Positions 1-64,000 of a DNA stretch of 64,000 bases are shown here, in pieces (positions within the stretch are counted from its first letter, which is position 1; each line of letters starts with the position of its first letter). The translations under genes and the position numbers were made by a program. Location: the NCBI GenBank assembly GCA_964016885.1, contig CAXHJY010001387.1:62001-126000 (forward strand), given 5' to 3'. A model generated the notes under the pieces. It was given only the letters and a program-made list of their open reading frames with translations, was not told where the DNA came from and did no database searches. Source of the stretch: Eledone cirrhosa. Taxonomy: Eukaryota.

Positions 1-28791: not shown

Positions 28792-29384
28792 GTGGCTGCC
28801 AACTCGTTTTCGAGTACGGCCACTACTTTATATCCATGTAGGAGAACCTCTAGCGATGCGCTGAACGAGTGTGACTTTTTAGTCCAGCCAGCGACTTGAA
28901 AACTCTGGTACAAACACTACACTTGTGACAATTATTGACACAGTGCTGGGCCCATGGTACCATGTGACGACAAGTGCAGAGAGATCTCCAGATATAAAGC
29001 AATGCCTGTGCCGTGAAGCTTTTATAGTGAGCAAAGGCATTGCACAAAGCCAGTCCCACTCTCTTAACCAAGATGATATTTACCAAAAAGAAGAACAAGT
29101 CAACATCATTGGACACCATTAGGGTTGCAGGTGTTATATCAGAGTTTTCCTTCTCCTAGAATTCTGCCTTGACAAAGGCTAAGGGGTGATCTCTCCCGGT
29201 GATTTTGGATGGCCATTGACTCTTAAGAGCTCCTTTGCCCTTTGACAGGTTTTGTTTTTAGTCCTGCAGGATGTCCAAAGTCACCCTCCTCACCAAGAAA
29301 CATTGTTGGGGTTGCCAGTTTAGTCGCCAACGAACCGACCATGAGACAGGTTGTACTGGGATACATGTTACCAGTAGCACCAAC
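28792..29384 (-). mobile_element. ~590-bp non-autonomous RTE derivative (5' UTR joined to 3' end)
   Basis: Near-identical to 62239-62824. Middle part is homologous to the RTE 5' UTR at 38046-38325. 3' part encodes CSVCTRVFKSLAGLKSH, like the RTE C-terminal zinc finger. (TATG)n tail. Confidence 0.75.
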
Positions 29385-29674
29385 ATACATACATATATAC
29401 ATACATACATACATACACACATATATACACACAGGCCGGTGTTGGTGTTTGATGAGGTTGAGAACCTGGTCAGCTTTCAACCAGAGCTGTGGTATTTAAT
29501 CTCCCTAGGTAATCAAATCTGGAGGCAAAATTTTCTCCTTAACAAAAAAAAAAAAAAATCATGTCAACATCCTTACACACTTAAATATAAATGCATGTAT
29601 ATATACAAATGTATAAATGCATAGCTAAATACATAGGTAAATGTATGTATGTATATATGTATGTATGTATGTAG

Positions 29675-29720
<46 letters not shown>

Positions 29721-30152
29721 AGAGAGAGAGAGGGGGGGGGAGAGAGAGAGAGAGAGCGAGAGAGAGAGTATACACACACACATATATATATTTTTTATTT
29801 TTTATGTTCCACTGCCTGGGCCGACCAAAGCCCTGTGAGTGGATTTGATAGACCGAAACTAAAAGAAGCGCGTCGTATATATGTCTGTGTGTGTCTTTGC
29901 GTTTGTGTTTGCGTTCCCACCAATGCTTGTTGGTTTGTTGACGTCCTCATAACTAACCAAGGTGATGCTCCAACATGGGCGTAGTCCAGAGACAGAAAAA
30001 AAGTAAAGTATATATATATATATATAATATATGTGTATGTGTGTGTAGAAGAGGGGTCTCAAAATGAAGGACATAAAAGGGCCATTACGTCCTGGAGGAG
30101 AGGCATAGTGGGCCAAACGTGGTGGTGGATGACGATTTTCACCAGTTATAAT

Positions 30153-30366
30153 CATTTCTACTATAGGCACAAGGCATGACATTTAGGGTTTAGGGTCCCG
30201 TCGATTACATCGATCCCAGTTCACAACTGGTACTTAATTTATCGACCCCAAAAGGGTGAAAGGCAAAGTTGAGATCGGCGGAATTTGAACTCGGAACGTA
30301 AAAACGGAAGAAGTACCGCTAAGCATTTCGCCAGATGTTCTAACGATTCCACCAGCTCACCGCCTT
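30153..30366 (-). mobile_element. tRNA-derived SINE with 18-bp target-site duplication
   Basis: B box GAGTTCAAATTCC on the minus strand. ATTTTCACCAGTTATAAT at 30135-30152 and 30367-30384. Confidence 0.85.
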
Positions 30367-30412
30367 ATTTTCACCAGTTATAATGGAATCTAAAATATTG
30401 GTTCTCTCACTC

Positions 30413-30906
<494 letters not shown>

Positions 30907-31482
30907 GATACAGATATTGTTTGTTCACTGTCACCAATCATCTCAATTCATTCGTTGTAACTAAGTTTGCGATCGAGGCACTTTATTTTGCAAGGTACTA
31001 TTTTTCACTTTCGTTTGTGATTCAAGAGAAAGGTAAGAATTTCTTCATATTTTGCATCTTTTGTATTTTGACTTTACACTTTGAATTGTAGAATTGTCTA
31101 TCCACTCAAAATATTACAACAGCTAACAGTGAAATATAGAATTAAAAAAAGAAAGCTTTTTCGACTGAGATCAAATCTTTGAGAACATTCACGTCTTTTT
31201 TTTTAAATATATCATTTGAAAAAGCTTGCTTTTGTTTGGGACTGAAATTTTTTGTATTTAATTCGTACGAGTATTTTTAAAAGATCTTTTTAAAGATTCT
31301 AACATAACTTGATTTGGCCCAGTAATCTACTGATATCAAAATTAGTAGTATATTGAAAAATAGAAAAATAGGGTAGGGGCGTTTCGTGATGTTGAGGGGC
31401 AAAAGGTTTGGCCGAAATGGGTTGAGAACCTTTGCTCTAAATCTATGACTGCGTATATGTATAGAGCCCTCCCCCCCTCTCT

Positions 31483-31530
<48 letters not shown>

Positions 31531-31651
31531 GGAGGTGAGTTTTATTGTAGCACAATAAAGCAATGCAAATATCGGATAAGTAGCACTCTACAGTTTGTAG
31601 AACTGGAGTATAAATAATATAAGATCAAAAGATGGTTAAAAGAGTTCTAAG

Positions 31652-31722
31652 TGTTTTATTATGCGCATTTCAAAAACAAATATCATCATGAGATGATATC
31701 TGCATTTTCATCAGATAAAATA
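31652..31722 (-). ncRNA. Type I hammerhead ribozyme
   Basis: ttttat-CTGATGA-long stem II (gatatcatc/gatgatatt)-GAAA-tgcgca-TA-ataaaa. Confidence 0.85.
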
Positions 31723-33567
31723 GGGATACATGATATGAAGGTTAAAAAACACTTGTGAATAGTGAAGTTTTAAATCAACATATGAAAAATAATTTAAGAT
31801 TGATGTGTGATATTGGGAAAAAGTGAGGGGGGTTGGAAAGGGTAAGGAAGAGGAGGAGATGATAGTAAAGAATTGTGGGGAGGAGTATAAGAAGGAAGGA
31901 TGAGAGAGGAGGAGAGATGGATGATAGAGAGAGGGAGATAGCCTTTACAACTGAGAAAAATATATATTGTCTCACAGAGAGAAGTTAAAAAGTCGTTGGA
32001 AGATAATAGATAATTTAAAAGAATTTGAAATTAAAAGTTGATGAAGAGAAAAAGGGGTTAAGAATAATATTAAATTAAGGTTTGTATATTGAAGGGTTTA
32101 ATAATATGTGCAAGGAAAAGAAATTGTTAATATGTATTATTAAAATAAAAATATTAATGTTATTAAGGATATAATGTGAAAAGAAGTTGAAGAGTGGATG
32201 AGTTATGAATTTAGAGGAATTAGTTAGTGTTTAAGTTTGTTTTTATGTAATGTAATATGTGTGTGTAATATATGTACGTAAATAGTTTGTTTAAAAATGA
32301 GCGCAGAAAGCAAAGAAGAAAAGAATGTTTAAGGAAGAAAATATCTAACATCAAAATATATGTTTACGAAATATTTTCTAATGGTCATAATATAATATAT
32401 TAAAAGAAATTAGTTAGGGTTTAAGTTTGTTTTTATGTATTGTAATATGTAATATGTAAAAGTCAAACGAGCATGAAAGGAAGAGATAAGGAATTTAAGG
32501 AAGAAAAATCTAACGTCAAAAAATGTTTATGTTTACGAAGGACTATTGAAAGGTAATACTATAATGTATTAAAAAGATAATAATAATTTTTATGGCCAAT
32601 GATATGAAGAAAGATGGAAGAATGGATAATGTTGTGGTGAGTAATAATAAGAATTGAGAAGTAGTTAGGAAGAAAAAGTACAGATTAGAGGTTAGAAGTT
32701 AAAAAGAAAAAAGAAAAGAGGAAGAAAGGAAAATGATAGAGAGGAATGATATAGAATGAGTAACTTGTATTATATAATATATAATAAATAATATTGAAAT
32801 AAGGTAGAAAGATGGGTATATTTAAAAAGAATATATAAGCCTTTGAGAAAAAGGATTTTAAACTAGTAAGGTATTAGATATTAGCTGTATACTTTATGGA
32901 ATGTTCTGTGGAATGTATGCAAGCAGAGAGAAAATAAATCAGTGCGTCTATTTATTATAGAATTTAAATTAGATATAATGGTAAATTTCTCAGATAGGCA
33001 AACTATTTACGTACATATATTACGCACACATATTACATTACATAAAAACAAACTTAAACACTAACTAATTCCTCTAAATTCATAGCTCATCCTCTCTTCT
33101 ACTTCTTTTCACATTATATCCTTAATAACATTAATATTTTTATTTTAATAATACATATCAACAATTTCTTTTCCTCGCACATATTATTAAACCCTTCAAT
33201 ATACAAACCTTAATTTAATATTATTCTTAACCCCTTTTTCTCTTCATCAACTTTTAATTTCATATTCTTTTAAATTATCTATTATCTTCCAACGACTTTT
33301 TAACTTCTCTCTGTGAGACAATATATATTTTTCTCAGTTGTCAAGGCTATCTCTCTCTCTCTCTATCACCCATCTCTCCTCTTCTCTCATCCTTCCTTCT
33401 TATACTCCTCCCCCACCATTCTTTACTCTCATCTCCTCCTCTTCCTTACCCTTTCCAACCCCCTCACTTTTTCCCAATATCACACATCAATCTTAAATTA
33501 TTTTTCATATGTTGATTTAAAACTTCACTAGTCACAAGTGTTTTTTAACCTTCATATCATGTATCCC

Positions 33568-33638
33568 TATTTTATCTGACGAAAACGCAGATATCATCTC
33601 ATGATGATATTTGTTTTTGAAATGCGCATAATAAAATA
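33568..33638 (+). ncRNA. Type I hammerhead ribozyme
   Basis: tattttat-CTGACGA-stem II-GAAA-TGCGCA-TA-ataaaata. 8-bp stem I and palindromic stem III. Confidence 0.87.
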
Positions 33639-33780
33639 CTTAGAACTCTTTTAACCATCTTTTGATCTTATATATATATATATATATGTGTGTGTAAAAG
33701 GTAAACAGAAATAACAACACAATCAATACTGTATATGGAAGATATATATTAGGTTAACGCTTGATATAGCAGGAAGAGGG

Positions 33781-33816
33781 TCTTAACGTTTCGGACGCTA
33801 GTCCTTCATCAGAAGA
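33781..33816 (-). ncRNA. Minimal type I hammerhead ribozyme
   Basis: tctt-CTGATGA-a-ggac(tagc)gtcc-GAAA-cg-TT-aaga on the minus strand. Confidence 0.75.
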
Positions 33817-34104
33817 AAGAATGAGAAATAAAATAGATTGAGGGGACGGGCGGGGTGGAATTGGAAAAAATGTCTTTAGATAAAAATAACAGGTCCATAT
33901 ATATACATGCATATTAAAATGTAATACGATGTAGTCTCCATATTTATTCACGACTCACACTCTGTAGATACTGTCGTACAATCAATGTTAGGCCGTCAGC
34001 AACGTAGTAATATGCAAATGAGTAATCAGTTTCAATCAAATTTGCATATTAATGAGTAGCTTTCGTTCGTTCTCGGACCAAATTATATAAGCCCTGTGGG
34101 CTCT

Positions 34105-34618
34105 CTAACTGGTCTAACGACTAGATGAAATACTGGGCTAACCACTTAATTAATTACTGGGCAAATCACTGTGCGAATTACTGAGCTAACCACTGTATTA
34201 ATTGGGATAATTACTAGGTTAAACACTGGGCTAACCAATGTATTAACTGTGTACATTACTGGGTTAACCTCTAGGCTAACCACTGGACTAACCTCTAGGC
34301 TAACCAGTGGGCTAAACTCTGTATTAACTGTGTACATTACTGGGCTAACCTCTAGGCTAACTGCTGTGTTAGCCACTGCATTAACTGTGTACATTACTGG
34401 GCTAACGTCTAGGCTAACCACGGGCCTAACAACTGTATTAACTGAGTACATTACTGGGCTAACCTCTAGACTAATCACTGAGCTAACCACAGTATTAACA
34501 GAGTACATTACCAGGTTAACCTCTAAGCTAATCACTGGCCTAACCACTGGGCTAACCTCAGTAGTAACTGGGCTAACTCGGCTAACTACTGAGCTAAACA
34601 CTGGGATAACCACTTGGT
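34105..34618. repeat. Degenerate minisatellite of 9-12-nt subunits (ACTGGGCTAACC / TCTAGGCTAACC / ACTGTATTA)
   Basis: Recurring ...CTAACC subunits and repeated ACTGTGTACATTACTGGG blocks about 57-69 nt apart. Confidence 0.85.
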
Positions 34619-34854
34619 CAATAGGACAAGCACACACATTATACATATGCATATACTCGCATACATATATACATTTCTCTATATATATGTGTATGTATGT
34701 ATATATATATATGTGGATGTATGTATATATATATGTGTGTTTGTGTGTGTGTATGTATATATATACATACACACACACACATATATATGTATATACATAC
34801 GTATATACATAAATACATACATATATATACATATACATATACACACAATGGCAT

Positions 34855-34891
<37 letters not shown>

Positions 34892-35067
34892 CAGCTACAC
34901 ATCTGCACACATACATATACATACAGACACATGTATGTAAATATGCATGTATGTATGTAAATATGCATGTATGTATGTAAATATGTTATCTCTTTCTCTT
35001 AATTTCGAGTATTTTTTTTTTGACCGGCCACCTTCCTGGTGGCAAGGTTGTAAAAGAAAAGAAATTG

Positions 35068-35871
35068 TCATCCCTTGAATCGCAAGAATGTTTTGCAAAT
35101 TTTGAAGGTGCCAGCTATCGCAGTCATTTGTAGACTATGAATTAGGGAGCTGCGCTCTTTTTCCGCAAATCCAAGTTCAGTTATACATTGGTCCAAGCGG
35201 GTTCGTATATAACCCGTAGCACCAATAATGATGGGTATGAAGCTAAAGGTGTATCTTGGATACTGGATTTGTAAACTCCTCATCAATGGTCTGTAGATGT
35301 CCTCCTTCTCCTCTATTTTTCTGACAACGTTTACATCAAGTGGGCAGCTGATCTCCACAACAGAACACGTTTTCAATGTGAGGTCCCAAACAACAATATC
35401 AGGCCTGTTGTGCTTTAATTTGGTGGCAGGTTTTATTTTCAGGTTCCACCAGTATTCCTTAGTGCCATCTGTCTCAATATATTCTTCCTCGTTTGTTGTT
35501 AATTTTGTTTTCCGAAGTGCGTTCCAGATGGTTCTAGCTATCCCATCGTGTCTCATGGGGAGGTAGTAGCGAGATGACATTCTTTCGCAGCTGGCAACAA
35601 TGTGGCTTACATCTTCGATCTTTGTTTTACATAGCCTACATTTATTGTCAGCTGATGGCCTTCCTCTTTTGTGCAGCAGATATTTGGTAGGGAGTTCTTG
35701 TTCCTGTATTGCATAGAGATATCCCTCAAGGTGTGATGTCATAAACTTGTCGGAACTCCATGGCAGGCTTATTGAGTGGTTTATCCCCTCTATGGTCTGT
35801 GTTTTACGTCTCAAGTATCCATGCACAACTTTTTCTGTAAATTGGTCAATTGTTTTATCTTGTTTGAACAT
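35068..35871 (-). pseudogene. 3' fragment of an RLE-endonuclease non-LTR retrotransposon (R4/Dong-like)
   Basis: CRLC...HIVASC zinc knuckle, RHD, RPDIVVWD, VEISCP and IPIIIGATG motifs. 5'-truncated, with an A-rich then (CATA)n 3' flank. Confidence 0.88.
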
Positions 35872-36473
35872 TGATTAGGATCTTCCGATTTCTCTGGGTG
35901 AGAGATTTATATCAGGCTTTATTCCATATCTCTCCTCCAGATCAGTCGCTATTCTAATGATATTTTTTTTTCATGTTCATAAACCTGGGCAAGATGGTTG
36001 CCAAACTTTTTCCTCTGTTGAAGGTGTTGCTTCAGTGTTACTATGCATGTATGTATGTATGTATGTATGTATGTATGTATGTATGTATGTATGTATGTAT
36101 GTATGTATGTATGTATGTTTGTCAAACTCTCTACTCTCTGTTGAATGTGTATATATATATATATGTATGTATATGTGTGTATATACATCACTCAGTCAAA
36201 CGACCAGATTTCAACCCCAACATCTACAACAACAACAACACCGGCACTAATGTTTACAGCAACACCAGCTTCAGAATGAACTGAAATGAATAATTACAAC
36301 AACAACAACAGCGGCATCAAAAGAAAAGGAAGGGGAAAAAAATCAAAATAACAAAACACACACACACACGCACACAACACAACAACAACATCAACTGCCA
36401 TCACCACCACTACCGCCGCCGCCATCACCATCACCAGCGACCGGGCCTTAAGAAAACAACTTTAATAATAATT

Positions 36474-36615
36474 TTTCTGCTTTTGGCACGGATCCAGCGA
36501 CTGGACCAGTTCATCACTGGTACTCTCATTTGTTGACTCCGTGGGGATGAAAGGCAAGGTTGACCTCGGCGGGATTTGAGCTCAGAGCGTGGAGGGCCGT
36601 GACTCTATGCTGTAA
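36474..36615 (-). mobile_element. tRNA-derived SINE, degenerate and truncated
   Basis: gatgaaaggcaaggttgacctcggcgggatttgagctc is shared with the other SINE copies. Confidence 0.75.
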
Positions 36616-36698
36616 AACAATTATAATAATACTGGACTGTAGTACGATCGGCTTCAACTATACAAACTCTTGAAAGTCAACAGTTGACATAATGACGG

Positions 36699-36792
<94 letters not shown>

Positions 36793-37024
36793 GAATAATC
36801 GAGTATCGAAAAATCGGCGCACGAGTTCACGATAAACAAAATTCGAGATGAGCGGCAGAGGGCTCTTTAATTCAAATAAATTAGAGCTATAACTATCGTT
36901 AAATACCGTCACACGTAGAATATGTCTACAATCAACCAAATAACCGAAAAGTTCGATATGGAAGATTCGGGACACTCAGATAAATTATCAATAAATCAAT
37001 AAATGAAATGAATGTAAAATGCAT

Positions 37025-37158
37025 ACCCGGACCCACTAGAGAGATGGAATATCTAGCTTCTTGGGTTTCTGTAAATCCTTAAACCGTCATCTATCAGCTC
37101 ATATAAAAATATAAGCCTTACAGATAATCGGGGGACTGGAGTTACTTCATCAACGAGC
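37025..37158 (-). ncRNA. Hammerhead motif with extended stems II and III (U3 core variant)
   Basis: gctcg-TTGATGA-a-gtaa...ttac-a-GAAA-ccca...ctaga..tctag-tggg-TC-cgggt, giving a GUC cleavage triplet. Confidence 0.6.
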
Positions 37159-37632
37159 TTCGTCCGAATGGATAAAAAGATAAGACCCAGGCTAAAAATA
37201 CGCACATGGATTTCAGCAAGGGAGATAACCTTTATATCCGCAAAAATATTCGGAAAAATGTGGCAAAAACACATATCGAATAAGAATGCTCAATAGACAT
37301 GTTAAAATAAACAGGGGCTATTCATCATTTAATAGAATCGACAAAAAATGAACAATAAAATTAACTGGTCAATAGCTAAGTCTAGAGCTAAATATAGTAG
37401 AATAAACGAGTATCGAAAAATCGGCGCACGAGTTCACGATAAACAAAATTCGAGATGAGCGGCAGAGGGCTCTATAATTCAAATAAATTAGAGCTATAAC
37501 TATCGTTAAAATACCGTCACACGTAGAATATGTCTACAATCAACCAAATAACCGAAAAGTTCGATATGGAAGATTCGGGACACTCAGATAAATTATCAAT
37601 AAATCAATAAATGAAATGAATGTAAAATGCAT

Positions 37633-37767
37633 ACCCGGACCCACTAGAGAGATGGAATATCTAGCTTCTTGGGTTTCTGTAAATCCTTAAAACCGTCATC
37701 TATCAGCTCATATAAAAATATAAGCCTTACAGATAATCGGGGGACTGGAGTTACTTCATCAACGAGC
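37633..37767 (-). ncRNA. Second copy of the extended hammerhead motif
   Basis: Same fold as 37025-37158, 608 nt away. Confidence 0.6.
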
Positions 37768-37877
37768 TTCGTCCGAATGGATAAAAAGATAAGACCCAGG
37801 CTAAAAATACGCACATGGATTTCAGCAAGGGAGATAACCTTTATATCCGCAAAAATATTCGGAAAAATGTGGCAAAA

Positions 37878-37917
<40 letters not shown>

Positions 37918-38045
37918 AAGTGAGTAGAGTAGCGTGTGTGTGTTTGTATGTATGTATGAGTGTTGCTGTGTGCGCGCATATGTATGCGCGTGTGTGTATG
38001 TCGTACGTATAAGTGTCAATAAGTGGTTTTTTTTTTTTTTTTTTT

Positions 38046-38325
38046 GCGCGCGGGGACATAGAAATAATCGGGCTGGATGCCCGATCGCGCAGTTAAACCA
38101 CTGAGAGTGAAGAACCCCTAGCCCTTGTCAGGGCATTCTTCTAGGAGAAGGCATCTCAGGAAACTGGGTTAACTCCGACATAAAACCTGCGGCTCAGTAG
38201 TTCCCGATGATGTTGATCTTTTCTTCTTTTCGGGTTATAGCTACTGTCGCTCAGAGAGTGGGATTGGCTCAGTGCACTGTCTTTCCTCACTTTAAAAATA
38301 TTCGTCACGCACAGGCATTGTACGA
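38046..38325 (+). mobile_element. Probable 5' UTR of the RTE LINE
   Basis: Homologous to 62430-62610 (tagcc..tgtca.ggca..ttctaggagaagg...gatgttga...gagtggga.tggct). Lies upstream of the RTE ORF. Confidence 0.6.
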
Positions 38326-38352
38326 GTGCATTAATAATTATTAATAGTGTAC

Positions 38353-38394
<42 letters not shown>

Positions 38395-38395
<1 letters not shown>

Positions 38396-38905
38396 GTTGT
38401 TATTCCTTGAATCTCAGTCATTGATGTTGGTTAACTGGAAAGTCCGTTGGAATGAATATCAAGCCACTACCTGCAGCCTCAGATATTCAGGACGTATCGG
38501 AGGGTTCTTGCTGTTCCAAGCAAGCATGCCTTTTGAAGCGCTCCAAAAAGCGTGAAGGGGCCGATTTTCTTTAACCATCCCTGGAAACTTTTGGAGATAG
38601 TCCCCAGTGCGCCTATGACAATCGGGATCACTTTGACGTCATGGCAGTTCCAAATCCTTTTCACCTCCCACTTTAGGTCCTGGTATCGGTTAATTTTCTC
38701 CCTCTCCTTCTCTTGCACTCTCGTGTCGAAAGGGCAGGCCACATCCACAATCAGACACGATCTTTTTTCTTTGTCCACAACCATCAGGTCAGGTCTATTG
38801 TGTTCCAGTTTTTTGTCCGTCTGTATCCTAAAATCCCACAGCACCTTCACCTGATTGTTCTCCATCACCGCCTCTGGCCTATACTCATACCATTTCTCAG
38901 AATGT
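38395..38905 (-). mobile_element. 5'-truncated R4/Dong-like RLE LINE 3' end (ORF remnant 38479-38868) in a (TAA)n tract
   Basis: VLWDFRIQTD, HNRPDLMVVDK, IVDVACPFD, IPIVIGALG and LQKACLLGTA motifs. (TAA)n tail at 38353-38394 and TTA-rich right flank. Confidence 0.88.
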
Positions 38906-39094
38906 GATTATTATTATCATTACTATTATTATTACTTTTTTTTTTTTTTTTTTTCCAATTCAATGATGTTCCAGAACAATATAAAAGAGATAATTGGCAA
39001 TTTAGGTTCTGGAACAAAAAAGATCATTGGCAATAAGGGCAGGGGCCCCAGGTTATCACAGCCTGGGCCCGCTCGTCATCGTGCCATTGTAATA

Positions 39095-42000
39095 GAGCCA
39101 AACAAGGCATTTAGTCTTGGCTGCTGGAACGTACGGACGCTGCTTGACAGGGATTCCTTGGGGCGTCCTGAACGAAGGACCGCTCTTGTTGCAAAGGAGC
39201 TTCGACGTTACGATCTTGACATCGTGGCTTTATCTGAGACGAGGCTAGCTGGAGGTGGTCATCTTACGGAATTTTGTGGAGAATATACATTCTTCTGGAA
39301 AGGAAGAGATGAAGGAACCAGAGAGAGGCTGGGGTAGGATTTGCTGTTAAGACTGCTTGTGAACAAATTAGAAGAATTCCCAGTAGGGATTAGTGAGCGT
39401 CTTATGTCCATGAGAGTTCCGCTGGACAAGGGAAAATATGCTACCCTGGTGAGTGTGTATGCTCCAACTATGAGTTCTGTCGATGAGGAAAAGGTGTCCT
39501 TTTACCATGCCTTGAAAGGTGTTTTAAGAAATATCCCTCAGGCAGACAAAGTCATCGTGCTTGGTGACTTTAATGCTAGAGTGGGTAGGGATTTTAACAC
39601 ATGGAATGTAATCGGAAGGCATGGGGTGGGAAAGTGTAACAGCAATGGTATGCTCCTGCTCCAGATGTGTGAGGAGCTGGATCTGTGTGTTACCAACACC
39701 ATGTTCCAACAAAAGAACAAATTCAAGACCACATGGATGCATCCTGCATCTAAGGAATGGCATCTTTTGGACTACGTCCTAGTCAGGATGCGTGACAGAC
39801 AGGATGTGCAGTGTGTTCGTGTTCTTCGTGGAGCTGAGTGCTGGACGGACCACCGCCTGGTACGCGCAAAAGTGAAACTAATCACTAAACGTAAAATCCG
39901 GGCTCCTGGTCTTGCCCTGCCCAAAAGATTGAATGCTGCTCGTCTTAAGGATAAAAATGTGAAGAGGACATTGGAAGAAGAGATGCAGGCTGCAGATCTT
40001 GGTGAGGATTGGCCGACCCTTAAAAAGTCGGTTTATGATGTAGGCAGGCGTGTTCTGGGATTGGCGCAGAGGAGACATCAGGACTGGTTTGATGAGAATG
40101 ATGTACATATAGAAGACTTGTTGGGTGATAAGAGGCGTGCTCTGTCACGCTACTTGACGGCAAAACCACAGGAGAGGAATACGTTGCATGAGGAACTCAG
40201 GGATGTAAAATCATGTGTTAGGCGGAGTCTTTCTCAGATGAAGGATCAGTGGTGGAGTGAGAAGGCTGGTGAGATACAAACTGCGTCTGATTCCAATAAC
40301 ACAAAGCTGTTGTACAGTCTCTTGCGTGAGGTTTATGGACCGTCTTCTTCTTTGGTGACACCGCTTCGCAGCAAGGATGGCAAAGAACTTCTTCGTGACT
40401 CACAAGGAATTCTACGAAGGTGGCGAGAGCACTTTGGTGATCTTTTGAATCAGCCGTCTGTCGTCAGTGAAGATTTCCTCAATCTCATTCCAGAAAGTCC
40501 TGTGAAAGTAGCTCTCGCAGAACCTCCGACGCTTGTGGAGGTTGCAGTGGCTATTTCGAAGCTGAACAGTGGAAGATCTCCAGGTATGGATGGCATACAT
40601 GCTGAGCTCCTACAATATGGTGGTGAGAGACTCCTGCAACATCTTCACTCTTTGTTTGGCAGGATATGGGCTAATGAATCCGTACCTGAGGACTGGAGAG
40701 ATGCAGTAATGGTGGTCTTGTACAAGGGAAAGGGTAACAGGAACGATTGTGGGAACTACAGAGGTATATCATTGCTTTCTGTCGTAGGGAAAGTTTTATG
40801 TAGGGTGCTTCTGGACCGTCTGCTGACACACATTGCAGATTGTGTTCTTCCTGAAAGTCAATCTGGTTTTCGTGCTGGACGCGGCACTACTGATATGATT
40901 TTCTCAGCTAGACAGCTCCAGGAGAAGTGCATGGAACAAGGCTTGGATCTGTATCAGGTTTTTGTTGATCTGACAAAAGCTTTCGATACTGTTAACAGAG
41001 ATGCATTATGGAAGGTTCTCCAGAAACTTGGTTGCCCTGATAAGTTCCTTGCTTTAGTTAGGTCTTTCCATGACGACATGAAGGCTTGGGTTAATGTCGG
41101 GGGTAACATGTCGGAGCCTATCTCAGTAAAAAATGGAGTGAAACAGGGGGATATTCCAGCACCGACCCTCTTTGCCATATACTTTGCAATGGTTTTCTGT
41201 ATTGCATTCAGGAATTGCGAGCATGGTGTTTACATCCGATATCGAACCTCAGGCAGCATATTTAACATCAGGCGCTTTGCTGCGAAGACAAAAGTATTTA
41301 CATCAATCATAAGAGACCTCTTGTATGCAGATGATTGCGATCTTGTAGCGCACACAGAGAGTGATATGCAACACATTTTGAATGCATTTTCTGACGCTTG
41401 CACTGCCCTAGGTCTGACTGTCAGTCTCAAGAAAACCGTCGTCATGTACCAACCTGCCCCTGGTAAGCAGTACACTGAACCAAACATCTATGTGTATGGC
41501 AAACGACTTGGAGTGGTTGATCAGTTTGTCTACCTGGGAAGCACTGTCAATCGATACAGCAACCGTGACAGTGAAATCTCACTTAGGATTAGGAAAGCAA
41601 GTGATGCTTTCGGAAAGCTAGAAAGGCGACTCTGGGGTTGGCGAGACATATGCAGGAGGACAAAGGTAAAGGTGTACAGGGCATGTGTGCTCTCTTGTCT
41701 TCTTTATGCCTGCAAGACCTGGGTCACATATCGATACCACCTTAAGCAATTGGAGCGTTTCCATCAGATGTGTCTCAGACGGATCCATGGCGTTCACTGG
41801 AGGGACCACATCAGTGATGTCGAGATTTTGGAAAGCTCTATGTGTGACAGTATAGAAGCTCTTGTGCTTAAGCAACGACTCCGTTGGAGTGGTCACCTTG
41901 CCAGGATGAAGGATTCTAGAATACCAAAACAACTCTTTTATGGAGAGTTGGTTAAAGGAAAACGACCGCCACATAAACCAAAAAAGAGGTATAAGGATTC

Positions 42001-42505
42001 CTTGAAAGCCTCTCTGAAAGACGCTAACATCTCTGCTGATACATGGGAGAATATTGCTGCTGATCGTAATAAATGGAGAAAGACTGTATATGAGGGAAAC
42101 GTTGCCTTTGAGGCATCTTGAATCGCATACGAGAAAGTAAAGCGGGATGTGAGGAAGGGCATTGCTGTTGCACTTCCAGACAGCGAGGGTCCTCCTATGG
42201 TGCTGACATACAGCGTATGTGCGAGACTCTGCCTAAGCAAAGCTGGACTCGAAAGTCATCTTCGCAGTCATAAAGTAAGACCAGTGGTTGACTACCAGGC
42301 TGCTGTTAGAGATGCTACTCATCATGCTTGCCAAACATGTGGTAGAGAATGTAAATCAGCAGGAGGGCTCAAGCGACATGCAAAAGTACATGAACTCCAA
42401 CCACAGCCGACTATTCCCAGTGAATGTTTTGGTTGCCGACTCTGTGCAAGACATTTTATATCATTAGCTGGGCTAAAAAGCCACATTCGATCGCAGCGCT
42501 GTTAG
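39095..42505 (+). pseudogene. RTE-clade LINE ORF (AP endonuclease + reverse transcriptase + C-terminal C2H2 fingers), disrupted
   Basis: WNVRTL, ALSETR, LGDFNARVG, WTDHRLV, NYRGISLLS, QSGFR, DLTKAFD, GVKQG and LYADD motifs. Two compensating indels near 39330-39352 put GVGFAVK in another frame. An in-frame TGA at 42119-42121 separates the zinc-finger tail. Confidence 0.93.
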
Positions 42506-42785
42506 TTGCTATTGTGTGTGTGTGTGTAGATATGCTTATGTGTGTGCGTGTGTGTGTATATATATATGTATATGTATATTATTATTGTTGTTGTCGTTAT
42601 TATTATTGTTGTTATTATTATTATTATTATTGTTATTAATGTATGTGTGTGTGTATATGTGTGTGAGTGTGTGTGTGTGTGTATATGTGTATGTATATGT
42701 ATATATATATATATTTCTTTTCTTTTTTTTTTATTTTTATTTTCTTTTTATTTATTTATTATTATTATTTTTTTTTTCTTTCTTT

Positions 42786-42949
42786 CTCCTCGTGCAATGG
42801 TCATACTCGATAACGAGGGGCAGCCATCATGTATGTATGTATGTATGTATGTATGTATGTATGTATGTATGTATGAATGTATGTATGTAGGGGTTCTCCT
42901 ACATGGATATAAAGTAGTGGCCGTACTCGAAAACGAGTTGGCAGCCACC

Positions 42950-42950
<1 letters not shown>
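42786..42950 (+). mobile_element. Two tandem RTE 3' ends with (TATG)n tails
   Basis: tggtcatactcgataacgaggggcagccatc(atgt)n is followed by tggccgtactcgaaaacgagttggcagccacc(atgt). The second matches the 3' end of 62239-62824. Confidence 0.7.
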
Positions 42951-43592
<642 letters not shown>

Positions 43593-43844
43593 TATAGCTA
43601 CGTACATAGACAGACAGTCTGATACAATTAGTTTGTCACAGTCCACAATTCCTGTATTCCCTTGTGTGATATCATTAATATTCCACAGAGGAACCACACA
43701 TAAACCAACCATTTTATTAATCAACTTAATTACCAATTAGTGCTGCATTTAATTTATTTATTATTTTGTTTGTTTGGTTGTTGGGTTTTTTTTTTTGTTT
43801 TTTGTTTCTTTCGCGTATTAAACTAATATCTCTAATCTCGGATT

Positions 43845-45357
43845 GATGGTGGTGGTGGTGGTGGTTGTGGTGGTGGTGGTGGTGGCTGTGGTGTTGGTGG
43901 TAGTTGTGATGGTAGTGGTCTTGGTGGTGGCTGTGGTGGTGGTGGTTGTGGTGGTGGTGGCTGTGGTGTTGGTGGTAGTTGTGATGGTAGTGGTCTTGGT
44001 GGTGGCTGTGGTGGTGGTGGTTGTGGTGGTGGTTGTGGTGGTGGTGGTTGTGGTGGTGGTGGCTGTGGTGTTGGTGGTAGTTGTGATGGTAGTGGTCTTG
44101 GTGGTGGCTGTGGTGGTGGTGGTTGTGGTGGTGGTTGTGGTGGTGGTGGTTGTGGTGGTGGTGGTAGTGGTGGTGGTGGTAGTTGTGATGGTAGTGGTCT
44201 TGGTGGTGGCTGTGGTGGTGGTGGTTGTGGTGGTGGTTGTGGTTGTGGTGGTAGTGGTCTTGGTGGTGGCTGTGGTGGTGGTGGTTGTGGTGGTGGTTGT
44301 GGTGGTGGTGGTTGTGGTGGTGGTGGCTGTGGTGTTGGTGGTAGTTGTGATGGTAGTGGTCTTGGTGGTGGCTGTGGTGGTGGTGGTTGTGGTGGTGGTT
44401 GTGGTGGTGGTGGTCGTGGTTGTGGTGGTAGTGGTGGTGGTGGTAGTTGTGATGGTAGTGGTCTTGGTGGTGGCTGTGGTGGTGGTGGTTGTGGTGGTGG
44501 TTGTGGTTGTGGTGGTAGTGGTGGTGGTGGTAGTTGTGATGGTAGTGGTCTTGGTGGTGGTTGTGGTGGTGGTAGTGGTTGTGGTGGTTGTGGTGGTGGT
44601 GGTGATTGTGGTGGTAGTTGTGGTGGTGGTTGTGGTGGTTGTGGTGGTGGTGGTGGTGGTGGTGGTAGTGGTTGTGGTGGTTGTGGTGGTGGTGGTGGCT
44701 GTGGTGATTGTGGTGGTTGTGGTGGTGGTGGTGGTTGTGGTGGTGGTGGTGGCGGTAGTTGTGGTGGTGGTGGTGGCTGTGGTGGTGGTGGTGGTAGTTG
44801 TGATTGTAGTGGTGGTTGTGGTGGTGATTGTGGTGGTGGTAGTGGTTGTGGTGGTGTTGGTGGTGGTGGTTGTGGTGGTGGTGGTGGTTGTGGTGGTAGT
44901 TGTGGTGGTGGTGGTGGTAGTGGTAGTGGTTGTGGTGGTAGTGATTGTGGTGGCGGTTGTGGTGGTGGTGGAAGGGGTGATGATTGTGGTAGTGGTGGTG
45001 GAGGTTTGGTAGCGATGGTTGTTGTGGTGGTTGTGGTGGTGGTGATAGCAGTGGTGGTGATAGCATTGGTGGTGTCGATGCTAGTGGTGGTGATGGCATT
45101 GGTGGTGATAGCAGTGGTGGTGATGGCATTGGTGGTGTCGATGCTAGTGGTGGTGATGGCATTGGTGGTGATAGCAGTGGTGGTGATGGCATTGGTGGTG
45201 ATAGCAGTGGTGGTGATGGCATTGGTGGTGTCGATGCTAGTGGTGGTGATGGCATTGGTGGTGTCGATGCTAGTGGTGGTGATGGCATTGGTGGTGTCGA
45301 TGCTAGTGGTGGTGATGGCATTGGTGGTGTCGATGCTAGTGGTGGTGATGGCATTGC
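43845..45357. repeat. (GGT/GTT)n trinucleotide-based minisatellite with higher-order units
   Basis: Repeated GTAGTTGTGATGGTAGTGGTCTTGGTGGTGGCT blocks, then 30-bp and 33-bp units (GGTGGTGTCGATGCTAGTGGTGGTGATGGCATT). Confidence 0.92.
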
Positions 45358-45395
45358 TATTGGCGATCGAGTTATCTGTATTCTAAGAGGGATTG

Positions 45396-45552
45396 AGGTG
45401 GCGAATTGGCAGAGTCGTTAGAAGGTCAGATAGAATGTTTTATGGCATTCGTTCTGACTCTCTGCTCTCGGAGTTCAAATCCCGCTGAGGTCAATTTTGC
45501 TTTTCAGCCTTTCGAGGTCGATAAAAAAAGTACCAGTCTAGTACTGGGGTGG
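45396..45552 (+). mobile_element. tRNA-derived SINE, 3'-truncated
   Basis: TGGCAGAGTCG A box, GAGTTCAAATCCC B box, and a gtcgataaa..gtaccag core. Confidence 0.8.
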
Positions 45553-46394
45553 ATTCTTCCTCTATATCTTTCTCATTTCCTCTCTCTCACTTGCTATCCT
45601 TCTCTGGAAGAAACCTGCTGTACTCAGGTCTGGAGAGGGATGGGCTCCGCCGGGCTTAAATGCCTCCAAAACGCCGTATGTCAATACGGCGCCCCTACGA
45701 CTATCAGGAGTTACAGGACCATACATATATGCAAGAGGGGAAGACTCAAATGGAATAGACCACCTTCGCTGTCGACGATGACTGTTGCAGTTGTTCGATC
45801 AGCGGACCAGCGTCCTCGTTAGTGTTACCAGAGAATATGAAAATAGCATCAATTTGGACATGCAACCACCCTGAACATATATTTCAATTATGAAATAGCA
45901 TTAACACTAACTACCCTGAACTTATATTTAATATGATCACATACATTTAGTTATACCCATAACACACAAACAACACTCACATATTGATTATGATTACATA
46001 GTTTTTGTTATACTTATTACACTCACATATTGATTATTTTCACTTCTTTCTTTCGCTATGCGTACATCTAAGTATGTAAGTATATACATTTGATGTCTAT
46101 AAGACGCATCGACCACTCCTTCATGTTAATGATATATTTAACGTACATATATAAGTTCACATACATTTAATTATACTTATAACACTTACATATGATTTAT
46201 ATCCAATCTTATAGCATCGAAAACTCCTTTTTTCTCTGCAAATATACTTAACATATTCATAGATATGTATGAATATTTTTGAGTGCTAATATATTTATTT
46301 TTTCTATGTATGAACTTATAGCAATTATTTGTTGGTCGTGTGGGTTAATTGATTGTGTTGTAATGTTGATTGGTTTATTGCGTGCATGATAACT

Positions 46395-46735
46395 TGTAGC
46401 TTGTTGTGTCGTGTGGTCACTGTTGTGTGATACAGTGTGACCAGAGGTTCAATAAGATGATGATAATATGATAGTTCCTTGATCACACAGAAAATGAATA
46501 TATATAAACGAACCACGATGACACCAAACGACTAGATTATTAATTTATTGAAAATAACTCACGCTGGAGTTATACTAAAAATACACAGGGACGTTATTTG
46601 TTTGTAGTAGAATTAAATTGTATTTACCAAGATAACTTCATAGACTTCACTGTCTTAGCTAAGAGAGAGACCAAGAGATAGAGATAGAGCGAAAGAAAAA
46701 GAAAGAGAAAGTAAGAGTCTGTAAGACCAGGAGAG

Positions 46736-46791
<56 letters not shown>

Positions 46792-47033
46792 TCTGTAGAC
46801 CCAATGGGGTCTGTAGAAAGCAAATGTTTTACATCGTTACTCTATCAGGAACTGCTCAGAACTACCTTTTGCTTGGTCTAAGACAGGCTATTTATATTTG
46901 TCGCTTCCTCTGTCCCCTGCCTTGAGAACCACCGAGGTGACCTCGAGAGATCGCCCATACATAGACTTGTTTACGCCAAAAAGTGAGCGTTAAATGTCAC
47001 CCAGGGGTCAGGGTGTGGTCAGATTTCGCTACA
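46395..47033 (-). mobile_element. Solo LTR (639 bp), probably Ty3/Gypsy
   Basis: TGTAGC...GCTACA 6-bp terminal inverted repeats and a 4-bp target-site duplication AACT (46391-94, 47034-37). TATAAATAG and a downstream AATAAA on the minus strand. Confidence 0.8.
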
Positions 47034-47149
47034 AACTTACGTGTGTATGTGTGTATATATGCGTTTATATGTATGTGAATATATTTTTTTGTACGTACGG
47101 TTTTATGTGTATATATGTATGTTAAGTATACACATATATATATACACAT

Positions 47150-47263
47150 ACAACCGTACCTACGTTTGGGATTTTACATATCTCTAAACCCACTCTGCAT
47201 CTCTCCAAGTATTGAGTACTCCCAAGATTAGTGGCCTCCCCAGTCTCAGCATCGCAGACTCGA
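47150..47263 (+). mobile_element. Isolated PLE tail fragment
   Basis: acccactct...ccaagtattgagtact matches the reverse complement of the 27497-27528 tail motif. Microsatellite flanks. Confidence 0.5.
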
Positions 47264-47284
47264 TACACACACATATATATGTAT

Positions 47285-47353
<69 letters not shown>

Positions 47354-47381
47354 CACACACATATATATAATAATCATAATA

Positions 47382-47571
47382 ATTGTTTCTACTTTAGGTA
47401 CAAGGCCAGCAATTACCAGTACATAACAGGTACTTTATTTTATCGACCCCGTAAGGATGAAAGGCAAAGTTAACCTCGGCGGGATTTGAACTCATACCAT
47501 AAAGGTCCGTAACTCTTTGCTGCAAAGCATGGCGTCTGACCCTCTACCGATACTGCCAATCCACCGCCCTC
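47382..47571 (-). mobile_element. tRNA-derived SINE
   Basis: Homologous to the reverse complement of 28081-28270. Confidence 0.85.
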
Positions 47572-47574
47572 ATA

Positions 47575-47625
<51 letters not shown>

Positions 47626-47867
47626 TTTTCTTTATTAACCACAAGGGTTCACATAAAGTAGACATTAAGGACAGTACAGGACAATACAGGACGGTACAAA
47701 TGGGCATTTCTGCGTGTAAAAAAACAGAGGTTGAAATAAAATAACAAAGAAAAATTCCCCAATAGGGGGGAGACTTCCAAGGGACATTTGTGGAGAAAGC
47801 CCATTAAAAGACCACAGTGGCCCTGACCACCAGGGCAAGTGCCCTCTCCCAGTTTTCCACCTTTAAT

Positions 47868-50800
47868 TTACAGACACATACTCAGAGAAGGCCCATTCAT
47901 TCGGGCCATACTTGCTTCTCTCACCCATCTTTCAACAAAATGCTGGGAAGAGAGCACTTCCCTCTCTACCCTGATTTTCCTTTTCAAATGAAATTTGAAA
48001 AAGTTAATCAGGGCATCACCGAAGAAGTAAGTGCTCGTCTTCAGCCCTTTCAAACGTGTCCACCATACTATCTCTTTCGCCATGGCCACCAGACAGATAA
48101 AAACTGCCTGCCCTTCCAGGCTAAAGGAAGGGGGCGGGGCAATCCTCACGATGGACTCAGCTGATAGCTGGATCCGTCCTACACGTGACAGCAGGTGTTC
48201 GACATAAACCCACAAGTCAGCAATGCTCGGACACTGGACGAGTGCGTGCAGGACGGTTTCGTCGCCCTGCGCGCATCTCGGACATGCCCGGCTGACGGCA
48301 CCTCCATGCCTGTAGAGTTTATCCCGAACTGGCAAAGCTCCTCGGTAGCACTGCCAGGCCAGGGATTTCTGGAAGTTGTCCATAGGCCCCGGCCCGAAAG
48401 TCCTTCCGAAGAGATTGGCTAGTTGATTTTCGTCGACGCCTAGAGTTTCTCCAAGTACGTCGTCGCTCTTCCCCTCCACTAATCCCCTATAGAACGCCAA
48501 GGTGGAGTTTCCACCGATCACATTGCCCGATTGGTCGAGGGCTGTGAGCGCCTGAAGACATTCCAGTCTCCAAGCGCTCCCTCTCGGTCTTCGCTTGACC
48601 CAGGACTGCAGCTCCGTCAAGGAGACGAGCTGGGGAAAAACGTGTCTTGCAAACGGCGACCACACCTGATCACCGTCGAGGAAGAGGTGGAGATGTCGTA
48701 GCCTGAGCGCGTGTCTGCGCATCATCAGCCACGGCATGCCCAGCCCTCCACGTAGCGGGTGTTGACAGCAGATGGACCGCCTGACCATCGGAGCGCGTCC
48801 CTTCCACAAGGAGCGAAAGAGCAAACGCTCCAGCGCAGTCAGGCGGGGCTTAGGACAAGGTACGACGGTCAGGCGGTAGTAGATGACGGATGCGATGTAC
48901 GCATTCGCCACCTCCGCTCGACCTTTCAGGGATAGCTTCCTCTCGGCCCATTTCTGGGTGAGAGAAGCCACCCTGCTCGTCACCTCGTCCCAGTTTTTGT
49001 CCGTCTGGAGGTCTGGACCGAACCAGACCCCCAGCAATTTAACCGGTCCGTTCGTCCAGCGCCCGACGACGCTGTTGGACGGCATGGACCTGCCTCTCCA
49101 GGTGCCGAGCTGCAGGGCCACTGACTTTTCCTGGTTGATCATTGCTCCTGTCACCGCTTCGTATTCTCTTAGTGTAGTGCCGATCGCCTCGATGTGTTTG
49201 GCGTTCGACACCACTACGGTGACATCGTCGGCATATGCTGACACGGATCTTCCGCATCCTAGTTCGCGCGGGACCCCCCTCAACGTCTCCAGTTTGTGCA
49301 GTAATGGCTCGAGAGTCAATACGTACAATAGGGACGAGAGGGGACATCCTTGGCGGACCGAGCGCATGATGTTGAACGGTTCCGAAAGGTGACCGTTCAC
49401 TCTCACTACAGAGCAGATGTCGCTGTGCATGGCAGCGATCCAGCCTCTGAAGACGGGCCCAAAGCCAGCCGCCCTCAGGACTGCCGTTAGGTAACGATGG
49501 TCGACCCTATCGAAGGCTTTCGACTGATCTAAATTGATCAAAGACCCACCCGTGCCAGGTTCCCTAGCTACCCTCTCTACGATGTATCGCATGAGGTGGA
49601 GGTTGTCGTGGATGGATCTGTCGGGAATGGCGCATGTCTGTGCCTCTCCCACCAGACCACCAACGACAAGCGCCAACCTCTTTGCTAGCACCTTGACCAA
49701 AATCTTGAACTCTGTGTTTAGCAGAGTTATGGGCCTAAAATTATCTATGTTATCCCCCTTGTTCGGATCCTTTCTCAGCAGCGCCACCGCTCCTCGGCTC
49801 ACAGAGCTGGGAATTCTCCCGTTCTGTTGCCAGTTGCAGTAGACGTCCGCCAAGAGGCCTCCGAACAAGTTTGGCATTTGTACGTAAAGTTCATAGGGCA
49901 GACCATCCAAACCAGGCGATTTACCCCTTGTGCAACTAGTCATTGCATCCCGTACTTCAGCGGTTGTTATCGGCTTTTCGCAACACTCCGCCTCAGTGGT
50001 CGAGAGCCGCGGCAGTCCGTCGAGGTAGACACTAAAGTCCATCCCTCGATCCGGCCCGCCACTGCCCCCGAACAGTTGAGCGAAGTGTCGCTGAAAAGCT
50101 TCACACATTTGCCCGGGATCGAGTAGCATGCGCCCGTCGTGGTCCACCAAAGACCGGATCGTGGTTTTGTTGCCACGACGCGCCTCCGCCACTCGGGCCC
50201 ATTGAACGGCTTTCGTCCCCTCGTGTCTGAGAGCACGCACCCTAGCTCTGACAACGCAGCCTTCGTGCTTTGCATTGAAGAATTGGTCAAGGGCCAATTT
50301 CGCCGCAAGTACGTCGGTCGCGATGCCTTTGCTAAGCGCCTCATCTAATTTTCTAACTAATTCTCCCTCTGCTCTATTTTTCTCTATTGCTAAAGTCTTA
50401 CTAAACCTAATGGACTCTATTCTAATTGCTCTTTTCAGAGCAAACCACAACTTGTTGTTGACGATGGCCCCCGTCAACGCCCGCTTAACTAGTTCGCTAA
50501 TCCGGTCTCTGTAGGCCTTGCGCGCTGGTAAGGACGCGTTTAGCTTCCAGTAGCCGGGTCCTTGTCTATGAAGCCTATCTAAGTCAAGCACACAGATCAC
50601 GAATTTGTGGTCCGTGTAGCTGACTATCTTGAATTGTGGATAGCCTATGCTAGACCTATCTATTTCCCTACAAAATACTCTATCTAGATATGATCTGGAT
50701 GACCCTATGCGATTTGTCCAAGTCCACATTGGTACATTCGGGAAATCCATTCGGTACCTGTCAGACAGTTCAAAACGTCTGAGCAGGTTGGTGAGACTCT

Positions 50801-51287
50801 TGCACCCTCCTTCCCTATCCACTAATCCCACACAATCCCAGCGTGCATCTAAGATCCCGTTCCAGTCGCCCACTAACGCTAAAGAGCGGGACGTTCCAAG
50901 AAAGGTCTCCAGACGCCGGAAGAAATCAGGCCGCCCTGCTCCTGTCGGGGCATAGACGGCCACTAACCTGAAAGCTTGCCCGTCTCCGCTGGTCACGTCC
51001 AGCACCACCAACTTACCTTCTGGGTCCAGGAAGATGGCCCGTATGGCAAGATCCAAACCTCTCCGAAAAAGCACAGCAACTCCTCCCCCCGATCCCGGAC
51101 GGCTGGGAGATGCGTACACATCGTAGCCGCCGAAGATCGGTGCGAAAGCCTGTGCTTCGGAGATTCTGGTCTCGCTGATGGCCACTACATCTATGTTTAG
51201 TGACCTGAGGTCGTTGAGCAGGTGGCCCTGCTTCCATGACGACCCCAAGCCACGCGCTTTTATGCTGCCTATTCTGAGTGAGGTCAT
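47868..51287 (-). CDS. Tx1/L1 ORF2: AP endonuclease + reverse transcriptase + C-terminal Cys/His motif, 1139 aa
   Basis: ISETR, VYAP, GDWN, YLDR, TDHK, GYWKLN, KSPGLDG, FRPITLLN, KAFDRV, RQGCPLS, AYADD and CPRC...HALVQC motifs. Uninterrupted frame. Confidence 0.95.
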   Translation of the reverse strand: MTSLRIGSIKARGLGSSWKQGHLLNDLRSLNIDVVAISETRISEAQAFAPIFGGYDVYASPSRPGSGGGVAVLFRRGLDLAIRAIFLDPEGKLVVLDVTSGDGQAFRLVAVYAPTGAGRPDFFRRLETFLGTSRSLALVGDWNGILDARWDCVGLVDREGGCKSLTNLLRRFELSDRYRMDFPNVPMWTWTNRIGSSRSYLDRVFCREIDRSSIGYPQFKIVSYTDHKFVICVLDLDRLHRQGPGYWKLNASLPARKAYRDRISELVKRALTGAIVNNKLWFALKRAIRIESIRFSKTLAIEKNRAEGELVRKLDEALSKGIATDVLAAKLALDQFFNAKHEGCVVRARVRALRHEGTKAVQWARVAEARRGNKTTIRSLVDHDGRMLLDPGQMCEAFQRHFAQLFGGSGGPDRGMDFSVYLDGLPRLSTTEAECCEKPITTAEVRDAMTSCTRGKSPGLDGLPYELYVQMPNLFGGLLADVYCNWQQNGRIPSSVSRGAVALLRKDPNKGDNIDNFRPITLLNTEFKILVKVLAKRLALVVGGLVGEAQTCAIPDRSIHDNLHLMRYIVERVAREPGTGGSLINLDQSKAFDRVDHRYLTAVLRAAGFGPVFRGWIAAMHSDICSVVRVNGHLSEPFNIMRSVRQGCPLSSLLYVLTLEPLLHKLETLRGVPRELGCGRSVSAYADDVTVVVSNAKHIEAIGTTLREYEAVTGAMINQEKSVALQLGTWRGRSMPSNSVVGRWTNGPVKLLGVWFGPDLQTDKNWDEVTSRVASLTQKWAERKLSLKGRAEVANAYIASVIYYRLTVVPCPKPRLTALERLLFRSLWKGRAPMVRRSICCQHPLRGGLGMPWLMMRRHALRLRHLHLFLDGDQVWSPFARHVFPQLVSLTELQSWVKRRPRGSAWRLECLQALTALDQSGNVIGGNSTLAFYRGLVEGKSDDVLGETLGVDENQLANLFGRTFGPGPMDNFQKSLAWQCYRGALPVRDKLYRHGGAVSRACPRCAQGDETVLHALVQCPSIADLWVYVEHLLSRVGRIQLSAESIVRIAPPPSFSLEGQAVFICLVAMAKEIVWWTRLKGLKTSTYFFGDALINFFKFHLKRKIRVEREVLSSQHFVERWVREASMARMNGPSLSMCL

Positions 51288-51321
51288 GTTGAAAAGGAGT
51301 GGAAAAGATGGGAAAGACCAC

Positions 51322-53279
51322 TTACCTTACTTCTCGTAGGGGAAGGACGGCTTTTCCATCCTTTTCACTGCTTGTGGCCTCCTCAGGAAGGATGTCCTTA
51401 TAAATCCTCCTGGAGAGTGCTTGTCGGAAGTCTCCGATGTCTTTGGGGAATTTTTGTTTTAGTGTCATGTACGTTTTCTGTGTGATGCGAGTGATTTGTA
51501 TGTGTGGAGGTGGTGTGAATTTTGGGGTTGTTGTGTAGTCTTTTTCTGTGATGTTGGTGTTGTGTTGGATGTAGTGTAATAATTGCTTGTTGTTCAAATT
51601 TAATGCTGTGTAGTGTGTATCGTTTTGGTTGTTTTGTTTTGTTTGCGTTTGTTGTGGGTTTGTTTCTGTTTCGCATTTTGGTGACTTTTGTGGTGTAGGT
51701 GATGGTGGTGCTGGGGATAATGATGGTGATGGTGTTGGTGTTTGGGTTGATGGGGTTGGTGATGCTGGTGTGGATGGTGGCATATCTGTCCTAACTTTTT
51801 TGTTTCTTAGTTTATTTGTTTCCCTCTGTATTTTGTTTTTGGAGGGGGAAGGAAGAGAATTTTTTTCTTTTTTGGTTTCTTTTTTTTTTCCGGATATCGT
51901 TTCCCACTCCTCGTCGTCACAATCTGTCTCCAGTTGTGATAGGCCGGGGAGTGGAAAATCCTCCACAGCCGTTAGTTTTGGTTGTGGTGTGGTGGATGGT
52001 GTAGGCGCTGGTGCTAGTTCTGAAGCGTTGGGTGGTGGTGGTGTTGGTTTTGCTGGTGGTGGTAGTGGTGTTGGTTTTGCTACTGTTGCTGGGGTTGTTG
52101 CTGTTATAGTTGCTTCTGTTGTTGCTGCTACAGTTGTTGCTGCCATCTCTGCTACTGGTGGTGTTGATGGTTGTGTCACTGGGGTGGGTAGGAGAGGTGG
52201 CCTCAACCTTTTAGCCTGAGGGCAGAAAGCCCTTAGGTGGGTTCCTTCACCACAAACGACACACCTAGGTCTTCTGCCCTCGACAATTACCGTGAGGTGG
52301 CTGCCGTCAGTGAGGTCTATTACCTCTGGGATCTCCTCAATGCTTTTTTGGTCCGCTTGGATCAGGAGCTCCATCCCAGATCCGGACCAGTTTTCCTGCT
52401 TTTCTTTTGCTACTGCTATTATTTTCGTGTTGACTTCGATGCCGGCGAGGACAACCGCTATTAGCCAGGGAATTTCGATGGCCGGTGGAACGTGGGTCAC
52501 CCTGATCTTTACGAGTCTCTGGCCACAATAGCTTGGGACGAGTGTGAGGTCGTCACTTTTTAATGGGGCCATGGAGTGTTCTCTAGCCTCCTCTGGTGTT
52601 TCAAAGAACACATCCACGGTTCCATACTTTTGCCCACGTCTGATGTGGGTTTTTCTTGCCCACACATGTCCCGTTCCACTCGGCGCGATTTTACATTTAT
52701 TGTTCTATACGACACGGTGCACAGGCGCCGATGCTCCATTTTATTAGGTGGGGGGGTGAGGCTGACCCTGTACCCATCTTTCTTTACCATTTGTTTGGCA
52801 TTTTCTAAATCTTCTTGAGTTACCGTGAACGCTTCGAATTGTTTTGCTACGATGGCGAAACTGAGGGTCGGTTTTATAATGTCATTGTTGTTGTTGTTGC
52901 TATCGTTAATATTAATTTTATTTTCAGTTGTGGTGGTGGTGACGTCAGTCGTCTTTGGTGGGGAAGAGTCCATTTTGCTTGATTTCATTTCCACGTCACG
53001 AGTTAATTTATTTTTTTCTTCTTTTGTTTCTGTTGTCGCGGTGGTGGTGGTGGTGGTGGTGGTTGTCGCGGTGGTGGTGGTGGTGGAGGGTTTAACACCT
53101 GCAGTCATTGGTAATGGCGGGAAATGAATGTCTGCCTGAGACAAATTTAAAATATTGCTACTGCTTATATTTTTTTTTGTGTTGGCAAACGTAGTAACAT
53201 TTACAATGGTGGTGTCGGTGTGAGGTGTTATTTTGTGAGGAAGGCTTTCAGCTGCTTCGTGCAGAGGGGAATTAGCCAT
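51322..53279 (-). pseudogene. Tx1/L1 ORF1 (gag-like, CCHC knuckle), split by one frameshift near 52670
   Basis: Overlapping ORFs 53279-52560 and 52665-51322. CVVCGEGTHLRAFC knuckle and Pro/Thr-rich linker, immediately upstream of ORF2. Confidence 0.8.
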
Positions 53280-53487
53280 TTTTTTTCAAAGAAATTTTTG
53301 GATAATATAAAAGTTAAAATTTTGGGCACAAGGCCCCAATCTTTTTGGGTGTCCTTTTCGGAAAACAATGTATGTGTACTTATAAACAGTTTACAATAAA
53401 ATTTTCCATAAATGGCAATTTTTAAACAAACGGAAATAACAAACCTTTGCGGAGCTCACGATAATACGATTTCCTACGTAGGTCGCC

Positions 53488-53534
<47 letters not shown>

Positions 53535-53535
<1 letters not shown>

Positions 53536-53712
53536 TGTTTCTACGTTTGGCACAAGGCCAGCAATTATCCAGTGCATTACTGGTACTTTATTTTATCGAC
53601 CCCGTAAGGATGAAAGGCAAAGTTAACCTAGGTGGGATTTGAACTCAGAAAGGCAAGGGCCGTAACTCTATGCGTCAAAGCATGGCGTCCGACCCTCTAC
53701 CGATACTGCCAA
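53535..53712 (-). mobile_element. tRNA-derived SINE
   Basis: Closely similar to 47382-47571. Confidence 0.85.
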
Positions 53713-53720
53713 TAATAATA

Positions 53721-54030
53721 AAAGGACGATTTGTTATGTCTTCATTACGTTTATTGACTGGTGACGCGCGTTTCGCTATTGATCAACTGTGGTAATGACA
53801 CAGCAGAGGTCCGACGAGCTTTTGATTCCAGAGTCGGGCCAGATCGAACCTTGAGCTGATCAATAGGGAAACGCGCGTCACCAACCAATAAACGTAATGA
53901 AGACATAACAAATCGTCCTTATATTATTATATTTATACTCTGTCTAGCCCTACACCTCGTTACAGACGTGAATCTAAACATCGGGTGCTCACCTGGGTGA
54001 ACATACGGTAACTTCACGTTACACTCTTTG
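53721..54030 (+). mobile_element. Fold-back PLE terminus: inverted arms plus ~110-nt tail, with a hammerhead-like motif at 53808-53882
   Basis: Inverted repeat 53722-53785 / 53857-53920. ggt-CCGACGA-gct...atagg-GAAA-CGCGCG-TC-acc (U4C variant). Tail starts TTATACTCTG. Confidence 0.7.
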
Positions 54031-55138
54031 ATATATATATTTACACACACATATATAAAGGTATATTATACATACACGCGTGTGAGTGTGTGTGAGTTTT
54101 GTAGGTGGTGGGTGTATGTAGATAAGTAAGATGTTACACGCGGTTTGTGGTCGAACCTGTGGCAGTGAGTGGAGACTTCCAGTATTCTTGCATTCTTGCC
54201 CACCCTCTCCGATCATATGGTTACCCCAAATTGCGAGCCTCGTGAGGTGGAGTGGCTGTTCCAGAGCGTCTTCCTCGCTATCTGCAATGTCTGCTCTATC
54301 GTCTTCTCTATCCTGTCCGCCGGGACCACGAGGCGGACTAACCCTTAAACAAGGAGATCCTCTTCTAATCACATTTTTTATTGCATATTATGACTATTAA
54401 TACCATTAATTTTCCATTTCCCATGGAAACGGTTTAACCCTTTAGCATTTAAACTGGCCATATCCGGCCAGAACTCTCTCACTTCTTTCTGCTCAAACTG
54501 GCTATAACCGGCTGCTTATACTTATGTTAAGGTATTATTCTCAAAATAAATAATATCAAAATCTCATAGATTCGATATTGTGTGGGGTAATTTTGTGAGA
54601 TAAAGTGTTTACTATGAAAATACTATGTAAATATATAGAGTAATGTAAATACTAGAGGTTTAAGCTTTACCATAGATCATTGCGTTATTTACTGTAGAAT
54701 ACCCACTGAAGATCCTATGCCGATTCCCGGTTGATGATGCAACTGTCTGCTGGGATATACACTTATTTACGTAACTGTTACTAGCAGTTTGGCTTTTAAT
54801 GAAACTAGCGCTGTTTGGGGTTTATATTAATATTTTTATATTGTTAATGGCTGATTCGATTATCGATTGTTTGATACTAGTTGTATTAATTTCATTGACG
54901 ACCATATTTAATTTATGGGATATATCAATAGTTTTGATATTTTTATTAGATGATTTGATGGTCGCTAAGTTGTTATTCATATTAATTTTTGTTGATAACT
55001 CTAATTAACTTGTTCAATATTGCCACTACACTTCTGATTCTGTTGTGAAGTAGTTTGTTACTGGATTCATTTCAGTTAGCTTTGAGTAAAATGGTGTGAG
55101 GTATGGTGTTGAAGTACTGTGGCAATATGATTTTGTGA

Positions 55139-55207
<69 letters not shown>

Positions 55208-55208
<1 letters not shown>

Positions 55209-55399
55209 GTTATTCCGGGTTGAATCGGAGGTAACCACAGTAAGTAAGGTACTCGATACATTGCAGAGTATAAAAGTTTTAATATAGATGAGATTCTACA
55301 GGACTAGAACTGTTTCATTCTTTAGAAATCATCAGGAATCTCCTGATGATTTCTAAAGAATGAAACAGTTCTAGTCCTGTAGAATCTCATCTATATTAA

Positions 55400-55403
<4 letters not shown>
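55208..55403. mobile_element. Fold-back PLE terminus: 67-nt tail plus perfect 63-bp-arm palindrome in (TA)n
   Basis: Arms 55275-55337 / 55341-55403 with a 3-nt loop. Each arm carries CTGATGA-ttc.taaa.gaat-GAAA. Confidence 0.8.
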
Positions 55404-55471
<68 letters not shown>

Positions 55472-55679
55472 AGATAAATCTACCAAAATATACGGTAGTG
55501 TCCAATCCGTATGAAGAACTCAATGTAATCCAAATATCACGAAAAGAGAAAATGTATTCAAAGTTTTTTCGATGAAAAACACAGGAAAACAGAGTCAAGA
55601 TAAATTAATAAAAATAATGAATAAAAACAAACGGTCAAATTTTCCTACTCCACAACCAAAAATATACAACAAAATATAA

Positions 55680-56282
55680 GTGCCTACAATGCATATAAAT
55701 GTGATAAAAAAAAACATGAATATACCACCAACACATCAAACTAACCATAATACTAAAATAAACCACAGCAAACCACCATCTCATTCACATACAACAAGTC
55801 GAGAAAATTCCACACCTAATTTGATTAACTCCCCTGATATAACATTCACGAAAGGTTGTAACTGTAGAAACAAAGCAAATTGCCCATTAAAAGGAAATTG
55901 CCTTATTAATAACATAGTATATAAATGTAAAATTAGCACTAAGGACTCAACTTATTCATATATAGGAGCTACTTCTAACCAATTTAAAGTAAGATTTAAT
56001 ACCCACAAACACAGTTTTAAAAATGCCGCATTAGCTAATACAACATCTTTAGCTGAAATAATGAATAATTATAGAAAAAAGAATATCGATTATAACCTGA
56101 CCTGGAGTGTGCTCAAAAGGGCCACCCCTTATCAAAATAATAGATATGAATGTAGATTATGTTCCCAGGAACTTTTTGAAATAATGAAATCTAAGGATAT
56201 CCTATTAAATAAGCGACAAGAATTAATTATATCGTGCAATCATAGAATTAGAAAAACTTTCAAAAGTTATAAACCTAATTAA
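55680..56282 (+). pseudogene. Penelope-like GIY-YIG endonuclease, C-terminal fragment of a 5'-truncated element (~55480-57178)
   Basis: CNCRNKANCPLKGNC, IVY...YIGAT..FKVR..H and CRLC..E...LLNKRQE..SCNH motifs. Followed by an AT-rich 3' UTR and a hammerhead. Confidence 0.9.
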
Positions 56283-56989
56283 AATACACTTATATTTTAC
56301 AAATTATTATAATTAATTTTTTTAAAATTAGTTAACCTATAATTAATATTCTACTACTAAGAACTGCATAATTTTATTTCCCTTTTACAGCTATCTTTTC
56401 CTAAAATTTATACTATTTTAATTTCCTGTTCTGAATCTAAATTCCTTGTAATCTATATAAGTTTGTTATTTCTCACAAATACATTTATCCCCCCCCCCCC
56501 AAAAAAAAAATTGTTTTCCTTCGTTTTTAACAACATTCTTTAATAACATCTAACTCTTATTTATCATATCTATATGAATTAATATAAATTTATCCCTATA
56601 AATATACCTATCAATTAAATTAATTTAATTTCTTTTTATAGATCTAAATTCCTTATGTTTTAAATAAGATTGATATTTTTCACTAACACATTTATCGTAA
56701 AATTTTATTCTCCTTAGATTTTAACATTAGAATTATTCTTTAATAACATCAAATTTTCGTGTACCTTTCACCGGATTGACCTATTTTCATCCCCAAAGTT
56801 ATCTTTTCATTCAAAATACTCTTTCCATTCAAAACTGAAGTCTGCATTCCTCTACCCCTAAATTAAATTTCTACTACTACTATTCTATCAACTTGACCAC
56901 TTACTACTTTTTTATTGGTCAATTCAAAACCTGTTCCCAAACAGACCTATTATATTAAATCTTTGTTGGTTCTCTTCAATAAACAGATA

Positions 56990-57127
56990 TCATTATTTCT
57001 GAAGACAGCATATATATGTGTAGGTATGTATATTCCCTCTGATAGTTTGTAACATTTTTACATAGATCTATATGATATACATACCAACACACACATATAT
57101 ATCCTAGAAACGATCGTAAAATGATGA
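56990..57127 (+). ncRNA. Type I hammerhead ribozyme with ~100-nt stem II
   Basis: tcattattt-CTGAAGA-[atatatatgtgt/acacatatatat, ggtatgtatat/atatacatacc]-GAAA-CGATCG-TA-aaatgatga. Confidence 0.8.
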
Positions 57128-57175
57128 ATTTTTTAATATAAGGAACTGTTTCTTTGTTTTTATTCATTATTTTTA

Positions 57176-57233
<58 letters not shown>

Positions 57234-57263
57234 TGTGTGTATATATATATATATGTATATGTA

Positions 57264-57771
<508 letters not shown>

Positions 57772-57775
<4 letters not shown>

Positions 57776-58596
57776 TAAATCATGTCCTTAGAATTATTAG
57801 ATAGAATATATACCATTTCCTCTCCCAATTAGCATAATTAACCATATAAAAAATCAATTAGACCAAGCTATAAGAATAAAGGTTCCTATGAAGAAATTTC
57901 CGACAAATAACCGAAAGCGCCCTCTTCGCGGTGGCTCCAATAGAGTATTTATCCAACATTTCAACACCATGTAGAAACTGACTAAATATACCGTCAACCA
58001 TACACAATAGGTGTAAATTCAAACTTAGAAGAAATGTGTACATACCGTAATTATATCTCTACCATGGTTTCATCCGTATTTTTAGACATCCAATTAACAG
58101 GATATGTCCAGAGTATCGGATTCTTCAGGAGAAAAACTCAAAATTAGACATTTAGTTTTCCAAAGTGATCGCGCCAAAAATAGATTCAAAAATGGCTAAG
58201 AATCGTGACGTGGCAGTGATCAAGTTAGAAAGAATGTGATTACTTGCTTACGGCGGGTAGGCTTGTTGCTATAAAGCGCAGCCCAATATCGCCCAATTGT
58301 ATCTCAACCTGACGGGAGATTATTAAATATAAAGGTTTACATATACATAAAGTCATAGATATATATGTTGCAACCGGTCACGTTTTGGCTCAATGAAGAA
58401 TTAATAAATTAAATAATCAGAGCAATATATCATAAATCATGTCCTTAGAATTATTAGATAAAATATATACCATTTCCTCTCCCAATTAGCATAATTAACC
58501 ATATAAAAAAACAATTATACCAAACTATAAGAATAAAGGCTCCTATGATGAAGAAATTTCCGACAAATAACCGAAAGCGGCCTCTTCGCGGTGGCC

Positions 58597-58598
<2 letters not shown>
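57772..58598 (-). mobile_element. ~657-bp non-coding unit with ~165-bp direct terminal repeats and an internal hammerhead
   Basis: 57772-57935 is repeated at about 58429-58595. (TA)n on both flanks. Confidence 0.75.
58056..58132 (-). ncRNA. Type I hammerhead ribozyme
   Basis: tctc-CTGAAGA-atccg...cggat-GAAA-CCATGG-TA-gaga. Confidence 0.85.
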
Positions 58599-58687
<89 letters not shown>

Positions 58688-60969
58688 ACGAAGGAAATGT
58701 GGTAAGGAACCAGGTGGACCATAACGCACCAAAGTACTCAATACTTAGGGTAGTAGAGTGGGTAATAGGAACGAGTAGGACCCCGACGGCTGAGCTCAAG
58801 CCGTTTCGACGGCTAATTCTGGACTAAATGAAAATTTTTATCCTGGTATATGAATAGCCGAGCTTCTCAGGGGGTAATTCCATATATGGTAAAAGTGATT
58901 GTCACAAGTATTGGTCAAAAGTTTGTTGTTGAGACACATAATTCTATCATGGCAATTTGTGGAAGGAAGGGGTAGTTGAACCTGCCAGTAGAAGAAAGAG
59001 GGATAGGGGGTGGAGGAAACCCAGTCGTGCGTTGATAGTGCCAACTACAGCAGGGCAGGAGGTGAAGGAAGTATACTAGGGAGGGGGAGGGGGGAAATCG
59101 AAACAATAAGTAAAACAATATGGGGTAAATATATAGAAAAATACCGAGAACGTTAAAAAAAACAATTAAATATAAAGAAAACAACAAAAAAACAGCAATT
59201 TCTGGTTACTATAACCTAAGGACAGCTATCAAGTCTCTCACTGGTACTGCTAGACAAAAGAAAGGTTTACTAGGTGGGACGGAATTATAATGAGACCCTT
59301 TTAAGAAGTATTAGTAATCAACCGAGTATATCTTACGGTGACGGGTCAACAAGTGCGGGGCCAAAATACTAAAGAAACTACCACGAAATAATAACTCAGA
59401 GTCCCGAGACGAATACGAAATAATGGTTTCTACCCTAGGCACAAGGCCAGCAACCACCCAGTGCAAAAAATAAACTAATACGAAATAATAATTCAGAATC
59501 CCGAAAAGGAATACTAATACTATCTCTAAGGGTGCCGCTACGACACAAAAATTCTAGTGCAAACTACATAAATGCTCGTACGAAGCCAACTCTTACACGG
59601 GAGGACGCCGTCCGTGCAATTTATGCTCGGAGGAAACTTTACAAATGCTGATTTCGACGGACCAACTCCTAAACAAGAAAGATGAACTGGTAACTGCATG
59701 CAAACACAGATTGCGTAGGACTTACCTCGCCCTCAAACCCCATAATGACCCGGGGGGGAGGGTAGACAAGGGCTATAACACCCCACTTGCCGACTTTGTA
59801 ATGGGTAACCCCTGCTTGCAAAGGTAGACGTAAGATCTTCTTTTATATCTTTTTATCGCTTCCTCTATATTTCCTTCTTCCCCCCATCCCTCCCTAGTCC
59901 GTCCACCCCAGTCTTCTTTCTTTGTCGTCGTCCTTTTCACCTTCTCGCCCACCTGAGGTAGCCCCTCGGTCCTTTGTAGCCTCAGTACCCCCACCCCCTT
60001 CCCCTATTCTATGATAGAATTGGCCGACTCCGCTTTTTATAGCAGATGTGATAGACCCCGGATACTTGCCTTCTTATCCGATGGCTGCCCTTTTCCGTGC
60101 TTTCTACATTTCTTAGTGGTATCTTTGCTTTAATTTCTCGTATATCAGTATTTATTTTTATTTTTTTTTTGGGGGGGGGGGGGGGGATTCTGAATTAATT
60201 TTCCGTATCAAATTTTTCATATACTTCGTACGAGCATTTATGTAGTTTGCACTAGAATTTTTGTATCGTAGCGGCACCCTTAGAGATAGTATTAGTATTC
60301 TTTTTCGGGATTCTGAATTATTATTTCGTATTAGTCTCGGGACTGAATTATTATTTCGTGGTAGTTTCTTTAGTATTTTGGCCCCCCACTTGTTGACCCG
60401 TCACCGTAAGATATACTCGGTTGATTACTAATACCTCTTAAAAGGGTCTCATTATAATTCCGTCCCACCTAGTAAACCTTTCTTTAATCTAGCAGTACCA
60501 GGGAGAGACTTGATAGCTGTCCTTAGGTTATAGTAACCTCAAATTGTTTTGTTTTTTTTGTTTTTTTTATATTTAATTGTTTTTTAACATTCTCGGTATT
60601 TTTCTATATATTTACCCCATATTGTTTTTCTTATTGTTTCGACTTCCTCCCCCCCCTCCCTAGTATACTTCCTTCACCTCCTGCCCTGCTGTAGTTGGCA
60701 CTATCAACACACGACTGGGTTTCCTCCACCCCCTATCCCTCTTTCTTCTACTGGCAGGTTCAGCTACCCCTTCCTTCAACAAATTGCCATGATAGAATTA
60801 CGTGTCTCAACAACAAACTTTTGACCAATACTTGTGACAATCACTTTTACCATATATAGAATTACCCCCTGAGAAGCTCGGCTATTCATATACCAGGATA
60901 AAAATGTTCATTTAGTCCAGAATTAGCCGTCGAAACGGCTTGAGCTCAGCAGTCGGGGTCCTACTCGTT

Positions 60970-60974
<5 letters not shown>
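58688..60974. mobile_element. Penelope-like element with ~750-820-bp inverted pseudo-LTRs and a GIY-YIG C-terminal remnant
   Basis: Inverted repeat 58765-59585 / 60224-60974. Centre (+) encodes YTGGRRPCNLCSEETLQMLISTDQLLNKKDELVTACKH. Tail 58688-58764 only on the left arm. (TA)n flanks. Confidence 0.85.
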
Positions 60975-61007
<33 letters not shown>

Positions 61008-61170
61008 AATAGTAAAAAGGAAAAGGATTTTTTCAGTAGAACATGCTGGAGAGATTCTTTCAGTATAATATCAAAACATTTATTTATAAAGTGGATATTT
61101 CCGCATTTAATATACATACATACACACATTTATAGGTATGAAGGTTTATATATATATATATATATGTATA

Positions 61171-61697
61171 TACATACTGCTGTACGTCTGTATACATATA
61201 TGTATGTACGTATACATACTTATATTTAAGTATCAGCCGTACTAAGAGTGAGAAATGAAATTTCATTTTTTCCATTTATCGTTTTCGGTATGCCCGGCCC
61301 ACTAACTCACTCGATATGCAAATTAGGCTGCTCAGCCGTTAATATGCATAAGGAAAATATATACTTTCAAACGCTCAATCGACTGACAGGAAGGTATACG
61401 ATGCTGATGACAGCTAATAAGCTAGAAACCAGTTCATCGTTCCTTTGTCAGTGTTGAACAAAAGAGCAACGATGGTTGCCGAACACTGTACGGCTTAACT
61501 CGGGCTGTTTGTTTACACACAAACCGAACATTATAATAAATGTTCGGTAAACCCATACGTACATATATATATATGTGTGCATGTATGTATGTATATACAT
61601 ACTACTGTACGTCTGTATACATATATGTATGTACGTATACATACTTATATTTAAGTATCAGCCGTACTAAGAGTGAGAAATAAAATTTCATTTTTTC

Positions 61698-61699
<2 letters not shown>
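61171..61699 (+). mobile_element. ~425-bp unit with ~104-bp direct repeats bracketing a hammerhead
   Basis: 61171-61274 is repeated at 61596-61699. Confidence 0.6.
61398..61440 (+). ncRNA. Type I hammerhead ribozyme
   Basis: acgatg-CTGATGA-c-agct(aata)agct-a-GAAA-ccag-TT-catcgt. Stem I extends further (aagg/cctt). Confidence 0.8.
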
Positions 61700-61791
<92 letters not shown>

Positions 61792-61857
61792 TGTGTGTGT
61801 GCGTGTGTGTGTGCGTGTGTGCGTGTGTGCGTGTGTGTGTATGTATATATGTATATA

Positions 61858-62037
61858 TCCGTATGTGGTTGACGGCTGAAAGAATAGTACTCAATACCGA
61901 AGTAGGGTTTCATATTAATTTTATTAAGGCAAAATAGTGAGTCTTGTTACTCTGGAGTTTCGCCAGTTTATCTCAGGGTCATCAGGCATGAAACTTCAGA
62001 GTAAAACAAGATTCACTATTCAGCCTCAATAAAAGGA
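61858..62037 (-). mobile_element. Fold-back PLE terminus with tail and a hammerhead core (61943-61985, minus strand)
   Basis: Imperfect inverted repeat 61919-61961 / 61990-62033. CTGATGA...GAAA-ctc.ca.gag-TA core. Tail motif AGTACTCAATAC. Confidence 0.65.
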
Positions 62038-62070
62038 ATATATATATACTGTGTATATACACACACACAC

Positions 62071-62181
<111 letters not shown>

Positions 62182-62238
62182 TATATATACATATGTGTGT
62201 GTATGTGTGTGTTTGTATATATATATGTCAGGTCACCA

Positions 62239-62824
62239 GTTGGTGCTACTGGTAACATGTATCCCAGTACAACCTGTCTCATGGTCGGGTCGTTGGCGAC
62301 TAAACTGGCAACCCCACCAAGGTTTCTTGGTGAAGAGGGTGACTTTGGACATCCTGCAGGACTAAAAACAAAACCTGTCAAAGAGCAAAGGAGCTCTTAA
62401 GAGTCAAAAATCACCGGGAGAGATGACCCCTTAGCCTTTGTCAAGGCAGAATTCTAGGAGAAGGAAAACTCTGATATAACACCTGCAACCCTGATGGTAT
62501 CCAATGATGTTGACTTGTTCTTCTTTTTGGTAAATATCATCTTGGTTAAGCGAGTGGGACTGGCTTTGTGCAGTGCCTTTGCTCACTATAAAAGCTTCAC
62601 GACACAGGCTTTGCTTTATATCTGGAGATCTCTCTGCACTTGTCATCACATGGTACCATGGGCCCAGCACTATGTATCAATGATTGTCACAAGTGTAGTG
62701 TTTGTACCAGAGTTTTAAAGTCGCTGGCTGGACTAAAAAGTCACACTCGTTCAGCGCATCGGTAGGGGCTCTCCTACATGGATATAAAGTAGTGGCCGTA
62801 CTCGAAAACGAGTTGGCAGCCACC
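62239..62824 (+). mobile_element. ~590-bp non-autonomous RTE derivative
   Basis: Near-identical to the reverse complement of 28792-29384. Confidence 0.78.
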
Positions 62825-63058
62825 ATATATATGTGTATGTTGGTGTATATGTGTGTATGTACAGAAACGTATACGCACACAACTACATTCTCTTGGATGT
62901 CACATCTTTATACATGTGCATACATATGTGTATGTATATACACTTATGTATGCACATAAGTGTATATACTTCTTCGTGGTATGCATATACTCATGTATAT
63001 GTGTGTGTGTATGCGTATGTGTGTGTACTTATATATGTGTGCATGCATGTGTTTGTAA

Positions 63059-63373
63059 AGGCGTGACTTAGTTGTTAGATGGTTCTGCTCATGATCGAAC
63101 GGTTGTGAGTTCGAGTCAAGACTGCGTTGCTGTGTCCTTGGGCAAGACACTTTATTTTATGTTGTTTCCCTCAAATCAGCTAGCAATACTCAGGTGAACG
63201 TGTGATTTAAAGGTTAGTTTCGTCGCACAATGTGTGTCACTCAGAATCTCCCTGAGAGCTACGTTAAAGAAACTCGTGTCTGTGGAATGCTCAGCCACTT
63301 GCTTGTAAAATTTCACGTGCAGCCTGTTGTGTTGAACGCATTGTCTGGAACACTTGTTGACGAAACCAACGAC
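63059..63373 (+). mobile_element. tRNA-derived SINE of a second family
   Basis: Degenerate A box, B box GAGTTCGAGTC, GTGTCCTTGGGCAAGACACTT core and (CA)n tail. Confidence 0.75.
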
Positions 63374-63720
63374 AACACACACACACACACACATATCTAT
63401 TATCAAACACACGTATGTGTCTGCATATATTTGAGGTTCAATGCATGCATGTATACACGTATACTTATATTATATATGTGTGTGCACTGCATGCATGCGT
63501 TTGTTTGCATATATTCAAGGCCGCATGCATAGATGTATACGCGTGTACACACACACATACACGCGCACACACACCCATACATACACGCACACACACACAC
63601 ACATATATATATATGAAGTGTATGTATGTGTGTGTTTGTATATATTTGAGATGGTATGTATTACGGATACATGCACACACATATATATTTATGCATGTAT
63701 ATAATTATATATATAATATA

Positions 63721-63954
63721 TAAGAACAGAAGATGGTTAAAGGAGTTCCATGTATTTTATTATGCGCATTTCAAAAACAAACATCATCATGCAATAATAT
63801 TTGTGTTTTCATCAGATAAAACAGGAGGACATGATATGAAGGCTAAAAAGCACTTGTGGATAGTGCAGTTTTAAATCAACATACAAACTGTAGAGTGCTT
63901 CTTATCCGATATCTGCATTGCTTTATTGTACTACAATAAAACTCACCTCCTACA
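63721..63954. mobile_element. Short PLE terminus of the 31528 family: hammerhead arm (63753-63823, minus strand) joined to an inverted tail
   Basis: 63721-63881 matches 31620-31781. 63882-63954 matches the reverse complement of 31528-31598. (TA)n flanks. Confidence 0.78.

Positions 63955-64000
<46 letters not shown>

Follow-up and report, generated by a model that had tools for sequence, protein, structure and literature searches.

Bulged stem-loops at fixed offsets from the insertion ends of Hydra-type Penelope-like elements

Penelope-like elements (PLEs) of the Hydra type appear to carry two tandem predicted stem-loops between their hammerhead ribozyme and their start codon, each of which likely binds the reverse transcriptase (RT)-endonuclease and sets the start of reverse transcription a few bases 5' of itself; we give this reading a probability of about 0.65. 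The stem-loop is a real, clade-wide RNA element, and apparently an undescribed one. PLE reverse transcriptases are the sister group of telomerase, and their choice of two internal starts, together with an optional tail, has long been puzzling: the sole in vitro study, in the portion of the paper drawn on here, mapped the start sites and not their determinants (PMC11167929). A clade-wide duplicated element at a fixed distance from each insertion end offers a concrete and testable explanation of the tail. The motif is also an RNA-level marker for Hydra elements with no surviving ORF and, as that marker shows, Hydra elements are abundant in the genome studied here.

Motif copies in the Eledone cirrhosa window

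We analysed a 64-kb stretch of Eledone cirrhosa DNA (hereafter, the window) for which the original prediction had listed eight stretches with a conserved ACTC...GAGTRC motif. All eight are present, either exactly where they had been placed or a few bases off, and the proposed pairing of ACTC with GAGT is borne out at the window sites. A ninth copy, absent from that list, was reached through an endonuclease ORF and not through the motif. These nine copies fall into eight families, those at 27524 and 58759 belonging to one and the same. The string ATYGRGTRC occurs seven times in the window, compared with a mean of 0.97 (maximum 3) in 30 local shuffles; a microsatellite follows six of the seven at 41–46 nt, and the copy at 61895 at 28 nt. 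A structure descriptor returned 10 sites, against a mean of 0.48 (maximum 2) in 40 shuffles that preserved microsatellites, an enrichment that is partly circular because the descriptor was fitted to the window sites themselves; nine of the ten are PLE tails, and the tenth (62745, plus strand) is weak and unrelated. At every motif site except the truncated one at 47192 there is a pair of inverted arms, of which one is tailed and runs through the motif, while the other is tail-less and runs into (TA)n just before it. This is the layout of PLEs as set out in the sections of PMC8557442 and PMC3846280 used here. Arms of sufficient length also carry a type I hammerhead motif upstream of the motif copy.

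The site on which the original prediction centred (55249–55269, minus strand) is a first copy of the bulged stem-loop, composed of ACTC, TGC..GTA, a TC bulge, GAGT and AC. The tail of its family (55208–55274, minus), which contains a 3' hairpin, begins at the tail-less end, 5 nt ahead of the stem, and reaches (TA)n at the tailed end, 41 nt past the stem. Upstream of this tail is a minimal type I hammerhead (CTGATGA..GAAA..GTA; 55292–55340, minus), a weak match to the Rfam model Hammerhead_3 (E 3.3), the cleavage site of which is 27 nt ahead of the motif; the inverted tail-less arm of the insertion (55276–55402, plus) ends in (TA)n. The ninth copy (55516–55595, minus; ACTC, TGT..ACA, TT, GAGT, TC) has a 62-nt insert inside its loop and is separated from its tail end by 44–46 nt. 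Its inverted partner arm holds the C-terminal remnant of a Hydra-type GIY-YIG endonuclease (55680–56282, plus), followed on the same strand (56999–57180) by a hammerhead motif at 56999–57118 and by a tail-less end, near 57180, that falls 8 nt before the stem position.

The remaining copies vary in their stems and in what is left of their arms. The copy at 57456–57482 (minus) has a 6-bp upper stem and a tail that ends at 57409–57410; the tail-less arm of this family (57610–57700) ends 3 nt before the stem position. A GGGT variant at 53937–53988 (plus) contains a U-G pair in its lower stem, its tail ends at 54030, and the tail-less arm of its family stops 6 nt before the stem position. CAGTT/AACTG upper-stem strands and a TA bulge characterize the copy at 31583–31609 (minus; hammerhead 31660–31714, tail end 31528, end of the tail-less partner arm near 33670); a further tail of this family, truncated inside the stem loop, adjoins at 63883–63953 (plus) an inverted tail-less arm at 63708–63883. 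The family with two copies has a TACT/AGTA upper stem and a TT bulge at 27499–27524 (minus; tail end 27453, tail-less arm ending at about 27642), and recurs at 58734–58759 (minus; tail end 58688, tail-less partner arm ending at about 60974). The hammerhead of the latter copy (58785–58870, minus) is a variant whose first core box departs from the canonical form and whose stem II contains a long insert. At 47192–47219 (plus) the motif lies in a 5'-truncated tail that ends at 47262, the hammerhead and partner arm being gone. Finally, the copy at 61887–61908 (minus) combines a C(UUCG)G loop with a lower stem that contains a C-A mismatch; its hammerhead is at 61948–61985 and its tail end at 61859, and the tail-less arm of its family stops 3 nt before the stem position. 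In the interval 61948–62016 (minus), sequence nearly complementary to the 3' half of this hammerhead stands ahead of it, and a rod that blocks the ribozyme could form.

The element at 55470–57180 is, at the sequence level, a Hydra-clade PLE. Although the 55680 ORF matches Pfam GIY-YIG at a value short of the cut-off (E 0.012), its translation contains a CxCx5C linker, with CxxC and CxH around the conserved E/N and no CCHH; the available text of PMC8557442 defines the Hydra-clade endonuclease by this same combination. In addition, a canonical hammerhead motif is located in the terminal repeat and the target is (TA)n. This endonuclease has 4530 relatives, and the full-length ones carry an RT ahead of the endonuclease, with RWK/RWR and DKT motifs; the RT part is missing in the window. 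RWK and DKT also occur in the motif-bearing loci L430 and L546 from outside the window. The motif, hammerhead type, inverted arms and target suggest that the other seven window families belong to the Hydra clade too; a scan of 39 of the 274 window ORFs yielded no PLE ORF remnant besides 55680. The original prediction spoke of otherwise unrelated PLE families, which is correct for their sequences, but on present evidence they would all fall within a single clade.

The window holds other repeats. Positions 1–27250 are a 27-kb degenerate (CCCTAA)n array of telomere type (77% matches); it closes with a TA run, and a Hydra-type insertion lies about 200 nt beyond that end. A PLE end of another type (33690–33830, minus), which has a hammerhead but lacks the motif, abuts the arm at 33682 as a nested insertion in a microsatellite. 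Non-LTR retrotransposons are present as a 927-aa RT ORF after an endonuclease fragment (39338–42121, plus), a 1152-aa endonuclease-RT with upstream ORFs (47868–53285, minus) and a C-terminal zf-RVT fragment (35068–35874, minus). A 590-bp repeat pair in inverted orientation (28792–29382 and 62241–62823; 95% identical) gives a weak C2H2 zinc-finger match. There is also a dispersed SINE-like family (28062–28281, 30216–30296, 36463–36619, 45405–45522, 47367–47589 and 53519–53713), which may resemble a conserved SINE central domain, one with an ACTCA..TGAGTAC stem of its own. Similar strings occur in the metagenome matches L216, L218, L264, L273 and L287.

Fold and distribution of the stem-loop

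Our comparison set comprises 22 families with one copy each: the 8 of the window and 14 from animal DNA. The latter is DNA co-binned in public MAGs (G002, G003 and G004), in which Hydra elements were found with a peptide-based pattern; of 37 matches to this pattern in one scan, five were examined (one Hydra, four not) and three were on contigs already covered. In these MAG-derived families the motif reads GCTC...GAGC. When G002 was scanned with a pattern that ignores the upper stem, 112 matches resulted, versus 2 for the reversed control, and the bulge and upper stem are present at 19 of 27 distinct sites among the matches listed. Prokaryotic MAG records that contain animal DNA, seen as microsatellites or intact PLEs, are G001 (L112), G002 (L315), G003 (L318) and G004 (L546); G002 holds many Hydra and Neptune-type families, nested in each other's TA runs.

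The conserved fold is predicted to be a bulged stem-loop: an RCUC/GAGY lower stem with a 2-nt, U-first bulge and a variable upper stem, and then RC-U. Because the variable loop defeated alignment with MAFFT, we counted pairs from anchored positions. The lower stem is paired in 87 of 88 cells across the 22 families, its first (base) pair being A-T in all 8 window families and G-C in all 14 others. Our check of stem covariation by shuffle counts came out in favour of this fold: upper-stem pairs 1–3 are formed in 62 of 66 cells compared with 40.5 by shuffle (reached in 0 of 20,000). Kinship among the families inflates this significance, and the change between A-U and G-C at the stem base may have happened only once; one round of site selection, in addition, required at least one upper-stem pair. 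The window families alone form 24 of 24 of these pairs (reached in 74 of 20,000 shuffles), and sliding the partners by 1–2 bases returns pairing to the null. The bulge is TT in 13 families, TC in 6 and TA in 3; RC-T follows the lower stem in 20 of the 22. Among reads of the 57482 family (about 2000 per run), the multi-locus variants listed affect the loop or the second base of the bulge, or else mostly preserve a G-U pair; none of those listed falls in the lower stem. We rejected a strand swap with hammerhead stem III: the two stems do not change together.

Over 25 copies, G-U pairs outnumber A-C pairs 5 to 1, and for that reason the sense RNA strand is favoured. The same observation bears upon the idea that the motif is a DNA-level element recognised by the endonuclease. 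The endonuclease of D. virilis Penelope needed the tail for recognition (as cited in the relevant passage of PMC11167929) and the lower stem is conserved in sequence, both of which would suit a DNA site; nevertheless, the spacing of the two stem arms, which ranges from 8 to 68 nt, and the covariation of the upper stem with G-U pairs are properties that fit a single strand and not duplex DNA. We consider a DNA site highly improbable.

When folded in isolation, most copies adopt the bulged stem-loop. In longer context the lower-stem probability is 0.0–0.26 in seven of eight window copies, the stem is often not the minimum-energy fold, and the folding z is near 0 for three of five regions. Since the stem is often not the lowest-energy structure in context, it would need either a protein or co-transcriptional folding.

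The original prediction had raised a different structure, namely a GYA-TYGAG-TRC hairpin, with a pseudoknot formed between its loop and CTC. The GYA/TRC pairs do form in 20 of 24 cells of the eight window families, with 4–5 bp in several of them, and in context the pair probability of this hairpin is about 0.67 in the 27524 family. Over all 22 families, however, they are at chance level (41 of 66 cells, compared with 39.0 by shuffle; reached in 3444 of 20,000); the hairpin is broken in the 55595 copy and in the 14 G-C variant families from outside the window (21 of 42 cells). GYA pairs instead with the three bases directly after RCTC. Hence the GYA/TRC hairpin is a local alternative in some window families and not the conserved fold, and a pseudoknot built upon it is almost certainly not the functional structure.

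As to distribution, the published consensi of PMC8557442 (File S7, by eye, for the entries considered) themselves contain the motif: it is clean at the end of Hydra-2_Amil and Hydra-2_Ajap, Hydra-1_Crog bears one degenerate copy at the 3' end and another that begins 6 nt in from the 5' start, and Hydra-1_Obim, Hydra-1_Ajap and probably Hydra-1_Amil end tail-less. By these sequences the motif spans at least Cnidaria, Echinodermata and Arthropoda, plus the animal of the window. Scans of viral, GTDB and metagenome collections for the motif plus a microsatellite, with a pattern that assumed ACTC/GAGT and was blind to the G-C variant, gave chance-like matches only; in the metagenome matches, which serve as a null, a 3-bp upper stem occurs in 9 of 113, none of these 9 with a hammerhead. 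Peptide patterns gave no Hydra matches in the viral collection, the queries used on G001 gave no Hydra element, and single-protein locus and homolog searches gave no matches.

The motif is absent from the small sample of non-Hydra PLE ends checked: L441, a Neptune-type 5' junction (DKG, CCHH); L444, another tailed end; the hammerhead-bearing window end at 33812; and the PAc RNA in Fig. S1 of PMC11167929, where, in the stretch depicted, no RCUC/GAGY motif occurs. So far, then, the element appears confined to Hydra-type PLEs, and these ends speak against a general tail signal of all clades. Two look-alikes were set aside, a stem in the 3' UTR of Naiad_Mmer that is about 400 nt from the end, and a G002 tandem array with a similar string and no hammerhead. 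A repeat in G002 (L481:643, on G002:C448; four copies) reads GCTC..GAGCAC, with a one-base bulge, a TA run at a similar distance and no hammerhead upstream; it is possibly a related or parasitic element.

Insertion ends and a second copy before the ORF

Both forms are represented in 14 families, and in all 14 the tail-less ends (26 in total, measured from the last shared base) lie 3–8 nt 5' of the stem. The tail-less arm had been expected to end within some 15 nt of the motif; the positional link is stronger than claimed, with a distance of 3–8 nt and not about 15. Tailed ends are found 28–55 nt after the stem in 20 of 22 families, these being the ones with a TA run following. In one locus (L556) both arms bear tails. 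Reads of the 57482 family place the tailed end sharply at 57409, where 299 of 354 and 262 of 302 molecules terminate. Read ends also accumulate at 57528 (262 of 556 and 298 of 591), where they fit no stem copy, and the reads do not resolve the tail-less end. This second, large pile, some 40 nt upstream of that family's tail-less end, continues into AT-rich sequence on which the reads agree poorly; it may be a third end or else reflect a sister subfamily whose spacer differs.

A second copy of the motif is situated just before the ORF. Among seven Hydra N-termini found, three are 5'-truncated and four have an intact 5' region, and all four of the latter contain this copy (L413, L415, L430 and L546). 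The two copies are spaced by 41 nt in L413, 40 nt in L430 and 42 nt in L546, and the ATG comes 20, 23 and 26 nt, respectively, after copy 2; in L415 only the tail end and copy 2 remain. The tailed end is 4 nt before copy 2 in the family of L413, L321 and L435, and 5 nt before it in that of L415, L412 and L416; along with these two families, the distance is known from one published consensus, Hydra-1_Crog, which resumes with a degenerate copy 6 nt past its tail end (PMC8557442, in the entry used from File S7). The Hydra-1_Ajap entry of that file begins, by eye, with two motif copies 36 nt apart, and the 5' region of the Hydra-1_Obim consensus (PMC8557442, as printed there) has by eye no clear copy. 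Copy 2 is thus known from MAG-derived loci and published consensi; the window has no 5' junction to show it. Both insertion ends appear to follow one rule, that of lying a few bases 5' of a stem, and because they do, the tail would be one repeat unit. The link between motif and insertion end therefore extends beyond what had been predicted for one end, from the 14 of 14 families at copy 1 to both ends, and the fixed offsets at both support the proposal of a cis RNA element tied by position to insertion ends.

The location of copy 2 in three loci, 20–26 nt before the ATG, might also be taken to mean that the twin stems are a 5'-UTR signal for translation or packaging (e.g., cis binding of the newly made protein), with the insertion ends adjoining them because the bound protein is nearby. 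Such a function alone would leave unexplained the base-precise offsets at both copies in many families, and we think it very unlikely.

We instead hypothesize that each stem positions the RT for internal initiation. The endonuclease would cut both strands of the (TA)n target. One target 3'-OH would then prime just 5' of copy 2, so that copy 1 and the spacer are copied and a tailed arm results; the other 3'-OH would prime just 5' of copy 1, giving a tail-less arm. A match of 1–4 A/U bases with the target may aid priming. Each stem would act as an anchor behind the active site that fixes one start, and each target end would use one start. Both cDNAs would run toward the RNA 5' end and be joined head to head, yielding one tailed and one tail-less arm. 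Copy 2 would never be copied into a 3' end, and consequently only copy 1 would be visible in the window.

Identical fixed offsets are also predicted if the stems mark RNA ends, that is, if each stem has an RNA 3' end a few bases to its 5' side, made by a nuclease or an element protein that cuts or stops the RNA, and the RT starts at that end; RNA-seq reads do end at the Poseidon start sites (PMC11167929, in the results drawn on). Yet those same results include a product whose size in vitro was unchanged by longer RNA 3' ends, and a main template that was unprocessed RNA (PMC11167929), so we regard RNA ends as an unlikely explanation, if one to be taken seriously. Another scheme would make copy 2 the sole start, with the tail-less arm arising by fold-back or second-strand synthesis and copy 1 acting as a stop signal, either in the cDNA or in still-bound RNA, with synthesis halting shortly ahead of it. 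Every inverted pair in the window has one tailed and one tail-less arm, as this requires, fold-back self-priming has been proposed for inverted PLE structures (in the part of PMC3846280 used), and the antisense strands fold at least as stably. On the other hand, conserved shape and offset are alike in the two copies, as would follow most simply from a shared function, the direction of wobble favours sense RNA (5 to 1), and for Poseidon two starts were seen directly (PMC11167929, within the figures considered); a stop signal at copy 1 seems to us quite unlikely.

Within the reading that we prefer, in which each stem sets one start, the most speculative step is that two protomers of a dimer take one stem each; we would put its odds close to, and a little short of, even. 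Our wider proposal, that a dimeric RT-endonuclease with one tandem signal per active site primes both break ends at once, and that the same duplicated-signal logic operates in other PLE clades, is offered tentatively, and on balance we are inclined to doubt it. If it were true, the 25-nt stem would serve as a portable tag that tells an internally initiating RT, one related to telomerase, where to begin. With regard to other clades, the PAc initiation region RNA (PMC11167929 Fig. S1, by eye, for the region drawn) shows a loose GAAAG..ACAAC repeat at a spacing of 34–36 nt, as well as a stem bulged on its 3' side, and may hold a duplicated signal.

Relation to known elements

The original prediction did not recognise the motif as a described one, and neither Rfam nor the literature searched contradicts this. 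Across the whole window, Rfam 15 gave microsatellite-driven matches, none at the gathering score among 150 of the 181 matches listed, and for two motif regions it gave nothing near that score. Papers on PLEs and related retroelements (PMC11167929, PMC8557442, PMC3846280, PMC4209133, PMC4176376 and bioRxiv 10.64898/2026.07.22.740005) describe, in their openly accessible portions, no such element or duplicated signal; subscription papers and Repbase were outside this search. With respect to the hammerhead ribozyme, the motif is a separate element: it lacks a catalytic core, and changes in its stem do not follow those in hammerhead stem III.

The closest known system is the Hydra clade itself as described by Craig et al. 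2021 (PMC8557442, in the sections covered), with which our elements share the endonuclease signature, hammerhead, (TA)n targets, inverted arms and optional tail; the motif is moreover present in the Hydra consensi of that work. The text covered there describes a hammerhead and a tail of 30–40 bp, and no tail structure, and 'stem-loop' and 'hairpin' have 0 occurrences in the supplement as searched; the window tails are longer, at about 55–135 nt.

The 3' stem-loops of stringent LINEs (ZfL2 and UnaL2; PMC4176376 and PMC1636434, for the parts consulted) are bound by ORF2 near the RT start and combine a conserved stem with a variable loop; protein binding to the Hydra stems would be analogous. The LINE stem-loops are single and lie 5' of the start, at the RNA 3' end, and are hence copied (PMC4176376 and PMC1636434, same parts). 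The Hydra stems, in contrast, occur twice, both times in the 5' UTR and on the 3' side of an insertion end, so that the positions of the two kinds of stem differ.

The PAc PLE of the Poseidon clade offers the most direct comparison (all statements here being those of the accessible part of Frangieh et al. 2024, PMC11167929). Its protein cuts and extends both target strands, and reverse transcription begins internally at two sites, one at either boundary of the tail; template on the 3' side of the start region is needed, the RT starts inside an AC-rich loop, and neither site shows a strand preference. That account describes no duplicated signal and does not identify what determines the two sites. 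PAc is unlike Hydra in that it belongs to another clade, its starts are within a loop, and the RNA displayed has no RCUC/GAGY. The two systems would nonetheless be alike, on the Hydra side by reading the insertions, in having two starts that bound the tail, extension of both strands, an AT-rich target and a need for template 3' of the start.
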